Shown here: piece by piece, positions 1-64,000 of the stretch
How the letters are laid out: the number at the start of each line of letters is the position of its first letter
Numbering within the stretch: the first letter of the stretch is position 1
Assembly (NCBI GenBank): GCA_041663025.1
Contig: JBAZRE010000003.1
Location: 2,157-66,156 of the forward strand
Source: Minisyncoccota bacterium
GTDB lineage: Bacteria > Patescibacteriota > Minisyncoccia > Phycocordibacterales > Phycocordibacteraceae
Reading direction: 5' to 3'
DNA: 64,000 nucleotides
Notes under the pieces: generated by a model
Databases searched by the model: none
What the model was told of the DNA's origin: nothing
Seen by the model: only the letters and a program-made list of their open reading frames with translations
Position numbers and translations under genes: made by a program

Positions 1-366
1 GAGCTCAATATCTTGTAACACCAAGAGATGTTTCACTTCTTGTGTGGTGCGATTCTTGCTGTCGGTCAACGCATCAACAAGGATCGCAACACCACCCGGA
101 CCATACGCTTCATACACCACGCGCTCGAGATTCCCCGAGTCTTTTGACATACCCTTCGCGATCGCTCTCTCAATATTATCCTTCGGCATGTTCGCGGCTT
201 TTGCTCGCGCAATAACGACTGAGAGTCCTGGAGCAGAGAGAACACCATTCGCCTTCTTAGATTCAAGGGCGATAAGGCGCGCGTAGCGCGAGAAGACACG
301 ACTCTTGGCGGCATCAGTCGTCGCCTTCTGCCGTTTAATCTGAGACCACTTACTGTGTCCGGACAT
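1..366 (-). CDS. yebC: YebC/PmpR family DNA-binding protein, N-terminal 122 codons; the gene runs off the window start
   Basis: Minus-strand frame absent from the ORF track. Reverse complement from the ATG at 364-366 reads MSGHSKWSQIKRQKATTDAAKSRVFSRYARLIA...NIERAIAKGMSK, the YebC N-terminal signature, and is open to position 1. The track ORF 66..398(-) is a different frame. Confidence 0.75.
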   Translation of the reverse strand, partial: MSGHSKWSQIKRQKATTDAAKSRVFSRYARLIALESKKANGVLSAPGLSVVIARAKAANMPKDNIERAIAKGMSKDSGNLERVVYEAYGPGGVAILVDALTDSKNRTTQEVKHLLVLQDIEL

Positions 367-444
367 AGTTTAATTAAATGATACTGCTCGCGAAGCAAAG
401 GAGCAAAACAGCGGTCGCGCTCCGGGCCGCTAAGCCAAGTCTTA

Positions 445-1446
445 CTACCGCTTTTTTTGCTCCTCTGCTTCGCTTAAATATGCACGACCTTTGGGTGTGA
501 GAAGGCGACCGCGCGAAGAGCGCTCGATGAAGCCGAGGCGCAGGAGGTAGGGCTCATACACATTTTCAATAGTGTCAGGTTCTTCGTGAATGGCTGCGGC
601 GAGCGCGCGAACGCCGGCGGGGCCGCCTCTGAAGCTTTGGAGAAGGGTTTCAAGATACCGACGATCATCTTTGGTGAGGCCGAATGCGTCAATGCCAAAA
701 AGCTCACAAGCCTCATCACAGAGCTTTGCAGAGAGTTTGCGCTCGTGTACCTCAGAGAAGTCGCGAACGCGCTTCAGAAGCGCGTTCGCGACGCGCGGAG
801 TCGCACGGCTTCTTGCCGCAACACGCTCTATAACTTCTTCGGGAGCAGAGAGCTCCAGGAGTTTGGCCGAACGACGAATGATATCGCGCAAATCAGCGTC
901 TTCATAAAAGTCGAGTTGATACACACCACCACCAAAGCGCGAGCGCAGCGGCCCTGAGAGCTCCGCGACACGCGTCGTTGCGCCGACGAGTGTGAAGGGA
1001 GGGAGGGCGAGCTCCACTGTGCGTGCCGAAGGGCCTTTCCCCAACACAATGTCCAGATGCCCTGATTCAAGAGCGGGGTAGAGGAGCTCTTCTATCTTTC
1101 TCGAGAGACGGTGAATTTCATCTATAAATAAAACAGTATTTGGTTCAAGATTAGTGAGTATTGCCGCGAGATCGCCTGCGCGCTCGATAGCGACGCCAGA
1201 GGTACTCTTCAGTGGCGATTCAAGCGTTATGGCGACGAGGTGTGCGAGAGTCGTTTTGCCCACCCCTGGTGGGCCGTAGAAGAGGAAGTGTTCGGGCATG
1301 CCGCCGCGCTTCTTTGCAGCATCGATCGAGATTCGCACATTCGCTTTTACTTGTTTTTGACCCACATATTCATCCCAGTGGCTCGGGCGTAAGACTGCAT
1401 CGAGTGATGCTGAAAGTGGGGCAGAGGCTTTGGGGGGGGTTGACAT
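445..1446 (-). CDS. ruvB: Holliday junction ATP-dependent DNA helicase RuvB
   Basis: 333 aa with Walker A GPPGVGKTTLA and the RuvB-specific C-terminal winged-helix region. Full-length similarity pattern to RuvB. Confidence 0.9.
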   Translation of the reverse strand: MSTPPKASAPLSASLDAVLRPSHWDEYVGQKQVKANVRISIDAAKKRGGMPEHFLFYGPPGVGKTTLAHLVAITLESPLKSTSGVAIERAGDLAAILTNLEPNTVLFIDEIHRLSRKIEELLYPALESGHLDIVLGKGPSARTVELALPPFTLVGATTRVAELSGPLRSRFGGGVYQLDFYEDADLRDIIRRSAKLLELSAPEEVIERVAARSRATPRVANALLKRVRDFSEVHERKLSAKLCDEACELFGIDAFGLTKDDRRYLETLLQSFRGGPAGVRALAAAIHEEPDTIENVYEPYLLRLGFIERSSRGRLLTPKGRAYLSEAEEQKKR

Positions 1447-1780
1447 AAAAATGCTGTGATGCTAGCATTCTATCACGGTTTGTTGCTCCTGTTCATACTC
1501 CTCTAGGCAAGGCTTGACGGCTTTGGGCGTTTCCCCAAGGATTTTCTGGTTCAGAGCTTCGGCTGTGACGCTGGGAATCTCCTCAGGTGTTACGTCTTCC
1601 CCGCTTTACAGCGGGTTTTGCCTTGAGGATTATGGACGGGAAGAGAGGTCAGAACAATGTTGAGTAATCTCATATATTGTTCTGCGCCGAACGACCGTTC
1701 ATATGCTTACATATGGACGGGATTTTTGTTTATCCACACCCCACTTGCAGATGTATCCCAAATGGGATACACTCAGAGAT

Positions 1781-2053
1781 ATGAGTACAGCAACAGCGAA
1801 AACAACTTTTATACGGGCACGGGTTAATCCGCGTTTGAAGCGCGAGGCAGAGACGGTGTTTCGTGCTATTGGTGTAAATACTACCAGCGCGGTAACCATG
1901 TTTTTGAAACAAGTATCCATACGAAAAGGAATGCCGTTTGACGTGTGCGTACCAAACGAAGAAACCATACATGCGTTTAATGAAAAACTTAATCCCCGTT
2001 CAGCTTATATGGACGCGGATAAACTTATGGCTGATATTTTGACCGGCGCATAA
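1781..2053 (+). CDS. dinJ: RelB/DinJ family antitoxin
   Basis: Internal Met27 of track ORF 1703..2053. MSTATAKTTFIRARVNPRLKREAETVFRAIGVNTTSAVTMFLKQVSIRKGMPFDV matches the DinJ ribbon-helix-helix antitoxin pattern. It directly abuts the toxin ORF. Confidence 0.7.
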   Translation: MSTATAKTTFIRARVNPRLKREAETVFRAIGVNTTSAVTMFLKQVSIRKGMPFDVCVPNEETIHAFNEKLNPRSAYMDADKLMADILTGA

Positions 2054-2332
2054 TTGAATATCTCTATGCGCTCTGTACTCACAACTGAAAAGTACAAACG
2101 CGATGTGCGGCGATTATATAAGAAACATTACGAAGTCCGTTTTCTCTCAACAATCACAAAAATATTGCAAAGAGATGGTGTTGTTCCAATTCAATATGAA
2201 CCGCACAAACTACATGTCAAATGGTCTGGATATCTTGAGTGTCACTTAGCCAAAGATTGGTTGCTTATATATCGGACAGACGCAAGGTTTGTGTATCTCT
2301 ACAGAACCGGAAGTCACAATGATTTGTTTTGA
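2054..2332 (+). CDS. yafQ: YafQ/RelE family mRNA interferase toxin
   Basis: 92 aa. ...HKLHVKWSGYLECHLAKDWLLIYRTDARFVYLYRTGSHNDLF is the YafQ/RelE C-terminal signature. It starts immediately after the dinJ stop. Confidence 0.75.
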   Translation: MNISMRSVLTTEKYKRDVRRLYKKHYEVRFLSTITKILQRDGVVPIQYEPHKLHVKWSGYLECHLAKDWLLIYRTDARFVYLYRTGSHNDLF

Positions 2333-4018
2333 CTACCTCGGCAAATCAACCGTGTCGGCGACTTCGGAGAGGGAGGTGATGCCGGCGAGCGCCTTCAAGA
2401 TGCCATCTTGTGCCATGGTGAGGTAGCCCTGCTTCGCGGTGAGCTTCGCGATTTCATTTTCTGGAGGATTGTCGCGGAGGAAGGTTGCTAGCTCATCGTC
2501 CATAAAGATCGCTTCATAGAGGCCGACACGGCCGTGATAACCAGTCTCTTCATCACTCGCAGGAGCGGCATCCCAGATGGTCTCGATTTTTTCAGGAATG
2601 AGCGATTTGTCGGTGAGGGGCTCAAACACTTTTACAATCATCGCCTTCTCTTCATCGGTGAGAGGGCGTTCTTTTTTCTTATTCGGATCTAGCTTGCGCA
2701 AGAGGCGCTGCGCCATAGAGACGGTGACTGCCGAGCCAAACGATTTTGGATCTACACCAAGATCTGCAAGGCGTGGGAAGGTGCCTGCAGCGTTGTTGGT
2801 GTGAAGTGTCGAGAAGACGAAGTGGCCCGTGAGTGCCGCTTGGATGGCAATGTCTGCTGTCTCACCGTCGCGAATCTCGCCGACCATGATGATATCAGGG
2901 TCTTGGCGCACTATTGATTTTAGTCCTTCGGCAAATGTGTATTTCGTCCCCTCAACCTGCGTCTGTACAATACCGTCCAAGTGATATTCAACCGGATCTT
3001 CGATTGTAATTATTTTAATTTCAGGCGTGTGGATCTCGCGGAGGAATGAATAGAGCGTGGTTGTTTTACCACTGCCAGTGGGGCCGGTGGTGAGGAGCAT
3101 GCCGTTGGGGCGTCGAATCTCGGTCTCAAGTCGTGCCAAGAGTTTGGGCTGAATACCAAGCTCCTTATACGAAACCTTAGTCGCCTCTGGATTGAGCACG
3201 CGCATCACAATTGCCTCGCCATAGTTGCCGGGGATGAAGGAGACACGCATCTCGATGGCGTCACTTTCGCGCGAGACACTGAATCGACCATCTTGTGCGC
3301 GATTGGTGATATTGAGCTTGATGCCCGCGAGTAGTTTGATACGCGAGTTGAGCTGGTGATAGGTCGCTGGGTCAAAGAAATACGCATCAACCAGAACGCC
3401 GTCAATACGGAGACGCAGGCGTGTTCTCTCCTCTTCTGGCTCGAAGTGAATGTCAGAAGATCGGAGTGCGAATGCTCCAGCGAGAATGATCTCTATAATG
3501 CGCGAGACACGATCAAGCGACTTGAGCGTTGTGGCGTCGTCGATCTCTTGCTTCAATGCACCGCGTCCACCATTCTCCTTCGTGAGTTTTGCGAGCACTT
3601 CTTGACCAACCGCCACACCACCTGCCCTAGACTCAGTCGCGAATAAAAGATCAGCATACCGAACAAAGGCTTTCTCAAGACTTTTCTCTGAGACGAGAAA
3701 TTCTTGCAGCGTAAATTTGCGTTCTATAAGCTCTTTGCGAAGTTTTATGAACGCTGGATTGTTTGGATTGTGTATGGCGAGCGATAGAACCTCCGCAGCA
3801 CGCGCAAATGCCGCCACCTCCGCAGCACGCGCATCCGCTTCGGGTATGGTGCGGAGTGCGTCGCTGTCAATCTCCTTCAGTGAGAGGTCAACATAGGTCA
3901 TGCCGTATTTCTCAGATAGGATACGTGCCACATCCTCCTCTTCTCTCTCGTACACCTCGGCAAGCTTGCGTGTTTCTTGGTCAGTATCAAATGGTAGGTC
4001 CATAAGCGTATAATACAC
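2333..4018 (-). CDS. pilB: Type IV pilus assembly / type II secretion ATPase (PilB/GspE family)
   Basis: 561 aa with N-terminal GspII_E domain, Walker A GPTGSGKTTTLYS, Asp box, His box and Walker B of secretion ATPases. Confidence 0.85.
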   Translation of the reverse strand: MYYTLMDLPFDTDQETRKLAEVYEREEEDVARILSEKYGMTYVDLSLKEIDSDALRTIPEADARAAEVAAFARAAEVLSLAIHNPNNPAFIKLRKELIERKFTLQEFLVSEKSLEKAFVRYADLLFATESRAGGVAVGQEVLAKLTKENGGRGALKQEIDDATTLKSLDRVSRIIEIILAGAFALRSSDIHFEPEEERTRLRLRIDGVLVDAYFFDPATYHQLNSRIKLLAGIKLNITNRAQDGRFSVSRESDAIEMRVSFIPGNYGEAIVMRVLNPEATKVSYKELGIQPKLLARLETEIRRPNGMLLTTGPTGSGKTTTLYSFLREIHTPEIKIITIEDPVEYHLDGIVQTQVEGTKYTFAEGLKSIVRQDPDIIMVGEIRDGETADIAIQAALTGHFVFSTLHTNNAAGTFPRLADLGVDPKSFGSAVTVSMAQRLLRKLDPNKKKERPLTDEEKAMIVKVFEPLTDKSLIPEKIETIWDAAPASDEETGYHGRVGLYEAIFMDDELATFLRDNPPENEIAKLTAKQGYLTMAQDGILKALAGITSLSEVADTVDLPR

Positions 4019-4021
4019 TGA

Positions 4022-4462
4022 ATGGAGGCATTGGTTAAAACACTTGTAGAACTAGAGGCAGAAGCTGCGCGGTTTGTGGGTGTGCTCGCGCCGAGTCCGC
4101 GAGGCGCGACGCTCGTCACTCTCTCGGGCGACCTGGGGGCAGGGAAGACGGCTTTTACCAAGGCGGTCGCACGCACTCTTGGTGTTGACGAGATGGTTAC
4201 GAGCCCCACGTTCGTCCTCGAAAAGATTTATAAACTTGGACATCCGATGTCCAAGTTCAAACGGCTGGTTCATATTGATGCCTATCGGCTTGAGGCAGGA
4301 AATGATCTTGCGCCGCTTGGTTTTGACGAGCTGATGCAAGATGCTGGCAATCTGATTCTGCTTGAGTGGCCAGAAAAAGTTGCTGATGCTCTCCCTACTC
4401 CTGCCGTGCGAATATCTCTAGCGGTGCTTCCAAATGATTCACGCATGATTACCTATGGCTAA
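4022..4462 (+). CDS. tsaE: tRNA threonylcarbamoyladenosine biosynthesis ATPase TsaE
   Basis: 146 aa. LSGDLGAGKTAFTKAVARTLGV...TSPTF matches the TsaE/YjeE P-loop family. Confidence 0.8.
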   Translation: MEALVKTLVELEAEAARFVGVLAPSPRGATLVTLSGDLGAGKTAFTKAVARTLGVDEMVTSPTFVLEKIYKLGHPMSKFKRLVHIDAYRLEAGNDLAPLGFDELMQDAGNLILLEWPEKVADALPTPAVRISLAVLPNDSRMITYG

Positions 4463-6854
4463 GAAAACACCAGCGAAGAAAAGAATAGTGCTTCTTGATA
4501 CACACGCGATTATTCATCGCGCGTATCACGCCTTGCCAGAGTTTACTGGTCCCACCGGTGCGCCGACAGGCGCTCTCTACGGACTTGTCTCAATGTTGCT
4601 TAAGATTATTACCGATCTCAAGCCCGATTATATTGCTGCATGCTACGACTTGCCCAAGCCGACGATTCGTCATGAGGCATATGAGGGATATAAGGGCACG
4701 CGAGGCCCAACTGATGACGCGCTTGTTGAACAGCTCAAAGAATCGCGAAAGGTGTTTGAGGCGTTCTCTATCCCGACGTATGAAAAAGAAGGATTCGAAG
4801 CCGACGATATTCTCGGCACGATTGCCGAAAAGATAAAAAATACTGCAGATGTCATAATTGCGTCGGGTGACATGGACACGCTCCAGCTTGTCGACGATGA
4901 GCGGGTTCGAGTCTATACCTTAAAAAAGGGCATCAATGACACAATTCTCTACGACGAGAAGGAAGTCATAGCGCGATTTGGTTTCTTACCCTCTTTGATT
5001 CCCGATTGGAAGGGTCTTCGTGGCGACCCCTCTGACAACATTAAGGGCGTGAAGGGTATCGGCGAGAAGACCGCGACCGAACTTGTTACCACATTTGGCA
5101 CAATTGAAAAAATATATGTAGCATTAAAAAAGAGCGACGCGGCATTTACAAAAAAAGGTATCAAACCTCGTGTTCTTGCGCTTCTGAAAGAAGGTGAAGA
5201 AGACGCGCGCTTTTCAAAATCACTAGCCACAATACGATGCGACGCACCCGTCGCTTTTGTTTTGCCAGAAAATGACTGGAGAGAAAACGTCGAGATACAA
5301 AAAGTGCTCGCGATGTTTGATGATTTTGGTTTCAGGTCGCTGAAAGCGCGGATGAGGACCGTTCTCGGCGCACAAACGCAATTTGATGAACCTTTGGGTC
5401 CGCACACGACGGATAACGACAGATCAGACGCCACGCCAAAGCCTTCACAAATTGCGCCGGAGCGTCTTGCGGAAGCCGGCGTTATGCTCTGGCTCATTTC
5501 GTCAGACTTCACGAACCCATCGCTTGATGACATTCTCGCATTTACCAAAGAGCGAACTTTTGACGCGGCATATGCGGTGCTCGAGAAGCAGCTTGCAGAG
5601 CTCGGCAGAGTGCGTGATGTGTATGAAAAAATTGAGAAACCACTCATTCCTGTTGTTGATCAGATGGAGATACGAGGCATTCTTGTTGATCCCAAGGTAC
5701 TAAGTGACCTCGACAAGAAGTACAGCGCTGAGCTCTCAGAAATAGAAAAACGCATTTATAAAGACGCCGGACGCGAATTTAATATCAACTCGCCGAAACA
5801 ACTCGGAGAAGTGCTGTTTGACGAGTTGAAAATTATTCCAGAGAGACAAAAGAAAACAGCCGGCGGTCAGCGTTCAACACGCGAAAGCGAGCTTGAGAAA
5901 ATGCGCGAGATGCACCCGATTATCAGCGACATTCTTGAATACCGCGAGTTGAAAAAATTGCTTTCAACCTATATTAAGAATCTGCCGCCGATGCTCGACG
6001 CGGAGAATCGCCTCCACGCGGAGTTTATTCAGACCGGCGCGGTTACCGGACGCATGGCAAGTCAGAATCCGAACCTTCAGAATATCCCTCTGCGTTCAGA
6101 GCGCGGGCAGGCGATACGCCACGCATTTGTTGCGACGAATGGATTCACGCTTGTCTCAATTGATTATTCGCAAATAGAATTGCGGCTCGCCGCAATTCTC
6201 TCGGGGGATGAAAAGCTTTGCGAGATATTCCGCACCGGCAGGGATGTACACACTGAGGTTGCGGCGCGCGTCTTCCGTGTTGCGCCAGAAAAAGTTTATG
6301 CAGAGATGCGTCGCCGCGCCAAGGTGATCAACTTCGGCATTCTCTACGGCATGGGAGTAAATGCACTTCGCGCACAGCTCGGTTCGACTACTGCCGAAGC
6401 TCACCAGTATCTTGAAGATTATTTCACCACCTTCAAAACACTTGCAGAATATCTTGAAAGCACGAAAGGATTTGCGCGTAAGCATGGTTATACTGAGACC
6501 CTATTTGGCCGTCGTAGGCAGTTCCAAGAGATGAAGTCATCTCTGCCGTATGTGCGCGCGCAGGCCGAGCGCATGGCGATTAACGCGCCAATACAAGGGA
6601 CGTCGGCAGATATGATTAAGCTCGCGATGGTAGAAGTACACAAGATGCTTGAAAAGAATAGTTGGACTGAAGATGCGCACCTCCTCCTTTCTGTGCACGA
6701 TGAATTAGTGTACGAGATTCACGATAGTCAAAAAGATGAGATTGGCGCGCAGATTAAAAAAATAATGGAGTCTATGCTTTCAATCAAAGAAACAAACGGT
6801 GTGCCGATTGTTGCAACGATGAAATCAGGCCCAAACTGGGGTTCATTAACATGA
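4455..6854 (+). CDS. polA: DNA polymerase I (5'-3' exonuclease plus polymerase domains; no obvious intact 3'-5' exonuclease motifs)
   Basis: 799 aa. N-terminal FEN/5'-3' exo domain (LLDTHAIIHRAYHA), polymerase motif A (DYSQIELR) and motif C (VHDELV). It overlaps tsaE by 8 nt. Confidence 0.9.
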   Translation: MAKKTPAKKRIVLLDTHAIIHRAYHALPEFTGPTGAPTGALYGLVSMLLKIITDLKPDYIAACYDLPKPTIRHEAYEGYKGTRGPTDDALVEQLKESRKVFEAFSIPTYEKEGFEADDILGTIAEKIKNTADVIIASGDMDTLQLVDDERVRVYTLKKGINDTILYDEKEVIARFGFLPSLIPDWKGLRGDPSDNIKGVKGIGEKTATELVTTFGTIEKIYVALKKSDAAFTKKGIKPRVLALLKEGEEDARFSKSLATIRCDAPVAFVLPENDWRENVEIQKVLAMFDDFGFRSLKARMRTVLGAQTQFDEPLGPHTTDNDRSDATPKPSQIAPERLAEAGVMLWLISSDFTNPSLDDILAFTKERTFDAAYAVLEKQLAELGRVRDVYEKIEKPLIPVVDQMEIRGILVDPKVLSDLDKKYSAELSEIEKRIYKDAGREFNINSPKQLGEVLFDELKIIPERQKKTAGGQRSTRESELEKMREMHPIISDILEYRELKKLLSTYIKNLPPMLDAENRLHAEFIQTGAVTGRMASQNPNLQNIPLRSERGQAIRHAFVATNGFTLVSIDYSQIELRLAAILSGDEKLCEIFRTGRDVHTEVAARVFRVAPEKVYAEMRRRAKVINFGILYGMGVNALRAQLGSTTAEAHQYLEDYFTTFKTLAEYLESTKGFARKHGYTETLFGRRRQFQEMKSSLPYVRAQAERMAINAPIQGTSADMIKLAMVEVHKMLEKNSWTEDAHLLLSVHDELVYEIHDSQKDEIGAQIKKIMESMLSIKETNGVPIVATMKSGPNWGSLT

Positions 6855-7552
6855 TTTATCTTTTTTACGGCAGTGATAGTGAGAAGGTGCGCACAAAAGC
6901 GTTTGATTGGGTTGCGGCTGCAAGAAAGAAAGAACCGAACCTCGCATATGTACGCCTTGCGCGCGAAGAGCTCACTGACGCAGCACTTGAAGATGCTGCT
7001 CTCTCTGGAGGACTCTTTGTAAAGCGACTTTTAATATTGATTGACGATCCTTTCCATAATGTGAAGGACATCGTAAGTCCCTCATCAGATGAGGGACTTA
7101 CGATGTCCCAAAATTCAGAAGACATTATTGAAGAGCATCTTGATGCACTTTCCGCCTCTGATAATGCAATTATCATCCTCGCGCCAAAGCTCGCGGCAGC
7201 AAAAGCAAAAAAGATGCTTGCAAAAGCAAAACTTTCTTACGAATTCAATAAGGCTCCCGCGCGAGAAGAGGCGAGAGGTTTTAACGGAAATCTTGTCAAC
7301 GCGCTCGCTGCGCGCTCGCACGAAAAACTCTGGCTTGAAATTAACAGAGCATTACGAGCTGGTGATGCGCCCGAGATGTTGCATGGCCTCTTGCATTGGA
7401 AAGCGCGCGACTTAATGGAGAAGGGTAGTCGCGCATGGACTCCACAAGAATCTCGCGCTCTCTCGCTTTCTCTCATCTCTCTCCTCCAAACCTCCCGCCG
7501 CGGTGGTTTGGATTTACCTCTCTCCCTCGAGAGATTTGCTCTCGCAATTTAA
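6851..7552 (+). CDS. holA: DNA polymerase III delta subunit-like protein
   Basis: 233 aa. Starts on the ATGA overlap with the polA stop. N-terminal IYLFYGSD...KV fits the HolA N-domain. It carries an internal 43 bp palindrome; see findings. Confidence 0.5.
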   Translation: MIYLFYGSDSEKVRTKAFDWVAAARKKEPNLAYVRLAREELTDAALEDAALSGGLFVKRLLILIDDPFHNVKDIVSPSSDEGLTMSQNSEDIIEEHLDALSASDNAIIILAPKLAAAKAKKMLAKAKLSYEFNKAPAREEARGFNGNLVNALAARSHEKLWLEINRALRAGDAPEMLHGLLHWKARDLMEKGSRAWTPQESRALSLSLISLLQTSRRGGLDLPLSLERFALAI

Positions 7553-7559
7553 TTTTCTG

Positions 7560-7632
7560 TGCGCCCGCCGCGGCTCGAACGCGGGACCTTATCCTTAAAA
7601 GGGATCTGCTCTACCAACTGAGCTACGGGCGC
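7560..7632 (-). tRNA. tRNA-Lys (anticodon TTT)
   Basis: Reverse complement GCGCCCGTAGCTCAGTTGGTAGAGCAGATCCCTTTTAAGGATAAGGTCCCGCGTTCGAGCCGCGGCGGGCGCA folds as a cloverleaf. It has a 7 bp acceptor, a GTTCGAG T-loop, and anticodon loop CTTTTAA. Confidence 0.8.
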
Positions 7633-7745
7633 GAGTGAGGCAGAAAGAAACGAGCTTGCTCAATTTCTTTCTCGCCGAACGAGCGCACAGTATGGTAATC
7701 CATATGGGCGCGTAGGTACAACTTACCCTTTTTACGTTCTTTTTT

Positions 7746-8765
7746 CTAGTACCCAAACGCATCCACCGTATTGCCGCCAGTGTCGAGAAGTTTCACCAAT
7801 TCATTTTTTGTACGCCACATCGAGTTTGATCTACCGAGATAGATACGCCACGTGTTGCCGAGGAAGTCAGAATCTTTCTTATGAGCCTCAACACACCCAT
7901 TGTAGTTCATATAGTTCACCAAGAAGTTCTGGCACACACCTGAAGCTCCAATCGGCGGTGTGATGGCAATCTGGCAGCGCGGAAGTGTCTTCACATATTC
8001 AATACACGCTGAATCGCGTATGTAACCGGTACCATAGAAAGAAGCGAGTTCGTCAGATGGCATGGGGCAGTTCTGTGGCAATGACGGAGAGAATGTTTGA
8101 AAGGTGCTGAAATAGCCGATACATTTATTCTCACGGAAAGAAGCGCCGATAGGAGATCTCCCAGAGATGATGATCGCGCGGGTGCCTGGGGTGAGCACGA
8201 TGTGTTGGGACTCGTTTATTGTGCCAGATCTCGGAACCTCAGTGCCCTCAGGGATCACCGAAGTATTCCCGGACGCGTCACTCATAAGTTTCCATCCAGA
8301 GAGGTCGACCGGCATGCTGGCATTCTGAGCAACGGTTATTTCAATGTATTCATTCCCTGCACTTGCTGATGCCGCACCAGAAACAAAGTGATTCATGCTA
8401 ATGAGATTGCGATATATCGACGGGCTGCCAAATGTGCTACCTCCAACAAAAGAAGGGAGTGGTTCTGAATTCCCAGAATAGCCAGTAGTATTCGCGCCAT
8501 CAGATGATCCTGGGAGAGAAACGTTTTGACTGCCAACGCGAAACGGTGCTCGCGGCAATTGTAGGTAAGTGCCACCGCCTAACTCTTGTGGCTCAGCAAG
8601 TGTAGGGCCGGTAAAAGCTATCGGGTGCATCGGACCACCGACTGCAATCCAGATGAGGAAAATGAAAACGAAGATCCCTATGAAGAACCACGCATCGTGC
8701 ATATCACCCATAAATAAATAGTAGCAGAAAGCAGGGGCAGGCGGCAGGGGTAACTTCCAGCTCAC
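7746..8765 (-). CDS. Membrane-anchored lamin-tail-domain (LTD) protein
   Basis: 339 aa with N-terminal TM helix (FFIGIFVFIFLIWIAVGG) and C-terminal LTD-like segment (EYIEITVAQNASMPVDLSGWKLMSDASGNT...LLDTGGNTVDAF). Start codon uncertain. Confidence 0.55.
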   Translation of the reverse strand: MSWKLPLPPAPAFCYYLFMGDMHDAWFFIGIFVFIFLIWIAVGGPMHPIAFTGPTLAEPQELGGGTYLQLPRAPFRVGSQNVSLPGSSDGANTTGYSGNSEPLPSFVGGSTFGSPSIYRNLISMNHFVSGAASASAGNEYIEITVAQNASMPVDLSGWKLMSDASGNTSVIPEGTEVPRSGTINESQHIVLTPGTRAIIISGRSPIGASFRENKCIGYFSTFQTFSPSLPQNCPMPSDELASFYGTGYIRDSACIEYVKTLPRCQIAITPPIGASGVCQNFLVNYMNYNGCVEAHKKDSDFLGNTWRIYLGRSNSMWRTKNELVKLLDTGGNTVDAFGY

Positions 8766-10000
8766 TGCTCCTGCCTGCTGCCAACTAGCTTTTCAAGTTC
8801 CTCGCGGACAACATCGGCATCGCTCCAAGGTATTCTCGTGCCGCGCGCACTCATGATGAACGGGTCTGTGCCCTTGCCTGTGATGAGGACAGCATCGCCA
8901 GGGAGCGCGGCGCGGAGCGCCGCACGTATCGCTTCGCGGCGATCCATGATGATCTCAGGCGGGCGTGTCATACCGCCAGCCATTTCATCAACAATCTTTT
9001 TAGGATCTTCGTCATACGGGTCTTCGTTGGTGAGAATAACTTTTCCGCATGATTCATCGGCAATGCGACCCATCTCCGGTCGCTTCCAGGTGTCACGTCC
9101 GCCGCCGGTGTTGCCCAGCACACAGATTTTTCTATGTTTTTGAAATGCATCATATAGTGCGCGAAGCGAATCTGGTGTGTGCGCATAATCAACAATAGCG
9201 ATGAAATTTTGCCCTGCCTCAATGCGTTCGGCGCGACCACCGATGCGCAAGAGCCCAGCCAGTGCCTCTGCACAGGTCTCAAGCGGCACACCGAGCGCCT
9301 CGGCAGTCTTTAATGCTGCAAGTGCATTCATAAGGCTGAAATTTCCCGGTTGCTTGATCGAAAAATGGACGCCTTTATATGAGAAAGAGACACCATCTTC
9401 ACTTACCCGAGCATCTCCTGCATCGGCAAAAGAAAATGGGATTCTTTTTTCTACATCGAGTGCGAGAAATGCCGCACCATACGCATCATCTGCATTTGCA
9501 ACAATAGTGCGCGGACGCTTTGACGAGTGCACGAGTGCTTGGCCAATTCTAAATTTCGCATTGAAATATTTCTCCATAGAACCATGTGATTCTAAATGTT
9601 CTTTTTGGAGATTTGTGAAAATAAGCGCATCAAGCTCAAGACCGAGGTGTCGATATTGCAGGGCGGCTTCACTTGTAATCTCAATAATGGCATGGGTGCA
9701 TCCTTTACCTCTCGCCTCGGCAAGAAACTTCTGAATGAAGCCGCGTCCTGGCAGCGTCATCTTGAAGAGGTTTGGTCGAGAATCTTTTCCTGTTGCGAAA
9801 CGAATGGTGCTGGCAAGAGCTGTCTCATGGCCCGCCGCCGTGAGGATGGTGTGGAGCATCTCTGCAACTGAAGATTTGCCCTTCGTCCCTGTCACGCCGA
9901 TGACGGTGAATTTTTTTGCAGGGAAACCATGTCTGAGTGCGGCCGATGCCGCAAAAGCGTAGTGATAGGGCGTGAGAAGTGTTCGCCGCAGATGCATCAT
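8762..10000 (-). CDS. murE: Mur ligase family protein (MurE-like UDP-MurNAc-tripeptide synthetase, short N-terminus)
   Basis: 412 aa. P-loop VIGVTGTKGKSS, DYAHTPDSL (MurE signature DYAHxPD), and a C-terminal Mur ligase domain. Confidence 0.75.
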   Translation of the reverse strand: MMHLRRTLLTPYHYAFAASAALRHGFPAKKFTVIGVTGTKGKSSVAEMLHTILTAAGHETALASTIRFATGKDSRPNLFKMTLPGRGFIQKFLAEARGKGCTHAIIEITSEAALQYRHLGLELDALIFTNLQKEHLESHGSMEKYFNAKFRIGQALVHSSKRPRTIVANADDAYGAAFLALDVEKRIPFSFADAGDARVSEDGVSFSYKGVHFSIKQPGNFSLMNALAALKTAEALGVPLETCAEALAGLLRIGGRAERIEAGQNFIAIVDYAHTPDSLRALYDAFQKHRKICVLGNTGGGRDTWKRPEMGRIADESCGKVILTNEDPYDEDPKKIVDEMAGGMTRPPEIIMDRREAIRAALRAALPGDAVLITGKGTDPFIMSARGTRIPWSDADVVREELEKLVGSRQEQ

Positions 10001-10542
10001 GAGTGAGAAGAGAGCGCTGCCTTTAATCGCACGTCTTTGCCGACAGCATCATCGGGGATTGCCTGGAGTGCTTTGCGCGCCTCGCGTTCGGTGTAGCCGA
10101 GCGCGACGAGGGTATCAAAGACTTCATTGTCGGCATTGTCATGCGAGCGTGGGCCAACTTTTTCAGCGAGCTCCACCAACATTTTCTCTGCGCTTTTCTT
10201 GCCGAGCCCGACAATCTTAGTGAGATAATTAAGGTCGCGCTTGCTAATAGCACCCTCAAGCGCCTCGCGCGGCGCTCGGCGCAACACCGAGAGTGCCGTT
10301 TTGGGGCCCACACCAGAAACCGAAAGTATGAGTTCAAAAAAGTCTCTATCAGCTGCGTCTATGAACCCATAGAGATCCACACCGTCTTGTTTGATGGTGA
10401 GGTGGGTCGCGAGAGTCGCTTCACTCCCCACCAAGAGCGCCTCGGGAGCATTCATGCGCACCTCAACCCCCAGCCCCGCGACCTCAACAATCGCGCTGGC
10501 CGGACTTATAGAGAGCACCTTCCCGCGTATCTGCCGAATCAT
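9997..10542 (-). CDS. ruvA: Holliday junction DNA helicase subunit RuvA
   Basis: 181 aa. N-terminal OB domain (MIRQIRGKVLSISPASAIVEVAGLGVEV), helix-hairpin-helix pairs, and a C-terminal RuvB-interaction domain. Confidence 0.85.
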   Translation of the reverse strand: MIRQIRGKVLSISPASAIVEVAGLGVEVRMNAPEALLVGSEATLATHLTIKQDGVDLYGFIDAADRDFFELILSVSGVGPKTALSVLRRAPREALEGAISKRDLNYLTKIVGLGKKSAEKMLVELAEKVGPRSHDNADNEVFDTLVALGYTEREARKALQAIPDDAVGKDVRLKAALSSHS

Positions 10543-10591
10543 GTGTTCATCTTATCACCCACGTTGACTTTCTGGAGAATTACTGGGCTAC

Positions 10592-10619
10592 TTGACAAAA
10601 TAGCCGAGTCGTGTATACT
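10592..10619 (+). promoter_or_regulatory. Sigma70-like promoter (TTGACA-N16-TATACT) reading toward DGR-1 target gene
   Basis: TTGACA at 10592-10597 and TATACT at 10614-10619 in the ruvA/target divergent intergenic region, about 160 nt upstream of the 10779 start. Confidence 0.5.
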
Positions 10620-10778
10620 AGTAGATAGTAAGTTCTTTGACACTAATTTGCGAGTGGTCATAGCCAAAAGACGCTGTAAATACGGCCTTTTCTGGCTATG
10701 ACCACAGACGGCCATAGTTCCACCTCGGAGGAGAGGACAATTCTAATGGGCGAATAAGCCCAACGAAAGGAGAACAAA

Positions 10779-11375
10779 ATGGACTTTGCATCGAAAAACC
10801 TTACGGCTGGTCAGTTAAACGCAATCGTGAAAAAACTCGGCGGTGAAGAAATGGCTTTACGATTTCTTCGTGATGAGCTTACGGTTTCTGAACCGATTGC
10901 GAAAAAACTTCTCAACTTTGTCACCACGACCAACGTTTCCGAAGTCACCTCGTTCATCGTCAAGGACAAATTCCGCGAAGGTAAGACGACCGACGGCGTG
11001 AAAATCGCATGGCTTGGTTCCAACTTCAAAGAAAACTTCCTTGGCAAAACGGAACGGGGTATCGCTTCGGCGACACTTCGTATCCAGAAGCTAACGAAAG
11101 ACTCTTTGGACGCCCCGATTCTGACAGAACTTGGCGATACGGCGGAAACGACACTTGCACAACTCTGGGAACTGATGAAGCTGCAGGGCTCCGGCCAAGA
11201 AGGAAAACTCCTCGTTAACGGTTGGGCGAATATCGTCTATATCCGCGACAAGAACGAAAACCTCTGGGCCGTGTACGCGCGCTGGAGCTCCGGCAGCGAC
11301 GGGTGGGTCGTTGGAGCCTATTCGGTCGAGAGCCCGGGTAGGTGGGGTGCCGACTTTCAGGTCGTCTCCCGCTGA
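10779..11375 (+). CDS. DGR-1 target (variable) protein; C-terminal 37 aa encoded by the variable repeat
   Basis: 198 aa with no signal peptide. The C-terminus ...LWAVYARWSSGSDGWVVGAYSVESPGRWGADFQVVSR is encoded by VR1, which matches TR1 except at TR adenines. Confidence 0.8.
   Translation: MDFASKNLTAGQLNAIVKKLGGEEMALRFLRDELTVSEPIAKKLLNFVTTTNVSEVTSFIVKDKFREGKTTDGVKIAWLGSNFKENFLGKTERGIASATLRIQKLTKDSLDAPILTELGDTAETTLAQLWELMKLQGSGQEGKLLVNGWANIVYIRDKNENLWAVYARWSSGSDGWVVGAYSVESPGRWGADFQVVSR
11262..11374 (+). repeat. DGR-1 variable repeat (VR1), 113 bp
   Basis: Aligns base-for-base with TR1 (11688-11800). I count 17 mismatches, and every one is A in TR1 versus T, G or C in VR1. Confidence 0.9.
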
Positions 11376-11405
11376 TTCTTTTCAACTCTGATCTTTTTGA
11401 ACCTT

Positions 11406-11456
11406 AGACCCTTTGAATCTTTGCCATTTTGGCATTGAAACGAAGGGTCTTTTGTT
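11406..11456 (+). terminator. Intrinsic terminator after DGR-1 target gene
   Basis: agaccctt...gccattttggc...aagggtct nested hairpin followed by TTTTGTT. Confidence 0.55.
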
Positions 11457-11687
11457 ATAATAAAAACAAGGATGTCTTGGGTGCGGCGAGCATGCTCTTC
11501 GCACAGCGCCTTGGGAAATCAGTACTCCAGAATTGTGTCGAGCATGCTCGCCATGAGCGCGGGTACGATTGTCCAAAAAAAGATTAGAATCGGTGTGCGA
11601 TGTTGGTGGACTTTGATGTCCCGAATCAGGTACAACCTTGAGAGTATTCAAGAGGTGGTGGTATGGATGGCATCACACACAAACGTG

Positions 11688-11800
11688 CTCTGGGCCGTGA
11701 ACGCGAACTGGAACTCCGGCAACGACGGGTGGAACGTTGAAGCCAATTCGGTCGAGAACCCGAATAGGTGGAGTGCCGACAATCAGGTCGTCTCCCGCAA
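11688..11800 (+). repeat. DGR-1 template repeat (TR1), 113 bp
   Basis: Asn-codon (AAC) rich copy of VR1. Reading frame LWAVNANWNSGNDGWNVEANSVENPNRWSADNQVVSR. Followed by a hairpin plus T-run at 11812-11840. Confidence 0.9.
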
Positions 11801-12208
11801 CTCTCGTCTTTTCCCGTCTCCACTTGGAGGCGGGTTTTTCGCTATAATACCTCTCTTCCATCCACCGACCATGCGTCCTATTTCTTCAACATCTTTCCCG
11901 AGTGATATAAAATGGCTCTGCGCCATGAGTCCTGATTCCCACGCGATTTGGATAAAGAAGCGAACAGCATCAACAGCACGAATTGCTTCTTCAAGTGGGG
12001 GCAATTTTTGGTCGATCGATGCGTATGCGGTTTTACGTAGTGCGTCTAATAAGTTAAGCCAGAGCTTGTCGATCCGGTCACCAATACCGAAGCGCTCTGA
12101 ACGCGCCATTTTCCGATGAGCGACGAGCCAAATTTTGTAAGCGACTTTAGCTCGCTCAATCACCGGCAAAAGCTTCTGGGGGGGGGTTACTTCTAGGAAG
12201 AAATTCAC
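11783..12208 (-). CDS. avd: Avd-like accessory variability determinant (four-helix-bundle protein, 23S rRNA IVS protein family)
   Basis: 141 aa with heptad-rich helical pattern FGIGDRIDKLWLNLLDALRK...EEIGRMVGGWKRG resembling phage BPP-1 Avd and PF05635 proteins. It lies between TR1 and the RT but on the opposite strand. Its N-terminus overlaps the poly-G tract as poly-Pro. Confidence 0.7.
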   Translation of the reverse strand: MNFFLEVTPPQKLLPVIERAKVAYKIWLVAHRKMARSERFGIGDRIDKLWLNLLDALRKTAYASIDQKLPPLEEAIRAVDAVRFFIQIAWESGLMAQSHFISLGKDVEEIGRMVGGWKRGIIAKNPPPSGDGKRRELRETT

Positions 12209-13187
12209 TCATACGTATGAGAGTATCATTTCGGTTGAAAATATTCTCGGCGCGTGGCGAGAATTTATAAAAGGGAAGAGGAAACGTACTGACGTACAAG
12301 AATTTGAAAGATATTTGATGCATAACGTTTTAGAACTGCACCAAGAACTCGTGGCAGGCACCTATCAACATGGCGGCTATCACCATTTCAAGATCAGCGA
12401 CCCCAAGCCGCGCGACATTCATAAAGCGAGTGTGCGTGACCGACTGGTACACCACGCTCTTTATCGTCAACTCTATCCATTTTTTGACAAAACGTTCATC
12501 AGCGATTCGTATTCATGCCGAAGAGAGAAGGGGACACATAAGGCGATGAACCGCTTCAGAGCCTTTGCGCGCAAGGTTTCTAAAAATAATACGCGCACCT
12601 GTTGGGTGTTGAAGTGCGATATCAGAAAATTCTTCGCATCTATCGATCAAGCCAAACTCATACAGATTCTTAAACAGCGAATATCAGACGAACGCATTGT
12701 CCAGCTTGTTGAGAAAGTCATCACGAGTTTCTCAAGTACTGAAAAAGGGAAGGGTCTACCACTCGGGAACCTCACCTCACAACTCCTCGTAAACATCTAT
12801 ATGAACAAGTTTGATCAGTTTGTTAAACATGAGCTAAAAGCAAAGCATTATATTCGCTACGCTGATGACTTTGTATTTTTATCATCCGACCGTTCATTTC
12901 TTACCTCACTTTTGCCCCTTATTCATAATTTTCTACATGACCATCTCGCTCTTGAGTTACATCCAGGTAAGGTCTCTATCAACACGCTTGCATCCGGCAT
13001 TGATTTCCTCGGCTGGGTGCATTTTCCAGACCATCGCGTTTTACGCACCTCTACCAAAAAGCGGATGTTCCGGCGTATTATAGAAACGAAAAGTAGGAAA
13101 GAAACAGTGCAGTCATATCTCGGCCTCTTGAGTCATGGCAACACACATAAACTGCAATCAGTTGCATTTTCTGACTACAACCTATAA
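12150..13187 (+). CDS. DGR reverse transcriptase (copy 1). Track ORF starts at TTG 12315, but the conserved RT N-terminus is in frame from 12150 with no ATG/GTG/TTG
   Basis: LPLGNLTSQLLVNIY is the DGR-specific [IVL]GxxxSQ motif (replacing QGxxxSP). RYADDFVF is the YxDD active site. Upstream in-frame codons encode ...KKFTHTYESIISVENILGAWREFIKGKRKRTDVQEFERYL, the conserved N-terminal extension of DGR RTs. Confidence 0.85.
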   Translation, partial: ARSITGKSFWGGVTSRKKFTHTYESIISVENILGAWREFIKGKRKRTDVQEFERYLMHNVLELHQELVAGTYQHGGYHHFKISDPKPRDIHKASVRDRLVHHALYRQLYPFFDKTFISDSYSCRREKGTHKAMNRFRAFARKVSKNNTRTCWVLKCDIRKFFASIDQAKLIQILKQRISDERIVQLVEKVITSFSSTEKGKGLPLGNLTSQLLVNIYMNKFDQFVKHELKAKHYIRYADDFVFLSSDRSFLTSLLPLIHNFLHDHLALELHPGKVSINTLASGIDFLGWVHFPDHRVLRTSTKKRMFRRIIETKSRKETVQSYLGLLSHGNTHKLQSVAFSDYNL

Positions 13188-13210
13188 GCTACAGCCTACA
13201 ACCTATTTAT

Positions 13211-13477
13211 ATGGCAATTACCAGTTCAGCAAAGAAGGCGATCCGCTCCTCGGGGCGGAAGCATGTCTTTAACCTGCGTCGCAAGGGGGCGCTTCATGAC
13301 ACGACTAAGTCGTTCACCAAAGCGCTTGCTGCCAAGGATGTGAAGGGTGCAGAAAAGCTCCTCCCCGCAGCCTATAAGGCAATCGACAAGGCCTGCAAGA
13401 GTGGGATCATCAAGAGCAACACCGCAGATCGCAAGAAGGCGCGTCTCGCCGCCTCAATCAAACGCGCACAAGCGTAA
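13211..13477 (+). CDS. rpsT: 30S ribosomal protein S20
   Basis: 88 aa. MAITSSAKKAIRSSGRKHVFNLRRK...KARLAASIKRAQA is the typical S20 basic helical protein. Confidence 0.85.
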   Translation: MAITSSAKKAIRSSGRKHVFNLRRKGALHDTTKSFTKALAAKDVKGAEKLLPAAYKAIDKACKSGIIKSNTADRKKARLAASIKRAQA

Positions 13478-13487
13478 ACTCAAAAAG

Positions 13488-13559
13488 TGCCCTCGACAGG
13501 AATCGAACCTGTACCACCTCCTTCGGAGGGAGATATTGTATCCATTCAACTACGAGGGC
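13488..13559 (-). tRNA. tRNA-Arg (anticodon CCG)
   Basis: Reverse complement GCCCTCGTAGTTGAATGGATACAATATCTCCCTCCGAAGGAGGTGGTACAGGTTCGATTCCTGTCGAGGGCA. Anticodon stem TCTCC/GGAGG with loop CTCCGAA. Confidence 0.8.
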
Positions 13560-13757
13560 GAAGCGAGGAAACAAGAATGCGTCCTCGGATTCTTGTTCTC
13601 CGAACGAGCCCTCGTATCGAATCCGAGAAGATACGAGGGCATTCCTCAACCGATACTACACCAGTTTGTGGTCACTGATAATTCAATCGCCGTCGCAATT
13701 GAATTTCCTCGACCCCGTCTCGCGGCTCAGCTTGCTAGCTGAACATCGCTCCGACCG

Positions 13758-13805
13758 GCACAGAAATAGAAAACACCGCGCAGGCGGTGTTTTCTATTTC
13801 TGTGC
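13758..13805. terminator. Perfect 22 bp-stem hairpin abutting the 3' end of tRNA-Arg(GCG); likely terminator or processing signal
   Basis: gcacagaaatagaaaacaccgc / gcag / gcggtgttttctatttctgtgc. The last 3 nt are the tRNA 3' end. Confidence 0.5.
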
Positions 13806-13875
13806 CCCCACGAGGAATCGAACCTCGATTACGACCTCCGCAAGGTCGCGTCCTGATCCGTTGAACGACAGGGGC
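13803..13875 (-). tRNA. tRNA-Arg with anticodon read as GCG (unusual isoacceptor, tentative)
   Basis: Reverse complement GCCCCTGTCGTTCAACGGATCAGGACGCGACCTTGCGGAGGTCGTAATCGAGGTTCGATTCCTCGTGGGGGCA. Anticodon stem CGACC/GGTCG with loop TTGCGGA. T-arm CGAGG/CCTCG. Acceptor has two G-U pairs. Confidence 0.6.
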
Positions 13876-13880
13876 GGTAT

Positions 13881-14288
13881 TTACTCTTCGTACTTCTGTG
13901 CAATCTGTTGTCCGAGTGAGAGAAGCTCTCTTAGTATCGAACTACCGGAATAGACGATAGAACAGATGCCTCGAAAGTTTTTCCGAAAACGCTTCAGCAC
14001 ACTTCGCTTTTTAACATAGATTTTACCAAATTGCGACTCTGGTACCCCGAGAAGCTTTGACCAGAAGGCAATTGATTCACGATGTTTATGATAATAATGG
14101 AGGTGTAAACGGACACGGATCTTACTTTCATCTAATGAATACGATGATCGTAGGAGTGTTAAATATAATTTTGCCAACGCAGGATCCGTATTTACGAACT
14201 TCATTTGAGCTTTTGCTCCCTCTGCCCAGTACAACATGGCAAGGAGCGATTTTTGGACGTTTTTATCCTTGATTGGTAACCGTATCAA
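13881..14288 (-). CDS. Putative single-motif LAGLIDADG-family homing endonuclease; ends 5 nt upstream of tRNA-Arg(GCG)
   Basis: 135 aa. SLLAMLYWAEGAK resembles the LAG(L/F)(I/V)DGEG motif. Basic C-terminal region KIYVKKRSVLKRFRKNFRG is typical of DNA-binding endonuclease tails. Assignment is weak. Confidence 0.4.
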   Translation of the reverse strand: MIRLPIKDKNVQKSLLAMLYWAEGAKAQMKFVNTDPALAKLYLTLLRSSYSLDESKIRVRLHLHYYHKHRESIAFWSKLLGVPESQFGKIYVKKRSVLKRFRKNFRGICSIVYSGSSILRELLSLGQQIAQKYEE

Positions 14289-14343
14289 TACCTTTTTGCT
14301 TTTTCAGAAGCTAGCATCAGGCGGTCCTCATGTTGTGGATAAG

Positions 14344-14817
14344 TTAGAATCCGAGCCAGGCCGCCACTAGATCGATGAAAGAGTGTGTGTGTTCGCTTTC
14401 CTCAACGTGTTGGATGAAGTGCAGATATACCGACTCAGCATCGACCCCTTCAAGTGGGATGACGAGATGCGGCGAAAACCACGTCTCATTCTTGATAGAG
14501 AGCAGGGGCGGCAATTCGCCCTCGATATCTTCAAGGATCGAAAAGGAGATCATATGGTCAAAGGAGTGGAGATCATCTCCAATAAACAATCCCTGCTCAA
14601 CGAGGCGAAAGCGGTGCAGGGGCGGCTGTTTAGCCGCATGGAGTGCGATGGTGGCAGCAGCAACGATGACCAAGAAGGCGAGCAGATAGTTGCCGAAGAG
14701 TATCGTCGCGATTGCTATCGCTGCAGCGATGATACCGAGTACCCAGTACCAATCAGCACTCTTCGGCACATGGTCGTATTCTCTCCCTTCCCATTCTACG
14801 AGTGCGGTGCGGGGCAT
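14344..14817 (-). CDS. Hypothetical membrane protein (2 predicted TM helices)
   Basis: 157 aa with hydrophobic segment WYWVLGIIAAAIAIATILFGNYLLAFLVIVAAATIAL. No recognisable motif. Confidence 0.4.
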   Translation of the reverse strand: MPRTALVEWEGREYDHVPKSADWYWVLGIIAAAIAIATILFGNYLLAFLVIVAAATIALHAAKQPPLHRFRLVEQGLFIGDDLHSFDHMISFSILEDIEGELPPLLSIKNETWFSPHLVIPLEGVDAESVYLHFIQHVEESEHTHSFIDLVAAWLGF

Positions 14818-14844
14818 GGGGAAAGTATATCACTGCACACACGG

Positions 14845-16041
14845 TTACTGTGTCGGTACCGGCTCTCTATTGATATGTACTATCTTGGCTGGTTTGAAAC
14901 CGTTAAAGGATGTCGCAGAGGCATTTGAATACGCCCCGATATTTTCAGCATAGAGCAAATCCTCAATCTGCAAATCCTCAGGCAACTCATCGGAGAGAGA
15001 AATGGTGTCGAGTGCATCGCAGGTTGGGCCGAAGGTGGCGCACATTTTTTCCTCACCCTCTTTAAAGGCGTGAAGCGGGTAGTGCTGATGATCAAAAATC
15101 TGCCCAGAAAAGGTGTGGTACACACCATCATCCAAGTAATAACACGTCTTCCCGTCACGGATGGCTTTACCGATGATTTTAGTCACGACGGTGCATGCGG
15201 TCGCCACCATAAAACGACCTGGCTCGGCGATAATTTGAATGTTGTCATTGGCGAACCGGCGCTTTATTTCAGAATTCAATTTTTTAGCCAAAACCGCAAA
15301 CGATTTTACATCCGGCGTATATTTAACAGGGAAGCCGCCGCCGATATCGAGGACTTTAATTTTCCGTCCCTCTTTGTCAGTAAATCCTATTGAGTAGTTT
15401 CTTAATCGTGCCTCTTCAAAAATAGAGAAGGCAAAGTTCAAGGCCTGTGAATAATTATCAAAATTGCAGCACTGGCTACCCACGTGGAAGCTTATCCCCT
15501 CAACCGTCAGCCCCCTCTCGACAGCCCCTGCCAGCAGATCAATTGCTTCTCCTGGGTGGACACCAAACTTTGAAGAAAGCTCTACCATAGAGCCTGTGTT
15601 GGGCACGCGAATACGCAAAATCAGGCCAGCATCGGGGGCATACTGCTTTATCTTTTTAAGTTCTTCAACATTGTCAAACGTAACGAGGATTTTATATGGG
15701 TTTAATTTTTTCAGGATTTTAGACGGCTTGATAGTATTGGCATAAATAATTTTATCCCAGATAAAGTCCTGCCGTTCTTTTTCAGAAAAATCTTTGATAT
15801 TTTCATAGACGAGTTTAAATTCTGCAAAAGAAGCCACGTCAAAACTGGAGCCCAGGTCATACAAGGTTTTGACGATCTCAGGAAGAGAATTAGCTTTGAC
15901 GGCAAAATATGCCTGAACATCCGGCAATTTTTCCTTGAATTCTCGGTAATTTTCTCTAATTTTTTCATGGTCAACGACAAGGACTGGCGTGCCATGTTCG
16001 GCAGCAATTTTCTGTAACAATTTTTTTCGTTGTTCAGTCAT
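14845..16041 (-). CDS. PLP-dependent ornithine/lysine decarboxylase (alanine-racemase-fold, ODC-like)
   Basis: 398 aa. YAVKAN PLP-lysine motif, GGGFPV, and active-site FGPTCDALD matching the eukaryotic-type ODC signature GPTCDGLD. Confidence 0.75.
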   Translation of the reverse strand: MTEQRKKLLQKIAAEHGTPVLVVDHEKIRENYREFKEKLPDVQAYFAVKANSLPEIVKTLYDLGSSFDVASFAEFKLVYENIKDFSEKERQDFIWDKIIYANTIKPSKILKKLNPYKILVTFDNVEELKKIKQYAPDAGLILRIRVPNTGSMVELSSKFGVHPGEAIDLLAGAVERGLTVEGISFHVGSQCCNFDNYSQALNFAFSIFEEARLRNYSIGFTDKEGRKIKVLDIGGGFPVKYTPDVKSFAVLAKKLNSEIKRRFANDNIQIIAEPGRFMVATACTVVTKIIGKAIRDGKTCYYLDDGVYHTFSGQIFDHQHYPLHAFKEGEEKMCATFGPTCDALDTISLSDELPEDLQIEDLLYAENIGAYSNASATSFNGFKPAKIVHINREPVPTQ

Positions 16042-16055
16042 GGTGATTGTTGCGT

Positions 16056-17504
16056 TTAGGGTAAGAGAAGGAAGTTTTCAAATTGCCACGGATCAGGATT
16101 CGCCTTGCTCGCTGGATTTTCTTTAAAGTAGACAGTGCGATTTTTTAGCGGTGTCCAATCAGATGCGGTAGAAATAAAGTCTCCAAGATAGGGTTTGGCA
16201 ATAGTCAATACAAAATCATGCGGTAAATCATCGGGGAGGTTCACGCCCGCTCGTGGGTTATCAATCATCCAGAGCGCCGCCGCCACAATACTAATCGCCA
16301 CTTGCAGGGTGGTGGCATTTTGGCCTGGCGCAAGCACTCGTGCTTGATCGATAGAGAGAGCGCTCCCGGTCCACCAAGAGCCATAGGGGTGACCCATAAT
16401 GAGCGCCCCAAGAGTATCGGCACCTGAAGTAATTTCATCTCCCATAATCCGCAGTTTTGGCGGGAGCTCATAATTGCGGGCGCGCAATTCATAGAGTGAA
16501 GAGATAGTCTCGTGGCAGGGCATATAGGCATAGTGCACCGTCGGTCGGTATATCGCCTCTTCATTTTCCCAAACAGTCAGGCGGTCAGAAATGCCGAACG
16601 CCTCACCGTGGCGGATCACCATACCGACAATCTCCTGATCGGGTATCCACGATCTCACCAAGGTATTTATGCCCATTTGAGCCAAAGCAATTTGATTTTT
16701 AGGTCCATACGGAGGAACGTGTGCCAGAGCGGGGAGTGTTTGCTCATGAGTACCCCAACCCATCTCCGCCGGGGCAGTTCCTTCTTCGCGGAGTCCTTCA
16801 ATGCTCCAGGTACCTACAAATTCATCCACCTCCTTTGGTCGATTGGTGATTTGCGTATCTCGTTCGCTGCAATGAATAACTTTGACCCCTAATTTTTTAC
16901 TGAGCTCAGCGAAGTTCTTGTTATTTGCAAGAGCACGCAACTCACCTGCATCTTCAGGAGAAACTTTTTTGTCAGCAATCATACGCGCCGTGATATCCAA
17001 GAGGCCCTGTTTTACAAAATGAGAAATAAGACCCGGATTAGCGCCATGATCAACCACTGCGGTTGGCGCATTCTTCCATTCGCGTGAGAGCTCTTGCAAC
17101 TGCATCTGTCGCCAATACAAGGACTTCTCGAATGGGCTTTTGGTAAAGACCTCCCCCTTCGAGTCCCACACCTCAACTGAGGTGTTCATGTAGAGCACGC
17201 CATGGTCGTGACACCACTGGATAATGTCGTTGCACCCAATATTCCATGCCAAATCAATAAGTAGGCCGCCCTCGTCTACGTGTGCGGATAAAACCTGACC
17301 CAAATTTTCTGGGGTAATTTTTTCATGCACAAAATGCAATCCCTGGTCAGTATATTTTTTAAGAGCTGCTGATTTATCTTCAAAATCAAGAATGGTTACC
17401 TGAGCGGGCGGCACGTCGATTTTTTCCAACAGAATTGGAAGAGTGCATTGAGAGACCGAGCCATAGCCGATCACCAGAATCTTGTGAGCAAATTGCTTTT
17501 TCAT
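16056..17504 (-). CDS. hss: Saccharopine-dehydrogenase-family enzyme, probable homospermidine synthase (or carboxynorspermidine dehydrogenase)
   Basis: 482 aa. N-terminal Rossmann KILVIGYGSVSQ. Length and architecture fit bacterial homospermidine synthase. It is adjacent to and co-oriented with the decarboxylase. Confidence 0.6.
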   Translation of the reverse strand: MKKQFAHKILVIGYGSVSQCTLPILLEKIDVPPAQVTILDFEDKSAALKKYTDQGLHFVHEKITPENLGQVLSAHVDEGGLLIDLAWNIGCNDIIQWCHDHGVLYMNTSVEVWDSKGEVFTKSPFEKSLYWRQMQLQELSREWKNAPTAVVDHGANPGLISHFVKQGLLDITARMIADKKVSPEDAGELRALANNKNFAELSKKLGVKVIHCSERDTQITNRPKEVDEFVGTWSIEGLREEGTAPAEMGWGTHEQTLPALAHVPPYGPKNQIALAQMGINTLVRSWIPDQEIVGMVIRHGEAFGISDRLTVWENEEAIYRPTVHYAYMPCHETISSLYELRARNYELPPKLRIMGDEITSGADTLGALIMGHPYGSWWTGSALSIDQARVLAPGQNATTLQVAISIVAAALWMIDNPRAGVNLPDDLPHDFVLTIAKPYLGDFISTASDWTPLKNRTVYFKENPASKANPDPWQFENFLLLP

Positions 17505-17626
17505 TATTCATTTTATGTAACGCATTTTAAACCTCAGCGCAAGCAATCTCTACTAATAACTAGGGTGGAAATGATACGATTGTGCCAAACCTCTGGAATA
17601 TCTTGCCGAAGAAATAAAAACAAAAG

Positions 17627-17711
17627 CGGAGGAGGTGGGATTCGAACCCACGATGCCTTTCGACATGGCGGTTTTCAAGACCGCTGCACTAGACCACTAT
17701 GCGACTCCTCC
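17627..17711 (-). tRNA. tRNA-Ser (anticodon TGA)
   Basis: Reverse complement GGAGGAGTCGCATAGTGGTCTAGTGCAGCGGTCTTGAAAACCGCCATGTCGAAAGGCATCGTGGGTTCGAATCCCACCTCCTCCG. Long variable arm. Anticodon stem GCGGT/ACCGC with loop CTTGAAA. Confidence 0.8.
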
Positions 17712-17721
17712 AGAAACCTGT

Positions 17722-18003
17722 TTACTGCACCGGTGATGACGTGTGCACCGGAGCAGCTTCGTTCGACGGAGATGTGGCAGAAGATTTTGGACGATACCAG
17801 AGGAGATAAATAATCTCAAGGATGCCGAGAGTGTTGATGACGAGGAGGGCAATGAACCACCACTTCTGGCCGGCGCGTGCAGCATTCCAGAGAGAATAAC
17901 CTTTCAAAACAACAGTCCAGAGTACAACAACAAGGATAACAGGAACGAGGATAAGTGCCATCTGCGGTGTGAATGGGGAATAAAACGGTGTGAATGGTTG
18001 CAT
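17722..18003 (-). CDS. Small hypothetical membrane protein (2 TM)
   Basis: 93 aa. MALILVPVILVVVLWTVVL and WWFIALLVINTLGILEIIYLLW hydrophobic helices. No homology assigned. Confidence 0.35.
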   Translation of the reverse strand: MQPFTPFYSPFTPQMALILVPVILVVVLWTVVLKGYSLWNAARAGQKWWFIALLVINTLGILEIIYLLWYRPKSSATSPSNEAAPVHTSSPVQ

Positions 18004-18033
18004 ATACGTCGATTATACCACACACTCTGTATC

Positions 18034-18483
18034 ATGCGATACCTTGGAGTGGATTACGGGAGCAAGAAGATCGGGCTCGCTCTCTCAGATGAATCTGGCG
18101 CGATGGGCTTCCCGTACTCTATTGTGCCGAATACACCACGTCTTGTTGATGAGGTGTGTACGCTTATCGCCAGAGAACATGTCGGCGCGGTGGTTGTTGG
18201 GGATTCGCGGAATCTTGACGGCAGTGAGAACGTGATTGCGGAAGATGCGCGCGTGTTTGGCGAGCAGATTACGGCGCGTGCCGATCTGCCAGTTTTCTTT
18301 GAATCAGAAGTGTTTACGAGTGCTGAGGCGCGGCGTGCCCCAGAACCAGCCGGAGGCTGGTCCGCCCTCGGCGGAAAAGATAGAAAGTCACGTTCACCCA
18401 AACAGCACAGAGACGTGGACGCCTCGGCCGCCGCACTCATTCTTACTAGTTATCTCACGAGAAGCGCAAGGAGACACGAATAA
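18034..18483 (+). CDS. ruvX: Holliday junction resolvase-like RNase RuvX/YqgF
   Basis: Internal ATG of track ORF 17743..18483. MRYLGVDYGSKKIGLALSD...GAVVVGDSRNLDGSEN is the YqgF/RuvC-fold signature. Confidence 0.8.
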   Translation: MRYLGVDYGSKKIGLALSDESGAMGFPYSIVPNTPRLVDEVCTLIAREHVGAVVVGDSRNLDGSENVIAEDARVFGEQITARADLPVFFESEVFTSAEARRAPEPAGGWSALGGKDRKSRSPKQHRDVDASAAALILTSYLTRSARRHE

Positions 18484-18576
18484 GGTGACTCCTCGCGGAG
18501 AGAGGTGTCTCCTTGTTCGTGCTTGCTTTTGCAGGCGTAAGGTGTCACCTTACTTCGTAAGGAAACACCTTACGCT
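18484..18576. promoter_or_regulatory. Repeat element A: GGTG(A/T)C(A/T)CC half-site cluster and tandem palindromes GTAAGGTGTCACCTTAC and GTAAGG-N5-CCTTAC, immediately upstream of csaA
   Basis: 18484-18515 is the reverse complement (30/32) of 27221-27252. The palindromes end at the csaA start codon. Confidence 0.4.
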
Positions 18577-18915
18577 ATGGATAAACCAAAGATTTCAATT
18601 GAGGAATTCGGTAAGATAGAAGTGAAGATTGGCACCGTGCGCTCTGCTGAGCGCGTGCCAGATACCGACAAACTGCTTCGGCTCATGGTTGATTTTGGTG
18701 AGGAGAGCCCACGCCAGATTATTTCTGGCATTGCTGCTTACGTGTCAGAGCCCGAATCACTGGTTGGACGGCAACTTTCTTTTGTCACGAATCTTGAACC
18801 GCGTACGATACGTGGATTTGAATCAAACGGAATGCTTTTTGCGGTTGGAGAAGGTGAGTCATTTGCATTCGTGACGCCTGACAGAGAAGTCCCTCCGGGC
18901 ACCAGTGCACACTGA
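18577..18915 (+). CDS. csaA: tRNA-binding protein (CsaA/Trbp111/MetRS C-terminal EMAP-like domain)
   Basis: 112 aa. FGKIEVKIGTVRSAERVPDTDKLLRLMVDFGEESPRQIISGIA... matches the OB-fold tRNA-binding domain family. Confidence 0.75.
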   Translation: MDKPKISIEEFGKIEVKIGTVRSAERVPDTDKLLRLMVDFGEESPRQIISGIAAYVSEPESLVGRQLSFVTNLEPRTIRGFESNGMLFAVGEGESFAFVTPDREVPPGTSAH

Positions 18916-18963
18916 TGAGGTGAAACAGGCGCGACCGCTCCGCGGTCGCGCTATACTCTAGTT

Positions 18964-20058
18964 ATGTCTTCTGTTTTTAAGGAACGTCTTCATGCTGCCT
19001 TCGCACCACCACGCTATCTTGCACCTCCGCTCTCTGGCATAGATCTTTCTACGAGCGGGGTGAAGGCAGTGCGTCTTGTTGAAGGGATGCACGGCCTCAC
19101 GCTCGCGAATTATTCTGAAGTAAAGTTACCTCCTGGTGCATTCGCCGATGGCGAAATCGTTGATCGTGCTGCTGTCTCTAGCGCACTTGCCACTGCTGCA
19201 AAAACCGCCGGTATATCTGATGCCAATGTAGCATTGTCAGAATCAAAATCGTTCCTCTTTGAGGCCACCGTCAATGGTGTTGATAAACACGAGTGGCGTA
19301 TTGCGATTGAACAGCAACTTGACGAGCTTATACCGTTACCACCGCAGGAGACAGAGTTCGACATTGTTGAAGTCGGGCGAGGAGATAACGGAGTGTTCGT
19401 CGCTGGTGTCGGCTTTGCTCGCCGTATTATCAACGACACTCTTTCGGTCTTCGATAGTGTACACATTCAGACACATGTTCTTGAGGGGGAGACGTTTGCT
19501 ATGGCACGCGCTCTCCTACCTCATGAAGACTCTTCTACTGTGCTCATTATTGATATCGGCAAGACGACGACGAAGTTAGCCGTTGTTGAAGCGCGTGTAC
19601 CGCGTTTTGCCACAACAATCGGCATCGGCGGTCACGCGCTAACACTCGCTGTGCAGAAACACTTCGGGGTAACCGAAGCTGAGGCACGTAAGGTAAAAGC
19701 TGATCGTGGCATTGTCCCCGTACAAGGAAATGAAGATTATCTCGCTACTATGCTTTCGACGGTTTCTGCGATTCGTGACGAGATCTCAAGCCGACTCGAC
19801 TATTGGCAGAAAAAAGCTGCATTACAGGGAGCTCATGAACCAGTGTCACGCGCGATTCTTGTCGGTGGCAATGCTTCGGTACGGGGGCTTCCTGAATATC
19901 TTGAGGGGGCACTGCAAATCCCTGTCGTTATCGGAGACGTGTTCACAAATTTGGCTTCACGCGATACATGGATTCCTTCACTCGACTTCACCGAGGCGCT
20001 CGCGTATGCAACGTCGATAGGTCTTGCACTCCACGATCACACCACACGCCATGCATAG
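18964..20058 (+). CDS. pilM: Type IV pilus assembly protein PilM (actin-like ATPase)
   Basis: 364 aa. Actin/HSP70 fold motifs (GIDLSTSGVKAV, LIIDIGKTTTKL, VGGNASVRGL) and synteny with pilN/pilO. Confidence 0.8.
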   Translation: MSSVFKERLHAAFAPPRYLAPPLSGIDLSTSGVKAVRLVEGMHGLTLANYSEVKLPPGAFADGEIVDRAAVSSALATAAKTAGISDANVALSESKSFLFEATVNGVDKHEWRIAIEQQLDELIPLPPQETEFDIVEVGRGDNGVFVAGVGFARRIINDTLSVFDSVHIQTHVLEGETFAMARALLPHEDSSTVLIIDIGKTTTKLAVVEARVPRFATTIGIGGHALTLAVQKHFGVTEAEARKVKADRGIVPVQGNEDYLATMLSTVSAIRDEISSRLDYWQKKAALQGAHEPVSRAILVGGNASVRGLPEYLEGALQIPVVIGDVFTNLASRDTWIPSLDFTEALAYATSIGLALHDHTTRHA

Positions 20059-20605
20059 CGAACTCACCAACCTACTTCCTCTTGAGCGGCAGCAGCTACT
20101 TCGCCGCGAGTACTTCATGCGTCTCAGCGTTGTTTCTCTTTCGCTCATCGTCCTACTTACTCTCTCAGCAGCGGTACTACTCGTGCCGACATACGTATTT
20201 CTCACTGAGAGTGCTCGCGCGAAAGAAGTTCGACTTGCAAATATTGGATCCACCATTTCTTCTTCTGATGACGCAACACTTTCTAATCAACTCTCTTTAC
20301 TATCAAAAAATGCTGCTACCCTGACAACTCTCGCCGAAACACAATCAATAAGCGAAATTGTTCGTGCGGTGCTCGCCATATCACGCCCCGGAATCACTCT
20401 TTCTAGTTTCGCGTATTCGTCTGCTGCAGGTAAAAATCTGGGCACCTTGAAGATTTCTGGCAATGCCATGACGCGTGATGCATTGCGCAACTACCAACTT
20501 GCGCTCTCTGGGGCATCTTTTGCTCGTTCAGCTGATCTACCAGTTTCTGCATACGCCAAGGACAGTAATATTGCGTTTACTATCGCCATGACTCTCGCGC
20601 CATGA
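20024..20605 (+). CDS. pilN: Type IV pilus assembly protein PilN
   Basis: 193 aa. Short cytoplasmic N-terminus (LLPLERQQLLRREY), one TM helix, and a periplasmic domain. Start may be the downstream ATG at 20045. Confidence 0.65.
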   Translation: MHSTITPHAMHSELTNLLPLERQQLLRREYFMRLSVVSLSLIVLLTLSAAVLLVPTYVFLTESARAKEVRLANIGSTISSSDDATLSNQLSLLSKNAATLTTLAETQSISEIVRAVLAISRPGITLSSFAYSSAAGKNLGTLKISGNAMTRDALRNYQLALSGASFARSADLPVSAYAKDSNIAFTIAMTLAP

Positions 20606-21123
20606 AATCGCACGTTCTCAATCTCGTCATTGCACTTGCAGTAACCACTGCCGCTTTTGCATGTTATGGATTCTGGTATGCAGCCATTGTTGCCAAGAGC
20701 ACTGCAGTTGCGGACATACAAAATCAAATCGTTGCGAAGACCGCGACCGCGGATCGTGTTGCTTCTACACGAGCGACACTTTCTGAAATTGCCGGGGATG
20801 AGGCTATGATTCAAAGCCACTTTATTCCCGATACTGAAGTAGTCGCCTTCATTGACGGGCTTGAGACACAAGGGGAGAAACAAGGGACTACGGTAAGTGT
20901 TCGTTCTGTCTCCACAGGCACTGGGGCACAGCCAACCTTTCTACTCTCTCTTACTATCAACGGATCATTTGGTGCAGTGATGCGTACGATTGGTATCATT
21001 GAGTACGCTCCATACTATATTTCGATATCAGAACTTTCACTCTCGCAAGGTGATAAGAGCATATGGCAGGCCGATCTCAAACTTTTGGTCGGTTCGATAC
21101 ATGCCGCCACAAGTACCCCATGA
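20602..21123 (+). CDS. pilO: Type IV pilus assembly protein PilO
   Basis: 173 aa. N-terminal TM helix, coiled-coil and C-terminal ferredoxin-like region. ATGA overlap with pilN. Confidence 0.6.
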   Translation: MKSHVLNLVIALAVTTAAFACYGFWYAAIVAKSTAVADIQNQIVAKTATADRVASTRATLSEIAGDEAMIQSHFIPDTEVVAFIDGLETQGEKQGTTVSVRSVSTGTGAQPTFLLSLTINGSFGAVMRTIGIIEYAPYYISISELSLSQGDKSIWQADLKLLVGSIHAATSTP

Positions 21124-21425
21124 CTATTCTTGCAACCATCAATTCTTTTTTGAAGCATCTGCATCATCGACCGCTCGATCCGATACGCGATTGGATGGTC
21201 ATGCTCACACTGTCTGCAATAGCTCTTGTGAGCATCATTGTTTGGAACATATGGGCCTTCAACACCGTTGCGACAGGCGGTGTTATAGGCGTTACCGCAA
21301 CCAGTACATCACCTGTTTTCAACCAAACTGCGCTTGATACCATTCACACCATTTTTGATGAGCGTGCTAATGAGGAGATGAAATACGAAACAGGCACGTA
21401 TCGTTTCGTCGACCCTTCGCAATAA
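21120..21425 (+). CDS. Hypothetical membrane protein downstream of pilO (possible PilP-like component)
   Basis: Internal ATG overlapping the pilO stop (ATGA). MTILATINSFLKHL... with one TM helix (MVMLTLSAIALVSIIVWNIWAF). Confidence 0.4.
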   Translation: MTILATINSFLKHLHHRPLDPIRDWMVMLTLSAIALVSIIVWNIWAFNTVATGGVIGVTATSTSPVFNQTALDTIHTIFDERANEEMKYETGTYRFVDPSQ

Positions 21426-21536
21426 GCGTTGCTTGCACGCTTTCTCCCTGCGCTTGCCTCGGACGAATCAAATAAGAATTTGTTCGTCACTCGGCTCGCT
21501 TGGTAGTAACCCTAATATACGATAGTGTTAAGTTAC

Positions 21537-21608
21537 GCCCTGATAGTTCAATGGATAGAACACCGGACTTCTAAGCCGGTTATGTAGGTCCGATTCCTAC
21601 TCGGGGCA
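21537..21608 (+). tRNA. tRNA-Arg (anticodon TCT)
   Basis: GCCCTGATAGTTCAATGGATAGAACACCGGACTTCTAAGCCGGTTATGTAGGTCCGATTCCTACTCGGGGCA. D-stem GTTC/GAAC. Anticodon loop CTTCTAA. T-arm GTAGG/CCTAC. Confidence 0.8.
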
Positions 21609-21609
21609 C

Positions 21610-21691
21610 GGGCACGTGGCGGAACTGGTATACGCGTACGTCTCAGAAGCGTATGGGGCAACCCTTGAGAGTTCAAATCTCTCCGCGCCCA
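21610..21691 (+). tRNA. tRNA-Leu (anticodon CAG), class II with long variable arm
   Basis: GGGCACGTGGCGGAACTGGTATACGCGTACGTCTCAGAAGCGTATGGGGCAACCCTTGAGAGTTCAAATCTCTCCGCGCCCA. Anticodon stem TACGT/GCGTA with loop CTCAGAA. Variable arm GGG/CCC. One A-C mismatch in the acceptor. Confidence 0.7.
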
Positions 21692-21692
21692 C

Positions 21693-21765
21693 GGGCGATT
21701 AGCTCAGCTGGTAGAGCAACGAGTTTACACCTCGAAGGTCACAGGTTCGAGTCCTGTATCGCCCA
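21693..21765 (+). tRNA. tRNA-Val (anticodon TAC)
   Basis: GGGCGATTAGCTCAGCTGGTAGAGCAACGAGTTTACACCTCGAAGGTCACAGGTTCGAGTCCTGTATCGCCCA. Anticodon loop TTTACAC. Confidence 0.8.
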
Positions 21766-21771
21766 CAAAAT

Positions 21772-22452
21772 ATGAATCTCCCCATTCTCTATGAAGATAA
21801 TGATGTTGTTGCGGTCAACAAGCCCGCAGGACTGGTCACGCACTCTGATGGGAGGACAAAAGAAGAAACAGCAGAGGATTGGTTTAAAGAAAAATATATA
21901 GAAGTAAAATTAGAAAAGCCATACGTGCATCGACTGGATAGAGATACGTCGGGTGTCTTGGTGTTTGCAAAAAATGAAAAGGCGTACGACTTCTTGCGCA
22001 AAGCATTTCACGATAGGGAAGTGAAGAAGACGTATCTCGCGTTCGTGTATGGCGTGCCAAAAGAAAAGAAAGGAATAATAGATTTTGACATTGGTCGCTC
22101 ACGCAAAGACTTTCGTCTTCGAAGTGCACAGCCAAAAGCGAAAGGGCACCTGCGCGAGTCACTTACTCGCTATGAAGTGATTGGCGAAGCAGGTGAGTAT
22201 TCACTACTGAAAGTACAACCAGAAACAGGCAGGACGCATCAGATCCGTGTCCACCTGAAAGCGATTAATCATCCAATCATCGGCGACCGGCTCTACTCAC
22301 CAAAGCGAGAGCTGGCGCTAGGAATTACCAGATTAGGTCTCCATGCGCACATGATTGATTTGCCGCTGCCCTCGGGCGATCGTGTGCAAATAGAAGCTCC
22401 CATTCCACCAGATCTAGCACCAGCTTTTGCTCAATTTAAGAGGACGTGGTAG
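21772..22452 (+). CDS. RluA-family pseudouridine synthase
   Basis: 226 aa. VAVNKPAGLVTH and HRLDRDTSGVLVFAKN (catalytic Asp motif) are typical of RluA/RluD. Confidence 0.8.
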   Translation: MNLPILYEDNDVVAVNKPAGLVTHSDGRTKEETAEDWFKEKYIEVKLEKPYVHRLDRDTSGVLVFAKNEKAYDFLRKAFHDREVKKTYLAFVYGVPKEKKGIIDFDIGRSRKDFRLRSAQPKAKGHLRESLTRYEVIGEAGEYSLLKVQPETGRTHQIRVHLKAINHPIIGDRLYSPKRELALGITRLGLHAHMIDLPLPSGDRVQIEAPIPPDLAPAFAQFKRTW

Positions 22453-22464
22453 TGTGCGCAGCAC

Positions 22465-22980
22465 ATGGAGAAGGTTATAACGACAGTCAATGTAGAGGGA
22501 CGCGCGAAGCTCGGGCTTCGCGCGGGTGATACGGTACGTGTCACTCAGAACATCATTGAGCTCAAGAAGGGTCGCGGCACCGACAAGAAGGAGAAGACCA
22601 TCAAGAATGCTCGCAAGCAGGATTATGTTGGACTCGTTATGGCAGTGAAGCACGGCACAGAAGCGGGAGCATCATTCACCGTTCGTGCAGTTCTTTCGGG
22701 TGTTGGAGTTGAGAAGACCTTCCCACTTTACTCCCCGATGATCGACTCGATCGAGATCGTGAAGCGCTCGAAGGTGCGCCGCGCCAAGCTCTACTTCATC
22801 CGCGAGAAGGCAGCCAAGGCGGTGCGTCGCCAGCTCCGCAACGCGCGCATGCTCAACATGAAGAGTGATGAGGCAATGCCTTCTGTTGCAGAAGAGGTAG
22901 TTCCAGAAGCCGTTGAAGATGTTGCAGTAGCAGAAGCTGAAGTTCCGGTCGCTGAACAAACAGAAGAAGTCGCGGCATAA
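22465..22980 (+). CDS. rplS: 50S ribosomal protein L19 with acidic C-terminal extension
   Basis: 171 aa. ...TFPLYSPMIDSIEIVKRSKVRRAKLYFIR is the L19 signature. The C-terminus is an Ala/Glu/Val-rich tail. Confidence 0.85.
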   Translation: MEKVITTVNVEGRAKLGLRAGDTVRVTQNIIELKKGRGTDKKEKTIKNARKQDYVGLVMAVKHGTEAGASFTVRAVLSGVGVEKTFPLYSPMIDSIEIVKRSKVRRAKLYFIREKAAKAVRRQLRNARMLNMKSDEAMPSVAEEVVPEAVEDVAVAEAEVPVAEQTEEVAA

Positions 22981-22991
22981 ATTTACAGACA

Positions 22992-23025
22992 AAAAAATCG
23001 AGTTATCCACTCGATTTTTCTTTAT
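22992..23025 (+). terminator. Intrinsic terminator after rplS
   Basis: aaaaaaatcgagt tatcc actcgatttttc: 7 bp stem followed by T-run. Confidence 0.6.
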
Positions 23026-23055
23026 ATATTATTGGTATACGCTTATACTTGAGGT

Positions 23056-23766
23056 ATGGGGTTGCGTGGACCAAAGCCTAGGAGAAGGGAAGTAATCTGG
23101 TCGCCAGAATTGGCGTACGCGATCGGGCTTATTGCGACTGACGGTTGTCTCTCAAATGATGGTAGACATTTATTATTCGTTTCTAAAGATCTTGAGCAGA
23201 TTAAAAATCTTAAGAAAGCGCTCGGACTTAAAGTAAAAATTGGTATCCATCGAGCAGGTGCTAGAATGAAAAACCGGCTTTATCACAGAGTGCAGTGGGG
23301 CGATGTCGTTTTCTATAACTTTTTACTTGAAATAGGACTTACACAGAACAAGTCTAAAACAATTGGAGTACTCGCTATACCAGACAAATACTTTTTCGAC
23401 TTCTTGCGTGGCAGCTTCGATGGCGATGGCTCCTTTTACAGTTATTTTGACCCACGTTGGAAATCGAGCTTTATGTATTACGTCAGTATAACTTCTGCAA
23501 GTTCATTGCACATCGATTGGTTGAGAGAAACACTTCATCGTCTACTTAGTGTAGACGGGCACATATCAAAAATGGGAGAAAATAGAGAAGATCGGAATCC
23601 AATATTTAATCTAAGGTTTGCAAAAAGAGAATCACTGCTAGTTATGAACGCCATGTACTCCACTTCTTGCTTGATACACCTATCTCGCAAAAGATTGAAA
23701 ATAGCGCGCGCTTTGCGTATAGTAGGGGAGTCATTGCTTTCGCGTAGAAAGAAATTGACGAAGTAA
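23056..23766 (+). CDS. Double-motif LAGLIDADG homing endonuclease; stop codon 1 nt before tRNA-Leu
   Basis: 236 aa with two canonical motifs LAYAIGLIATDGCLS and FLRGSFDGDGSF separated by about 95 aa. Confidence 0.8.
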   Translation: MGLRGPKPRRREVIWSPELAYAIGLIATDGCLSNDGRHLLFVSKDLEQIKNLKKALGLKVKIGIHRAGARMKNRLYHRVQWGDVVFYNFLLEIGLTQNKSKTIGVLAIPDKYFFDFLRGSFDGDGSFYSYFDPRWKSSFMYYVSITSASSLHIDWLRETLHRLLSVDGHISKMGENREDRNPIFNLRFAKRESLLVMNAMYSTSCLIHLSRKRLKIARALRIVGESLLSRRKKLTK

Positions 23767-23767
23767 T

Positions 23768-23851
23768 GCCCAGGTGGCGCAATTGGTACCCGCGCAGCCT
23801 TGAGGTGGCTGTGGTCGCAAGACCGTGGAGGTTCAAGTCCTCTCCTGGGCA
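23768..23851 (+). tRNA. tRNA-Leu (anticodon GAG), class II
   Basis: GCCCAGGTGGCGCAATTGGTACCCGCGCAGCCTTGAGGTGGCTGTGGTCGCAAGACCGTGGAGGTTCAAGTCCTCTCCTGGGCA. Anticodon stem CAGCC/GGCTG with loop TTGAGGT. Variable arm GGTC/GACC. Confidence 0.8.
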
Positions 23852-23962
23852 CTAAAACTAAATCGTGTTGCAGAACTTGTGTTCCTGCGGCTGGTCTGGT
23901 ATGACAGACAAAAGAAAAGAAAGATGGAAAAGGTCTTTGTACTTCAACAAAGGAGGTGACGA

Positions 23963-24472
23963 ATGAGAGATTTTCAGGGTAGTGTAGATGAATCAGCAAT
24001 TGTTTTAGAGGGAGTCTTCCCAGAAAGTGATTTAATTGTTTCTTCACCGCTTGAATTTTCCAGTCCACGTTCCGGGGTTTATGTTGAAGGTAGCCTCGAG
24101 CATGTGGAAATTATTTTCAAGCAACTTTTCGGTCTTTTGAATGTGTACATTGACGAAAAGCTTTTTGGCCGCTGGATTGGAGTAACTCCGCCTGCGGAAG
24201 ATTCGGCTCGCACAATCCTGCACTATGAAGCTGTGGCCGACTTTGAAAAAGTGAGACTGTTAAATTTCGTTTTTCGGGAACAGTTGGCAAAGATCTGTAA
24301 CATGCACCTATCTACTATCGCAGTTCTTTTCATCAAATTTGAGGGTAAGGAACTTGATCGGCGATGGGTCGCTTTGCCGGAGGGATTCGTGAACGGCAGC
24401 ATTCGTTTGCCGAAGTTAAAAACGAAAAAACCAGAAACCAGTTCTTGTCCCGCAGGAGAAAGCCTGCAGTAA
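23963..24472 (+). CDS. Hypothetical protein
   Basis: 169 aa ORF with no recognisable motifs. Followed by a strong terminator. Confidence 0.35.
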   Translation: MRDFQGSVDESAIVLEGVFPESDLIVSSPLEFSSPRSGVYVEGSLEHVEIIFKQLFGLLNVYIDEKLFGRWIGVTPPAEDSARTILHYEAVADFEKVRLLNFVFREQLAKICNMHLSTIAVLFIKFEGKELDRRWVALPEGFVNGSIRLPKLKTKKPETSSCPAGESLQ

Positions 24473-24475
24473 AAA

Positions 24476-24510
24476 AGCCCCGGTTCTGCATAATGCAGAA
24501 TCGGGGCTCC
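24476..24510. terminator. Near-perfect 33 bp palindrome, probable bidirectional terminator
   Basis: agccccggttctgcat a atgcagaatcggggct (1 mismatch), flanked by A-run and T-containing sequence. Confidence 0.55.
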
Positions 24511-24542
24511 GTTGTTTCTTGAACAACTGATAGTATTGTCTC

Positions 24543-25076
24543 ATGCTCTACACCGGCACCGGCGATGATGGGAAGACGAAATTATTTAACTGCGATCAGC
24601 AGCGGGTATCAAAGTCATCTGAAGTGCCAGAGGCGCTGGGCGCGCTTGATGAATTAAATGCGTTTTTGGGATTGGTGAAAATAAAAGCGGCAGGAGAACC
24701 GCGAATCGCTTTAGCGATTCGCGAAATACAAGAAAATCTTTTTATCATTCAGGCAGAAGTTGCAGGAGCCGGTAAGAAAATAGGGGAGGACGCGATAATC
24801 GGTGTTGAAAAACTAATAGGCGAAATAGAAAAAGAAATTCCGCCAATCACTGGCTTCTCTATTGCCGGTGGGACTGAACTCTCTGCTCTTCTTGATGTCG
24901 CGCGCACGCTCGCACGCCGTGCTGAACGCGCGTTAATTGCCGCCAAAGACGCAAAAGCAGTCACTCTATCGAGCGGCACTTTGGCATATATGAACCGCCT
25001 CTCGTCGCTCCTCTTCGCTCTCGCTCGCATCGCGAATCATCTCGCGGGCGTGCCAGAAGAAAACCCGCGCTACTAA
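24543..25076 (+). CDS. PduO-type ATP:cob(I)alamin adenosyltransferase
   Basis: 177 aa. MLYTGTGDDGKTKLF N-terminus and helical bundle match PduO/MMAB-type corrinoid adenosyltransferases. Confidence 0.7.
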   Translation: MLYTGTGDDGKTKLFNCDQQRVSKSSEVPEALGALDELNAFLGLVKIKAAGEPRIALAIREIQENLFIIQAEVAGAGKKIGEDAIIGVEKLIGEIEKEIPPITGFSIAGGTELSALLDVARTLARRAERALIAAKDAKAVTLSSGTLAYMNRLSSLLFALARIANHLAGVPEENPRY

Positions 25077-25120
25077 GGCATTCTTTCGATATTTGTGTTA
25101 TAAAAACTCTGTGCGCACAT

Positions 25121-25197
25121 GGTGGTCGTAGCTCAATTGGTAGAGCATCTGCTTGTGGAGCAGAAGGTTGTGGGATCGTGACCCATCGACCACCCCA
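25121..25197 (+). tRNA. tRNA-His (anticodon GTG) with genomically encoded G-1 and 3' CCA
   Basis: G-GTGGTCGTAGCTCAATTGGTAGAGCATCTGCTTGTGGAGCAGAAGGTTGTGGGATCGTGACCCATCGACCAC-C-CCA. Anticodon loop TTGTGGA. Discriminator C73. Atypical T-loop ATCGTGA (A54). Confidence 0.7.
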
Positions 25198-25722
25198 ATG
25201 ATGACAATCCAAAAAGCCGTTCCAGAAGACGCTCTTGGAGTAGGGGAGGTATTTTACAAAACATGGCTCGCGACATATCCCAATGAAGAGTTCGGCATAA
25301 CCGTTGATGACATTGAAGACCGATGGAAAGACAGAAATAAAGCAGATGGCAGCAGAATCAGAAACGCTCCAGATAACGAATTACTTCTCACCGCGAAAGA
25401 TGGCGACAAAATTGTTGGAGTGTGTCGTGCAGTCAAACATACAGATAAAAATAATCTGCAGGCAATTTACATTCTTCCTGAATATCAAGGGCAAGGACTT
25501 GGTAATAGTTTTTGGAAAGAAGCTCTAAAGTTTTTTGATCCAAAAAAAGATATTACCGTCGAAGTCGCGATCTATAACGCCAATGCAATAGAGTTTTATG
25601 AAAAGCTTGGTTTTAAAGACTCTGGCAAAAGATTTTCAAATGAAAGACTGAAAATGAAAAGCGGTGCCATACTTCCCGAAATGGAGATGGTTATAAAAGC
25701 GAGTGAGCGTGATACTATTTGA
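25198..25722 (+). CDS. GNAT family N-acetyltransferase
   Basis: Internal ATG of track ORF 25153..25722, which overlaps tRNA-His. Acetyl-CoA binding motif QGQGLGNSFW and the GNAT beta-bulge region. Confidence 0.7.
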   Translation: MMTIQKAVPEDALGVGEVFYKTWLATYPNEEFGITVDDIEDRWKDRNKADGSRIRNAPDNELLLTAKDGDKIVGVCRAVKHTDKNNLQAIYILPEYQGQGLGNSFWKEALKFFDPKKDITVEVAIYNANAIEFYEKLGFKDSGKRFSNERLKMKSGAILPEMEMVIKASERDTI

Positions 25723-26369
25723 AGATGAAAAACTTCTTTTTCGGTGTTTTTCTCACAGCTGTTGTGGTGGCTGGCGGGCTCATATACCGCAATGTGCTTG
25801 AGCACCCTTCGCAGCCGATAGTGTGCCCGATGGACGCGCTTGTGTGTCCTGACGGCACTTCGGTATCGCGTGTTGGCTCATCCTGCACATTTCCAGTATG
25901 CCCGCCGCCAAATGTTTCATTTTCTAATATCGGCATTTCGTTTGCAGTTCCAGCAGGCTTTGTGATTGCGTCATTGCCAGATTCTGCAAGCGTCGCCGCG
26001 TATCAGATGCCAATACCGACAGCTTCTTCAACTGCTGATATCACAATACGTCGCTTTGCGATTCAAGCATCTTCAACCGCGCTTGCGACCATCAAACAGA
26101 CAGCTATTGGTGGCGCCTCTGGAGCGCCAGTCGGTGCGACTTCATTTTCTTCCAAAACTCTCGGATCGTATCGCTTCACGGTCGTCGCGATAGAACGCTT
26201 CGAGGGAGTTATTGATACGGCGTATTATCTCGCTCGCAGCACTGACGTACTCCGCTTTGACGCGATTGACCGAGGAGCTGATTGGACCAATCCGAACCTT
26301 AACGTTTCAACTCTTCCTGCAGCTGCGGCACTCGAGAAGCTCCTCGCGACCCTGCAAGGGCAGGGGTAA
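25719..26369 (+). CDS. Hypothetical membrane-anchored/secreted Cys-rich protein
   Basis: 216 aa. N-terminal TM/signal FFFGVFLTAVVVAGG, then 6 Cys in 40 aa (CPMDALVCPDGTSVSRVGSSCTFPVCPPP). Confidence 0.4.
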   Translation: MKMKNFFFGVFLTAVVVAGGLIYRNVLEHPSQPIVCPMDALVCPDGTSVSRVGSSCTFPVCPPPNVSFSNIGISFAVPAGFVIASLPDSASVAAYQMPIPTASSTADITIRRFAIQASSTALATIKQTAIGGASGAPVGATSFSSKTLGSYRFTVVAIERFEGVIDTAYYLARSTDVLRFDAIDRGADWTNPNLNVSTLPAAAALEKLLATLQGQG

Positions 26370-26409
26370 AGTGCTATAGTTTTGGCAGTTACTCAATAAC
26401 CATTTTGCC

Positions 26410-27213
26410 ATGAATGACAACCCTTTTTGTAAGATCTGTGATAATGGTGTTGCACGTGTCGCATTTATAAGCACGATCGTGATACTTGCACTCTTCTTGC
26501 TCGCACAGACGATGAATACTTTGGGGAACATTGGTCGCTCGGGTGTACCGGCGACCGACACCATTACGGTACAGGGCGATGGCCAGGCGACACTCCCGCC
26601 GGATGTCGCGCGTATTTCTTTCACCGTTGATAATACGAAGGTCACTGTTGCAGATGCGCAAGACGCCACCACCAAACAAGCAAATGCCGCAATCGCGTTT
26701 GTAAAAGAGCAGGGTGTTGCAGACAAAGATGTAAAAACACTCTCGTACAACATCAGTCCACAGTATTCGTATCCAAATCCGTGCCAGCCTGGAATGCTTT
26801 GTCCGACATATACCGGTACACCGAAGATAACGGGCTATCAAGTCTCTGAAACAATTCAAGTGACCATGCGTGACCTCACGAAGGTTGGCGAAATGTTGGG
26901 CGGACTCGGGAAACTTGAAGTACAGAATGTAAATGGCCCTGCTTTTGCGCTCGATGACTCAACTGCCGGCTACGATGCCGCGCGCGCCGATGCGATTACC
27001 AAAGCAAAGACGCAGGCGAAACTTCTCTCAAAGCAGCTCGGTGTTTCTCTCGGCAAAATAGTGAACTTCAGCGAGTCATCGGGCGGCTACGCTTATCCGA
27101 TGTACGGTCTTGGCATGGGCGTGTCGAGTACGAAAGCAGAATCTGCACCAAATGTTCCGGTAGGTGAGAACACCTACAACGCATCAGTCTCTATCACCTA
27201 CGAGATTCGCTAG
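26410..27213 (+). CDS. SIMPL-domain (DUF541) periplasmic protein
   Basis: 267 aa. TM anchor then ITVQGDGQATLPPDVARISFTV... and C-terminal VSITYEI match the SIMPL/BP26 family pattern. Confidence 0.65.
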   Translation: MNDNPFCKICDNGVARVAFISTIVILALFLLAQTMNTLGNIGRSGVPATDTITVQGDGQATLPPDVARISFTVDNTKVTVADAQDATTKQANAAIAFVKEQGVADKDVKTLSYNISPQYSYPNPCQPGMLCPTYTGTPKITGYQVSETIQVTMRDLTKVGEMLGGLGKLEVQNVNGPAFALDDSTAGYDAARADAITKAKTQAKLLSKQLGVSLGKIVNFSESSGGYAYPMYGLGMGVSSTKAESAPNVPVGENTYNASVSITYEIR

Positions 27214-27220
27214 CAGCAAG

Positions 27221-27290
27221 CAAGGAGACACCTCCCTCCGTGAGGAGTCACCTTGATTGCTGGGGGTGTCACCTTGTGGACGACCGTTGA
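27221..27290. promoter_or_regulatory. Repeat element B (inverted copy of element A) plus GGTGTCACCTT half-palindrome, upstream of a promoter-like TTGACG-N17-TATGCT and a hairpin plus T-run before secE
   Basis: 27221-27252 caaggagacacctccctccgtgaggagtcacc equals the reverse complement of 18484-18515 with 2 mismatches. Both variants keep a CUCC-GNRA-GGAG hairpin (GUGA versus GCGA loop). Confidence 0.4.
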
Positions 27291-27363
27291 CGTACACTTT
27301 GTGCTGTAGTATGCTCTTGAAATACAGAGCCCGCAGGGCTTTTTTATTTACCAAACACTTGCT

Positions 27364-27549
27364 ATGACATCACTCTTCACCTATCTGAAGCATGTTCGCG
27401 AAGAATTCACGCATATCGTCTGGCCGACACGGCACACAGCGATCGCGCATACACTCGTGGTCATTTTTATCGCGGCGGTCATCGCTCTTCTTGTGGGGTT
27501 GCTCGACTACATCTTCGGTTTGGGAGTGAGTCGCGCCATTATCGGCTAA
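27364..27549 (+). CDS. secE: Preprotein translocase subunit SecE
   Basis: 61 aa with single TM helix. Conserved position directly upstream of nusG. Confidence 0.75.
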   Translation: MTSLFTYLKHVREEFTHIVWPTRHTAIAHTLVVIFIAAVIALLVGLLDYIFGLGVSRAIIG

Positions 27550-27559
27550 CTTTTCTTAT

Positions 27560-28198
27560 ATGGATGAACAATACTCACCGCGAGAAGAGATGGAGATGCC
27601 TGATGAAGTTGGCATGGCAGATATTGCGCCCTCAGTGAAAAAGGAGGTTCGTGATGAAGTTGTACAAAACGAATCAGATGCGCGCTGGTACACCATTCAT
27701 ACGTATGCCGGTTATGAGAACGCCGTTGAACGCAACTTGAAGCAGCGCATTGAGTCTCTCGGTATGGAGGAGAAGATTTTTGATGTCATTGTCCCAACCG
27801 AAAAGAAGATTCGCGTGAAGGGAGGCAAGCGCATTGTTGAAGAAGAGAAAATATACCCAGGATATATTCTCGTGCGGATGATTGTTGATGATGATTCGTG
27901 GTTCGTGGTGCGCAATACTCCGCGCGTGACAGGCTTTGTCGGCGCGGGCAACACACCCGTCCCTATGGAGGAGTCTGAAGTGACATCCCTGATGAAGCGT
28001 ATGACAGCCGAGGCGCCCAAGCATCGTATTGACCTCGTCAAAGAGGATCCGGTCGTTATCGCCGATGGTCCCTTCAAGGATCTTGAGGGCAAGGTGAGCG
28101 AAATTGATGAAGATCGAGGGAAGGTGAAGGTGATGGTCTCGATGTTCGGGCGCGAGACGCCAGTAGAATTAGATTTCCTTCAGATAAGGAAACTCTAA
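27560..28198 (+). CDS. nusG: Transcription termination/antitermination factor NusG (with N-terminal acidic extension)
   Basis: 212 aa. NGN domain (WYTIHTYAGYENAV), KOW motif (VRVKGGKRIVEEEKIYPGYILVRM...VSEIDEDRGKVKVMVSMFGRETPVEL). Confidence 0.85.
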   Translation: MDEQYSPREEMEMPDEVGMADIAPSVKKEVRDEVVQNESDARWYTIHTYAGYENAVERNLKQRIESLGMEEKIFDVIVPTEKKIRVKGGKRIVEEEKIYPGYILVRMIVDDDSWFVVRNTPRVTGFVGAGNTPVPMEESEVTSLMKRMTAEAPKHRIDLVKEDPVVIADGPFKDLEGKVSEIDEDRGKVKVMVSMFGRETPVELDFLQIRKL

Positions 28199-28217
28199 TT
28201 CTAAGCACCAAGCACCA

Positions 28218-28690
28218 AATTCGAAATCCCAAATAAGCACCAAGCACGAAATCATAAATGATGCCAAAGCTCAAAAAATGAAATCTGAAAAGAAATTTGA
28301 CTTAGAGGAGCGAACACTTGATTTTGCGAAAGATGTTCGCAAGCTTGTTAAAGCACTCCCGAAATCAGTTGCACTTATTGAAGACGGGAAACAATTAGTA
28401 CGTTCGTCAGGATCAGTAGGAGCGAATTATATCGAAGCGAATGAGGCGTTGAGCAAAAAGGATTTTATGATGCGAGTCAAAATCGCACGCAAAGAAGCAA
28501 AGGAGAGCCGCTACTGGCTGAAACTAATCGAGGTCTCGGAACAGTTTGAAAAAGATCGTGCTAATTTGGAACAAGAAGCAGTCGAACTCACGAAGATCTT
28601 GAGCACAATTTTGCAAAAAGCTACAGTTTAATCCTGTGTTTATTATTTTGAACTTGTTTCGTGCTTGGTGCTTGAGATTTGGAATTTTTT
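28218..28690. mobile_element. IR-flanked insertion between nusG and rplK carrying a four-helix-bundle (PF05635-like) gene
   Basis: Left arm aaattcgaaatcccaaataagcaccaagcacgaaa (28218-28252) and right arm (reverse complement) aaattccaaatctcaagcaccaagcacgaaa (28657-28690). The core 17 bp aagcaccaagcacgaaa is a perfect inverted repeat. A partial direct copy aagcaccaagcac lies at 28203-28215. Confidence 0.5.
28278..28631 (+). CDS. Four-helix-bundle protein (23S rRNA intervening-sequence protein / Avd-like family), stand-alone
   Basis: 117 aa. ...SVGANYIEANEALSKKDFMMRVKIARKEAKESRYWLKLI... is the family pattern shared with avd1 and avd2 in this window. Confidence 0.65.
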   Translation: MKSEKKFDLEERTLDFAKDVRKLVKALPKSVALIEDGKQLVRSSGSVGANYIEANEALSKKDFMMRVKIARKEAKESRYWLKLIEVSEQFEKDRANLEQEAVELTKILSTILQKATV

Positions 28691-28716
28691 CCACGCCGTG
28701 GTAGCGTGGGGACACT

Positions 28717-29136
28717 ATGGCTAAAGTAGTAAAAAAGATAAAACTTCAGATCCCGGGCGGCAAGGCTACGCCTGCGCCTCCTGTCGGCACTGCGCTTGGG
28801 CCAGCCGGCGTGAACATTGGTCAATTTGTGACCCAGTTTAACGACGCGACCAAGGACAAGATGGGCATCATCATCCCGGTTGAGCTCTCGGTCTTTGATG
28901 ATCGTACCTTCACCTTCATCATGAAGAATCCGCCGGCCTCGCGCCTTATCCTCAAGGCGCTCGGTATCGAGAAGGGCTCGATGAAACCAAAAGAAACTAA
29001 AGTGGGCACACTGACGAAGGCGCAGGTCGCCGAGATTGTCGCGGAGAAGATCCCAGACATGAACGCAAGCTCGCCCGAGGCAGCAGCCCGCACGATCGAG
29101 GGCACAGCACGAAGCATGGGCATTTCAGTAAAATAA
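28717..29136 (+). CDS. rplK: 50S ribosomal protein L11
   Basis: 139 aa. [43 protein letters not shown] is the L11 N-terminal signature. Confidence 0.9.
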
Positions 29137-29172
29137 GGCTAACTTTGTGGAAGTCCGACTTCCACAGAAACA

Positions 29173-29203
29173 GAAAAGGCGCTTTTGAGGCGCCTTTTTG
29201 TTT
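29173..29203. terminator. Bidirectional intrinsic terminator between rplK (+) and folA (-)
   Basis: aaaaggcgc ttttgag gcgcc tttttgttt: GC stem flanked by A-run upstream and T-run downstream. Confidence 0.6.
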
Positions 29204-29209
29204 GATCAA

Positions 29210-29734
29210 CTAACGCGAATAGGTTTCAAATAACGTTTCATATTCATCATTTGGATTCCACTTGCGCCGGCCAGAGCTTCTTATACTTTTCCATTCCATG
29301 CTCGTTATCGCTGGGAAGTACACGTCGCCACACAGCTCTGGTGCGTAAACGGTGGTGAGGCACAACCTCTTTACGTGTTGCATCGGTAGAAAAAGATTAA
29401 AGATTTCTCCTCCGCCGATTACACAAGCACGTCCCCCATGTTCGGCAACTTTCTCAAGTGCTTTTTGAATCGAGTCAACAAACTGCACTAAGTCGTGATT
29501 GGAACGAACATATCTTCTCGTAAGCACAATATGCTTCCGATCAGGAAGCGGTCTTGCATTACGACGGAGAATTGACTCATACGTCTTACGTCCCATCACC
29601 ACAACTCCCGCTTCTGTGGTGATTTGTTTGAATCGAGCCAAATCGCTTGGCAGCTTCTGCCACGGCAGTTTGCCGTTGTTCCCGATAACCCGCTCTTGTG
29701 TCATCGCTACGATGATAGAAAGATCAATATCCAT
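29210..29734 (-). CDS. folA: Dihydrofolate reductase
   Basis: Internal Met20 of track ORF. MDIDLSIIVAMTQERVIGNNGKLPWQKLPSDLARFKQITTEAGVVVMGRKTYESI is the DHFR signature. Confidence 0.85.
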   Translation of the reverse strand: MDIDLSIIVAMTQERVIGNNGKLPWQKLPSDLARFKQITTEAGVVVMGRKTYESILRRNARPLPDRKHIVLTRRYVRSNHDLVQFVDSIQKALEKVAEHGGRACVIGGGEIFNLFLPMQHVKRLCLTTVYAPELCGDVYFPAITSMEWKSIRSSGRRKWNPNDEYETLFETYSR

Positions 29735-29896
29735 ACAAACCTCCTCTTGTGAATTTATTTTCCTTCTGCACCTTCTCGCACATGCCGCCAAATGTCAAAT
29801 TGGCACCATTTGTTATTTGGCTCGCTTGGTAGTAGAGTCTGCGCCAGACAGTCTGTACAAATAAACCACATAAAACATAGAAAGGGAGGGTGAGAA

Positions 29897-30571
29897 ATGA
29901 CAAAAAAGGTAAAGGAGACACATTCTCTTATGTATCAAGCGGTTGAACCTGATAAGGTTCTGCGGAGAGCGTCGCGGATTATTAAAGGCACGGCTACATT
30001 TGAGGACCGGTTCGTGCCAGAGCACGGGATACTCTTACAACTCATTCAGTCATTACGTTCGATGGGATGTACGATTTGTTTCGTAACTGGGGTGTGGGAC
30101 TTAATTCACATTGGTCACGCCGAGTACATCGCACGTGGGAAAAAAGAGGCCATCAAACTCTATCCAGAGACCGATCATATGATTATGGTCGTCGGGGTAG
30201 ACACTGATGAGTTTACCAAGCTGCGAAAGGGTCCGGATCGGCCAGTTGTCCCACAAGACGAACGTCTGAGGATGCTCGGACACCTACGGGCGGTTGATAT
30301 TCTCACGTTGCAATACGAAGAAGATCAACTCTTCCAGATTGTCGCTCATGACGTACGAATCATCTCAGAATCCACCAAAGATCTCCCGGCACTCGAGAAG
30401 ATACAAAAACAATGCGCACACATTGTGAATCTTCCGCCACAGGCGGAGACGAGCACAACGGCGCGTATCCGGCGACTTTCTTTTGATGGCGCCGCAAACG
30501 TTCTCTTGAAGGCCGAGAAGGCACTCTTAACTGCTCTGAAGGAGGTGCGAGATGAAATCGAGAAACAGTGA
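29897..30571 (+). CDS. Cytidylyltransferase-like (HxGH) nucleotidyltransferase
   Basis: 224 aa. FVTGVWDLIHIGHAEYI matches the (T/H)xGH motif of the CTP/ATP nucleotidyltransferase superfamily (TagD/RfaE/NMNAT-like). Confidence 0.55.
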   Translation: MTKKVKETHSLMYQAVEPDKVLRRASRIIKGTATFEDRFVPEHGILLQLIQSLRSMGCTICFVTGVWDLIHIGHAEYIARGKKEAIKLYPETDHMIMVVGVDTDEFTKLRKGPDRPVVPQDERLRMLGHLRAVDILTLQYEEDQLFQIVAHDVRIISESTKDLPALEKIQKQCAHIVNLPPQAETSTTARIRRLSFDGAANVLLKAEKALLTALKEVRDEIEKQ

Positions 30572-31400
30572 TGTTGTATTAGTCGCGTATGTACCGGTGC
30601 CGCACGCGGGGTATCTGAAGTTCTTCAGAGCATACAAGGGAAGTACGTTGTATGTTCTTGGAGACGAGTTCATTCAGCAGTTTCAACCTCTCGTTCGGAA
30701 CTTGCCGGCCGTAACGCCAGAAGAAGTGCGGAAGATGATTGTGCCACTCGATATCTTTGAGAGCATTCGCATTCTTACCCCAAGAAGCATCAGTGTCGTG
30801 CAGCAATCAAATGTTGTTGTTATGCCTGATGAAGATGTATCACATGCTATGGCAGAGAAATATCTCTCTGGCGTATCGGTCACCTTTGACGGTAGTTGGC
30901 GGCTTCGCTGGGACTGGGGCTCGACACAGGCGAAGCGGCGACCTGAAGGTGAACGTGTGGTTTCGAAAGAAATCATCGACCACTACTTCATGCGAACCTC
31001 TTTTGCTCTCGCAGAAAAAAGCCCTGACTGGTGGCGACAGATAGGTTCGCTGCTTGTACGAGATGGGAGAACCCTCCTTTCTGCCTTCAATCAACATGTG
31101 CCAAGCGAGCAGAGCTGTTACTGCTACGGTGATCCTCGCAGCAACTTCGAACCGGGACAATGCATAGATGCTTCGTGTGCATTACATGCTGAAACGGGAA
31201 TTATTGCCGAAGCGGCACGTCGTGGCGTCGCCATGGAGGGGTGCGACCTGTACGTCACTACTTTCCCTTGTCCGCCCTGCGCATATGCCTGTGCACGTAC
31301 CGGCATCAAGCGACTCTTCTATGCCGACGGATATGCATTAATCTCTGGAGCTGAAGAGCTTGAGGCGAGAGGTGTGAAGATTATTCGTGTGGAGATGTAG
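30552..31400 (+). CDS. dCMP/CMP deaminase-family protein with about 130 aa N-terminal extension of unknown function
   Basis: 282 aa. C-terminal zinc-binding motifs CALHAETGII...TTFPCPPCAYAC (HAE...PCxxC). No motif recognised in the N-terminal half. Confidence 0.6.
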   Translation: MKSRNSDVVLVAYVPVPHAGYLKFFRAYKGSTLYVLGDEFIQQFQPLVRNLPAVTPEEVRKMIVPLDIFESIRILTPRSISVVQQSNVVVMPDEDVSHAMAEKYLSGVSVTFDGSWRLRWDWGSTQAKRRPEGERVVSKEIIDHYFMRTSFALAEKSPDWWRQIGSLLVRDGRTLLSAFNQHVPSEQSCYCYGDPRSNFEPGQCIDASCALHAETGIIAEAARRGVAMEGCDLYVTTFPCPPCAYACARTGIKRLFYADGYALISGAEELEARGVKIIRVEM

Positions 31401-31416
31401 TTCTGTAAGTATAAGA

Positions 31417-31447
31417 AAACCCCCAGTCCTAGGACTGGGGGTTTTGT
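31417..31447. terminator. Bidirectional intrinsic terminator (deaminase + / HIT -)
   Basis: aaaaccccc agtcctaggact gggggttttg: palindromic stem with A-run/T-run flanks. Confidence 0.6.
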
Positions 31448-31448
31448 G

Positions 31449-31907
31449 TCACTTCTCAAATCCAACAAGTGCTTTGATCGGTTTTGAATGTGCTGTTCGC
31501 GGGCCGCCAACAACGAGATGTGCGTGCAGATGGATCACTGATGCTCCGGTTATACCCATAATGCCAGATCGAATAAAGAATGTTCCGCCTTGAATAACAT
31601 ATTCTTCCACAAATTTTCGATGAAGGTCCTTGAGATCAAGCCATTCTGTAGCAGACATTTCTTCTATTCTTTCAATATGTCGCCGTGCTATGAATAGAAT
31701 GTGAAATTCTGTTCCTTCGTATGGCCACGAATTTCTTGTGACGAGCCAGTGCTTGGATTTATACAACAATGGCCTGCGGTGATGATAATCAAGGTTTTCC
31801 TCGCAAAAAGGACAGAACCCTTTTGCGATAATCATCTCGAGAGTTTGAACATAATCATCGCGTGACACAACTTGTGCATTTCCTACATCAACTTGTTTTT
31901 TCTCCAC
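31449..31907 (-). CDS. HIT (histidine triad) family hydrolase
   Basis: 152 aa. HxHxHxx motif VIHLHAHLVVG near the C-terminus. Confidence 0.75.
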   Translation of the reverse strand: MEKKQVDVGNAQVVSRDDYVQTLEMIIAKGFCPFCEENLDYHHRRPLLYKSKHWLVTRNSWPYEGTEFHILFIARRHIERIEEMSATEWLDLKDLHRKFVEEYVIQGGTFFIRSGIMGITGASVIHLHAHLVVGGPRTAHSKPIKALVGFEK

Positions 31908-31921
31908 GTTCTCCTCCTTTC

Positions 31922-32827
31922 TTACGGGCTGTAGGGAATCTTCATTGCCGGATGCGGATGATACTCTTCGAGCTCAAAGTGTTCGACTCTGAAGTCAAAG
32001 AGATTGTGCACCATAGGGTCGAGTCTCAAGATGGGGAAGGCGTGAGCCTTCCGTTCGATGAGTCTGTGTACACTCTCAATCTGGTTTTCGTAGATGTGTG
32101 CATTGCCGATGAATCCATGCACATAGTTCCCTGGAGGGAAACCGGTTACCTGACTCATCATTAGTAACAATGCTGCATACTGAATCATATTTGAAGGTAC
32201 TCCGACGGGAAAGTCTGCCGAACGCTGATTCATGAGCATATCCAACCTTCCGTTCATGACACCGAAATGTAGCCATCCGTGACAAGGCGCTACTATAACC
32301 TTCCGATTCGGACCACGTGCCGTGTAGTAGGGCTTCCATGGTGTTACGAGATGTGTGCGCATTGTCGGATAAAGCCGGATTTGTTCGAGCACCTGCTTAA
32401 ACTGGTCCAGTGTCTGACGGCTATTCAGGGTTTTGTAGAACGGCGTCTCGAAGTCGTGGAATGCCGGACCATACGAACCCGGACCCATATCATCAGGATC
32501 GAGACCAAGCGTTGCTCCTTTACCACGGTAATCTTCCCAGAAATCGCACCCATAGGCTGCAATTTCATCGAGAGTTCTTGCCCCATTGATGAAAGCGATA
32601 ATCTCTCCAACAGCTTTCCTCCAGAAGCCGTTTGCACTGCGCTCAGTGATGAGCGGCACGCCGTTTGTTAGGTCAAAGACCATTTGCGGCAGGGTGCCGA
32701 AGCAGGTAAGAGCCCCGACTCCTTGTGGCGTTTCCTTCACCATCTCTCCGTGTTCGAGAATGTGCCGAAGCCTATCTCGATATTGTGTGTCCGGTGTCCG
32801 TCTTTCGAGCGGTTTATACGTTTCCAT
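31922..32827 (-). CDS. thyA: Thymidylate synthase ThyA
   Basis: C-terminal 301 codons of track ORF 31922..33439 starting METYKPLERR. RBS-like gaggaggc upstream. Catalytic Cys region PCHGWLHFGV and ...GNAHIYENQ. Confidence 0.85.
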   Translation of the reverse strand: METYKPLERRTPDTQYRDRLRHILEHGEMVKETPQGVGALTCFGTLPQMVFDLTNGVPLITERSANGFWRKAVGEIIAFINGARTLDEIAAYGCDFWEDYRGKGATLGLDPDDMGPGSYGPAFHDFETPFYKTLNSRQTLDQFKQVLEQIRLYPTMRTHLVTPWKPYYTARGPNRKVIVAPCHGWLHFGVMNGRLDMLMNQRSADFPVGVPSNMIQYAALLLMMSQVTGFPPGNYVHGFIGNAHIYENQIESVHRLIERKAHAFPILRLDPMVHNLFDFRVEHFELEEYHPHPAMKIPYSP

Positions 32828-32938
32828 ATAATGCCTCCTCTCTATCGTTGTGTGTTTGTTAAGAACAGTATTGTCCTGCCGCATCCTACCGAACGTACGC
32901 AAATAGTCAAACGCGCCAGATATCGCTATACTCACTCT

Positions 32939-34597
32939 ATGGAAGAGCGAATCAAAAAAGCAGTTGGCGAGGCACTCATGAAGATGGGTGCTGGCGAGGT
33001 CGCGTTTGTGGTCGAACGGCCTGCAGACATGCGGCACGGCGACTACACGACCAATGCCGCGATGGCGGCAGCAAAGAAGCTGGGGAAGAACTCGCGCGAG
33101 CTTGCTGATGAGCTTGCGCGAGTATTGATCGATGAACTGGACAAAGACACCGCGAGCTATGTTGCCGTTGCGGGGCCAGGATTTGTGAACATCACTCTCG
33201 CACCAGAAGCGATTGCACTTGCTGTTGCCGAGGCGGATGCAAAAAAAGAAGAGTGGGGTATGGGTAGCGTGAATAGTGAGCAAAGAGTGCTGATTGAATA
33301 CACTGACCCGAATCCGTTTAAAGAGATGCACATCGGGCACTTGATGAGCAATGTAATTGGCGAGTCGCTCGCGCGACTTATCGAGAATGAGAATGCAACA
33401 GTCATTCGTGCCAATTATCAAGGCGACGTCGGGCCGCACGTCGCTAAGGCGCTTTGGGGCTTGCAGAGGGCGGGCACGAGCGAGCCGGTAACCGCAAAAG
33501 AAATCGGCACCGCCTATGCCGCAGGATCGCTCGCATATGAAGACTCGCCTGAAGCAAAAGCAGAAGTTGATGCATTAAATCAAGAAATCTATGCAGGTAA
33601 GAATCATGAGCTGATGGAGCTCTGGCGCAAGGGTCGTGACGTGTCGCTCGAGGCGTTTGAACAACTCTACAAAATATTAGGGACGCATTTTGATTACTAT
33701 TTCTACGAGAGTGAAACAGCGGATCCAGGATTGCGTATCGTGCATGATGGTATCAAACAGGGAGTTTTTGAAGAAAGCGAGGGCGCGATTATTTATCGCG
33801 GCGAAAAGAAAGGATTGCACACGCTTGTTTTCATCACAAGCAAAGGCACACCAACGTATGAGGCAAAGGATATTGGTCTCGCTTTTTTGAAAGAGGAACG
33901 GGTGCAGAGCGACCGTTCGATTATCGTGACCGCATCAGAACAGATTGGGCATTTTAAGGTATTTCTTGCGGCGCTTAATGAAATCGCGCATCTCATTGCA
34001 AAGAAAACAGTGCATGTGCCGCATGGATTCTTGCGGCTCACAACAGGGAAGATGTCTTCGCGCGAAGGTAATGTCATCACGGCGGAATCGCTCATAAAAG
34101 ACATTATCAAGAAGGCAAGCGAGAAGAATGCGGATCCGCTTATCGCCGAGCAGGTCGCGCTCGGCGCGATTAAATACATGATTCTGCGACAAGCGCCGGG
34201 CTCGGACATCATTTTTGATCCGGAGAAGTCACTCTCGCTTGAGGGTGACTCTGGGCCGTATCTGCAGTATGCACTAGTCCGAGCACGTTCCGTGCTCGAG
34301 AAAGCACGAAGCACGAAGCACGAAGCACGAAACGAAAAACCAGAAATGCCGTACCGATTAGAGCGCCTGGTCGTGCATTTCCCTGAAGTTACTGCGCGTG
34401 CAGCGAGCGAGCTCGCGCCAAACTTGCTGGTGAACTATCTCACCGAGCTCGCGGGAGAGTGGAACTCATTTTATGCACAAGAAAAAATCATTGGCGGCGA
34501 GAATGAAGCACATAAACTTATGATTGCGCGTGCATTCATCAACACAATGACCAGAGGTCTAGCTCTCCTGGGTATCCCCACACCAGAGAGGATGTAA
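32939..34597 (+). CDS. argS: Arginyl-tRNA synthetase
   Basis: Internal ATG (MEERIKKAVGEAL) of track ORF 32684..34597. HIGH-region variant PNPFKEMHIGHLMS, a KMSSRE-like degenerate KMSKS, and a DALR anticodon-binding domain. Confidence 0.85.
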   Translation: MEERIKKAVGEALMKMGAGEVAFVVERPADMRHGDYTTNAAMAAAKKLGKNSRELADELARVLIDELDKDTASYVAVAGPGFVNITLAPEAIALAVAEADAKKEEWGMGSVNSEQRVLIEYTDPNPFKEMHIGHLMSNVIGESLARLIENENATVIRANYQGDVGPHVAKALWGLQRAGTSEPVTAKEIGTAYAAGSLAYEDSPEAKAEVDALNQEIYAGKNHELMELWRKGRDVSLEAFEQLYKILGTHFDYYFYESETADPGLRIVHDGIKQGVFEESEGAIIYRGEKKGLHTLVFITSKGTPTYEAKDIGLAFLKEERVQSDRSIIVTASEQIGHFKVFLAALNEIAHLIAKKTVHVPHGFLRLTTGKMSSREGNVITAESLIKDIIKKASEKNADPLIAEQVALGAIKYMILRQAPGSDIIFDPEKSLSLEGDSGPYLQYALVRARSVLEKARSTKHEARNEKPEMPYRLERLVVHFPEVTARAASELAPNLLVNYLTELAGEWNSFYAQEKIIGGENEAHKLMIARAFINTMTRGLALLGIPTPERM

Positions 34598-34697
34598 GTT
34601 TGGTAGTGAACATTGCGTGAAGTTTTTTGCGTGCTATATTCTCAATCGGACTGCACAGTTCCATAAACCCTTAAATCCAGACAAGGAGGAGGAAGGT

Positions 34698-35024
34698 ATG
34701 ACAAAAAGAGAAAAGAATTCCCTTCACACGGTTAAACAAGCGATAAAGAAAATCGGTTGTACCCCACAGGAATTTTTTGAGCGTGCGGTGGCTGAAAAGA
34801 CCACTCCGCGCAACTTCAGTCTCAGTACCGAGGTGGAGAACTTTTTTCGTTTGGAAAGGGGAAAGGGAATAAAAATTCCGCACGAAATCCCGAGAGTTAT
34901 CGTCGCCCATGCTGAGGAGATAAATCTACAAAAGGACTACAGTGCAAGATTTAGTCACCTTCATCCGAGCATAATAATGGCTCGAGTTTCGTCAGGCAGA
35001 GTAACGTCTGGTATTTCGGCATAA
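34698..35024 (+). CDS. Hypothetical small protein
   Basis: Internal ATG preceded by strong RBS caaggaggaggaagg. 108 aa with no motif. Confidence 0.4.
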   Translation: MTKREKNSLHTVKQAIKKIGCTPQEFFERAVAEKTTPRNFSLSTEVENFFRLERGKGIKIPHEIPRVIVAHAEEINLQKDYSARFSHLHPSIIMARVSSGRVTSGISA

Positions 35025-35113
35025 TTCCGAAAACAAAAAGATTCGATTTAGTGGCCGCAAAAGTAATTGCGGCCATTTTCATTTTTGCCCAATCAACGCT
35101 AGGATAAACGATT

Positions 35114-38100
35114 ATGGCTGACACCACCTTGAAGTCAGAGGTCGCGAAGCGCGAAGAGGCGATTCTCGCCTTTTGGGAGCGCGAGCACATCTTCGAGAAG
35201 TCACTCGCCAAGGACGCCCCCAAAGGCGATTTCATATTTTATGAAGGGCCACCGACTGCCAATGGCAAACCAGGCATTCACCACCTCGAGGCGCGCGCTT
35301 TCAAAGACGCGATTCCGCGCTACAAGACAATGCGTGGGTATCGTGTAAATCGCCGTGCTGGTTGGGACACGCACGGTCTCCCTGTTGAGTTGCAAGTCGA
35401 AAAAGAGCTTGGCTTCTCGGGGAAGCCGGACATAGAGAAATACGGCATCGCCGCATTCAACAAAAAATGTCGAGAGAGTGTTTTCACATATATCGATCTT
35501 TGGGCAAAATTTACCAAACGTATTGGCTATTGGGTCGATGAGACAAAAGCATATTTCACCTTCGATAGCGCGTATATGGAGGTGCTCTGGTACCTCTTCG
35601 CGCAGACGGCGAAGGACGGCCGGCTCTATAAAGACTACAAGGTGGTGCCTTGGTGTCCGCGCTGCGGCACAGCACTCTCTTCGCACGAGCTCGCGCAGGG
35701 CTATGAAGATGTAAAAGATCTCACCATCACGGCGAAGTTTGAATTAGTTAATGAACCGGGGACTTTTCTTCTTGCATGGACGACAACACCATGGACACTT
35801 CCTGGTAACGTTGCTCTCGCGATCGGTGGAAATATTGCATATGGTAAGTACGAGAGAGACGGAGTACTCGTTATTCTTGCAGACACACGGGCAGCAGAGG
35901 TGCTTGGGGAAGAATGGAGACGTGTCGAAGGAGTTTCGGCATCGTTACTGGTCGGCAAAACATATAAGCCGCTTTACGATTTTGCAAAAAATCTTGCAGC
36001 AGAAAGTGAAAAGCCAAAATTTCAAAAGGCATTTCAAGTATATGCGGCAGACTTCGTCACCACTGAAGAGGGTACAGGCATCGTGCATACCGCGGTGATG
36101 TATGGACAAGAAGATTTTGAATTAGGAAATAAAATTGGTTTGCCGAAGGTTCACCTCGTGAATCCAGAAGGAAAGTTTATTGAAGGGACAGAGCTTCTCT
36201 CTGGGGTGTCGGTTGTGGAAGAAGAAACATCAGTTGAGATACTCAAAGACCTACAGGCACGCGGTCTTCTTTTCAAAAAAGAGCCATACACGCACTCATA
36301 TCCATTTTGTTGGCGCTGCAAGACGCGACTCATCTATTATGCGCGCGATTCGTGGTATATCCGTATGGATGATTTACGCGAGAAGCTTGTTGCGGAGAAT
36401 AAGAAAATTAATTGGGAACCAAAATATATCCGCGATGGGCGCATGGGTGAGTGGCTTGCGAATGCTAAAGATTGGGCGATAAGCCGTGAGCGCTATTGGG
36501 GTACACCGCTCCCGATCTGGCGCAGCGCTGACGGGAGTGAACAGGTAGTCGTTGATTCGATTGACATGCTGAAGAAGCACATCAAAAAATCTGGTAACAC
36601 CTATTTCGTCATGCGTCATGGCGAATGCGAAAGTAATGTTCAGAAGATTTTTGATGTGAATAGCCGGACAACTAATGGTCTGACTGAAAAAGGGAAGAGT
36701 GAGGCGGAAGCGAGCGGAAAAGATATTGTGGCGAAGGGTATCACCAAGATATATGCGTCACCACTCTTGCGAACGCGCGAAACGGCAGAGATCGTTGCTG
36801 AAAAAGTCGGTATCTCGAAAGACGACATTGTGTACGACGAGCGACTGCACGAGCTTAACGTTGGAGCGTTTGACGGCACGGCTGCGATAGAAGATTTCTG
36901 CGAATTTAGACGCGTGCACGGCATCACAGAACCAATCGAAGGAGGGGAGAGTTATCTTGATGCCATACGGCGTTTCGGCTCATTCCTATATGAAATTGAA
37001 GAGACCCTTCATGATGAACGAGTGCTGATTGTTTCGCATGGCGTCTCGTGGAAAGCATTCATTGCGATCGTCGAGGGTCTCGGACAAAAGGAGGCATGGG
37101 AGGGTGTCCTCTCGAAAGAAACCAAACTGAAAAAAGCAGAATTTCGCGAAATACCTTTCATCTCGTTACCCCATAATGAGAACTATGAACTCGATCTCCA
37201 TCGACCATACATTGACGATGTCGTACTTGTTTCTGAGAATGGCACGGAATTACGGAGAACGTCTGAAGTGATGGACGTGTGGTTTGACTCGGGTGCGATG
37301 CCATTTGCGCAGGCGGCCAAAGAGTGTGAGTGTGAATCAGTTGAAGCTTTCCTAAAGAAGATAGAATATCCAGCAGACTTTATTTGTGAAGCGATCGATC
37401 AAACGCGCGGTTGGTTTTATACGCTTCTTGCGGTCGGAACACTTGCAGGGCGTGGTGCTGCTTTTAAGAACGTCATCTCACTCGGACACCTACTTGATGC
37501 TGAAGGTCAGAAGATGAGTAAGTCAAAAGGGAACGTGGTTGATCCGTGGGTTGAAATTGATAGATGGGGTGTCGATGCAGTGCGCTTCTGGATGTACAGC
37601 GTGACACAGGCGGGCGACACAAAAAATTATGATGAGAAGACAATGCGCGAAGCCGCGAGAGTTCTTTCTTGGATAGAGAACAGCGCAAAGTTTTATGAAT
37701 TATTTAAAGATACTCCTAAGAACAAAACTGAATCGACCGTGATTGATCGTTGGATGCAAGCACGAGTAGATCAGGCGGTCTCAATTGTCACGAACTCTAT
37801 GGATGTCTACCGACCATACGACGCAACACGCGCAATTGCTAATCTCGCTGAGGATCTTTCACAGTGGTATGTGCGCCGCATTCGCGATCGTGTGCGCGAG
37901 GGTGATAGTGCCGCGCTCGCAACACTACGCGACACGCTTCAAGTTTCAGTACTACTTCTCGCACCATTCGCACCATTTATTGCCGAGGATATATATAAGA
38001 AAATGAAGAGCGATAGTGACCCAGAGAGCGTGCATCTCGCTGATTGGCCAAAGATAAAAAAACACTGGAATCTTTTCAGCAGTCCAGAAAAGCTCATTTC

Positions 38101-38479
38101 AGACATGCAAAAAGTACGTGCACTCGCCTCAGAGGCACTCATGCTACGACAAAAAGCTGGGATTAAAGTGCGCCAGCCGCTTGCGAGCCTGACTATCCCA
38201 GACACTCTGACAGATGAACTTTCCGCGATTCTAGCAGAAGAAGTAAATGTGAAAAAAATAATTGTCGGCAAAGAGCTCGCGCTCGACACAAACCTCACAC
38301 CAGAACTTATCAAAGAGGGCGATGAACGCGAGATGGCTCGCGCAGTCGCTGAAGCGCGTAAGACAGAAGGGTTTTCTCAAAAAGATAATGTGCACGAAGA
38401 AGCCAATGCAGAAGGGAAATACACCGTTCTCTTATCAACTGGCGAAGTGCGATTCAACCTGATTCGCAATGCATCATAA
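35114..38479 (+). CDS. ileS: Isoleucyl-tRNA synthetase carrying an in-frame ~190 aa histidine-phosphatase (PGAM-like) domain insertion
   Basis: 1121 aa. HIGH ([14 protein letters not shown]), editing CP1 (TTPWTLPGN), [20 protein letters not shown] (QKMSKSKGN) and the anticodon-binding domain are all present. An extra domain lies between ...PIW and DLHRPYIDD. Confidence 0.9.
36611..37192 (+). other. Embedded histidine phosphatase superfamily domain within ileS
   Basis: [11 protein letters not shown] (RHG catalytic His motif), [12 protein letters not shown] (phosphate-binding Arg), IVSHGVSW (second catalytic His): the three hallmark motifs in the correct order and spacing. Confidence 0.75.
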
Positions 38480-39038
38480 ATACGAAACACGCGGTATTGT
38501 GCTCTCACGCACACCTATGGGAGAAGCGAATGCGCTGGTCACCGTGCTCACGCCAGAAGTAGGGCTTGTGCGGGCTCGTGCACAAGGGGTGCGTCGGATG
38601 GGTGCCAAGCTTGCGGCTGCTCTCGCAACGTTTGCTGAGAGCGAATTGGTGCTGGTGCGCGGGAAGGAGAGCTGGCGTATCGCAGGTGCGGTGCTTTATG
38701 AAAATTGGTTTTCGCGAATGAACTGCACTTCAGCACGATTGAGGGCAGCACGTGTTTCTGGTCTCCTCTTGCGACTCGTAGCTGGCGAATCAAATGATGA
38801 AAAACTTTTTTCTATTCTTACTGGATTTTTTGCCGCTCTCGCGACTTTTCCTGAAGAGCTTCATGAGGCTGCCGAAACGCTCGCAGTGCTCCGCATTCTC
38901 TCTATACTCGGGCTCGACACCGGAAGTATTCCCGGAGACGAGATCCTCTTTGCACAATCAACACTTGCTGCCGTTAAGAACGATCGTGTGAAGTACCTGA
39001 CGCGCATTAATCACGGTATTGAAGCCTCAGGTCTTTGA
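38469..39038 (+). CDS. recO: DNA repair protein RecO (short form)
   Basis: 189 aa. N-terminal OB fold [39 protein letters not shown] typical of RecO. Confidence 0.7.
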
Positions 39039-40929
39039 TATACTACATTCCATGCCAACGTTCCCCGAAGATGATACCGGTTCGCTTGAGAAGGCACGAG
39101 CGCGTTTGTATACACCTGGCACACAACAACAAAGTTCGCGCATGCCGCTTTCTGTATCTAAGGAGCGCACACTCCAGCACATGTGGAAAGGAACGTCAGG
39201 AAACACGCCATATTTTGGCAAGCGACATATGCGGCTCGCAAGTGTCTTCTTCACCGCCGCATTTCTTTTCTTCATCGTATCGCTTGGTGTCGCAGGGTAC
39301 CTTCTCTATTACGGCGGTAATGCGGTATCGATCGACAAAGTATCAGTTGATATCCAGGGCCCAACCACGATTGCTGGAGGCGATACAGTTCCACTCTCCC
39401 TTATCATCACAAATAAGAATGCCGTTGCAGTCGAAAACGCTACTATTGAAATTGATTTTCCTGATGGGACACGGAGCGCAGCTGACGTGCAGAACACCTA
39501 TCCTCGCTACATAGAGAATCTTGGAACACTCGCGAGTGGGGCAACGGTGACTCGTTCGGTGAAAGTCATCTTATTCGGTGGCGCTGGAGAGGCATTGACA
39601 CTGCCGGTCTCTCTATCTTATGGAACGGCCGCTTCAAATGCGGTGTTTGTGAAAAAGACCTCGTATGCACTCGCAGTTTCCTCGACACCACTCTCGGTCT
39701 CCGTTGATGCGCCGACCGAGATTGTCGCTGGCAAACCATTCACGCTCACGCTCACTGCTCGCAGCAACGCGACCGTACCGTTGAATAATGTAGTACTCGC
39801 TGGAGCGTTCCCATTCGGTTTTTCAGTTACTTCATCTTCAGTTCCTCTCACTGACTCGAGCTTTTTGCTCGGAACACTTTCACCAAACACCAGCAAGATC
39901 GTTACATTGACGGGAGTGCTTATCGGTCAAGACAATGAGCAGCGAGTCTTTCATTTCACCATTGGAACAGCGAAGACCGCGGATGATTCTGAACTTGCCG
40001 TGACCTATCTGACTCAGGATGCGACAGTGACAGTTGCTTCTCCATTCATCAACACGACATTAGCGGTCAATGGTGACACCTCAGATACTGTTGTTGTAGG
40101 TCCCGGGAGTCGTCAGAGTGTGTCGGTCTCTTATACAAACACGCTTCCAATAAGCGTTATGAATGCAACAGTAGCTATCGCCATCTCCGGATCAGCGATT
40201 GACTACAGCAGTATTCAGACATCACGCGGTTTTTACCGTTCGAGTGACCACACGATTGTTTTCAGTCGGGATACCGACCCATCTCTCGCTACTCTCGCGC
40301 CAGGTGCTTCAGGTATCGGCGTGTTCACATTCTCGACACTCGCGTCTAGCATGCTCTCTGCATCACCGATGATAACGTTCACTGTTTCAGCATCTGGCAC
40401 ACAATCGGGGCAAACGAGTGCCACCGAGGACATGAGTGCCTCGACGATTAAAACGGTGAAAGTTGCGACATCTGTAGCTCTCACATCCTCATCTCTCCAT
40501 AACACGGGGTCTTTGAACAACATCGGTCCCATCCCACCGCGTGCTGATCAGGCGACGACCTACACTATCGTTTGGAATGTAAAGAATTCGGGGAGCTCTG
40601 TTGCAGGCGGCACAGTTTCAGCCACCCTTCCTAGCTATGTCTCCTATACCGGCGTGGCAACTGGAGGATTTTCTTATAACGAGAGCTCCCATTCTATGAC
40701 GTGGAGCACAGGCGATCTAGCACAGGGCACAACTGCGCAAGGGGCATTCCAAGTCTCTCTCACCCCATCTACTTCACAGAAGGGGATGGCGCCTATGATT
40801 GCAAGCGCAGCATCATTCTCGGGGTATGATCGTTTTGCTGGCGTGAAAGTCTCTGCGAGAGCGGATGCGGTGACGACAGAAACGAAGGAAGATCTTGGGT
40901 ATACCGGTGCGAACGCAATTGTGCAGTGA
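39019..40929 (+). CDS. Membrane-anchored surface protein with repeated beta-rich domains (DUF11/CARDB-like)
   Basis: 636 aa. One TM helix (LASVFFTAAFLFFIVSLGVAGYLLYY) then Ser/Thr/Val-rich repeated about 100 aa modules. Start codon uncertain. Confidence 0.5.
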   Translation: MKPQVFDILHSMPTFPEDDTGSLEKARARLYTPGTQQQSSRMPLSVSKERTLQHMWKGTSGNTPYFGKRHMRLASVFFTAAFLFFIVSLGVAGYLLYYGGNAVSIDKVSVDIQGPTTIAGGDTVPLSLIITNKNAVAVENATIEIDFPDGTRSAADVQNTYPRYIENLGTLASGATVTRSVKVILFGGAGEALTLPVSLSYGTAASNAVFVKKTSYALAVSSTPLSVSVDAPTEIVAGKPFTLTLTARSNATVPLNNVVLAGAFPFGFSVTSSSVPLTDSSFLLGTLSPNTSKIVTLTGVLIGQDNEQRVFHFTIGTAKTADDSELAVTYLTQDATVTVASPFINTTLAVNGDTSDTVVVGPGSRQSVSVSYTNTLPISVMNATVAIAISGSAIDYSSIQTSRGFYRSSDHTIVFSRDTDPSLATLAPGASGIGVFTFSTLASSMLSASPMITFTVSASGTQSGQTSATEDMSASTIKTVKVATSVALTSSSLHNTGSLNNIGPIPPRADQATTYTIVWNVKNSGSSVAGGTVSATLPSYVSYTGVATGGFSYNESSHSMTWSTGDLAQGTTAQGAFQVSLTPSTSQKGMAPMIASAASFSGYDRFAGVKVSARADAVTTETKEDLGYTGANAIVQ

Positions 40930-41069
40930 GCACGATAAAAAATCCTCATCTGCTGCGTTATGGGTCCCAATGATTTTTTCCGTCGTACCTCTGGTACGCC
41001 TCCAAAAATCATTTGCCCATGCCTTGCATCTAAGGGCTTTTTACCGCACTCTATAGTATATAACTCTAT

Positions 41070-42470
41070 ATGACTGACTCAAACTTGATGGAAAAAATAG
41101 TCTCGCTCTGCAAGCGTCGCGGATTCGTGTTTCCCTCATCTGACATATATGGAGGATTCGCTGGTGTGTATGACTTCGGTCCACTTGGCGTCGAACTCGA
41201 GAATAATCTCAAGGCACAGTGGTGGCGCAAGATGGTATATGAGCGAGACGATATTGTCGGGCTCGATTCGAGTATCTTCATGCATCCAAAGATTTGGGAG
41301 GCAAGTGGGCATACGAATGGATTTTCTGATCCTATGGCGGAGTGCAAAGATTGCAATACTCGCATCCGTGTCGATAAGGCGCTTGAATCCATCGGCATTA
41401 CTGCTGACGAGAAGATGAGCGAGAACGAGATAAACGATCTCTTTGATGCACATCGAAAAGAAATTGCTTGTGAGAAATGTGGAAATCACAATTTCTCGAA
41501 TGCGCGGAAATTTAATTTGCTCGTGCAATCAAATCTCGGTGACTTCACTGAGCAGGGTACCAATCCTTCGTATCTGCGCGGAGAAACATGCCAGGGTATT
41601 TATGTAAATTATAAAAACGTGCTTGATTCAAATCCGATGAAATTGCCGTTTGGCATCGCACAGATCGGGAAAGCATTTCGAAATGAGATATCACCGCGGC
41701 AATTCCTCTTCCGCACACGTGAGTTTGAGCAGATGGAAATGCAGTATTTCACGCGACCAGAACAGGAAATGGAGGAATATAAAAAACTAAAAGAATATCG
41801 TTGGAATGCAGTTCTAGATCTTGGTCTGCAAGAAAAGAATCTTCGCTGGAAACAGCATGAAAATCTCGTGTTTTATGCGAAGGACGCGTGGGACATCGAA
41901 TACGCATTCCCTTGGGGCTTTGATGAACTTGAGGGTGTTCATGCGCGTGGCGACTATGATCTCACACAGCATTCAAAAGGGAGTGGAAAGACACTTGATT
42001 ATTTTGACCAAGATACCAATGAGCGTTTCATCCCGCACATCATAGAATCTTCTGGAGGTGTTGGGCGCTTATTCCTCGCAGTGCTCACTGATGCATATCG
42101 CGAAGATGAGTTGGGTGGAGAGGTGCGCACCTATCTCGCGCTCGCGCCGAAGATCGCGCCGGTGAAGGCGATGGTCTCGCCGCTTTTGAAAAATAAACCA
42201 GAGCTCGTCGAGAAGGCGCGCGAGGTGCGCACGGAACTACAGAAAATTCATCCAGCCATCGCGTGGGACGACAACGGCAATATCGGCAAGCGTTATCGCC
42301 GTCAAGATGAGATCGGTACACCATTCTGCATCACAATCGACTTCGACACTTTGGGAGAAAACCCAGAATTAACAGACACTGTCACTCTGCGTCATCGCGA
42401 CACCGGCGAACAAGAACGTCTTACCATTTCTCAAATACTTGACAAGATAAAAGAAGCGTGTATACTTTAA
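41070..42470 (+). CDS. glyQS: Glycyl-tRNA synthetase (alpha2 dimeric type)
   Basis: 466 aa. Class II motifs, GlyRS-specific N-terminus (KRRGFVFPSSDIYGGFAGVYDFGPLG) and a C-terminal anticodon-binding domain. Confidence 0.9.
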   Translation: MTDSNLMEKIVSLCKRRGFVFPSSDIYGGFAGVYDFGPLGVELENNLKAQWWRKMVYERDDIVGLDSSIFMHPKIWEASGHTNGFSDPMAECKDCNTRIRVDKALESIGITADEKMSENEINDLFDAHRKEIACEKCGNHNFSNARKFNLLVQSNLGDFTEQGTNPSYLRGETCQGIYVNYKNVLDSNPMKLPFGIAQIGKAFRNEISPRQFLFRTREFEQMEMQYFTRPEQEMEEYKKLKEYRWNAVLDLGLQEKNLRWKQHENLVFYAKDAWDIEYAFPWGFDELEGVHARGDYDLTQHSKGSGKTLDYFDQDTNERFIPHIIESSGGVGRLFLAVLTDAYREDELGGEVRTYLALAPKIAPVKAMVSPLLKNKPELVEKAREVRTELQKIHPAIAWDDNGNIGKRYRRQDEIGTPFCITIDFDTLGENPELTDTVTLRHRDTGEQERLTISQILDKIKEACIL

Positions 42471-42553
42471 TATAGACAGTACGTTGAAAGGTGCAAGAGG
42501 AATAATCCGCTTGCAAGACATGCATGCCCTGAGAAAGGGAAAGGAGAGCGGAA

Positions 42554-43252
42554 ATGAAGAAAGACATGTTAGGTTCGATAGTACGCGCGGCAGTGGGTGT
42601 CCCTCAAAATCGGCTTGAAGTGCTCGCCAAAATCGCGAGTGCGATCGCAGAGGACAACCCGAATGGCAACGAGTGGTTCTCTCGTTTCGAGAATCTACTC
42701 AAAGAAGAGTTGTCTTCTAAAACGGCAGTCGTATTCGAGCGCAATGAATATGGCCACATCGTGTTCACGATCACAGGTCTCGATCTCACTGGCGCACAAG
42801 AGATTACACGGCTCACGGATGCAAAGTATCGCATCGGCGACTACGCTAAGCAGATGCTCACGAGCACGAAGCCCGATGGGTATGATGCGAAGCATAGACT
42901 CGTCGCGGGGCAGTCGTACATGATCGTTCTCATTCCTGGTAAGGAGATTGAGAACGACTCCGGCCGCACGACTGCAAATCTGCAGAAGCTCGGTGAAAAG
43001 CTCGGCTACGACAAACCGCTTGCCGGAATCGTCCAGCGCATTCGCGAGGCGGTCTCTGACAAACAGATGGAAGAAATGGGGTTCTGGTATATCGCCGGGC
43101 TTCATAATCCCATCACGGGTGCCGATGGCCGCCCGGGCGTGCTGGGTGCGGGTCGCGACGATGATGGTCGTTGGCTCTTCGGCTATTGGGGCATTCCCGA
43201 TGGTCATTGGGACGGCGATGGCGCGTTCGCCTTCGTCCTCCCTGCAAGTTAG
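42554..43252 (+). CDS. DGR-2 target (variable) protein; C-terminal ~45 aa encoded by VR2
   Basis: 232 aa with no signal peptide. C-terminus ...ADGRPGVLGAGRDDDGRWLFGYWGIPDGHWDGDGAFAFVLPAS is encoded by VR2. Confidence 0.8.
   Translation: MKKDMLGSIVRAAVGVPQNRLEVLAKIASAIAEDNPNGNEWFSRFENLLKEELSSKTAVVFERNEYGHIVFTITGLDLTGAQEITRLTDAKYRIGDYAKQMLTSTKPDGYDAKHRLVAGQSYMIVLIPGKEIENDSGRTTANLQKLGEKLGYDKPLAGIVQRIREAVSDKQMEEMGFWYIAGLHNPITGADGRPGVLGAGRDDDGRWLFGYWGIPDGHWDGDGAFAFVLPAS
43112..43247 (+). repeat. DGR-2 variable repeat (VR2), 136 bp
   Basis: Aligns with TR2 (43579-43714). I count 22 mismatches, and all are TR adenine to G/T/C in VR. Confidence 0.9.
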
Positions 43253-43302
43253 AACTTGTACCTTCGAATCTTAGGGCTTGCCCTTGGATTCTTAACTCTT
43301 AA

Positions 43303-43328
43303 TCCCGCACTTTAGTGCGGGATTTTGT
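43303..43328 (+). terminator. Intrinsic terminator after DGR-2 target gene
   Basis: cccgcac ttta gtgcggg followed by ATTTTGTT. Confidence 0.6.
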
Positions 43329-43578
43329 TATATTGAAAGAGGTAGTAGGTGAATACGCGGGCGATCACTAGAGCACTAGAGCAATCTTAGGTTTCTCGCT
43401 ACCGAGGCCAGTATCCGTACATTGAGAGCCTGTTAGATTACGGTTTAATAGGGGGGATGTATGCAGACACTTCAAAAATGAAGATACTTGGTGCGCTCGC
43501 TTGGTCCATTTCGATGGCAGATACGATTCAACTCGGAGAGTATTCTATGGGTGGTGGCATTGATGAGCGAGCGTACAA

Positions 43579-43714
43579 ATCACGGATGCCGATGGCAACC
43601 CGAACGTGCTGAATGCGAATCGCAACGATGATGGTCAATGGCTCAACAGCTATTGGGACAATCCCGATAATCATTGGAACGACAATGGCGCGTTCGCCTT
43701 CGTCCTCCCTGCAA
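43579..43714 (+). repeat. DGR-2 template repeat (TR2), 136 bp
   Basis: AAC-rich (ADGNPNVLNANRNDDGQWLNSYWDNPDNHWNDNGAFAFVLPA). Followed by hairpin ctcgctcgt...acgagcgag plus TTTTGTTTTG at 43726-43760. Confidence 0.9.
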
Positions 43715-43738
43715 CTCTCTTCATTTCTCGCTCGTACC

Positions 43739-44089
43739 TCACGGCACGAGCGAGTTTTGTTTTGTGAGCTGACCATTCCAACCGCCAAGCATCTTGCCGA
43801 TTTCTTCGAGCGGAATGGAGAGTGCAACATATTCTTTCGTCTCAAGCGATTTGGTCTCCCAGAGAATCAACAGAAATATTTTCAACGTTTCAAGCTTGCG
43901 TATGGCGAGCCGCACCCATGGTTGCTTCTCGGTTTTTGAGAGGAATGTTGCGCTCGCGACTGCCTCAATCAGTGTGACAAATTCTGCATCTATCTTGCCA
44001 CCGAGCGTATAGCGATGAGTCTTAGGGATTGTCTGATAAAATGTATACCATAGGATATACGCATGCTTAATTCTCTCCAAAACAGGCAA
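43739..44089 (-). CDS. avd: Avd-like accessory variability determinant (copy 2)
   Basis: 116 aa starting at TTG. IPKTHRYTLGGKIDAEFVTLIEA...EEIGKMLGGWNGQL matches avd1 and the BPP-1 Avd pattern. Antisense to TR2 and RT2. Confidence 0.7.
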   Translation of the reverse strand: MPVLERIKHAYILWYTFYQTIPKTHRYTLGGKIDAEFVTLIEAVASATFLSKTEKQPWVRLAIRKLETLKIFLLILWETKSLETKEYVALSIPLEEIGKMLGGWNGQLTKQNSLVP

Positions 44090-45126
44090 GAGCTTCTGGG
44101 GGGGGGGTTACTTCTAGGAAGAAATTCACTCATTCATCCGAGCATATCATTTCAGTTGAAAATTTACTCGGAGCGTGGCAAGAATTTATAAGGGGCAAAC
44201 GCAAACGTGATGACGTACAAGAATTCGAACGGTATTTGATGCACAATGTTTTAGAATTGCATCGCGAGCTTGCTGCTGGCACCTATAAACACGGCGGCTA
44301 CCATCACTTTAAGATCAGCGACCCGAAACCACGCGATATTCATAAAGCGAGCGTGCGAGATCGGCTCATTCATCACGCTCTCTATCGCCAACTTTATCCA
44401 TTCTTTGACCGTACATTCATACTAGACTCGTATTCGTGCCGCCTCAACAGAGGCACTCATCGGGCGATGAACCGCTTTCGAGCTTTCGCATATCAAGTAT
44501 CTAAAAACGACACGTGCACTTGCTGGGTTCTCAAATGCGATATACGAAAGTTCTTCGCTTCCATCGATCAAGAAATATTGATGGAGATTATTAGTACCTA
44601 TATATCAGATAAACGCATCTGTGTACTTATCCAAAATATCATCACCAGCTTCAACTCTTGTGCAACAAGGAAGGGTTTGCCACTCGGGAACCTTACCTCG
44701 CAACTGCTTGTGAATATCTATATGGGTGAATTTGACCAGTTTGTTAAACATAAACTAAAAGTGAAGTATTATATCCGCTACGCAGACGACTTTGTGATTC
44801 TTTCTGCTAACAAAAATTATTTGTTGCGAGTACTACCATATATGGAAGCATTTTTGCATGACCAACTAAAGCTCAGTCTGCATCCAGACAAAGTATTCAT
44901 AAGAACCCTTGCCTCAGGGATTGATTTTCTTGGTTGGATGCATCGCCCCAATTATCGCGTATTACGGACGGCAACCAAAAATAGGATGTTCCGCACGATC
45001 AAAAAGAGCGAAGGGAAGCCTGAAGTGCTGCACTCTTATCTTGGCATGTTGAGTCATGGAAACACACAGAGACTTCAAGAGAAAGCAATTTCTTTCGCAA
45101 ATATGCTAGGATGCCCGTATGGATAA
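44071..45126 (+). CDS. DGR reverse transcriptase (copy 2). Track ORF starts at TTG 44236; conserved N-terminal coding is in frame from 44071 without a canonical start
   Basis: LPLGNLTSQLLVNIY ([IVL]GxxxSQ) and RYADDFVIL. About 75% aa identity to RT1. Upstream in-frame ...KKFTHSSEHIISVENLLGAWQEFIRGKRKRDDVQEFERYL. Confidence 0.85.
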   Translation, partial: FSPKQARASGGGVTSRKKFTHSSEHIISVENLLGAWQEFIRGKRKRDDVQEFERYLMHNVLELHRELAAGTYKHGGYHHFKISDPKPRDIHKASVRDRLIHHALYRQLYPFFDRTFILDSYSCRLNRGTHRAMNRFRAFAYQVSKNDTCTCWVLKCDIRKFFASIDQEILMEIISTYISDKRICVLIQNIITSFNSCATRKGLPLGNLTSQLLVNIYMGEFDQFVKHKLKVKYYIRYADDFVILSANKNYLLRVLPYMEAFLHDQLKLSLHPDKVFIRTLASGIDFLGWMHRPNYRVLRTATKNRMFRTIKKSEGKPEVLHSYLGMLSHGNTQRLQEKAISFANMLGCPYG

Positions 45127-46132
45127 GGAAATGCGGATATCTATCACCGCGAATACCATTACCACCGCGCTGTTTATCGTCGTTGGGGCATACGTGCTCT
45201 GGCTCTTGCGCGACCTCGTGCTCCTAGTGCTCACTGCCATTGTTATAGCCTCAGCCATTGAGCCATGGATCGCCTTCTTGATTCGGAGACACATCCCACG
45301 TTTCTTTTCGGCAATCTTGGTGTATGTGCTCCTCTTAGGTTCGATTTTTTCGCTACTCTATTTCTTCTTCCCGCCGATTATCGCGGATGCGGCAAACATG
45401 TTCTCAGCAATGCCGCAGTATCTCGATACGCTCAATGTCCCCAGTTCTCTATCTGGGATTACCAATACACTGCTCTCATTCCAAGCCATCTTTTCTGCGG
45501 ATTCGATGGGTGTGTTGCAGCTCCTCATTACATTCTTTGGTAGCATCTCAGCGTTGATGCTAATCGTCGTGCTCTCATTCTATTTTGCACTGCAGGATAC
45601 CGGAGTTGATGATTTTCTTCGTTTCGTGATGCCTGTCGCCTATGAGGACTACTCTGTTGACCTCTGGAGAAGGTCGCAAAAGAAAATAGGGCTATGGATG
45701 CAAGGGCAAATCCTTCTCTCGGTTCTTGTCGGCATACTCGTCTACCTCGGCCTTCTTATTATCGGCATTCCGTACGCGTTGCTGCTCTCTGTCTTCACCG
45801 CGCTGGCAGAAATCATCCCCATCTTCGGCGCTTTGATTGCCGGCGTGGTGGCGGTCGCTGTCGGATATTCTGACGGTGGTGTTGCACTCGGCGCGATTGT
45901 CGCCGGCCTTTTCATCGTGGTCAACCAATTTGAGGCCAATCTTATCTACCCGCTTATTGTGAAGAAAGTCGTCGGCGTCCCACCGCTCTTGGTCATCATT
46001 GCGCTCATCGCAGGTTACACGCTTGCCGGATTCTTGGGGGCCCTTCTCTCGGTGCCGGTCGCGGCGGTTATGCTTGAGTTCATCTCGGACTTCGATAAAC
46101 GCAAGCGCCGCATTCATCACGCGCAGACTTAA
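45119..46132 (+). CDS. AI-2E family (PerM/YhhT, UPF0118) transporter
   Basis: 337 aa with about 8 TM helices and the conserved C-terminal glycine-rich segments typical of AI-2E. Confidence 0.65.
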   Translation: MDKEMRISITANTITTALFIVVGAYVLWLLRDLVLLVLTAIVIASAIEPWIAFLIRRHIPRFFSAILVYVLLLGSIFSLLYFFFPPIIADAANMFSAMPQYLDTLNVPSSLSGITNTLLSFQAIFSADSMGVLQLLITFFGSISALMLIVVLSFYFALQDTGVDDFLRFVMPVAYEDYSVDLWRRSQKKIGLWMQGQILLSVLVGILVYLGLLIIGIPYALLLSVFTALAEIIPIFGALIAGVVAVAVGYSDGGVALGAIVAGLFIVVNQFEANLIYPLIVKKVVGVPPLLVIIALIAGYTLAGFLGALLSVPVAAVMLEFISDFDKRKRRIHHAQT

Positions 46133-46137
46133 TAACC

Positions 46138-47550
46138 ATGAGTGCGCGCTACATCACCACCACGCTGCCATATGTGAACGCGAGCCCGCATATCGGCTTC
46201 GCGCTCGAGCTTGTACAGGCAGACGCGCTCGCACGCACGTGGCGCAATGATGGAGAGGAAGTATTTTTTTCGACTGGCACTGATGAACATGGACAGAAGA
46301 TATTTGAAGCTGCAGAGAAGTCAGGGCAAGATCCACAAGCATACGTGGATCAGTATGCCGCTGAGTTTGAGAAGTTAAAGAGCGCGCTCGATATCAGTTA
46401 TGATTCGTTCATTCGGACGACGAGCCCAATGCACAGCAAAGCAGTACAAGAAATGTGGCGCCGCTGTGCAGAAAGGGGTGATATTTATAAAAAAGAATAT
46501 GAGGGGTTGTATTGTGTTGGACACGAAGCTTTTGTGACCGAGAAGGATCTCGTTGGCGGGATGTGTGTCGATCATGGTACAAAACCAGAGCTCTTGAAAG
46601 AGACGAATTACTTTTTCAAATTTTCAAATTACCAAGATCGCCTTATCCAATATTTGGAACAGCCGGGAGTTATTGTGCCAGAATGGCGACGATCCGAGGC
46701 GATTAATTTTGTAAAAAGTGGCCTTGAAGATTTCAGTATTTCTCGTGAGAAGGCACGCCTCACATGGGGGATCCCTGTGCCGGGAGATGATTCGCAAGTG
46801 ATGTATGTGTGGTTTGACGCACTCACGAACTACATCTCTACTCTCGGCTGGCCATCTGACGCGGAGGGGAATTTTAAGAAGTTTTGGGTTGAAGGTAACA
46901 CACTACAAATAGCAGGGAAGGACCAAGTGCGCTTCCAGTCACTCATGTGGCAGGCGATGCTCATGTCTGCCGAGATAAGAAATACCGACACGATCTTTTA
47001 TCACGGATTTATCAACTCGTCGGGTGGACAGAAGATGAGCAAATCGCTCGGGAACGTCATTAGTCCCTATGACTTGGTGAAGAAATATGGCACCGATGCC
47101 ACACGCTACATACTCTTGCGGCACATCCATCCAACAGAAGATTCTGATGTAACTTGGGAACGCCTTGATGAATGGTATACGGCGAATCTCACCAATGGCC
47201 TTGGTAATCTTGTCGCGCGCGTGATGAAACTTTCAGAAAGTCATCTAGACTCATATTCTGTAATTAATCCACGAGAGGACTTAGTAGCACTTGAGCAGTT
47301 TAACTTCCAGGGCGCGATGGACAGTATTTGGGCTCGCATACAGAAACTTGATCAAGAAATTACAGAAAAAGAACCGTTCAAAATAATTAAATCAGACCCA
47401 GAAAAGGGAAAGCAGATCATTGATAATTTAAGAACAGAATTGTTTTTTATCGCGCATACGCTCAAAGCATATATGCCAAAGACTAGCGAAACGATAGAAA
47501 TGGCTGTGCTTGAAAATAAAAAACCCGAGAATCTTTTCCCGAGGTTATGA
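46138..47550 (+). CDS. metG: Methionyl-tRNA synthetase (short form, no C-terminal tRNA-binding domain)
   Basis: 470 aa. Degenerate HIGH (PYVNASPHIGFA), KMSKS (QKMSKSLGN), connective-peptide Cys region (CVGHEAFVTEKD...CVDHG). Confidence 0.85.
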   Translation: MSARYITTTLPYVNASPHIGFALELVQADALARTWRNDGEEVFFSTGTDEHGQKIFEAAEKSGQDPQAYVDQYAAEFEKLKSALDISYDSFIRTTSPMHSKAVQEMWRRCAERGDIYKKEYEGLYCVGHEAFVTEKDLVGGMCVDHGTKPELLKETNYFFKFSNYQDRLIQYLEQPGVIVPEWRRSEAINFVKSGLEDFSISREKARLTWGIPVPGDDSQVMYVWFDALTNYISTLGWPSDAEGNFKKFWVEGNTLQIAGKDQVRFQSLMWQAMLMSAEIRNTDTIFYHGFINSSGGQKMSKSLGNVISPYDLVKKYGTDATRYILLRHIHPTEDSDVTWERLDEWYTANLTNGLGNLVARVMKLSESHLDSYSVINPREDLVALEQFNFQGAMDSIWARIQKLDQEITEKEPFKIIKSDPEKGKQIIDNLRTELFFIAHTLKAYMPKTSETIEMAVLENKKPENLFPRL

Positions 47551-48329
47551 TTCCAAAATATATTGATGCACACTGCCACTTACAATTTGAGCAGTATGCG
47601 CAGGACAGGGATGAAATAATAGAGAAAATGCGCAAAGAGGGGATTGGAGCCATTGTCGTCGGCACTGACCTTGCGTCATCACAAGAGGCGATCGCGCTCG
47701 CGGAGAAATATGAGCATTTGTATGCTTCTGTTGGTTTGCATCCGAGCCACGCCACACAAAAAGATTTCAATATAGAAAAATTTAAAAAACTTGCACAGCA
47801 TTCTAAAGTGGTTGCGGTCGGGGAATGCGGCCTAGATTATTTCCACACAGAGAAAAACGATCAGCAGGAAGAGATTTTAAAAAAACATATTACCCTTGCT
47901 GCAGAGCTGGAGAAACCGCTCATTATTCATGCGCGTTCAAGTACAACAGAGAACGCCTATCAAGACTTAATTCAAATTCTTAAAAAAGTAAAAATAGAAT
48001 ATCCAAACCTGCGCGGAGACATCCACTTCTTCTCTGGCAGTCTCGCCGAAGCTCAAACGCTCATTGCACTTGATTTCACCATTTCATTTACCGCCGTTAT
48101 CACCTTTGCACGCACATATGATGAAATTATAAAAGCGGTTCCGATCGCGAGTATTCTCTCAGAGACTGACGCTCCGTATGTGGCGCCCGCTTCTCGTCGC
48201 GGGCAGCGCAACGACCCTCTCGCGATTGTTGAGGTTGTCGCGATGATTGCGAGCATTAGGGGTGAGGATCTCGAGGGTGTCCGGGCGGCACTTTTGGCCA
48301 GCGCCCAGCGCCTGTTGCGGTGGTCGTAA
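47547..48329 (+). CDS. tatD: TatD-family metal-dependent hydrolase
   Basis: 260 aa. YIDAHCHL N-terminal metal-binding motif and TIM-barrel His/Glu/Asp pattern. Confidence 0.8.
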   Translation: MIPKYIDAHCHLQFEQYAQDRDEIIEKMRKEGIGAIVVGTDLASSQEAIALAEKYEHLYASVGLHPSHATQKDFNIEKFKKLAQHSKVVAVGECGLDYFHTEKNDQQEEILKKHITLAAELEKPLIIHARSSTTENAYQDLIQILKKVKIEYPNLRGDIHFFSGSLAEAQTLIALDFTISFTAVITFARTYDEIIKAVPIASILSETDAPYVAPASRRGQRNDPLAIVEVVAMIASIRGEDLEGVRAALLASAQRLLRWS

Positions 48330-48352
48330 TCTCGTGCTAAGGTGCCATTATT

Positions 48353-48838
48353 ATGGCGAAAAAGGAAATGGAAATAGACGAGCAAGAAATCCTCGAAGAT
48401 AGCGCAGAGCCGCGCGTCTACGAGCTCGGTTTTCACCTCGACCCGGAACTCCCTTCTGAAGAGGTGAAGAAGGCGTATCAGGCAATAAAGGGGCTTATCG
48501 CGAGCAAGGGAACGCTCATTGCAGAGGGTGAGCCGCAGTCAATACCGCTTGCGTACACAATCTCTCTTCAAGAGACATCTGGTCGTCGCGACTTTGACTC
48601 CGCTCACTTCTGCTGGATTGTCTACGAGACATCAGCGCTTTCTCATGCAGAGCTACTGGGTGCAGCAGGTGCCGACAAACACATCATCCGCTTTATTGAT
48701 CTATTGACGACGAAGGACGCAGCTCGTCATGCGGTTGAGATCCGCGAGTTTTCACTCAAGGCGCCAGAGAGAACAAAAGATCCAGAGGCGACTATTGGTG
48801 TCGAGCTTGATGCTGCACTTGAGCACGCTGCGGTATAA
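48353..48838 (+). CDS. rpsF: 30S ribosomal protein S6 (with N- and C-terminal extensions)
   Basis: 161 aa. Core RVYELGFHLDPELPSEE...PLAYTI resembles S6. Conserved rpsF-ssb-rpsR order. Confidence 0.6.
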   Translation: MAKKEMEIDEQEILEDSAEPRVYELGFHLDPELPSEEVKKAYQAIKGLIASKGTLIAEGEPQSIPLAYTISLQETSGRRDFDSAHFCWIVYETSALSHAELLGAAGADKHIIRFIDLLTTKDAARHAVEIREFSLKAPERTKDPEATIGVELDAALEHAAV

Positions 48839-48846
48839 TCACTATC

Positions 48847-49296
48847 ATGTACCTCAACAAAGTATTTCTCTACGGCAATCTTACCCGCGACCCAGAGCTC
48901 AAGGCGCTTCCTTCTGGTGGGCAGGTGGTGAATTTCGGTCTCGCGACGAATCGCACCTACAAAGACAAGAGTGGAGCAAAACAAGAATCAACAGAGTTTC
49001 ATAATGTTGTTGCATTCGGTCGCACCGCAGAAGTCATCGCACAGTATGTAAAGAAAGGCCGCCCCATTTTCATTGAGGGGCGCATTCAGACACGATCATG
49101 GGATGGTAAAGAAGATGGGAAGAAGCAATACCGCACCGAGATTATCGCTGAGACCTTCCAGTTTGGCGCTGACGCGAAGGGTGGTGGTGATTCTACTAGC
49201 CACCGATCTTCGTCTGGAGAACAGACAGCACCTAAAGATGCGAATGAAATTCAGTATCCCGACGAAGAGATAAATCCGGAAGACATTCCGTTTTAG
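48847..49296 (+). CDS. ssb: Single-stranded DNA-binding protein
   Basis: 149 aa. OB fold (NKVFLYGNLTRDPELK...FGLATNRTYKD...FHNVVAFGRTAE) and acidic C-terminal tail ending DIPF. Confidence 0.9.
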   Translation: MYLNKVFLYGNLTRDPELKALPSGGQVVNFGLATNRTYKDKSGAKQESTEFHNVVAFGRTAEVIAQYVKKGRPIFIEGRIQTRSWDGKEDGKKQYRTEIIAETFQFGADAKGGGDSTSHRSSSGEQTAPKDANEIQYPDEEINPEDIPF

Positions 49297-49336
49297 TATC
49301 CCTTTATACCTTATACTTACCCCTTAATACTTTTGT

Positions 49337-49543
49337 ATGGCATATCAAGCAGAACGTGAAGAAATAGAGCTCAAGAAGTTTACCGACTATAAAGATGTCG
49401 CGTATTTGAAGCAGTTCACCAACCCGCATGCCAAGATGCTCTCAAAGAAGCGCACCGGCATCCCAGCAGGGAAACAGCGCGACATCTCTCAAGCGATCAA
49501 GCGTGCCCGCTTCATGGCACTCATGCCGTACGTTTCTGCATAA
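49337..49543 (+). CDS. rpsR: 30S ribosomal protein S18
   Basis: 68 aa. KDVAYLKQFTNPHAKMLSKKRTGIPAGKQRDISQAIKRARFMALMPY is the S18 signature. Confidence 0.9.
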   Translation: MAYQAEREEIELKKFTDYKDVAYLKQFTNPHAKMLSKKRTGIPAGKQRDISQAIKRARFMALMPYVSA

Positions 49544-49554
49544 CGTATAAAATA

Positions 49555-49586
49555 CAAAAAAGCCCCGCTTGAGCGGGGCTTTTTTG
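49555..49586. terminator. Bidirectional intrinsic terminator (rpsR + / efp -)
   Basis: aaaaaagccccgc ttga gcggggcttttttg. Confidence 0.65.
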
Positions 49587-49588
49587 TA

Positions 49589-50164
49589 TTACGCCTTCTC
49601 GACGCGTTCGGTATATTCTCCAGAGTCAGTGTTGATGCGGACGATGTCGCCCGCATTGATAAAGAGTGGGACATCTACCTTTGCACCAGTGACGAGGGTG
49701 ACGAGCTTGTTGCCACCGGTTGCGGTGTTACCTTTGGTGCTCGGCGGGGCCTCTTTAACTTCGAGCTCAACCTTCACCGGTATTTTTATCGTCGTCGGCT
49801 TTTCTTCATAGGTCATTACTTCAACAACACTGTTCGGTGCGAGCCACTGTATTTTGTCATGTACCGAGTCCTCGGGAAATGAAAAACGATTCTTCGCATT
49901 CTTCTCTTCAGCGAACCAGCTCTCACCACGATTGGTGTACAAGTATTGGGCATACATTCTGCCGATATCCGCTTCGGTTACCGACTCATTTTGGTGAAAA
50001 GAAATTTCAGTCACTTTGCCAGAAATAAGGTGGCGCAGCTTCGTCTGATTTACCGGTTTGCGCTGTTGCATACGAAAAATATGCGAGGAGAGTACCTCAT
50101 ATGGCTCGTTGTTGTAGTTGATAATGCACTTGGGGAGGATTTCGTTGTAGCTGAGTACTGCCAT
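49589..50164 (-). CDS. efp: Elongation factor P
   Basis: 191 aa with three OB/KOW-like domains. KPGKG loop region appears as RKPVNQTKLRHL. Confidence 0.8.
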   Translation of the reverse strand: MAVLSYNEILPKCIINYNNEPYEVLSSHIFRMQQRKPVNQTKLRHLISGKVTEISFHQNESVTEADIGRMYAQYLYTNRGESWFAEEKNAKNRFSFPEDSVHDKIQWLAPNSVVEVMTYEEKPTTIKIPVKVELEVKEAPPSTKGNTATGGNKLVTLVTGAKVDVPLFINAGDIVRINTDSGEYTERVEKA

Positions 50165-50299
50165 AGATCTGAAACTAATGTCGAATAATGATTGTTATAA
50201 AAAGTGCCCAAAAAGGGCGATTCATGTATGCCCCGTAGCACAATCCTCTAACAGTGCCACGGAGGCGACAAGTGCGATTATAAGTCATTTCCTTAAATT

Positions 50300-50908
50300 G
50301 TGCTACGGGGTATGCTAGCAGATACCATGAGTTTTTCAACTGCTGAGGACCTCGGTGCTCTCTCGGACGCTGAAGTGCTTGCGCGTTCAAGGTGTGAGCC
50401 AGAGCTGTTTGCGGTGCTCGTTCGCCGCTACGAAGCAGCTCTACTGCGTCGTGCGCGCAAAATCTTATTTTCTCCAGAGGACGCCGAGGAAGCAGTGCAG
50501 GATGCATTTACAAAGATGTATCTCTATGCGGATAAGTATCAAGAGCAATCAGGCGCATCATTTTCTTCATGGGCATACACGATTCTCAATCGTGTTGCCT
50601 ACACCAAATACACAGCACGACGGAAAGAGAGTGGGCAAGTGGCGGAGCTAGAACCAGAGCACTACGAATCACTCCCAGATGCGCGGGCAGAATTTCTTGA
50701 AGATCTATCGATACGAGATGAAGTCATTGCGGCGCTCTCAAAATTGCCTGAAACTGCGGCTAGGATATTGCGGTTGCAGTTTATTGAAGGCAAGAGTCAA
50801 GAAGAGATTGCCGAATCAGAGAATCTCTCAATTCCCGCAGTGAAAACGCGCGTGCATCGCGCCAAAAAACTTTTCAAACAGACCTATGACGAACAACGCT
50901 ATGAATGA
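50300..50908 (+). CDS. Sigma-70 family (ECF-type) RNA polymerase sigma factor
   Basis: Region 2 (AVQDAFTKMYLYADKY...FSSWAYTILNRV) and region 4 HTH (QEEIAESENLSIPAVKTRVHRAKKLF). True start is probably the downstream ATG near 50324. Confidence 0.75.
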   Translation: MLRGMLADTMSFSTAEDLGALSDAEVLARSRCEPELFAVLVRRYEAALLRRARKILFSPEDAEEAVQDAFTKMYLYADKYQEQSGASFSSWAYTILNRVAYTKYTARRKESGQVAELEPEHYESLPDARAEFLEDLSIRDEVIAALSKLPETAARILRLQFIEGKSQEEIAESENLSIPAVKTRVHRAKKLFKQTYDEQRYE

Positions 50909-51233
50909 CCAATCAAACATCGAGCGCATTGTAATGCGCCGCGTGCATTTAATGCGCATATTGGGGCTCATTATTTCAACAGCAGTCCTCGCTCTTCTGA
51001 CGCTCATTCTTGCGCTCTGGGGAATCGGCAGGGAAGTGTGGGTCGCGCGCATCTTCGAGAATATGCCCCATTCGGGCGACTTTGCTGCAGTTGGTCGTTT
51101 CTATCTTGATGCATTTGGTCATACACGGCTCGTTGTTCAGGTGCTTACCCTCCTCTCTCTTGCTGCATGCATCTACCTCGCTCGCAAGACCGCTCGCGCA
51201 CTCATCTCTTTCTTCACTCCACCGCATGTCTAG
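50886..51233 (+). CDS. Putative membrane anti-sigma factor
   Basis: 115 aa overlapping the sigma factor gene end, with two TM helices. Position and topology are typical of ECF anti-sigma partners. Confidence 0.4.
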   Translation: MTNNAMNDQSNIERIVMRRVHLMRILGLIISTAVLALLTLILALWGIGREVWVARIFENMPHSGDFAAVGRFYLDAFGHTRLVVQVLTLLSLAACIYLARKTARALISFFTPPHV

Positions 51234-51276
51234 TTTTTAACTAAGATTTTTCACGATTATCCACAAACCAAATGCA

Positions 51277-51297
51277 CCTTAATTTACGCTATAGCGT
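51277..51297. promoter_or_regulatory. Operator-like repeat ccttaatttacgctatagcgt containing 14 bp palindrome TACGCTATAGCGTA; an identical second copy lies at 51974-51994
   Basis: Two identical 21-mers flank the PaaX-like regulator gene, each followed by ggtacatgg. The first lies upstream of the regulator and the second upstream of ORF 52085. Confidence 0.6.
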
Positions 51298-51309
51298 AGA
51301 ATATGGTAC

Positions 51310-51954
51310 ATGGAAATGAAAGGTAAAAAGAAGGAGGGGAATCTAGATCGTAAGGCGGTCGGAAAGATTGTTGCGCGAACACGGGGGAATAAGCGCATCC
51401 CGCTTCAGACGATTATTCTCGGGACACTTTCGGTGACCGGCGTTCTCGCTGTAGCACTTGTGGCGCCAAATGCGTTGCGCCTTTTTGATTACCTCAATCC
51501 GATCTCTCGCTCAAACACCATCCGGTTCAATCAGCGTATTGCACAAGCACTTTTGCGACTTGAAAGACGTGGACTTATTCACATAACGGGCGAGGGAAGG
51601 AAACGTGAAATACACCTGACGACTCAAGGAGAAGAACTTATTAATGATTTGTATACGGGCGCATATGTTATTCCTCTGCCGGTTCGTTGGGATGGGAAGT
51701 GGCGACTCGTTATGTTTGATGTACCGGAGAAACGCAAGAAAGTTCGTGATACATTGCGCATGCTCTTACGAAGTGCAGGTTTTATTCATTTCCAAGATAG
51801 CGCGTGGATACAACCATATCCCTGCAATGAGCTCGTCACTCTGCTCCGTTCGCATCTCGGAAGCGGTAAGGGCGAAATACGCTACCTCACGGCCTCATTT
51901 GCAGACGAAAGCGACTACTTCTTCCGTAAACACTTCGATCTTATTACCATTTAA
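51310..51954 (+). CDS. PaaX-like transcriptional regulator (winged HTH plus Cas2-like C-terminal domain)
   Basis: 214 aa. wHTH RFNQRIAQALLRLERRGLIHITGEGRKREIHLTTQGEELIN. C-terminal WDGKWRLVMFDVPEKRKKVRDTLRMLLRSAGFIHFQDSAWI matches the PaaX C-domain / Cas2 fold. Confidence 0.55.
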   Translation: MEMKGKKKEGNLDRKAVGKIVARTRGNKRIPLQTIILGTLSVTGVLAVALVAPNALRLFDYLNPISRSNTIRFNQRIAQALLRLERRGLIHITGEGRKREIHLTTQGEELINDLYTGAYVIPLPVRWDGKWRLVMFDVPEKRKKVRDTLRMLLRSAGFIHFQDSAWIQPYPCNELVTLLRSHLGSGKGEIRYLTASFADESDYFFRKHFDLITI

Positions 51955-52084
51955 GCTCGATTTCTTCGTGTACCTTAATTTACGCTATAGCGTGGTACAT
52001 GGTACATTTCCATTTGTATTTTTTAGAGTTGTCCTGTAGAGTCAGTTTGGATTAGCTGTTCTAAATCATAATGAAAAGGAGGAA

Positions 52085-52570
52085 GTGAAGATGAATCTGA
52101 CAAAGAATTTCGTCAAGGTGTCAGGAGATGCACTTAGAAATCCAGCATTTCATGACTGGATTGCGGATGTTTACAAGAGGCCCTGTATCATTACTTGTTG
52201 TGTTGGTGGAGGAACTGATATTAACAGGGAGTTTCTACGTATGGAATTTCCCGTTAAGAAAAAAGGACCGCTCGGGCGCGAACCAAAAACACATCTACAA
52301 CTTCAAATTGCGAGAAATGTTCTGGAGAAAAATGCAATGGAATTGAAGGATACCCTCACCAGTAAGGGCGTCCATCATATCCGTATAATCACTCCGTTCC
52401 TTTATATCGGAGAAGAACTTTGTCCGCTTGATGGAGATGAAATGGTTCGTGCCGCCTATCTTGGGTATGACAAACTCTTCGTTATCACAACTCCGGAACG
52501 CAAGGCGGAGAAAGAGCGAAAGTTTAAACCCTTAAAGAAAAAGGTACAAATTCTTGCTTTTGACGAGTAA
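52085..52570 (+). CDS. Hypothetical protein (amino-acid-kinase-like N-terminus, truncated length)
   Basis: 161 aa. FVKVSGDAL...CCVGGGTD resembles the start of carbamate/amino-acid kinase folds, but the protein is too short. Assignment is weak. Confidence 0.35.
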   Translation: MKMNLTKNFVKVSGDALRNPAFHDWIADVYKRPCIITCCVGGGTDINREFLRMEFPVKKKGPLGREPKTHLQLQIARNVLEKNAMELKDTLTSKGVHHIRIITPFLYIGEELCPLDGDEMVRAAYLGYDKLFVITTPERKAEKERKFKPLKKKVQILAFDE

Positions 52571-52633
52571 ACACTCACCAAACCGTTCGCCTCAGAAGTC
52601 ACTCGGCTTCTTGAGTCGGGCGGTTTCTGTTTT

Positions 52634-53707
52634 TTACGCTTCGGCGAGTTTCGCTTTGATTTGTTTGAGGAGATCGTTAGCGATTGGTTTGTTGGTGGCG
52701 AGGAAGGTGCGAGAGGCGTCATAGCCGACGCCGAGCTTCGTTTCTGTCGCCCCCTGCCTGCCGGCAGGCAGGATCTTGTAGGTGGCACCAGATTTCGCTA
52801 CGAGGCCGTACTTCTCACCCAGCGCGAGAAGCTCGCCCTCGCGGCTGATTCCCTCGTTATAGAGAAGATCAAACTCAGTAGTTCTGAAGGGTGCAGCAAC
52901 TTTATTCTTCACTACTTTTACGCGCACTCTGCCGCCAACAACTTCTTCACCCTTCTTGATGCTCGCGATGCGGCGGATGTCCAAACGCACTGAGGTGTAG
53001 AACTTGAGTGCCTTTCCGCCCGGTGTTGTCTCCGGATTACCGAACATCACGCCGATTTGCATTCTAATTTGATTAATAAAAATAACGATGGTTTTGGAGC
53101 GTGAGACAATGGCAGTCAATTTGCGCAAAGCCTGACTCATGAGTCGCGCTTGTTTGCCAACGTGTTGCTGGCCCATCTCCCCCTCAATCTCATCTTTCGG
53201 TGTGAGTGCAGCGACCGAATCGATGACAATAATATCAACATTGCCACTGCGTACGAGCGATTCAACTATATCAAGCGCCTGTTCGCCAGTGTCCGGCTGC
53301 GATATTAGAAGTTCAGCGAGCTTCACTCCAATACGGCGTGCATATTCAGGATCGAGCGCATGTTCTGCATCAACAAATGCGGCGATGCCACCAGCCTTCT
53401 GTGCCTCGGCGATGACATGGAGCGCAAGCGTCGTTTTACCCGAAGATTCTGGCCCAAAGATTTCAATGATGCGTCCGCATGGGAGACCTCCAACGCCAAG
53501 TGCGGCGTCCAGGCCAATGGATCCTGTTGATATAGATGGGATCTTCTTTGGAGTTCCTGCTCCGAAGACCGTGATTGCTTCATCACCGAATTTGGTGCGA
53601 ATCTCTTTGAGTGCGTGTTCGATCGATTTCTGACGTTCATCTTTATCCGTACTCGTTGCCGTGACGGTCTTTAAAACTTTTTCTTTTTTTGGTTTTCCGA
53701 AGGCCAT
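52634..53707 (-). CDS. recA: Recombinase RecA
   Basis: 357 aa. [13 protein letters not shown] (Walker A), [10 protein letters not shown]2 loop region, C-terminal domain. Confidence 0.95.
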
Positions 53708-53734
53708 AATGTCAATAATTTTAATTTACAATTT

Positions 53735-54067
53735 TCAATTTTCAAACGGCACAAAAACGTCTCTCGTAGCGGTCACCCGTTTTCCGAATCGGTCGGTTGC
53801 CACAAAGGTAAGTATAGACCCTCCACGCGGTAGCGTAAGAACGGATGAAAAGCTCCCATCCTCTTGATGCAGAATAGCAGCACCGTTCAGTGTGAGCACA
53901 GCGGCTCGTGCAGCTTTTCCAGAGACAGTAACAATACCATTCGGGAATGCCCCATCGTTTGAAGGGGAGGCGATGGAGAGATTGGGGCCGACTATGACCG
54001 GCAGAGCTTCAACAAGACCGTATACAACTAGGATGACCAGAACGACGAGGATGAGATACCGAGTCAT
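53735..54067 (-). CDS. Hypothetical membrane-anchored protein
   Basis: 110 aa with N-terminal TM (YLILVVLVILVVYGLVEALPVIV). Confidence 0.35.
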   Translation of the reverse strand: MTRYLILVVLVILVVYGLVEALPVIVGPNLSIASPSNDGAFPNGIVTVSGKAARAAVLTLNGAAILHQEDGSFSSVLTLPRGGSILTFVATDRFGKRVTATRDVFVPFEN

Positions 54068-54075
54068 GGGTTATA

Positions 54076-56361
54076 TCAGAAGTGTTCTACGTCATCATTA
54101 TTCTGGGTTTTGGAAACAGAAGTTAGGATCTCACGAGGTTTCGATCCATCAGCAGCACCGATAACGCCCTTCGCTTCGAGTACGTCCATAAGTCGTGCCG
54201 CTCTTGAGTATCCAATCTTCAATTTGCGCTGCAGATACGAGGTTGAAGCACGCCCGACTTCTTCGACAGCGACTCTAGCATCCTCATAGAGATCATCATC
54301 AATGTCATCATCATCGAAACTACCATTCATAAGTCCAATAACATCGCTCGGTTCTGATACAGAAGTTCCGTTCCCGCCGAAATCTATGCTCGAGAGATCA
54401 CCCGCATTGTGACTCTTTATGTAGCTCACTACTCTCTTCACCTCATTCTCACTAATGAAAGCAGTCTGAATGCGCACCGGCTTCTGCATGTCACTCGAGA
54501 GATAGAGCATGTCTCCAGCTCCGAGCAAGGTCTCCGCGCCTGCGCCATCAAGGATGGTGCGCGAATCTATTTGAGAAGCGACTTGAAGAGCCATGCGTGT
54601 CGGCACGTTTGCCTTAATAAGACCTGTAATAACATTCACTGAAGGACGTTGGGTGGATAGAACGAGGTGAATACCGACCGCGCGAGACATCTGCGCGAGG
54701 CGGACAATAGAAGCTTCAAGCTCTCGCGGGAAGCTATGCATAATATCGGCGAGCTCATCGATGACTATGACGATGTAGGGAAGCGCCTCTGGCATTTCTA
54801 CAGCTCCTTTCTTCTTTGCAGGTTCATAAATAGTTGAGTGATAAGAATTGATATCACGTACATGTTCTGCTTCCAGGATGTTATATCGGCGCTCCATTTC
54901 TTTTGCCGCCCACTTGAGAGAGAATATTGTCTTCTTCGGGTCGGTGATGACTGGAGTGAGCAGATGCGGAATACCATTGTATGCGGTGAGCTCGACACGC
55001 TTCGGGTCTATCATAATGAAGCGCAGCTGATTAGGGCTATTGCGATAGAGCAGAGAAGTGATGATTGCATGGATAGCAACTGATTTTCCTGACCCTGTTG
55101 CACCAGCAACGAGGGCATGCGGCATCTTAGCGATGTTGACGTAATGCGGTGTGCCGGTGATATCGCGACCAAGAGCGGCGAGCAAGGGCTTCGTACTCTC
55201 ATTCCATTCGGGCGACGAGAGTAGGCCTCCGAGCCCTACCATTGCCTTGACGGTATTTGGGACTTCGATACCAACGAGGGACTTCCCAGGAATTGGTGCC
55301 TCGATGCGTACTGGGTGTGCGGCAAGCGCGAGTTCAAGGTTATTCGCGAGAGAGACTATCTTTGAGAGTCGCACACCTTCAGCGGGCTTGACCGCATAGC
55401 GCGTGACGGTCGGACCGACTGATACCTCATCCATCTCAAGATTGATGCCGAAGTTCTGGAATGTGCGCTTGATGATGTTCGCATTCGCTTTTATATCTCC
55501 AACACCAGGTTTCCCTTTGTCTGCACCAAGTATCGAGAGTGGGGGAGGATCATATTCGGCATCAAAGTTCGCGATACCAGTGCCATGCACACTAACTACT
55601 GGATCATCGGAGGCACGATTAAAAATAGTTACCACTGGTGAGTGTTCTGACGCAGACACACCCTTGAAGCCATCATCCGTATCTTCTTGAGGAACACCGA
55701 CAACGCTACCATCGTCTTCATCAAAAAATTCTTCCTCTTCATTTTTTCGTGAACGCAGGCGTTCCCAGAGCGATAGTACATTTTCACCGAGAAATACCCC
55801 GATTGCTTCAAGGTCAATCACGATCGCGACACCGATGGCGATGGTTGCGAGGAGCAACACTAGTGCACCCCAAAAACCAAAGAAGCTGGAGAGTACCCCG
55901 CCAAGCCATGTGCCAGTCTTGCCACCAAATTGTGTTCCAGGGAAAAGTCCAGCGAAAGAAAGAAATGATGCAAGCATGAGTATGAGGCCAGAAGCAGTGA
56001 GTGGCGCAAGGAGTGAACAACGGAACCCAGCATAGACACCAATTGCGATTAGGGCGAGTGGTAAGAAGAATGATCCAATGCCGACTATCGTATAACTCGT
56101 GGTAAAGATCGTGTCACCAACAGGACCGGCTTTACCGAAAATGGCGAGGATAAGGAGAACTCCTGCAGCTAAGAGAACGACCGCAGAAGCGTAGCGGACA
56201 AGTGTGTCATATTCTCGTACTTCTTTCTCACGAACACGTCCTTGTTTAGTGCTCGTATCATTTTTGCGGCTCATAATATGTATAGTGTACCACCGCAATG
56301 TGCACCAAGAGAAGTTTTGCAGCTTGCCCCGTATCAAATGCATTTGATACGGGGCTTGCAC
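54076..56361 (-). CDS. ftsK: DNA translocase FtsK/SpoIIIE
   Basis: N-terminal TM segments, motor domain Walker A GATGSGKSVAIHAII, C-terminal gamma wHTH (TSYLQRKLKIGYSRAARLMDVLEAKGVIG). True start is probably the internal MSRKNDTS. Confidence 0.9.
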   Translation of the reverse strand: MQAPYQMHLIRGKLQNFSWCTLRWYTIHIMSRKNDTSTKQGRVREKEVREYDTLVRYASAVVLLAAGVLLILAIFGKAGPVGDTIFTTSYTIVGIGSFFLPLALIAIGVYAGFRCSLLAPLTASGLILMLASFLSFAGLFPGTQFGGKTGTWLGGVLSSFFGFWGALVLLLATIAIGVAIVIDLEAIGVFLGENVLSLWERLRSRKNEEEEFFDEDDGSVVGVPQEDTDDGFKGVSASEHSPVVTIFNRASDDPVVSVHGTGIANFDAEYDPPPLSILGADKGKPGVGDIKANANIIKRTFQNFGINLEMDEVSVGPTVTRYAVKPAEGVRLSKIVSLANNLELALAAHPVRIEAPIPGKSLVGIEVPNTVKAMVGLGGLLSSPEWNESTKPLLAALGRDITGTPHYVNIAKMPHALVAGATGSGKSVAIHAIITSLLYRNSPNQLRFIMIDPKRVELTAYNGIPHLLTPVITDPKKTIFSLKWAAKEMERRYNILEAEHVRDINSYHSTIYEPAKKKGAVEMPEALPYIVIVIDELADIMHSFPRELEASIVRLAQMSRAVGIHLVLSTQRPSVNVITGLIKANVPTRMALQVASQIDSRTILDGAGAETLLGAGDMLYLSSDMQKPVRIQTAFISENEVKRVVSYIKSHNAGDLSSIDFGGNGTSVSEPSDVIGLMNGSFDDDDIDDDLYEDARVAVEEVGRASTSYLQRKLKIGYSRAARLMDVLEAKGVIGAADGSKPREILTSVSKTQNNDDVEHF

Positions 56362-56396
56362 ACTATCTAATAGGACATATACTGCTCATATAACCT

Positions 56397-57176
56397 ATGC
56401 AAAAAGGACAAAATATAGGACAGAGCATGGAACTCAAGCAAATCCAGACGAGGACAAAAGACACGCATCTAGAAGATTTTGTCCTAGAAAAAAGCATATT
56501 TAATAACGTATTTGAAAAAGACATACGCCGTGTATTTATCTATAAGAAAGCCGAGAGACTCGCAAAAGCAATCCATCTCATCTCACCAGCTTTCTCAGAG
56601 TCAGCGTCCTTGAGGAATCGTGTTGATGCGATTGCAATCGGTCTTGTTGATGCAGCGATTCTTCCTCTCAACTCTACACTCCCTCGTGAACTTCTAGCAC
56701 TCTCAAGCATACTCTCTATCGCGCGATCGGGGGGTCTTCTTTCAACAATGAACACCGAGCTCATAACTCGCGAAGCACACACACTACTTCAGGAGGTTGC
56801 TAGTTATGAAGAGCCTCGACTCTTCCTCGACGATGCACCAACGCTCTCCAGCATAGCGAAGAGTGCTCTATCGCAAGATTCTCGCCAAAGTTTAGATGCC
56901 CGAACGCTGAAACACATAGTGCCAAATATTTCGGCGAAGGCTAAGCACACTCCAAGCAATAAAGGACATATAAAGGACACGGAACAAGTAAAGGACAGAC
57001 GCGAGACGATATTGTCCGTTATAAAAAACAAACATAAAGCTAGTATAAAGGACATTTCTACCCATATTCGTGGTGTCTCCGAGAAGACAATTCAACGTGA
57101 GCTCGCCTCTCTTATTGAGATCGGTATGGTGTTAAAAGATGGGGAACGGCGTTGGAGCACATATTCTCTCGCCTAA
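56397..57176 (+). CDS. Hypothetical protein with C-terminal winged-helix DNA-binding domain (putative regulator)
   Basis: 259 aa. C-terminus RRETILSVIKNKHKASIKDISTHIRGVSEKTIQRELASLIEIGMVLKDGERRWSTYSL resembles DeoR/HTH_DeoR N-domains. Confidence 0.45.
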   Translation: MQKGQNIGQSMELKQIQTRTKDTHLEDFVLEKSIFNNVFEKDIRRVFIYKKAERLAKAIHLISPAFSESASLRNRVDAIAIGLVDAAILPLNSTLPRELLALSSILSIARSGGLLSTMNTELITREAHTLLQEVASYEEPRLFLDDAPTLSSIAKSALSQDSRQSLDARTLKHIVPNISAKAKHTPSNKGHIKDTEQVKDRRETILSVIKNKHKASIKDISTHIRGVSEKTIQRELASLIEIGMVLKDGERRWSTYSLA

Positions 57177-57191
57177 CTTGGCTTGTAAGCT

Positions 57192-57220
57192 TTGACTTAG
57201 TAGGACGTATTTGATAGTAT
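57192..57220 (+). promoter_or_regulatory. Sigma70-like promoter TTGACT-N17-TAGTAT in long leader of surface-protein gene
   Basis: Exact -35 and near-consensus -10 spacing, 320 nt upstream of the 57544 start. Confidence 0.5.
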
Positions 57221-57543
57221 GCAGTTTGTGGTAGCGACTCAAGAATAAGTGCGAAATAGGCCGGAAACGGTCTCTTTCGCTTTGCATTTCTTCGTCGTTA
57301 TCCACAAGCAGCATTCATAACATGCTTGCCTCCGCTATATACTAGGAGGCAGTCCTTACGAGGACATTTTGTTCTCGAGAGGGCGTACTTTGATAACTAA
57401 ATAGTCCCGCTACAGCGGGACATCAACTCTTGCCAACTAACCCATGGCGCACTGGTCGATACCGTTCGCTGTGGGGTAGTGTAAAAGTGCTTTGTGCGAA
57501 AAACTTGATTACTCATGTGCTCTTAAAATAATTAATAATTGTT

Positions 57544-60500
57544 ATGCAAACAGTAACTATGAAAGCGACCGCGAAGATTGCAGCAGTAGCGACTGGACTC
57601 GCGATGGCGACGTCAATGCTCTCACTTGCGCCTATAGCGCACGCGGCAGCTCTGACAAGCTCGCAAATCTCGTCGATTCTCTCGTTGCTCTCTTCATTCG
57701 GTGCAGGTGCTGACACGATCGCAAATGTCAATGCGGCCCTCAACGGCCAGGCGACGAGCGGTACGACCACCACCACGACAGGAACTTCAGCTTGCTCGTT
57801 CTCGCGCGATCTCACGATTGGCGCGACAGGTGCTGACGTAAAGTGCCTCCAACAGGCACTTATCGCAGGAGGCTTCTCGATCCCTGCTGGCGCAACGAGC
57901 TACTTCGGTACTCAGACGCGCGCAGCTGTTGCTTCTTGGCAGTCGTCTAAGAATGTTGCTCCCGCAGTTGGATACTTCGGTCCCATCTCGCGCGCAGCGT
58001 TCAATCTCGGCGGCGGCGGTTCAACAACCACGACAACCACGACAACCACGACACAGACAGCAGGTACGGGCAATGGCCTGAAGGTCACGCTCGCATCTGA
58101 CTCACCGAACGGCATCGCACTTGTTCAGACACAAGCGATTGGCGAACTCGCAAAGTTCACCTTCGCGAATCCAACCAGTGCTGATGTAAAGGTGACGAAT
58201 GTTGCCTTCAAGCGTATTGGTGTGTCATCTGACTCAACACTGTCAGCGGTATACCTCTACAACGGTGCAAGTCGTCTCACTGACGCTGCGAGCATCACTT
58301 CTGGTGCTTTCAACTTCAACGATTCAGCTGGTCTCTTCACGGTGCCGGCAGGCCAGACTTATACAGTCTCGGTCCGCTCCAACATCTTGACAGGCACAAA
58401 CGGTCAACAGATCGGCGTCCAGCTTGTATCGGTCACTTCGTCCGGTACGCTTGACTCTTCTGTAGTCTTCCCAATTACGGGCGGCATCCAGACCATCTCG
58501 TCCGCATCCATGGGTACGGTAGTAGTCACCTACACTGGCCCTACGAGTGCAACGGAGGATCCTGGCAATGATGTCCGCGTCTTTGAAGGTTCAACAGTAG
58601 TCTCAACTCATGCCGCTGACCTTAGTTCAATCACCTTTGAAAATCGCGGCACTTCTAGTGATGGCGACCTCAAGAACTTCCGTCTCTATGTAGACGGTGT
58701 TGTTGTTGGCTCAACGGTAAGCCAGTCAGTCAATGATAAGGTAACCTTCGATCTTACTGCTAGCCCTGTTCGCCTAGCGACGGGTACGCGTATCATCAAG
58801 GTGCTTGCTGATATCGTCGGCGGTTCAAGCTATACCTATGACATCCAGATTCGCCGTGCAGTAGATGCGCGCTTTGTGGATGCTGAACTAGGTCAGCCGA
58901 TTCTTGCCACTGGTACTATGGCAGCTGCAGCCGCGAATACTATCGCTGGAGGCACGCTCTCTATCACTAAGGCAACGAATTCTCCGAGCGATAACGTCGG
59001 ACTCTCTTCTACCAACGTCAAGTGGGCGACCTATGAGGTTCGTGCCGCTGGCGAGGATGTGAAGGTTGAGGCGGCTACTATTGCGGCATATTATGCTGCT
59101 GGGGTTACAGCTACAACGACGGATAACGCGAAAGTATTCTTGAATGGTGTGCAGATCGGTTCAACTGCCGACATTGCTGCCGCAGGAACTGAATTCACAT
59201 TCGGTTCATCATTCATCGCTCGCCACGGTGTGGTTGAGATCTTGGATATCTACGGTGATGCAAAGACATCTGGAGCAGTAGATTATCCTGCAGCATCTGA
59301 CATTACCGTTGGTATCGCGGTTGCTTCTGCAGACACTGAAGGTATGAGCTCTGGTGACGCAGTAACTGCCATCACAGAAAAGGATGGCAATGCTCGCACA
59401 ATCTCGGCTTCTACCCTAACGGCGTCTAAGTACTCCGGCTACGGTGATCAAACAATGATTGCAGGCACGAATAATGCCAAGCTCGGTTCGTTCACTCTCT
59501 CTGCGGGTTCAACCGAGGGTGTGAATGTCAACACCATCGCTATCAACCTTTCTGCTGTAGAAGCGGCTAGCGTCACGGACCTTCGGCTCGTAGACTCGGT
59601 CACTGGTGCACAGATTGGTTCAACGAAGGTTACTCCATCAGGTAGTGCTACTGGAGCAGGAGACAACTCCTACTCGGTCAACGTCGCAATACCGGCAAAC
59701 GGCACTAAGACGATTGACCTTGTTGGTAACATCAAATCTGCCGCGGAACTTGGTCCGTGGACAGCTCAACTTGATGACACGACAGGTGGCACAGGCGCGG
59801 TAACTGCACAGTCAGTTACAGTCTCTGCTACCACTCTTCAGACGATTACTCTTTCTACAGCTGTTCTCACGGCTGCAGTAGGTGTATCGCCTGATAACGC
59901 AAACGTGATTGCAGGTTCTGTCATGGTGAAAGTCGGCTCGTTCGACTTCACTTCGCAGTACTCTGCGTTCACAGTAGACAAGATTGCAGTGAAGATTCCG
60001 AATAACTCAGCAACATCTGTTGCTTCGGTTACCTTGAGGTATCCGAATGCAAGCGGTGTCTCTACGGACACGAGTGCGACTCTCGCATCTCCTCTGTCTA
60101 CAGAGGCATACGCGACAGCTTCCTTCACTGGTCTCACGTTCTACATTCCGCAGAACACGACCAAGAAAGTTGATGTCTATGTCAACTTGGCTTCTATCCA
60201 AGCTGACGGTGATTCAGGTAAGTCGGTTACTGTCCTTCTCAGTGACTTTGGAGGCTTCCGCAAGACGGACTCCGCAGGCACGGCCAACACAACCCTTACA
60301 GGTTCTGGAGACCTTGCCTCGGCTTCAACTGGCAAGGGCACGATGTATGTGAGGAAGTCAATTCCGACCCTCTCTGCAGTCGCTCTTGATAGCTCAACTC
60401 TCACTGCTGGCACGAACAAGGCATTTGCCCGTGTGAAGGTCACAGCAGATGCGGCTGGAGATATTAGTTGGGATAAGATTGCTTTCGTGGTCAACAAGAC

Positions 60501-61014
60501 CTACGGAATAACGATCGGTGCTACAACAACTCTTAAGTTGTGGCAGGGTTCCAACTCTATCGCTGGCTTCTTCGCAACGACAACTGCTGGAGGTACAATT
60601 ACTGCTGCTGCAGCTATTGAGGCCTTCCCGGCTGTTGACACAGCAGTTGCTAAGACCGACTTGAATCTCGTCTTCCTCCCAGATGCGGAGCAGACGGTTT
60701 CGGCTGGCACAAGCGTTACCTACGAGCTCCGTGGTACCATTGGTGGTATAGCGGCGAACTCGAACGTTCTCGATGTTTCGATTGCGAATAAGCAGACGAC
60801 AGCTAGCACAACTGCTTCGGCCTTGGCGGTCGGTGGTGGTGGTACTGCAGGTCATGAAAACACCGGCGGTACAAGTGCAACTCCGTCCTTCACTTGGTCT
60901 GACAGGTCTATTGTTAGCGCGCCTCACACAACGAGCACCGCTGACTGGACAGATGATTACCTCGTGAAGGCTCTGCCGCTCACAATCGGCAACCTATCGG
61001 TGATAGGTAGCTAA
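57544..61014 (+). CDS. Large secreted cell-surface protein with N-proximal peptidoglycan-binding domain flanked by poly-Thr linkers
   Basis: 1156 aa. Signal peptide (MKATAKIAAVATGLAMATSMLSLAPIAHA). PG_binding_1-like CSFSRDLTIGATGADVKCLQQALIAGGF...FGTQTRAAVASWQ. TTTTTTTTTTQ linkers. About 900 aa of Thr/Ser/Ala/Val-rich beta-repeat region. Confidence 0.65.
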   Translation: MQTVTMKATAKIAAVATGLAMATSMLSLAPIAHAAALTSSQISSILSLLSSFGAGADTIANVNAALNGQATSGTTTTTTGTSACSFSRDLTIGATGADVKCLQQALIAGGFSIPAGATSYFGTQTRAAVASWQSSKNVAPAVGYFGPISRAAFNLGGGGSTTTTTTTTTTQTAGTGNGLKVTLASDSPNGIALVQTQAIGELAKFTFANPTSADVKVTNVAFKRIGVSSDSTLSAVYLYNGASRLTDAASITSGAFNFNDSAGLFTVPAGQTYTVSVRSNILTGTNGQQIGVQLVSVTSSGTLDSSVVFPITGGIQTISSASMGTVVVTYTGPTSATEDPGNDVRVFEGSTVVSTHAADLSSITFENRGTSSDGDLKNFRLYVDGVVVGSTVSQSVNDKVTFDLTASPVRLATGTRIIKVLADIVGGSSYTYDIQIRRAVDARFVDAELGQPILATGTMAAAAANTIAGGTLSITKATNSPSDNVGLSSTNVKWATYEVRAAGEDVKVEAATIAAYYAAGVTATTTDNAKVFLNGVQIGSTADIAAAGTEFTFGSSFIARHGVVEILDIYGDAKTSGAVDYPAASDITVGIAVASADTEGMSSGDAVTAITEKDGNARTISASTLTASKYSGYGDQTMIAGTNNAKLGSFTLSAGSTEGVNVNTIAINLSAVEAASVTDLRLVDSVTGAQIGSTKVTPSGSATGAGDNSYSVNVAIPANGTKTIDLVGNIKSAAELGPWTAQLDDTTGGTGAVTAQSVTVSATTLQTITLSTAVLTAAVGVSPDNANVIAGSVMVKVGSFDFTSQYSAFTVDKIAVKIPNNSATSVASVTLRYPNASGVSTDTSATLASPLSTEAYATASFTGLTFYIPQNTTKKVDVYVNLASIQADGDSGKSVTVLLSDFGGFRKTDSAGTANTTLTGSGDLASASTGKGTMYVRKSIPTLSAVALDSSTLTAGTNKAFARVKVTADAAGDISWDKIAFVVNKTYGITIGATTTLKLWQGSNSIAGFFATTTAGGTITAAAAIEAFPAVDTAVAKTDLNLVFLPDAEQTVSAGTSVTYELRGTIGGIAANSNVLDVSIANKQTTASTTASALAVGGGGTAGHENTGGTSATPSFTWSDRSIVSAPHTTSTADWTDDYLVKALPLTIGNLSVIGS

Positions 61015-61072
61015 CCTAGTCACTCGTGTATAAAAAGTGCTTATCCAGCTAGGACATTGGCCTAGCAAACGA

Positions 61073-61109
61073 AAAACCATCCCGCCATCGGCGCGGATGG
61101 TTTTTTCGT
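61073..61109 (+). terminator. Intrinsic terminator after surface-protein gene
   Basis: aaaaaccatcccgcc atcg gcgcggatgg ttttttcg. Confidence 0.55.
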
Positions 61110-61256
61110 TTGCCAAGAATGAAACTATTCAGCATCAGGCGTGGTTATCCACAGTTCCTTCAAAAAACCCTATCTCTATAAGTAGGTAGGAGTACAATTG
61201 GTATTAAAGGCACTCGCGCCTTTATTATTCGTCTGTAATAAAGCCATTATAAATTT

Positions 61257-61886
61257 ATGAATCGCATCAAAAGTTTTCTCGTAGGTCTCGGGAGGAGTAC
61301 TCGTGTCCTTATCCTTGCGCTCGCAGTTATGGTTGTCGGCTCTGGTATCGTCCAGGCCGCGACGACCATCAGCACGAACATAACTACGGCTGGTAATATA
61401 AGCACGACAGGCACTGGTACGCTTACTGCAGCAGGCCTGTCTACGCTGACAGGAGGTTTTATATCTATAGCTTCTTCAACTGCTGTCGCGGCTTTCAACG
61501 TTACTGGTAGTTCAACGCTTGCCTCAACAACAGTAACTTCATTAAAGATGGGACAGGTTGGGACAAAAGTATCGCAAGTGGTATCCGGATATTGTGTTGC
61601 GACAACACTAACTGATCTCGTTGCTACCACAACTGGGGTGTATGCGGACTGTGTACCTTACACTTCTGGTGGTGTAGCCATAACTACCCTTACTTCTGGG
61701 ACCGATAAAGTGCTCGTCCAAGCAACCAGCTCTCTTCCCGGTTATGTTGTCCTACAAGCCGCCTCCACGACAGGAACCGCCAAGATAAATGTACGGTTAA
61801 CCAATGTCAGCACCACAACCACAGGTGCGGCCGCTGGTGCCATCTACACGTTCAACTTCTGGGCGTTCCAGTCCTCCACTCTATAG
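61257..61886 (+). CDS. Secreted Thr/Ser/Gly-rich protein
   Basis: 209 aa. Signal peptide (LVGLGRSTRVLILALAVMVVGSGIVQA) then low-complexity T/S/A/G-rich sequence. Confidence 0.5.
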   Translation: MNRIKSFLVGLGRSTRVLILALAVMVVGSGIVQAATTISTNITTAGNISTTGTGTLTAAGLSTLTGGFISIASSTAVAAFNVTGSSTLASTTVTSLKMGQVGTKVSQVVSGYCVATTLTDLVATTTGVYADCVPYTSGGVAITTLTSGTDKVLVQATSSLPGYVVLQAASTTGTAKINVRLTNVSTTTTGAAAGAIYTFNFWAFQSSTL

Positions 61887-61924
61887 TCGCATAGCGAGTT
61901 ACTTACTAATTAAATAAACTCACT

Positions 61925-62842
61925 ATGCCACGAATGCTCAAAGGCGCAGGAATTCTAGTGGCGCTACTCGCACCCGCATTGGCGTTCGCCGCATATAACG
62001 ATGTATCGTTGGTGGCAGACACGATCTTGAGTGTGAACGGCATTACGCTCACTGTGTCTGGTTCAAATGCCTCAATTGCGTCAATTACCGTAAATGCTAC
62101 GGACTTCAGTGTAACTCTAGCGTCAGGCTCGTCAATTCAAGTGACCGCTGCAGGTCTAGAAAAAGTGACAACGGACACATCAACTGGTAGAACGAGCTAT
62201 GTCTGCGATGCCAACCAGTCACTGGTCAAATATGAGGCAGCTACGGATGTAACTGTTACTTTTTCACCATCAGCGACTCTCTGTTCTTCAACCTCTGATG
62301 CTGGTGGCGGTAATTCAACAACTGTCTCAAGTGGTCCAAGTAGCGGTAGTTCAGGAACAACTCCTGCGACACCTGCTACTCCGGCAACGCCTGCAACTGC
62401 AACGACACCTGCAGTGCCTGCCACTCCGGCGACACCTGCAGTCACTACCACCACCACATCATCATCAGGACTGTCTGCATCTCAAATCCAGTCCATTCTT
62501 GACGTGCTCACGTCATTTGACGTTGACGCGGCAACTATGGCGAGTGTGAGAGCGGCGCTTGAAGGTACTACTACCGGCTCGGTAACGAGCGCGGCTGTAC
62601 ATGCATTCAAGTCTAATCTCGAGCTCGGCTCTCTCGGTAGTGAAGTAAAGGCTTTGCAAGAGTTCCTAAACTCTCATGGCTACACCATCGCGACGAGTGG
62701 TGCAGGATCCTCAGGAAATGAAACAACCAAATTCGGCGGCCTGACAAAGGCAGCACTCATTAAGTATCAGAAAGCTAAGGGCATCACCCCTGCTGTCGGA
62801 TACTTCGGTCCTAAGACGCGAGCAGCTGTTGAAGCTGACTAA
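61925..62842 (+). CDS. Secreted protein with TPA-repeat linker and C-terminal peptidoglycan-binding domain
   Basis: 305 aa. Signal peptide. (TPA)n linker encoded by tandem 9 nt repeats at about 62355-62450. C-terminal GSLGSEVKALQEFLNSHGY...FGGLTKAALIKYQKAKGITPAVGYFGPKTRAAV matches PG_binding_1. Confidence 0.65.
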   Translation: MPRMLKGAGILVALLAPALAFAAYNDVSLVADTILSVNGITLTVSGSNASIASITVNATDFSVTLASGSSIQVTAAGLEKVTTDTSTGRTSYVCDANQSLVKYEAATDVTVTFSPSATLCSSTSDAGGGNSTTVSSGPSSGSSGTTPATPATPATPATATTPAVPATPATPAVTTTTTSSSGLSASQIQSILDVLTSFDVDAATMASVRAALEGTTTGSVTSAAVHAFKSNLELGSLGSEVKALQEFLNSHGYTIATSGAGSSGNETTKFGGLTKAALIKYQKAKGITPAVGYFGPKTRAAVEAD

Positions 62843-62963
62843 CTCCTAATATTTTTAACACCACCCCGCCTTTGGCGGGGTGGTGTTCGTTATGATATGC
62901 TCTCGTTATATGAGCCCCGTTAGAGACTTTATGTAATAGACATATTATGCAATCGAAACTACT

Positions 62964-63692
62964 ATGAACTTTATGAACGGAGTCTCTAACGGGGTGAGCA
63001 AAACATGGATTATTATCATAGGAGTCGCCATTATTTTATTAGCTACTGGTGTTGTACAGTTCTTATTCCCACGATCCGCTGTATCACCAACCTTACCAGT
63101 TGCTTCATCTCCTAGTGTAGAAAATAACAGTGCTACCTCTTCAGATTCTATACAGGTAACAGCGAGTGTTTCAACTAATAAAAAAACTCTGGATCTGCCA
63201 TCAATTGCAAAAGGCGACACTATTGCTTCGTGGAATTTCAAGGGAGTGTATTCTGATAATCCAGAACTAATGACAAAGGCGGCTGTAGAAATCAAACGTC
63301 TGTTGAATCTAATCGGTAAAGGCACATATCCCGATATGAGTCTCTATGTTGGCATAGCGAATCAATATGAACTTCTTGGCGATGGGAAGCAGCAATACGA
63401 TTACTTAGGTCGTGCTATCGGAGTGTCTGGCGGAGGATCAGGTCTGCCTTGGCACAATCTTGGGGTGCTTATGGAGCGATTGGGTGCTCTTGAAACTGCG
63501 CGTGTCGCGTATGAAAAATCAACATTTATTCAGCCAGAATTTAAGTTTTATCACTATGCGTATCTTGAGTTCCTAGTGGCGCGTATGAAAGATAATACAA
63601 TTGCTATTGAAAAAGAATATGCGTCAGCTATAGAGAATCTCGGTCAGGATGCGGACATACTCCAGCTCTACTCAGAGTGGAAAAAATCATGA
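62964..63692 (+). CDS. Hypothetical membrane-anchored protein
   Basis: 242 aa. N-terminal TM (WIIIIGVAIILLATGVVQFLF) then helical repeat-like C-terminal half. Confidence 0.4.
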   Translation: MNFMNGVSNGVSKTWIIIIGVAIILLATGVVQFLFPRSAVSPTLPVASSPSVENNSATSSDSIQVTASVSTNKKTLDLPSIAKGDTIASWNFKGVYSDNPELMTKAAVEIKRLLNLIGKGTYPDMSLYVGIANQYELLGDGKQQYDYLGRAIGVSGGGSGLPWHNLGVLMERLGALETARVAYEKSTFIQPEFKFYHYAYLEFLVARMKDNTIAIEKEYASAIENLGQDADILQLYSEWKKS

Positions 63693-64000
63693 CGCGTTTG
63701 AAACAGGCATTTAATTATATTCTCCTCGCCCCAGTAGTTCTGCCGCTAATCTACATAAGTGGGGTCGTTTATCCATACATCACGCCAAAAACATTTCTGC
63801 TACAAGGGTTAGGTATTGTGACGCTCGCTGTTTTCTCGTATTTATCACTCAAGGGGCATCCATTCTTTTATGGACGCCTTCGCGCCAAAGTCACATGGAT
63901 TCCTGCTTTACTGCTCATCGTAGCTTATATCACTTCATTTTTTGGCATCGATTTTTATCATAGTTTCTGGGGGCTCTTTGGGCGCGGTGATGGACTCTTA
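63689..64000 (+). CDS. Integral membrane protein, N-terminal fragment (gene continues past window end)
   Basis: ATG at 63689 overlapping the previous stop (ATGA). Frame is open to the window end and encodes consecutive hydrophobic helices (LLAPVVLPLIYISGVVYPYI..., LGIVTLAVFSYLSL..., IPALLLIVAYITSFF). Not in the ORF track because it has no stop in the window. Confidence 0.5.
   Translation, partial: MTRLKQAFNYILLAPVVLPLIYISGVVYPYITPKTFLLQGLGIVTLAVFSYLSLKGHPFFYGRLRAKVTWIPALLLIVAYITSFFGIDFYHSFWGLFGRGDGLL

Follow-up and report, generated by a model that had tools for sequence, protein, structure and literature searches.

A histidine phosphatase domain nested inside the isoleucyl-tRNA synthetase of many Patescibacteria

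Introduction

Why does an isoleucyl-tRNA synthetase (IleRS) contain a stretch of about 190 residues that resembles a phosphatase? Few enzymes are as conserved or as well studied as the aminoacyl-tRNA synthetases. New catalytic domains in the catalytic core of a synthetase are rare and usually meaningful, and editing domains are the prime example. The question is raised by the ileS gene of a Minisyncoccota bacterium, which lies in a stretch of 64,000 nucleotides (contig JBAZRE010000003.1, positions 2,157 to 66,156; designated as the window). The original prediction, made from the sequence of the window, was that a complete histidine phosphatase domain is inserted in frame in this synthetase, that it is of the PGAM/SixA/cofactor-dependent mutase kind, and that it might act on aminoacyl-adenylate or Ap4A-type by-products or have a regulatory function. 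Here the protein, its insert and its homologs are analyzed, and possible functions of the insert are compared.

Results

The synthetase body and its gene neighborhood

The ileS gene (35114..38479, + strand) encodes a 1121-aa type-2 IleRS with a nested phosphatase, as revealed by the ORF, TIGR00392 and Pfam. The ORF translation is free of stops and frameshifts across all 1121 aa. The curated ileS equivalog TIGR00392 matches the whole protein with 800 bits (cutoff 621.4), and the two matching stretches flank the insert. The Pfam domains are tRNA-synt_1, Anticodon_1 (aa 878-1023) and His_Phos_1.

The nearest solved structure is that of Priestia megaterium IleRS2 (8C8U, 8C8V and 8C8W; E = 1e-209). 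Residues 5-478 and 483-852 of 8c8w_A align continuously to the IleRS of the window, which indicates the canonical domain order. The N-terminal part (aa 1-494; 35114..36595, + strand), aligned to residues 5-478, includes the first half of the catalytic fold, the CP1 editing domain and the first arm of the connective hairpin. The C-terminal part (aa 686-1121; 37169..38476, + strand), aligned from residue 483 and including Anticodon_1, contains the second arm of the hairpin, the second half of the catalytic fold and the anticodon-binding domains. The editing-domain motifs WTTTPWTLP and GTGIVH are found, and the KMSKS motif (aa 800-804; 37511..37525, + strand) is invariant in a 63-sequence alignment.

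The flanking synthetase is thus intact as originally predicted, with KMSKS, editing motifs and anticodon domain all present, except that the "HIGH" motif is not canonical. The class I signature reads G-I-H-H (aa 54-57; 35273..35284, + strand), a GXHH variant. GIHH is shared by 93 of 121 close homologs, and HYGH is observed in more distant relatives. GXHH is the mupirocin hyper-resistance variant of IleRS2 and is documented as functional (PMC10485003). The strong conservation of the body (mean identity 0.82 and 0.72 for its two parts) suggests that the protein probably performs isoleucine-specific aminoacylation.

The upstream neighbor is argS (32939..34597, + strand), assigned by gene call, Pfam and synteny. 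The downstream neighbor recO (38469..39038, + strand), assigned by gene call and synteny, overlaps the end of ileS. The three genes constitute a conserved argS-ileS-recO block.

The insertion site and the identity of the insert

Alignment with insert-free IleRS proteins from Patescibacteria and with the solved P. megaterium IleRS2 confirmed about 190 extra residues. They are inserted at the tip of the connective hairpin of the catalytic domain, a position occupied by a four-residue turn in the closest solved IleRS, and two very short linkers join them to the synthetase. The nested module (aa 495-685; 36596..37168, + strand) corresponds to a whole stand-alone phosphatase of ~190 aa in Pfam, AlphaFold and alignment analyses. 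Its boundaries were set by alignment with insert-free IleRS and with stand-alone homologs.

The insert matches His_Phos_1 (PF00300) at aa 498-677 with E = 1.1e-31 and 110.5 bits (gathering threshold 21.7), covering profile positions 2-181 of 194. When the segment 36590-37192 was searched alone against Pfam, the e-value for His_Phos_1 was 4e-33. The prediction of a complete, in-frame domain within an uninterrupted ORF is therefore correct, and the region matches histidine phosphatases, not the zinc-binding or connective peptide of IleRS. The domain-only AlphaFold model (pLDDT 95.9, pTM 0.92) shows the alpha/beta phosphoglycerate-mutase-like fold (Foldseek probability 1.00), with query-normalised TM of 0.73-0.84 to PspA, Rv2419c and PhoE; these three and TIGAR are its top structural neighbors. 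Every one of its nearest characterised relatives is a small-molecule phosphatase: PhoE, PspA, GpgP, CobC, TIGAR and the riboflavin-pathway phosphatase HFP.

All three quoted motifs of the superfamily were recovered. The RHG motif (36614..36622, + strand), aligned to the RHG of PhoE (1EBB), consists of Arg501, the predicted nucleophile His502, and Gly503. Arg553 in the SPxxR motif (36770..36772, + strand) is the putative phosphate-binding residue, and His642 in the SHG motif (37037..37039, + strand), within VSHGVSW, is the predicted second catalytic histidine; both are kept in homologs. Glu580 (36851..36853, + strand), aligned to the catalytic Glu in the DERLREIHLG segment of PhoE, is the predicted proton donor. 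Judged from sequence, the insert is a member of branch 1 of the histidine phosphatase superfamily with a full set of putative catalytic residues.

The narrower labels are not supported. Curated models of SixA and of the cofactor-dependent phosphoglycerate mutase (dPGM) score far below cutoff, and the nearest proteins are small phosphatases of the PhoE/PspA type. For dPGM, NF038349 gave 85 bits against 225 and TIGR01258 36.8 against 81.7, all PRK dPGM models were far under cutoff, and the domain is about 188 aa long while aligned dPGM chains are roughly 230-250 aa. For SixA, TIGR00249 gave 31.3 bits against 74.5, and the match is limited to the N-terminal ~70 residues. CobC (TIGR03162, 75.3 bits against 162.9) and PspA (NF045917, 64.5 bits for the insert alone against 350) were rejected likewise.

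Conservation of the nested domain

Both PF00133 and PF00300 were detected in 120 of 120 best full-length homologs (66-77% identical). GTDB genomes were scanned with a 12-sequence alignment as a query, and the best 80 of at least 523 confirmed stretches were taken. In all of these best 80 of at least 523 species loci, the domain is found at the same nested site; their IleRS proteins are 39-87% identical to that of the window, and 66 of them are complete ORFs of 1109-1347 aa. Stand-alone forms are absent from this sample because they score lower than the best 80 of at least 523.

The nested phosphatase in IleRS is therefore real and widespread, and it is usual in many Patescibacteria species; the nested form is the standard IleRS in a large clade of Patescibacteria. 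The original prediction recognised no synthetase with an embedded phosphohistidine phosphatase. The architecture is not a one-off but common to this clade, and public databases already contain it without comment. Full-text searches of open-access papers and bioRxiv, and IleRS surveys, gave no account of such a phosphatase. Many of these proteins are named merely "class I tRNA ligase family protein" by NCBI, which may be due to the ~190 extra residues. Automated pathway reconstruction in Patescibacteria could misread the domain as a phosphoglycerate mutase.

The residues R501, H502, R553, E580 and H642 are kept in 79-80 of the 80 species (best 80 of at least 523), while the domain itself is just 33-56% identical across the same species. 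This contrast is a signature of selection on catalysis. In these best 80 of at least 523 loci, Arg and His of RHG are present in 79, the one miss being an alignment gap, Arg553 and His642 in all 80, and the Glu580 column contains 79 Glu and 1 Asp. Among 121 close homologs, the Arg and His of RHG are invariant, and Arg553 and His642 are conserved in 121 of 121. The catalytic residues also occupy invariant or near-invariant columns over 37 copies, nested and stand-alone. The position following the second catalytic His is variable (G, D, N or E), and a few distant copies have RHA or RHT, or a His-to-Tyr change.

In the close relatives (120 homologs), the mean identity is 0.43 for the domain, against 0.82 for the N-terminal part of the IleRS body and 0.72 for the remainder. 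These values indicate strong constraint on the catalytic core only, and no conserved interface with IleRS is evident.

Stand-alone genes and other insertion sites

Related Patescibacteria encode the same phosphatase as a gene of its own (~190 aa), tightly packed between argS and an insert-free ileS. GCA_003555075.1 is one genome with an insert-free IleRS. In 6 of 6 informative contexts, argS immediately precedes the stand-alone homolog. The next gene is ileS in 3 of the 6; ileS is convergent but adjacent in 1, and the contig ends or is truncated in 2. The stand-alone lineages share the argS-ileS-recO synteny of the window. The nested loci have exactly one copy of the domain within +/-6 kb and zero between argS and ileS. 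The linkage to ileS, adjacent or nested, holds over very deep divergence.

In other lineages, 1-4 copies of the domain are found at several different loops of IleRS, and the domain is also found inside ValRS. The distinct insertion sites number at least five or six and are confined to these two paralogous synthetases. Some IleRS sites flank the KMSKS region in sequence, and one site adjoins the ValRS editing domain. All fusion partners tested among the 150 best representatives of the phosphatase subfamily are IleRS or ValRS, with the sole exception of TsaC. The TsaC-phosphatase fusion is rare (4 clusters), and TsaC of Patescibacteria is fused to at least six unrelated partners. Because of this rarity and these many unrelated partners, the TsaC fusion is given less weight as a link to tRNA.

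In a neighbor-joining tree of the domain copies, the deep nodes, and with them the polarity and the number of nesting events, are without support.

Discussion

Proposed explanation

The reading preferred here, with roughly even confidence, is that the protein is bifunctional: a working type-2 IleRS that carries in a surface loop a complete, independently folding histidine phosphatase acting as an autonomous phosphomonoesterase. The most parsimonious reading of its origin is the capture of a neighboring gene. The phosphatase gene would have shifted by about 1.5 kb into ileS (or out of it), at a hairpin that tolerated the insertion.

The mechanism would be that of PhoE/PspA-type enzymes. His502 would attack a phosphomonoester and become phosphorylated, with the phosphate held by Arg501, Arg553, His642 and Asn508. 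Glu580 would protonate the leaving group, and water would then free the phosphate. The substrate would be a small phosphorylated metabolite or nucleotide, and the domain would contribute nothing to the chemistry by which isoleucine is activated or transferred. The fusion would ensure that the phosphatase is co-expressed and co-localised with IleRS. Because the chain probably enters at the N-terminal end of strand 1, on the side away from the catalytic pocket, the pocket should be exposed to solvent. In the full-length AlphaFold model, the synthetase core is too poor (mean pLDDT 69.9, pTM 0.46) to orient the pocket.

The presence of 1-4 copies at several different loops argues against a precise geometric requirement. 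Promiscuous gene fusion in Patescibacteria, such as that of TsaC, speaks for autonomy, as do the kinship with small-molecule phosphatases and the lack of defence-model matches and of close viral relatives. Several observations speak against it. The fusion hosts IleRS, ValRS and TsaC are all ATP-dependent, adenylate-forming enzymes of tRNA metabolism. Insertion at five or six or more sites in two paralogs is hard to obtain by chance, unless local duplication and recombination between the paralogs took place. The linkage to ileS has lasted through very deep divergence. Two to four copies inside one essential gene are odd for an ordinary metabolic enzyme. If the phosphatase is autonomous, it is a clean natural case of a neighboring gene captured into a loop of an essential enzyme.

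Alternative explanations

The restricted choice of hosts (IleRS, ValRS and TsaC) and the persistent genetic linkage to argS and ileS also fit a dedicated partner of class Ia synthetases that acts on a macromolecule. It would free the tRNA 3' end of phosphate or pyrophosphate, or dephosphorylate the synthetase itself, for example at the KMSKS serine. The position of several IleRS sites beside the KMSKS region in sequence is in line with such a role, and multi-copy arrays could boost the efficiency of capture. Protein phosphatases such as SixA, PGAM5 and Sts-1 belong to the same superfamily. The KMSKS-type motif of GltX and of TrpS is a phosphorylation target of HipA/HipT kinases, and toxic alarmone synthetases pyrophosphorylate the tRNA CCA end. 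However, the variable sites, including the one by the ValRS editing domain, share no obvious geometry, and the domain is closest to enzymes that act on small molecules. The 64-kb window contains neither a HipA-like kinase nor a RelA/SpoT-like gene, and the phosphatase domain has no match among the PADLOC defence-system models. If the domain repaired tRNA ends, it should do so for tRNAs of every kind, not those for Ile and Val alone. This explanation is judged unlikely, a minority possibility of some weight. Its more specific form, a built-in repair or antitoxin device of class Ia synthetases that restores chargeability after a toxin kinase or pyrophosphokinase has marked the tRNA 3' end or the KMSKS loop, is distinctly less likely. 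If the phosphatase does serve the synthetase or the tRNA, it would represent a new kind of translation quality control or defence. Viral contigs contained no close relatives of the domain, with only 5 weak and generic matches.

The shared chemistry of the hosts suggests another role. IleRS, ValRS and TsaC all make an acyl-AMP and release pyrophosphate, and the domain could clear such a by-product of adenylation at its source (pyrophosphate, NDP/NMP or an ApnA-type dinucleotide), pulling activation forward or preventing build-up. This is a broader form of the idea in the original prediction. It requires no precise geometry and suits the variable sites and copy numbers. Mycobacterial MutT1 with its histidine phosphatase domain is among the weak NCBIfam matches of the insert. 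The MutT1 domain removes the terminal phosphate from a nucleoside diphosphate, and cleavage of a phosphoanhydride is thus within the reach of the family. Histidine phosphatases normally attack terminal phosphates (monoesters), not internally linked ones; aminoacyl-adenylates and Ap4A have no terminal phosphate and are therefore unlikely substrates. Adenylates and ApnA are usually handled by the HIT family, and a separate HIT-family gene is present at 31449-31907. Clearance of by-products also fails to account for the restriction of the domain to IleRS and ValRS among about 20 synthetases. The chance of this explanation is considered small.

Synthetases often acquire RNA-binding appendages, and the domain could have lost catalysis and be a structural or tRNA-binding appendage, or tolerated bulk. 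The variable residue after the second catalytic His, and the RHA, RHT and His-to-Tyr changes in a few distant copies, are compatible with such a loss. Against it, all 121 close homologs and 79-80 of the 80 species (best 80 of at least 523) retain the five catalytic residues, which are also invariant or near-invariant in the 37 nested and stand-alone copies. Loss of catalysis is very improbable.

Some relatives do have a separate phosphatase gene beside ileS, which makes a mis-join conceivable, but a spurious fusion of the two genes (by chimeric assembly or a frameshift) or an element that is later removed (an intein or intron) is dismissed as next to impossible: the same in-frame architecture is seen intact in 120 protein clusters of independent origin and in the genomes of 80 species (best 80 of at least 523), each assembled independently, the exact protein recurs on several contigs, and the base composition of the insert equals that of its flanks without a break. 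The insert is no intein, and intein splice-junction residues are lacking, as originally noted. No Hint/intein family of Pfam was detected at E <= 0.01. The N-junction is SGN|TYF, where an intein would have Cys or Ser. At the C-junction, an intein would have Cys, Ser or Thr after His-Asn; here the residue after "HN" is Glu, and the pair is part of an LP(H/K/T)NE motif also found in insert-free IleRS. A group I or II intron was likewise rejected, as the Rfam search of the window gave tRNAs only. No direct or inverted repeats beyond chance flank the insert.

Comparison with known systems

P. megaterium IleRS2 (8C8U, 8C8V and 8C8W; PMC10485003) shows the same domain order as the IleRS of the window, and the GXHH signature of the latter is that of the hyper-resistant IleRS2 forms described in the same report. 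P. megaterium IleRS2 has a 4-residue turn (residues 479-482) in place of the phosphatase of ~190 aa. The hairpin zinc-knuckle of P. megaterium IleRS2 has four cysteines, which are missing in the window protein, whereas other insert-bearing homologs keep them.

The closest solved relatives of the insert are PhoE/YhfR of Geobacillus stearothermophilus (1EBB and 1H2E), a broad-specificity phosphatase, and PspA of Hydrogenobacter thermophilus (4IJ5), a metal-independent phosphoserine phosphatase. They are of the same size as the insert and match it with E about 3e-11, roughly 25-31% identity and query-normalised TM of 0.73-0.78. Their RHG, Asn, Arg, Glu and His residues are all aligned with those of the insert. 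PhoE and PspA are free-standing enzymes, whereas the insert is nested.

A branch-1 phosphatase is also fused to an enzyme of nucleic acid or nucleotide metabolism in the mycobacterial RNase H/acid phosphatase (NF005567) and in MutT1, a Nudix protein with a histidine phosphatase domain (NF052459). These are terminal fusions, in contrast to the domain of the window, which is nested inside another domain. The weak scores of the insert (73 against 326 for NF005567; 20.8 against 475 for NF052459) place it in neither family. An extra enzyme domain in IleRS has an NCBI-curated precedent in NF040702 (IleRS, N-acetyltransferase domain-containing). There, the added domain is a GNAT and not a phosphatase, and the score of the window protein for this model is 300.9 (cutoff 1999).

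The CP1 editing domain shows that class Ia synthetases have an established route to new functions by nested insertion. CP1 is likewise a hydrolytic domain, inserted into a loop of the IleRS catalytic fold (domain scheme: bioRxiv 10.64898/2026.02.03.703510). All IleRS, ValRS and LeuRS enzymes possess CP1, and a geometric coupling links its active site to the tRNA 3' end. Unlike CP1, the phosphatase is lineage-specific and variable in both site and copy number.

Identity and Structure of the Nested Domain

The ileS gene (35114-38479, + strand) is a single uninterrupted ORF of 1121 aa. The whole protein scores 800 bits against TIGR00392, the NCBI curated ileS equivalog (cutoff 621.4), in a match broken in two: one stretch spans aa 7-497, the other the C-terminal half. 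Between them lies the Pfam domain PF00300 (His_Phos_1) at aa 498-677, with the e-value 1.1e-31 and 110.5 bits against the cutoff 21.7, and it aligns over positions 2-181 of the 194-position profile. The segment 36590-37192 by itself matches PF00300 with the e-value 4e-33, and GC content is constant across the insert. One ORF with both models above their cutoffs thus bears out the original prediction of a histidine phosphatase in frame inside IleRS, and the motifs quoted there are present. The canonical HIGH motif, also predicted, is replaced with GIHH (aa 54-57; 35273-35284). This is the GXHH variant, which Brkic et al. described in IleRS2 and tied to mupirocin hyper-resistance (PMC10485003). 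GIHH is found in 93 of the 121 close homologs, and HYGH or HFGH in more distant insert-bearing IleRS and in an insert-free IleRS (locus L004).

The closest solved structure to this IleRS is Priestia megaterium IleRS2 (8C8U/V/W; e-value 1e-209). The alignment covers residues 5-478 of the latter and resumes at 483, and therefore, ~190 extra residues take the place of a 4-residue turn, which caps the connective hairpin. Insert-free IleRS fragments from Patescibacteria (P0037, P0049, and P0057), in contrast, have only a few residues at this site. The insert starts about two residues ahead of the first strand (N-T-Y-F-V-M-R-H-G) and ends directly past the last strand (A-E-F-R-E-I-P-F). In stand-alone homologs, the N-terminus reads M...N-x-Y-x-x-x-R-H-G and the C-terminus ...G-E-L-R-K-L; the matching ends indicate that the insert is equivalent to an entire stand-alone protein.

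The AlphaFold model of the insert alone is very confident (pLDDT 95.9, pTM 0.92). Its solved structural neighbors are PspA (4IJ5/6), the glucosyl-3-phosphoglycerate phosphatase Rv2419c, PhoE (1H2E/1EBB), TIGAR, a riboflavin-pathway phosphatase, and CobC, with query-normalised TM-scores of 0.73-0.84 to the nearest ones. The best PDB matches by sequence are likewise PhoE and PspA, in which RHG, Asn, Arg, Glu, and the second His are all aligned with those of the insert. Curated models for dPGM, SixA, CobC, and PspA all score far under their cutoffs. With the PF00300 match, this places the insert in the histidine phosphatase superfamily and outside every characterized family; the PGAM/SixA/mutase label holds for the superfamily but not for dPGM or SixA.

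The insert is neither an artefact nor a removable element. PF00133 and PF00300 co-occur in 120/120 top full-length homologs, which are 1086-1152 aa long and 66-77% identical and come from NCBI, JGI, ENA, and Logan, and the exact protein is found on several contigs, which rejects an assembly artefact. The domain is at the same site also in about 35 fragments of lower identity (33-48%), whose backbones variously have or lack the zinc-knuckle cysteines. The predicted absence of intein junction residues was confirmed, and the protein lacks an intein domain as well, so an intein is rejected. No intron-like RNA was found, nor were flanking repeats beyond chance.

Distribution and Conservation in Patescibacteria

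One genome per species in GTDB was scanned with a 12-sequence alignment of the phosphatase domain, and at least 523 related stretches were confirmed. The best 80 are all from Patescibacteria: Kaiser-, Nomura- and Taylorbacteria, Paceibacterota, Minisyncoccia, and MAGs labelled Saccharibacteria. Each of these 80 loci has the domain nested in ileS, always at the same site. Their IleRS parts are 39-87% identical to that of the window, and most retain argS upstream and recO downstream. Complete stop-to-stop ORFs (1109-1347 aa) are seen in 66 of the 80, while 14 are broken off by contig ends.

Among these best 80 GTDB species, Arg553, His642, Glu612, and Arg620 are conserved in 80, Arg501 and His502 in 79 (the miss being an alignment gap), Glu580 in 79 with one Asp, and Asn508 in 77. 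The whole domain is only 33-56% identical to that of the window. Mean identity to the window among the 120 close homologs is 0.43 for the insert versus 0.82 and 0.72 for the two parts of IleRS. A tightly conserved catalytic core surrounded by rapidly diverging sequence indicates that selection acts on catalysis.

Stand-Alone Phosphatase Genes Beside ileS

When 1.84 billion cluster representatives were searched exhaustively with the insert, many fused forms came up, along with stand-alone proteins of ~190 aa that share 32-40% identity with it. The stand-alone gene, which belongs to sister lineages, is directly after argS in 6/6 informative contexts; two further contigs are too short to show the context. 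P0296 (L004; 6001-6570) lies in the order argS, phosphatase, insert-free ileS (931 aa), and recO with gaps of 1-3 nt, and P0306 (L094; 5001-5588; NCBI GCA_003555075.1) in the order smpB, argS, phosphatase, ileS (935 aa), and recO. P0336 (L009; 538-1113) is between the end of argS and the start of ileS. P0322 is overlapped by argS and followed by a truncated gene, P0310 (L093; 3430-4011) is followed by the contig end, and P0312 (L003; 2107-2679) by a convergent ileS. The ileS beside the stand-alone gene is free of the insert, and gaps or overlaps around this gene are often 1-4 nt. The order argS-phosphatase-ileS-recO is a conserved block.

Nested loci have a single phosphatase copy within +/-6 kb, and no phosphatase gene separates argS from ileS, so the nested and stand-alone states look complementary in the same syntenic block. 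This fits a move of the neighboring gene into ileS over ~1.5 kb, or a move in the opposite direction. In a rough tree whose deep nodes are unsupported, nested and stand-alone copies are intermingled. One stand-alone-looking protein, P0245 (213 aa, 44% identical to the insert), starts with its own Met, and its C-terminus FVFEPRAVNQDYERVE resembles the IleRS flank in a degraded form; judging from this similarity, it may be a remnant from excision or decay of the nested form.

Multiple Copies and Other Hosts

Other metagenomic lineages have 2-4 histidine phosphatase domains per synthetase, at differing IleRS loops and inside ValRS. P0284 and P0291 (1419 and 1379 aa) have a copy between DCWFESG and DQTRGWFY and a second past KMSKS; P0385 (1419 aa), a member of the P0284 cluster, is encoded at L002:10001-14260 on a 1.06-Mb contig. 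P0298, P0311, and P0353 have two or three copies within or around the hairpin. P0309 (1538 aa, Val_tRNA-synt_C; L092:703-5319) is a ValRS whose gene is intact on a contig of 48 kb; one copy follows the editing domain and the other occupies the loop equivalent to the hairpin. In P0242, a ValRS-like N-terminal fragment precedes four copies. All copies from multi-domain lineages retain RHG and the second His; across 37 copies, R, H, R, and H are invariant and Glu is present in at least 90%.

All long representatives tested are class I synthetases except P0378 (L091:977-2140), in which a phosphatase of this subfamily is fused to TsaC/Sua5, a protein of the t6A pathway. This fusion is rare (4 clusters), and TsaC in Patescibacteria is fused to many unrelated domains: Ogt-like PF01035 most commonly, TruB, 2H/cyclic-phosphodiesterase domains, NUDIX, GNAT, and DNA glycosylase. 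It is therefore given little weight.

Other Features of the Window

Two paralogous reverse transcriptase genes (RVT_1; 12315-13187 and 44236-45126, both +) encode proteins of 290 and 296 aa with 71% identity. They may be parts of diversity-generating retroelements, a common feature of Patescibacteria. An ORF at 23056-23766 (+) has a weak LAGLIDADG_3 homing-endonuclease-like match (e-value 3e-7) and stops one base short of tRNA-Leu(gag) (23768-23852). At 21537-21766 (+), tRNA-Arg(tct), tRNA-Leu(cag), and tRNA-Val(tac) are predicted head to tail with zero spacer bases. Two large proteins (39019-40929, +, 636 aa, in the conserved block downstream of recO; 57544-61014, +, 1156 aa) have almost no recognizable domains apart from a weak NPCBM_assoc match and a PG_binding_1 match, and are presumably cell-surface proteins.

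Possible Function

This IleRS contains two complete enzymes in one chain, the phosphatase being attached by short linkers at the tip of a loop. By the established mechanism of the family, a phosphomonoester gripped by Arg501, Arg553, His642, and Asn508 would phosphorylate His502, Glu580 would protonate the leaving group, and water would finally free the phosphate. The chain probably enters at the start of strand 1, on the sheet edge opposite the RHG pocket, and the pocket should thus face solvent.

At roughly even confidence, the insert is an autonomous phosphomonoesterase captured from the neighboring gene and retained for co-expression and co-localization. Varying sites and copy numbers, small-molecule phosphatase relatives, the free fusion of genes in this phylum, and the lack of any conserved interface with IleRS visible in sequence comparison all point to autonomy. 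The restriction of hosts to IleRS, ValRS, and TsaC and the lasting linkage to ileS are real evidence against pure autonomy, and keep two other roles in play. Action on tRNA or on the synthetase is considered unlikely, and action on adenylation by-products more unlikely still.

The insert has no similarity to defence-system models, and no close viral relatives were found. No genes for a pyrophosphatase, HipA-like kinase, or RelA/SpoT-like protein are present within the 64-kb window, which says nothing of the whole genome. A HIT-family gene (31449-31907, -) adjoins thyA, two genes upstream of argS. Enzymes of this family usually hydrolyze aminoacyl-adenylates and ApnA, the substrates originally proposed for the phosphatase.

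Comparison with Known Synthetases

The embedded phosphatase had been regarded as unfamiliar. No description of a phosphatase in IleRS was found in open-access papers and bioRxiv, but the architecture is already visible in public databases, where many such proteins are named merely "class I tRNA ligase family protein". The word phosphatase is absent from recent IleRS surveys of 379 sequences and of ~96,000 GTDB sequences, the latter annotated by IleRS-specific domain models only. A synthetase with an added catalytic domain is of a known kind; here, the added domain is nested and lineage-wide, and it alternates with an operon partner.

Follow-up and report, generated by a model that had tools for sequence, protein, structure and literature searches.

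Genes and RNA elements of cassette 2

The window, by which we mean the whole 64-kb stretch of DNA analyzed (host name in the record: Candidatus Paceibacterota (MAG)), holds two cassettes of the diversity-generating retroelement (DGR) type, the second of which is described here. Cassette 2 lies between the gene of a class II aminoacyl-tRNA synthetase with an HGTP anticodon domain (GlyRS-like) and the genes of an AI-2E transporter and MetRS, and comprises the following features:

42439-42466, plus strand: promoter-like site TTGACA-16-TATACT upstream of the target gene, 11/12 consensus positions, putative function
42554-43252, plus strand: target (variable protein) gene, 232 aa, C-type-lectin fold with the variable region at the C-terminus
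43112-43247, plus strand: variable region (VR), last 45 target codons
43266-43324, plus strand: two hairpins 3′ of the VR (43266-43291 and 43301-43324), fold -31.1 kcal/mol, z -5.5
43326-43334, plus strand: extended -10-like box TGTTATATT, candidate promoter of the TR RNA as read from the sequence
43342-43581, plus strand: conserved structured RNA domain with covariation directly 5′ of the TR, R1-modelled core 43467-43581
43579-43714, plus strand: template region (TR), 36 A (34 in first or second codon position), coding capacity about 10^19.7 protein variants
43715-43764, plus strand: TR 3′ element with (GCAA)CTCTCTTCATTTCTC motif, covarying GC hairpin (43727-43754) and U-run, fold -21.6 kcal/mol, z -3.9
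43739-44133, minus strand: avd, Avd body 43739-44089, predicted leader from ATG 44133-44131 crossing the C-tract
44063-45126, plus strand: reverse transcriptase (RT2), conserved body from 44108, RVT_1 5.5e-23, LGNLTSQ/YADD
44098-44107, no strand assigned: 10-bp poly-G:C simple-sequence repeat where the 5′ ends of avd and RT overlap in antisense, putative switch for phase variation

Cassette 2 is a genuine diversity-generating retroelement with the CPR-type layout target - TR - (avd, antisense) - RT. The earlier note had described it as a second DGR that has a target, a TR/VR pair, an antisense avd and an RT of its own, and this description holds. Its count of 22 mismatches over 136 bp, all at TR adenines, was reproduced when the adenine test was rerun: VR and TR align without gaps over 136 nt, none of the 22 differences (17 A>G, 4 A>T, 1 A>C) falls outside the TR adenines, and the probability that all of them land on A by chance is P = 3e-16. 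We read these differences as the trace left by copying of the TR into the VR. Cassette 1 passed the same test with 15/15 mismatches at TR A. The variable sites are mostly N-encoding in the TR, with the bias of A to positions 1/2 that AAY codons bring about. At their 3′ ends VR and TR are identical over the final 30 nt and diverge beyond; together with the hairpins that follow the VR only, this would correspond to an IMH-like arrangement. By analogy with the Bordetella DGR these hairpins may have a role in homing. The second of them is followed by a T-run and was matched in the terminator scan, so that it is also terminator-like. The VR sequence is the same in both assemblies of the window's strain.

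Besides the adenine-only TR/VR pair and the C-type-lectin fold for the VR, the cassette has the RT motifs and an adjacent Avd. LPLGNLTSQ and RYADD, with the catalytic residues, are present in RT2 and are invariant across the clade alignment. The antisense orientation of avd2 stated in the earlier note is borne out by a minus-strand match to Pfam bAvd (2.4e-11, above cutoff) and one to NCBIfam DivGenRetAVD (1.8e-16, 60 bits, under that model's 80-bit cutoff). The same layout is found at each of the 75 related loci where avd was matched upstream of the RT, and in none of them does avd lie on the RT strand.

The promoter-like site of the target gene overlaps the final codons of the GlyRS-like gene, and a 52-nt block homologous to this promoter region is found upstream of target 1 at 10589-10640. 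Target 2 belongs to a widespread Patescibacteria family, for which, as for target 1, the Pfam and NCBIfam searches gave no family model; FGE-sulfatase and DUF1566 (Pfam) were not found in it, nor was a lipoprotein signal. Its VR closes with the distinctive motif GAFAF.VPAS. A hydrophobic or membrane segment was not found (maximum Kyte-Doolittle value over 19 residues 0.79) and similarity to target 1 was not detectable, in line with the earlier note, which had taken the 232-aa protein to be without signal peptide and its C-terminus to be unrelated to target 1. Target 2 appears to be cytoplasmic.

The region between VR and avd is rich in RNA signals. The -10-like box is conserved in alignment A4; its counterpart in cassette 1, TGTTATAAT, occupies the corresponding position. 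For the structured domain 5′ of the TR, RNAalifold gave 53 pairs, 34 of them with compensatory changes. A covariance model of its core (R1) matches 60 related loci with E values of 1e-10 to 1e-26, always on the strand of the RT gene and adjoining the 5′ side of the TR wherever a TR was mapped. In the R1 alignment 96.6% of the cells are paired and there are 323 double changes vs 84 in shuffles; the cassette 2 locus scores 118.9 bits, a partly circular value since the locus is one of the ten seeds of R1. The domain has no matching family in Rfam 15, where searches at gathering and permissive thresholds returned only tRNAs and sub-threshold chance matches near the terminator. On the other side of the TR the linear (GCAA)CTCTCTTCATTTCTC motif is kept in 10 loci among which the hairpin sequences differ, and cassette 1 has a hairpin equivalent to that at 43727-43754. 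The TR 3′ element is likely the terminator of the TR RNA and possibly also its priming region.

RT2 and RT1 are 73% identical at the amino-acid level over 333 aa and both contain LPLGNLTSQ and YADD, close to the 75% given in the earlier note. Blocks of the two cassettes are 73–82% identical at the DNA level, and this homology starts about 18 nt left of the G-run. The earlier description of paralogous DGRs needs qualifying: RT1 and RT2 fall into one 11-member subclade, but RT2 is equally near to two metagenomic RTs (L040 73.5%, L041 72.9%, RT1 72.5% identity), and Avd1 and Avd2 are only 27% identical. What the cassettes have in common is therefore an RT-plus-junction module, and one is not a copy of the whole of the other. 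A recent duplication of the whole of cassette 1 into cassette 2 was rejected, as the Avds are too divergent, the two targets are not related to each other and RTs of other organisms are at least as close to RT2 as RT1 is. The G-run block which the earlier note saw upstream of both RT genes is present in both (10 G in cassette 2; 9 G in cassette 1), but is really a variable-length repeat inside overlapping coding regions.

The repeat at the avd/RT junction

avd and RT are divergent genes with an antisense overlap of their 5′ ends at 44063-44133. Within the overlap the tract, one of only three G/C runs of at least 7 in the window, codes for Gly-Gly-Gly in the RT leader and for Pro-Pro-Pro in the Avd leader. 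Both leaders are in frame if the tract has 8 or 11 G, RT from ATG 44063 and Avd from ATG 44133 on the minus strand; at the assembled 10 C the avd leader is out of frame. ATG 44063 is the only canonical start covering the conserved N-terminus of RT2, and between the tract and the invariant IISVENLL..W..F block we found no ATG, GTG or TTG for RT2. ORF calling starts RT2 at TTG 44236, that is within the conserved region, and the public annotation (NCBI record and independent ENA assembly) gives an N-terminally truncated protein of 295 aa from ATG 44239. The predicted leader MLNSLQNRQELLGGG agrees with the homologue P0192, which begins MLNDRQNPLGG...; in the protein database, the gene calls for the 120 nearest RT homologues include a leader through GG(G) in 31 cases and are truncated in 68. 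To call the cassette complete, as was done in the earlier note, needs qualifying, since at 10 G RT2 is left without an in-frame start for its conserved N-terminus and the avd ATG leader is out of frame. The equivalent in cassette 1 is:

12178-12186, no strand assigned: poly-G:C tract of 9 bp

RT1 would read from ATG 12116 only with 8 or 11 G and has no start at 9 G, and avd1 is in frame through GTG 12208. Judged from the frames, both cassettes of the window appear to be RT-off at their assembled tract lengths. The second (ENA) assembly of the window's strain, which maybe derives from the same source data, has the same 10 G and 9 G, and exact-protein look-ups with target 2, RT2 and RT1 led to one further assembly only, again with the same tract lengths. 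The next RT beyond these is 75% identical. The VR is nevertheless heavily diversified though the consensus tract is "off": either the activity lies in the past or in a minority of cells, or expression is independent of an in-frame tract.

On the avd side, 70/70 related loci have, opposite the RT "T-H" codons, an antisense ATG from which an open frame runs into the C-tract. Directly after the tract the Avd frame has the conserved sequence PPP-(Q/R)-(K/R)-LLPVLER with synonymous codon variation and without a conserved start codon. A canonical avd start after the tract is absent in about half of the related loci, and in about half an in-frame TTG or GTG follows the tract. In the window a leader-free start of Avd is possible at TTG 44089 (cassette 2) and GTG 12208 (cassette 1), and the DivGenRetAVD alignment begins at residue 1 of the TTG-44089 form of Avd2. 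There is no obvious Shine-Dalgarno sequence at the avd ATG, and the sigma-70 promoter scan gave no convincing promoter for avd or RT. An extended -10 element (TGnTATnnT) precedes the avd ATG by 7 nt, on the strand opposite to the RT "D-I-I" codons, and would give a leaderless avd mRNA; we do not count it as evidence because conservation of the RT protein also explains the spacing.

Comparison of about 70 related loci showed a G tract of 6–14 with a mode of 9–10 at the avd/RT junction, and in two further loci other repeats at this place, namely (CTGG)9 in L048 and (GT)8 in L081. The tract is singular: the related loci, 710 kb in all, contain 74 G/C runs of at least 8, each the only one at its locus, and wherever an avd-RT junction was mapped and its tract reaches 8 or more (59 loci), this run is the junction tract. 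Where the RT has no start of its own, the upstream ATG frame is co-phased with avd in 27/27 loci vs 3/37 where the RT has its own ATG (Fisher 5e-15); in these 37 loci the ATG lies 10–30 nt downstream of the tract, so that the tract is outside the RT coding sequence. All five loci without poly-G, with (CCAG)9, (AC)8, two repeat-free junctions and one minimal overlap, read avd in frame from the upstream ATG, vs 19 of the 70 poly-G loci (Fisher 0.0025). The count of 19 considers only the ATG nearest the tract, since the P0143 strain has alternative ATGs in other frames that lead to RT-only and Avd-only states. Of the tracts, 14 have the in-frame length, 25 are one base longer and 25 one base shorter, and the frame state of the poly-G loci does not differ from 1/3 (p = 0.31), which is equally expected of a non-coding tract.

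Differences in length alone were found between very close sequences. In one related strain, five contigs show no difference over 2652 nt other than in the tract (G10, G10, G9, G9, T+G9), and L009 (G10) and L132 (G9) differ by 0 mismatches and 1 gap over 2824 nt. One RT body occurs in the database both as a 283-aa and as a 354-aa product. In the P0143 strain the frames predict three possible states (both on, RT only, Avd only). In contrast to these two related strains with tract-length polymorphism, the window's strain has G10 in both assemblies. A search for near-identical pairs among 80 metagenome loci gave same-length pairs only, plus one uninformative MAG whose three copies differ in interrupted tracts, GGGGGGGAGGG vs GGGGGAAGGGG. 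G9/G10 differences among metagenome assemblies could partly be homopolymer consensus noise.

A probable switch for DGR mutagenesis and other readings

How cassette 2 could work may be outlined as follows. A strong promoter would drive the soluble 232-aa target, whose C-terminal C-type-lectin surface is encoded by the VR. From the extended -10 box just past the target terminator a separate small transcript with predicted ends at about 43340 and about 43765 would be made, containing the structured 5′ domain, the 136-nt TR, the CTCTCTTCATTTCTC motif and the terminator hairpin, parts for which conservation or covariation was observed. As in other members of the family, RT and Avd would copy the TR to cDNA with random bases opposite adenines, and the cDNA would replace the VR. 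The tract would be prone to slippage and its length would set the reading frame of both genes, both being on at 8 or 11 bp, while at 10 bp RT2 would lack a usable start and the Avd leader would be out of frame.

We think it probable that the tract is a contingency locus that turns DGR mutagenesis on and off at random, in a heritable and reversible way. This interpretation relies on the coding overlap and on the length polymorphism in relatives, from which we infer the switching; as in a contingency locus, the repeat lies in the avd leader and, for start-less RTs, also in the RT leader. That this applies to a large Patescibacteria DGR clade (at least 7,000 RT homologues at E <= 1e-100), with one hypermutable repeat in the avd/RT overlap, mostly poly-G:C and now and then (CTGG)n or (GT)n, acting as a heritable and reversible two- or three-state switch that leaves most cells DGR-silent, has in our view about even chances.

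An unlikely alternative is programmed recoding by transcriptional slippage or by ribosomal frameshifting at the tract (tRNA-Pro on CCC-C, tRNA-Gly on GGG-G). In that case the length of the tract in the DNA would not matter, RT and Avd would be produced constitutively in small amounts, and we would be dealing with an expression attenuator instead of an on/off switch. Long C and G runs are slippery; two thirds of the consensus sequences are out of frame, yet the DGRs look functional with diversified VRs, and the frame-neutral length distribution fits a mechanism tolerating any length. Classical programmed slippage sites, however, have a fixed length and frame relation, whereas here the lengths run from 6 to 14 and all three phases occur. 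Moreover, the (CTGG)9 and (GT)8 repeats are substrates for DNA slippage and not slippage sites for ribosomes or RNA polymerase, and three loci work repeat-free.

Still less likely is that the G-run is a non-coding spacer in a shared promoter/5′-UTR, with Avd starting after the tract and RT at a non-canonical codon, and with the tract length tuning the promoter spacing or the tract being a Shine-Dalgarno-like element. The frame state indistinguishable from random would fit, as would the RTs with their own ATG past the tract and the in-frame TTG or GTG codons following it in avd. Against this, about half of the loci have no canonical post-tract avd start although the residues there are conserved as protein, the upstream ATG gives an in-frame avd at every locus without poly-G, the start-less RTs all have open, co-phased upstream frames, and gene callers give 31 RT products through GGG.

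It is very improbable that the true tracts are always in frame and the lengths are homopolymer errors of assembly. Error rates are higher for G runs of at least 9, and the three differing copies in one MAG point in this direction, but in each of two independent sets (loci and database gene calls) about two thirds of the cases are out of frame, a share far exceeding the short-read consensus error for 9–10 nt runs, and independent assemblies agree both for the window's strain and for another strain (five assemblies of the P0123 set, all G10). That cassette 2 and RT1 are decaying frameshift pseudogenes and the VR differences a fossil of past activity is hardly credible: RT2 lacks its start codon at 10 G and RT1 at 9 G, but other lesions were not found, RT2 being open over 339 codons with every invariant residue kept and the TR RNA domain scoring well (partly circularly) against R1, and the same "defect" at the same tract recurs in dozens of lineages, which indicates that it is maintained.

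Uncontrolled retrohoming is presumably costly. If true, a slippage switch would explain why many RTs of CPR DGRs are annotated as N-terminally truncated or start-less and why some DGRs are scored "inactive" in population surveys, and it would allow tiny genomes to run diversification bursts in a subpopulation. The switch model also gives annotation pipelines a concrete rule for the avd/RT genes. The structured RNA 5′ of the TR together with the 3′ motif and hairpin is likely the functional DGR RNA of the clade and needed for the in vitro reconstitution of a CPR DGR.

Comparison with known systems

Cassette 2 itself is ordinary because its layout, TR, opposite-strand avd, then RT in a Patescibacteria host, is the published CPR architecture B3, TR-(avd)-RT, to which 90% of the DGRs in CPR bacteria belong (Wu et al. 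2018, PMC5758913). Neither the antisense avd nor the presence of two DGRs in a genome is new; several DGRs occur in about 10% of the DGR-bearing genomes (PMC5758913). With the CPR DGRs (B3, PMC5758913; DGR clade 2 of Roux et al. 2021, PMC8144416) cassette 2 shares the gene order, the antisense avd, the host group, the C-terminal VR in a small domain-less protein, the adenine-specific differences and the chromosomal site among housekeeping genes. The new part is the G-run at the avd/RT junction. The accessible texts on CPR DGRs (Paul et al. 2017 lies outside them) mention no junction repeat, overlapping 5′ ends, missing RT starts or structured RNA 5′ of the TR, and literature searches on DGRs together with homopolymers, simple-sequence repeats, frameshifts or phase variation brought up no description of the junction tract.

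In common with the Bordetella phage BPP-1 DGR (mtd-avd-TR-brt), cassette 2 has, at the level of its genes, the components of mutagenic retrohoming by RT, Avd and TR RNA, the variable protein with a C-type-lectin fold, the identical VR/TR 3′ end and the hairpin downstream of the VR. In BPP-1, however, avd is co-directional and its 3′ part lies within the DGR RNA, whereas in cassette 2 avd is antisense and the TR RNA has its own structured 5′ domain and ends before avd with a terminator-like hairpin. Moreover, cassette 2 has a bacterial host and is not in a phage, and its target is apparently cytoplasmic. Treponema denticola TvpA and the FGE-type C-type-lectin targets differ from target 2, which has no sequence match to them and no lipoprotein signal and whose VR ends with GAFAF.VPAS.

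The closest parallels to the tract are contingency loci, such as the poly-G/C tracts in Neisseria, Campylobacter and Helicobacter and the tetranucleotide repeats in Haemophilus. Shared features are a homopolymer of 6–14 nt in the first codons, a strain-variable frame, differences in length only and interchangeable repeat types. Unlike these loci, which control a surface antigen or a restriction-modification system, the tract at the avd/RT junction would gate enzymes of targeted hypermutation, and would do so in an environmental ultra-small bacterium and not in a pathogen, with one tract in two antisense-overlapping frames and possibly three states.

Components of cassette 2 and its target

The diversity-generating retroelement (DGR) at window positions 42554-45126 is called cassette 2 here, and the other DGR of the window cassette 1; RT1 and RT2, Avd1 and Avd2 and the two targets are numbered accordingly. 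The features needed are listed with window positions.

43112-43247: variable region (VR), last 45 codons of the 232-aa target ORF
43301-43324: terminator hairpin of target 2
43579-43714: template region (TR), gapless pair of VR
43739-44089, minus strand: avd, Pfam bAvd 2.4e-11, NCBIfam DivGenRetAVD 1.8e-16
44098-44107: G tract of cassette 2, 10 G
ORF ending at 45126, plus strand: RT2, RVT_1 5.5e-23, with LPLGNLTSQ and RYADD
12178-12186: G tract of cassette 1, 9 G

The gapless alignment of VR with TR contains 22 differences, all of them at TR adenines (A>G 17, A>T 4, A>C 1; 36 adenines in TR), as an earlier note had counted; the probability that all 22 hit an A by chance is 3e-16. In cassette 1 the same test gave 15 of 15 mismatches at A. 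Almost all adenines of TR (34/36) occupy codon position 1 or 2, and about 10^19.7 protein variants can be encoded. The 3′-terminal 30 nt of VR and TR are identical, with divergence immediately beyond. The antisense orientation of avd2 was likewise borne out by the profile matches of the minus-strand ORF; the DivGenRetAVD alignment begins at residue 1 of this ORF, with a score under the model cutoff. RT2 is 73% identical to RT1, close to the 75% estimated before, and the LGNLTSQ and YADD motifs reported for both enzymes are found in RT2. Cassette 2 has every canonical component, and its mutational record is adenine-specific; it is almost certainly a DGR.

Target 2 has 232 aa, and no hydrophobic segment was found in it, in agreement with the lack of a signal peptide noted before; the protein is therefore likely cytoplasmic. 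The exact protein is also recorded in a Candidatus Paceibacterota MAG, and run SRR6484324 contains the target too. At least 168 proteins from Patescibacteria, each about 220 aa long, make up its family, which is without a model in both Pfam and NCBIfam. The family combines a conserved core with a C-terminus in which fixed and free positions alternate (DSDGxPxVLxAxRxxDGRWLxAxWGxPxxxWxDxGAFAFxVPAS). Many members elsewhere have no DGR inside 6 kb; among the related metagenome loci (L numbers) L001, L003, L005, L010, L013 and others carry target-2 homologues without RT, Avd or TR in that distance. These could be orphans that a DGR elsewhere serves in trans, or paralogues that are not diversified.

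The neighbours of cassette 2 are a class II aminoacyl-tRNA synthetase, an AI-2E transporter and MetRS, matching the placement between glyQS and AI-2E transporter/metG described earlier. Cassette 1 lies between ruvA and rpsT, and shortly downstream of it and rpsT there are two tRNA-Arg genes (CCG, 13487-13559; GCG, 13802-13875).

The repeat at the avd/RT junction

The RT2 frame is open and conserved from 44108 (VTSRKKFTHSSEHIISVENLLGAWQEF...), many residues of this stretch being invariant. No ATG, GTG or TTG was found in this frame upstream of the TTG at 44236, which itself lies inside the conserved region, and public annotations give RT2 as a truncated protein of 295 aa. At the assembled tract lengths neither RT2 nor RT1 has a usable start. 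With 11 (or 8) G in the cassette 2 tract, the RT and Avd frames would be open together: the ATG at 44063 then gives the predicted RT reading MLNSLQNRQELLGGGVTSRKKFTH... with leader peptide MLNSLQNRQELLGGGVTSR, and the ATG at 44133-44131 on the minus strand gives the predicted Avd reading MSEFLPRSNPPPQKLLPVLERIK... with leader peptide MSEFLPRSNPPPQK. Matching leaders occur in database RT homologues that are in frame (MLNDRQNPLGG... in P0192; MNDEP...RQ..GGG, of cassette-1 type, in P0209 and P0234).

The only G/C runs of at least 7 in the 64-kb window are the two junction tracts and a C8 run at 1432-1439, in codons 3-5 of the minus-strand ruvB (445-1446; ATG TCA ACC CCC CCC AAA, MSTPPK). This run is in frame; it too might be prone to slippage, here near the start of a recombination gene.

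The minus strand at 44131-44160 carries an extended -10-like box, TGATATGCT, which ends 7 nt ahead of the avd ATG and is antisense to the invariant RT codons D-I-I (GATATCAT). If this box is used the avd mRNA would be leaderless, which would account for the missing Shine-Dalgarno sequence; the RT coding constraint by itself also explains the sequence.

The junction was compared across related loci. A G tract of 6-14 nt, with a modal length of 9-10, is present in 70 non-redundant loci. The 710 kb of related loci contain 74 runs of at least 8 G/C, exactly one per run-bearing locus. Where the junction was mapped and its tract has at least 8 nt (59 loci), this run is always the junction tract. On the avd strand an ATG-opened frame enters the C-tract in 70/70 loci. 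The predicted avd ATG is complementary to the CAT codon of the conserved RT T-H, and ACTCAT is kept even in the L009/L016 subgroup, in which it does not fall in the RT frame. The Avd residues encoded immediately past the tract are PPP-(Q/R)-(K/R)-L-L-P-(V/I)-L-E-(R/K); their codons vary synonymously and include no conserved start, and in about half of the loci there is no canonical avd start just past the tract.

Poly-G is absent from the junction in five loci, in all of which avd is in frame.

Junctions without poly-G
L048, ~2930-3010: (CTGG)9 in place of poly-G
L081, ~820-880: (GT)8 in place of poly-G
L099, L110: repeat-free junction
L063: first 8 RT codons (MFNDRKIH) exact antisense of first 8 Avd codons (MYLPVIEH)

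This 5/5 compares with 19/70 poly-G loci in which avd is in frame from the predicted ATG (Fisher 0.0025), a fraction that does not deviate significantly from one third (p = 0.31). Measured against the in-frame length, 14 tracts match it, 25 exceed it by one base and 25 fall short of it by one.

The loci differ in where RT starts. In type A (37 loci) an ATG belonging to RT itself lies 10-30 nt right of the tract (M-x-R-I-Q-F-x-H-x-Y-E-D-I-I), and the upstream ATG frame is co-phased with avd in only 3/37. In type B (27 loci, both window cassettes included) no RT start is present right of the tract; each of the 27 has an ATG frame left of it, and the length that joins this frame to RT also puts avd in frame (type A versus type B, Fisher 5e-15). 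Database gene calls for the nearest 120 RT homologues, an independent data set, agree with this survey: 68 are N-terminally truncated, 31 have a leader through GG(G) and 19 a leader of their own. We consider it quite likely that the 5′ ends of avd and RT overlap in antisense around the repeat and that the tract lies inside coding sequence.

Tract length also varies between otherwise identical sequences. The RT homologue P0143, a 283-aa product, occurs identically on five contigs from different assemblies, whose 2652 nt are identical save for the tract (G10, G10, G9, G9 and T+G9); a recorded 354-aa product, read through GGG, has this RT body as well, at 100% identity. Similarly, L009 (G10) and L132 (G9), from two different MAGs, show 0 mismatches over 2824 nt, the sole gap being the tract. 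The P0143 and L009 strains belong to the Rifle groundwater series. For the window's own strain, tract lengths were the same in the one other assembly compared, ENA ERZ27249449.

Tract length and reading frame in the P0143 strain
8 or 11 G: both genes in frame
9 or 12 G: RT in frame, Avd not
7 or 10 G: Avd in frame, RT not

Three near-identical cassette copies on three contigs of one Adlerbacteria MAG (L006, L007, L008) have an interrupted tract (GGGGGGGAGGG versus GGGGGAAGGGG); they could be true multiple copies, strain mixing or a homopolymer assembly error.

We lean slightly towards a function of the tract as a switch. Replication slippage would switch the two genes on or off at random, and each state would be heritable yet reversible, so that mutagenic retrohoming would be confined to a subpopulation or to bursts. 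The main rival is recoding, in which transcriptional or ribosomal slippage at the tract would provide low constitutive expression. Recoding is made less likely by the variable length of the tract, by the tetranucleotide and dinucleotide repeats that take its place in some loci, and by the loci with no repeat.

The TR RNA and the relation of the two cassettes

In both cassettes an extended -10-like box follows straight after the terminator hairpin of the target (TGTTATATT in cassette 2, TGTTATAAT in cassette 1). The ~240 nt from this box to TR are conserved across loci with differing targets and have a covariation-supported fold; RNAalifold on the region 5′ of TR gave 53 pairs, 34 of them with compensatory changes. 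A covariance model of the 116-nt core (R1) matched 60 loci with E values of 1e-10 to 1e-26, all on the strand of the RT gene, and in the ten seed loci, where TR was mapped, the RNA domain lies just 5′ of it. In the core 96.6% of cells are paired (slid controls 31-53%) and there are 323 double changes versus 84 in shuffles. No Rfam 15 family matched this domain. L015 has two matches to the model 1.4 kb apart on one 4.8-kb contig (1794-1912 and 3225-3342), perhaps reflecting two TR RNAs or a tandem arrangement of cassettes.

On the 3′ side TR is followed by a conserved motif, GCAACTCTCTTCATTTCTC, then by a GC hairpin that varies in sequence with its pairing kept, and then by a U-run. Because of this succession the TR RNA, with 43342-43765 as its proposed extent, probably ends ahead of avd, in which case RT and avd would need promoters of their own. 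A candidate priming site lies within CTCTCTTCATTTCTC. Since the RNA elements are common to both cassettes of the window, cross-use of either RT between them is plausible as judged from the sequences. Avd1 and Avd2 are only 27% identical.

The two cassettes had been described as a paralogous pair. RT1 and RT2 do fall into one subclade of 11 members; they are not clearly sisters, and RT2 is about as close to L040 (73.5%) and L041 (72.9%) as to RT1 (72.5%). Avd1-type and Avd2-type genes are intermixed within this subclade and the Avd type tracks the target type: target-1-like genes are present in each of the four Avd1-type loci where a target was detectable (L040, L044, L062, L067). Around the junction, homology between the cassettes begins ~18 nt left of the tract. 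A block of ~48 nt (GGCAA.AGCTTCT-Gn-TTACTTCTAGGAAGAAATTCACTCAT; 12160-12215 versus 44080-44135) is almost identical, whereas beyond it the leftward DNA is unrelated and RT to the right is ~82% identical. The exact block was found in no other locus compared, and its near-identity points to either intragenomic gene conversion or a constraint from double coding. We infer from this distribution of similarity that a module of RT plus junction was probably exchanged or converted, rather than a whole cassette duplicated.

The left edge of between-cassette similarity is a 52-nt block, 73% identical, upstream of both target genes (10589-10640 and 42436-42487). It contains a promoter-like TTGACA-16-TATACT and in cassette 2 overlaps the final codons (ILDKIKEACIL*) of the GlyRS-like gene.

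Comparison with known DGRs

In a pool of 37 loci found via the target and 80 found via RT, avd is antisense and directly upstream of RT in all 75 loci showing an avd match upstream of RT. This layout is the published B3 architecture, TR-(avd)-RT, which accounts for 90% of CPR DGRs, and ~10% of DGR-bearing genomes have several DGRs (PMC5758913); cassette 2, as first described, thus belongs to a known kind and is ordinary within it. The accessible DGR literature makes no mention of a repeat inside overlapping avd/RT leaders or of a structured RNA 5′ of TR. While the DGR itself is of known kind, these two predicted elements, the junction repeat and the RNA, would thus be what is new here relative to that literature.
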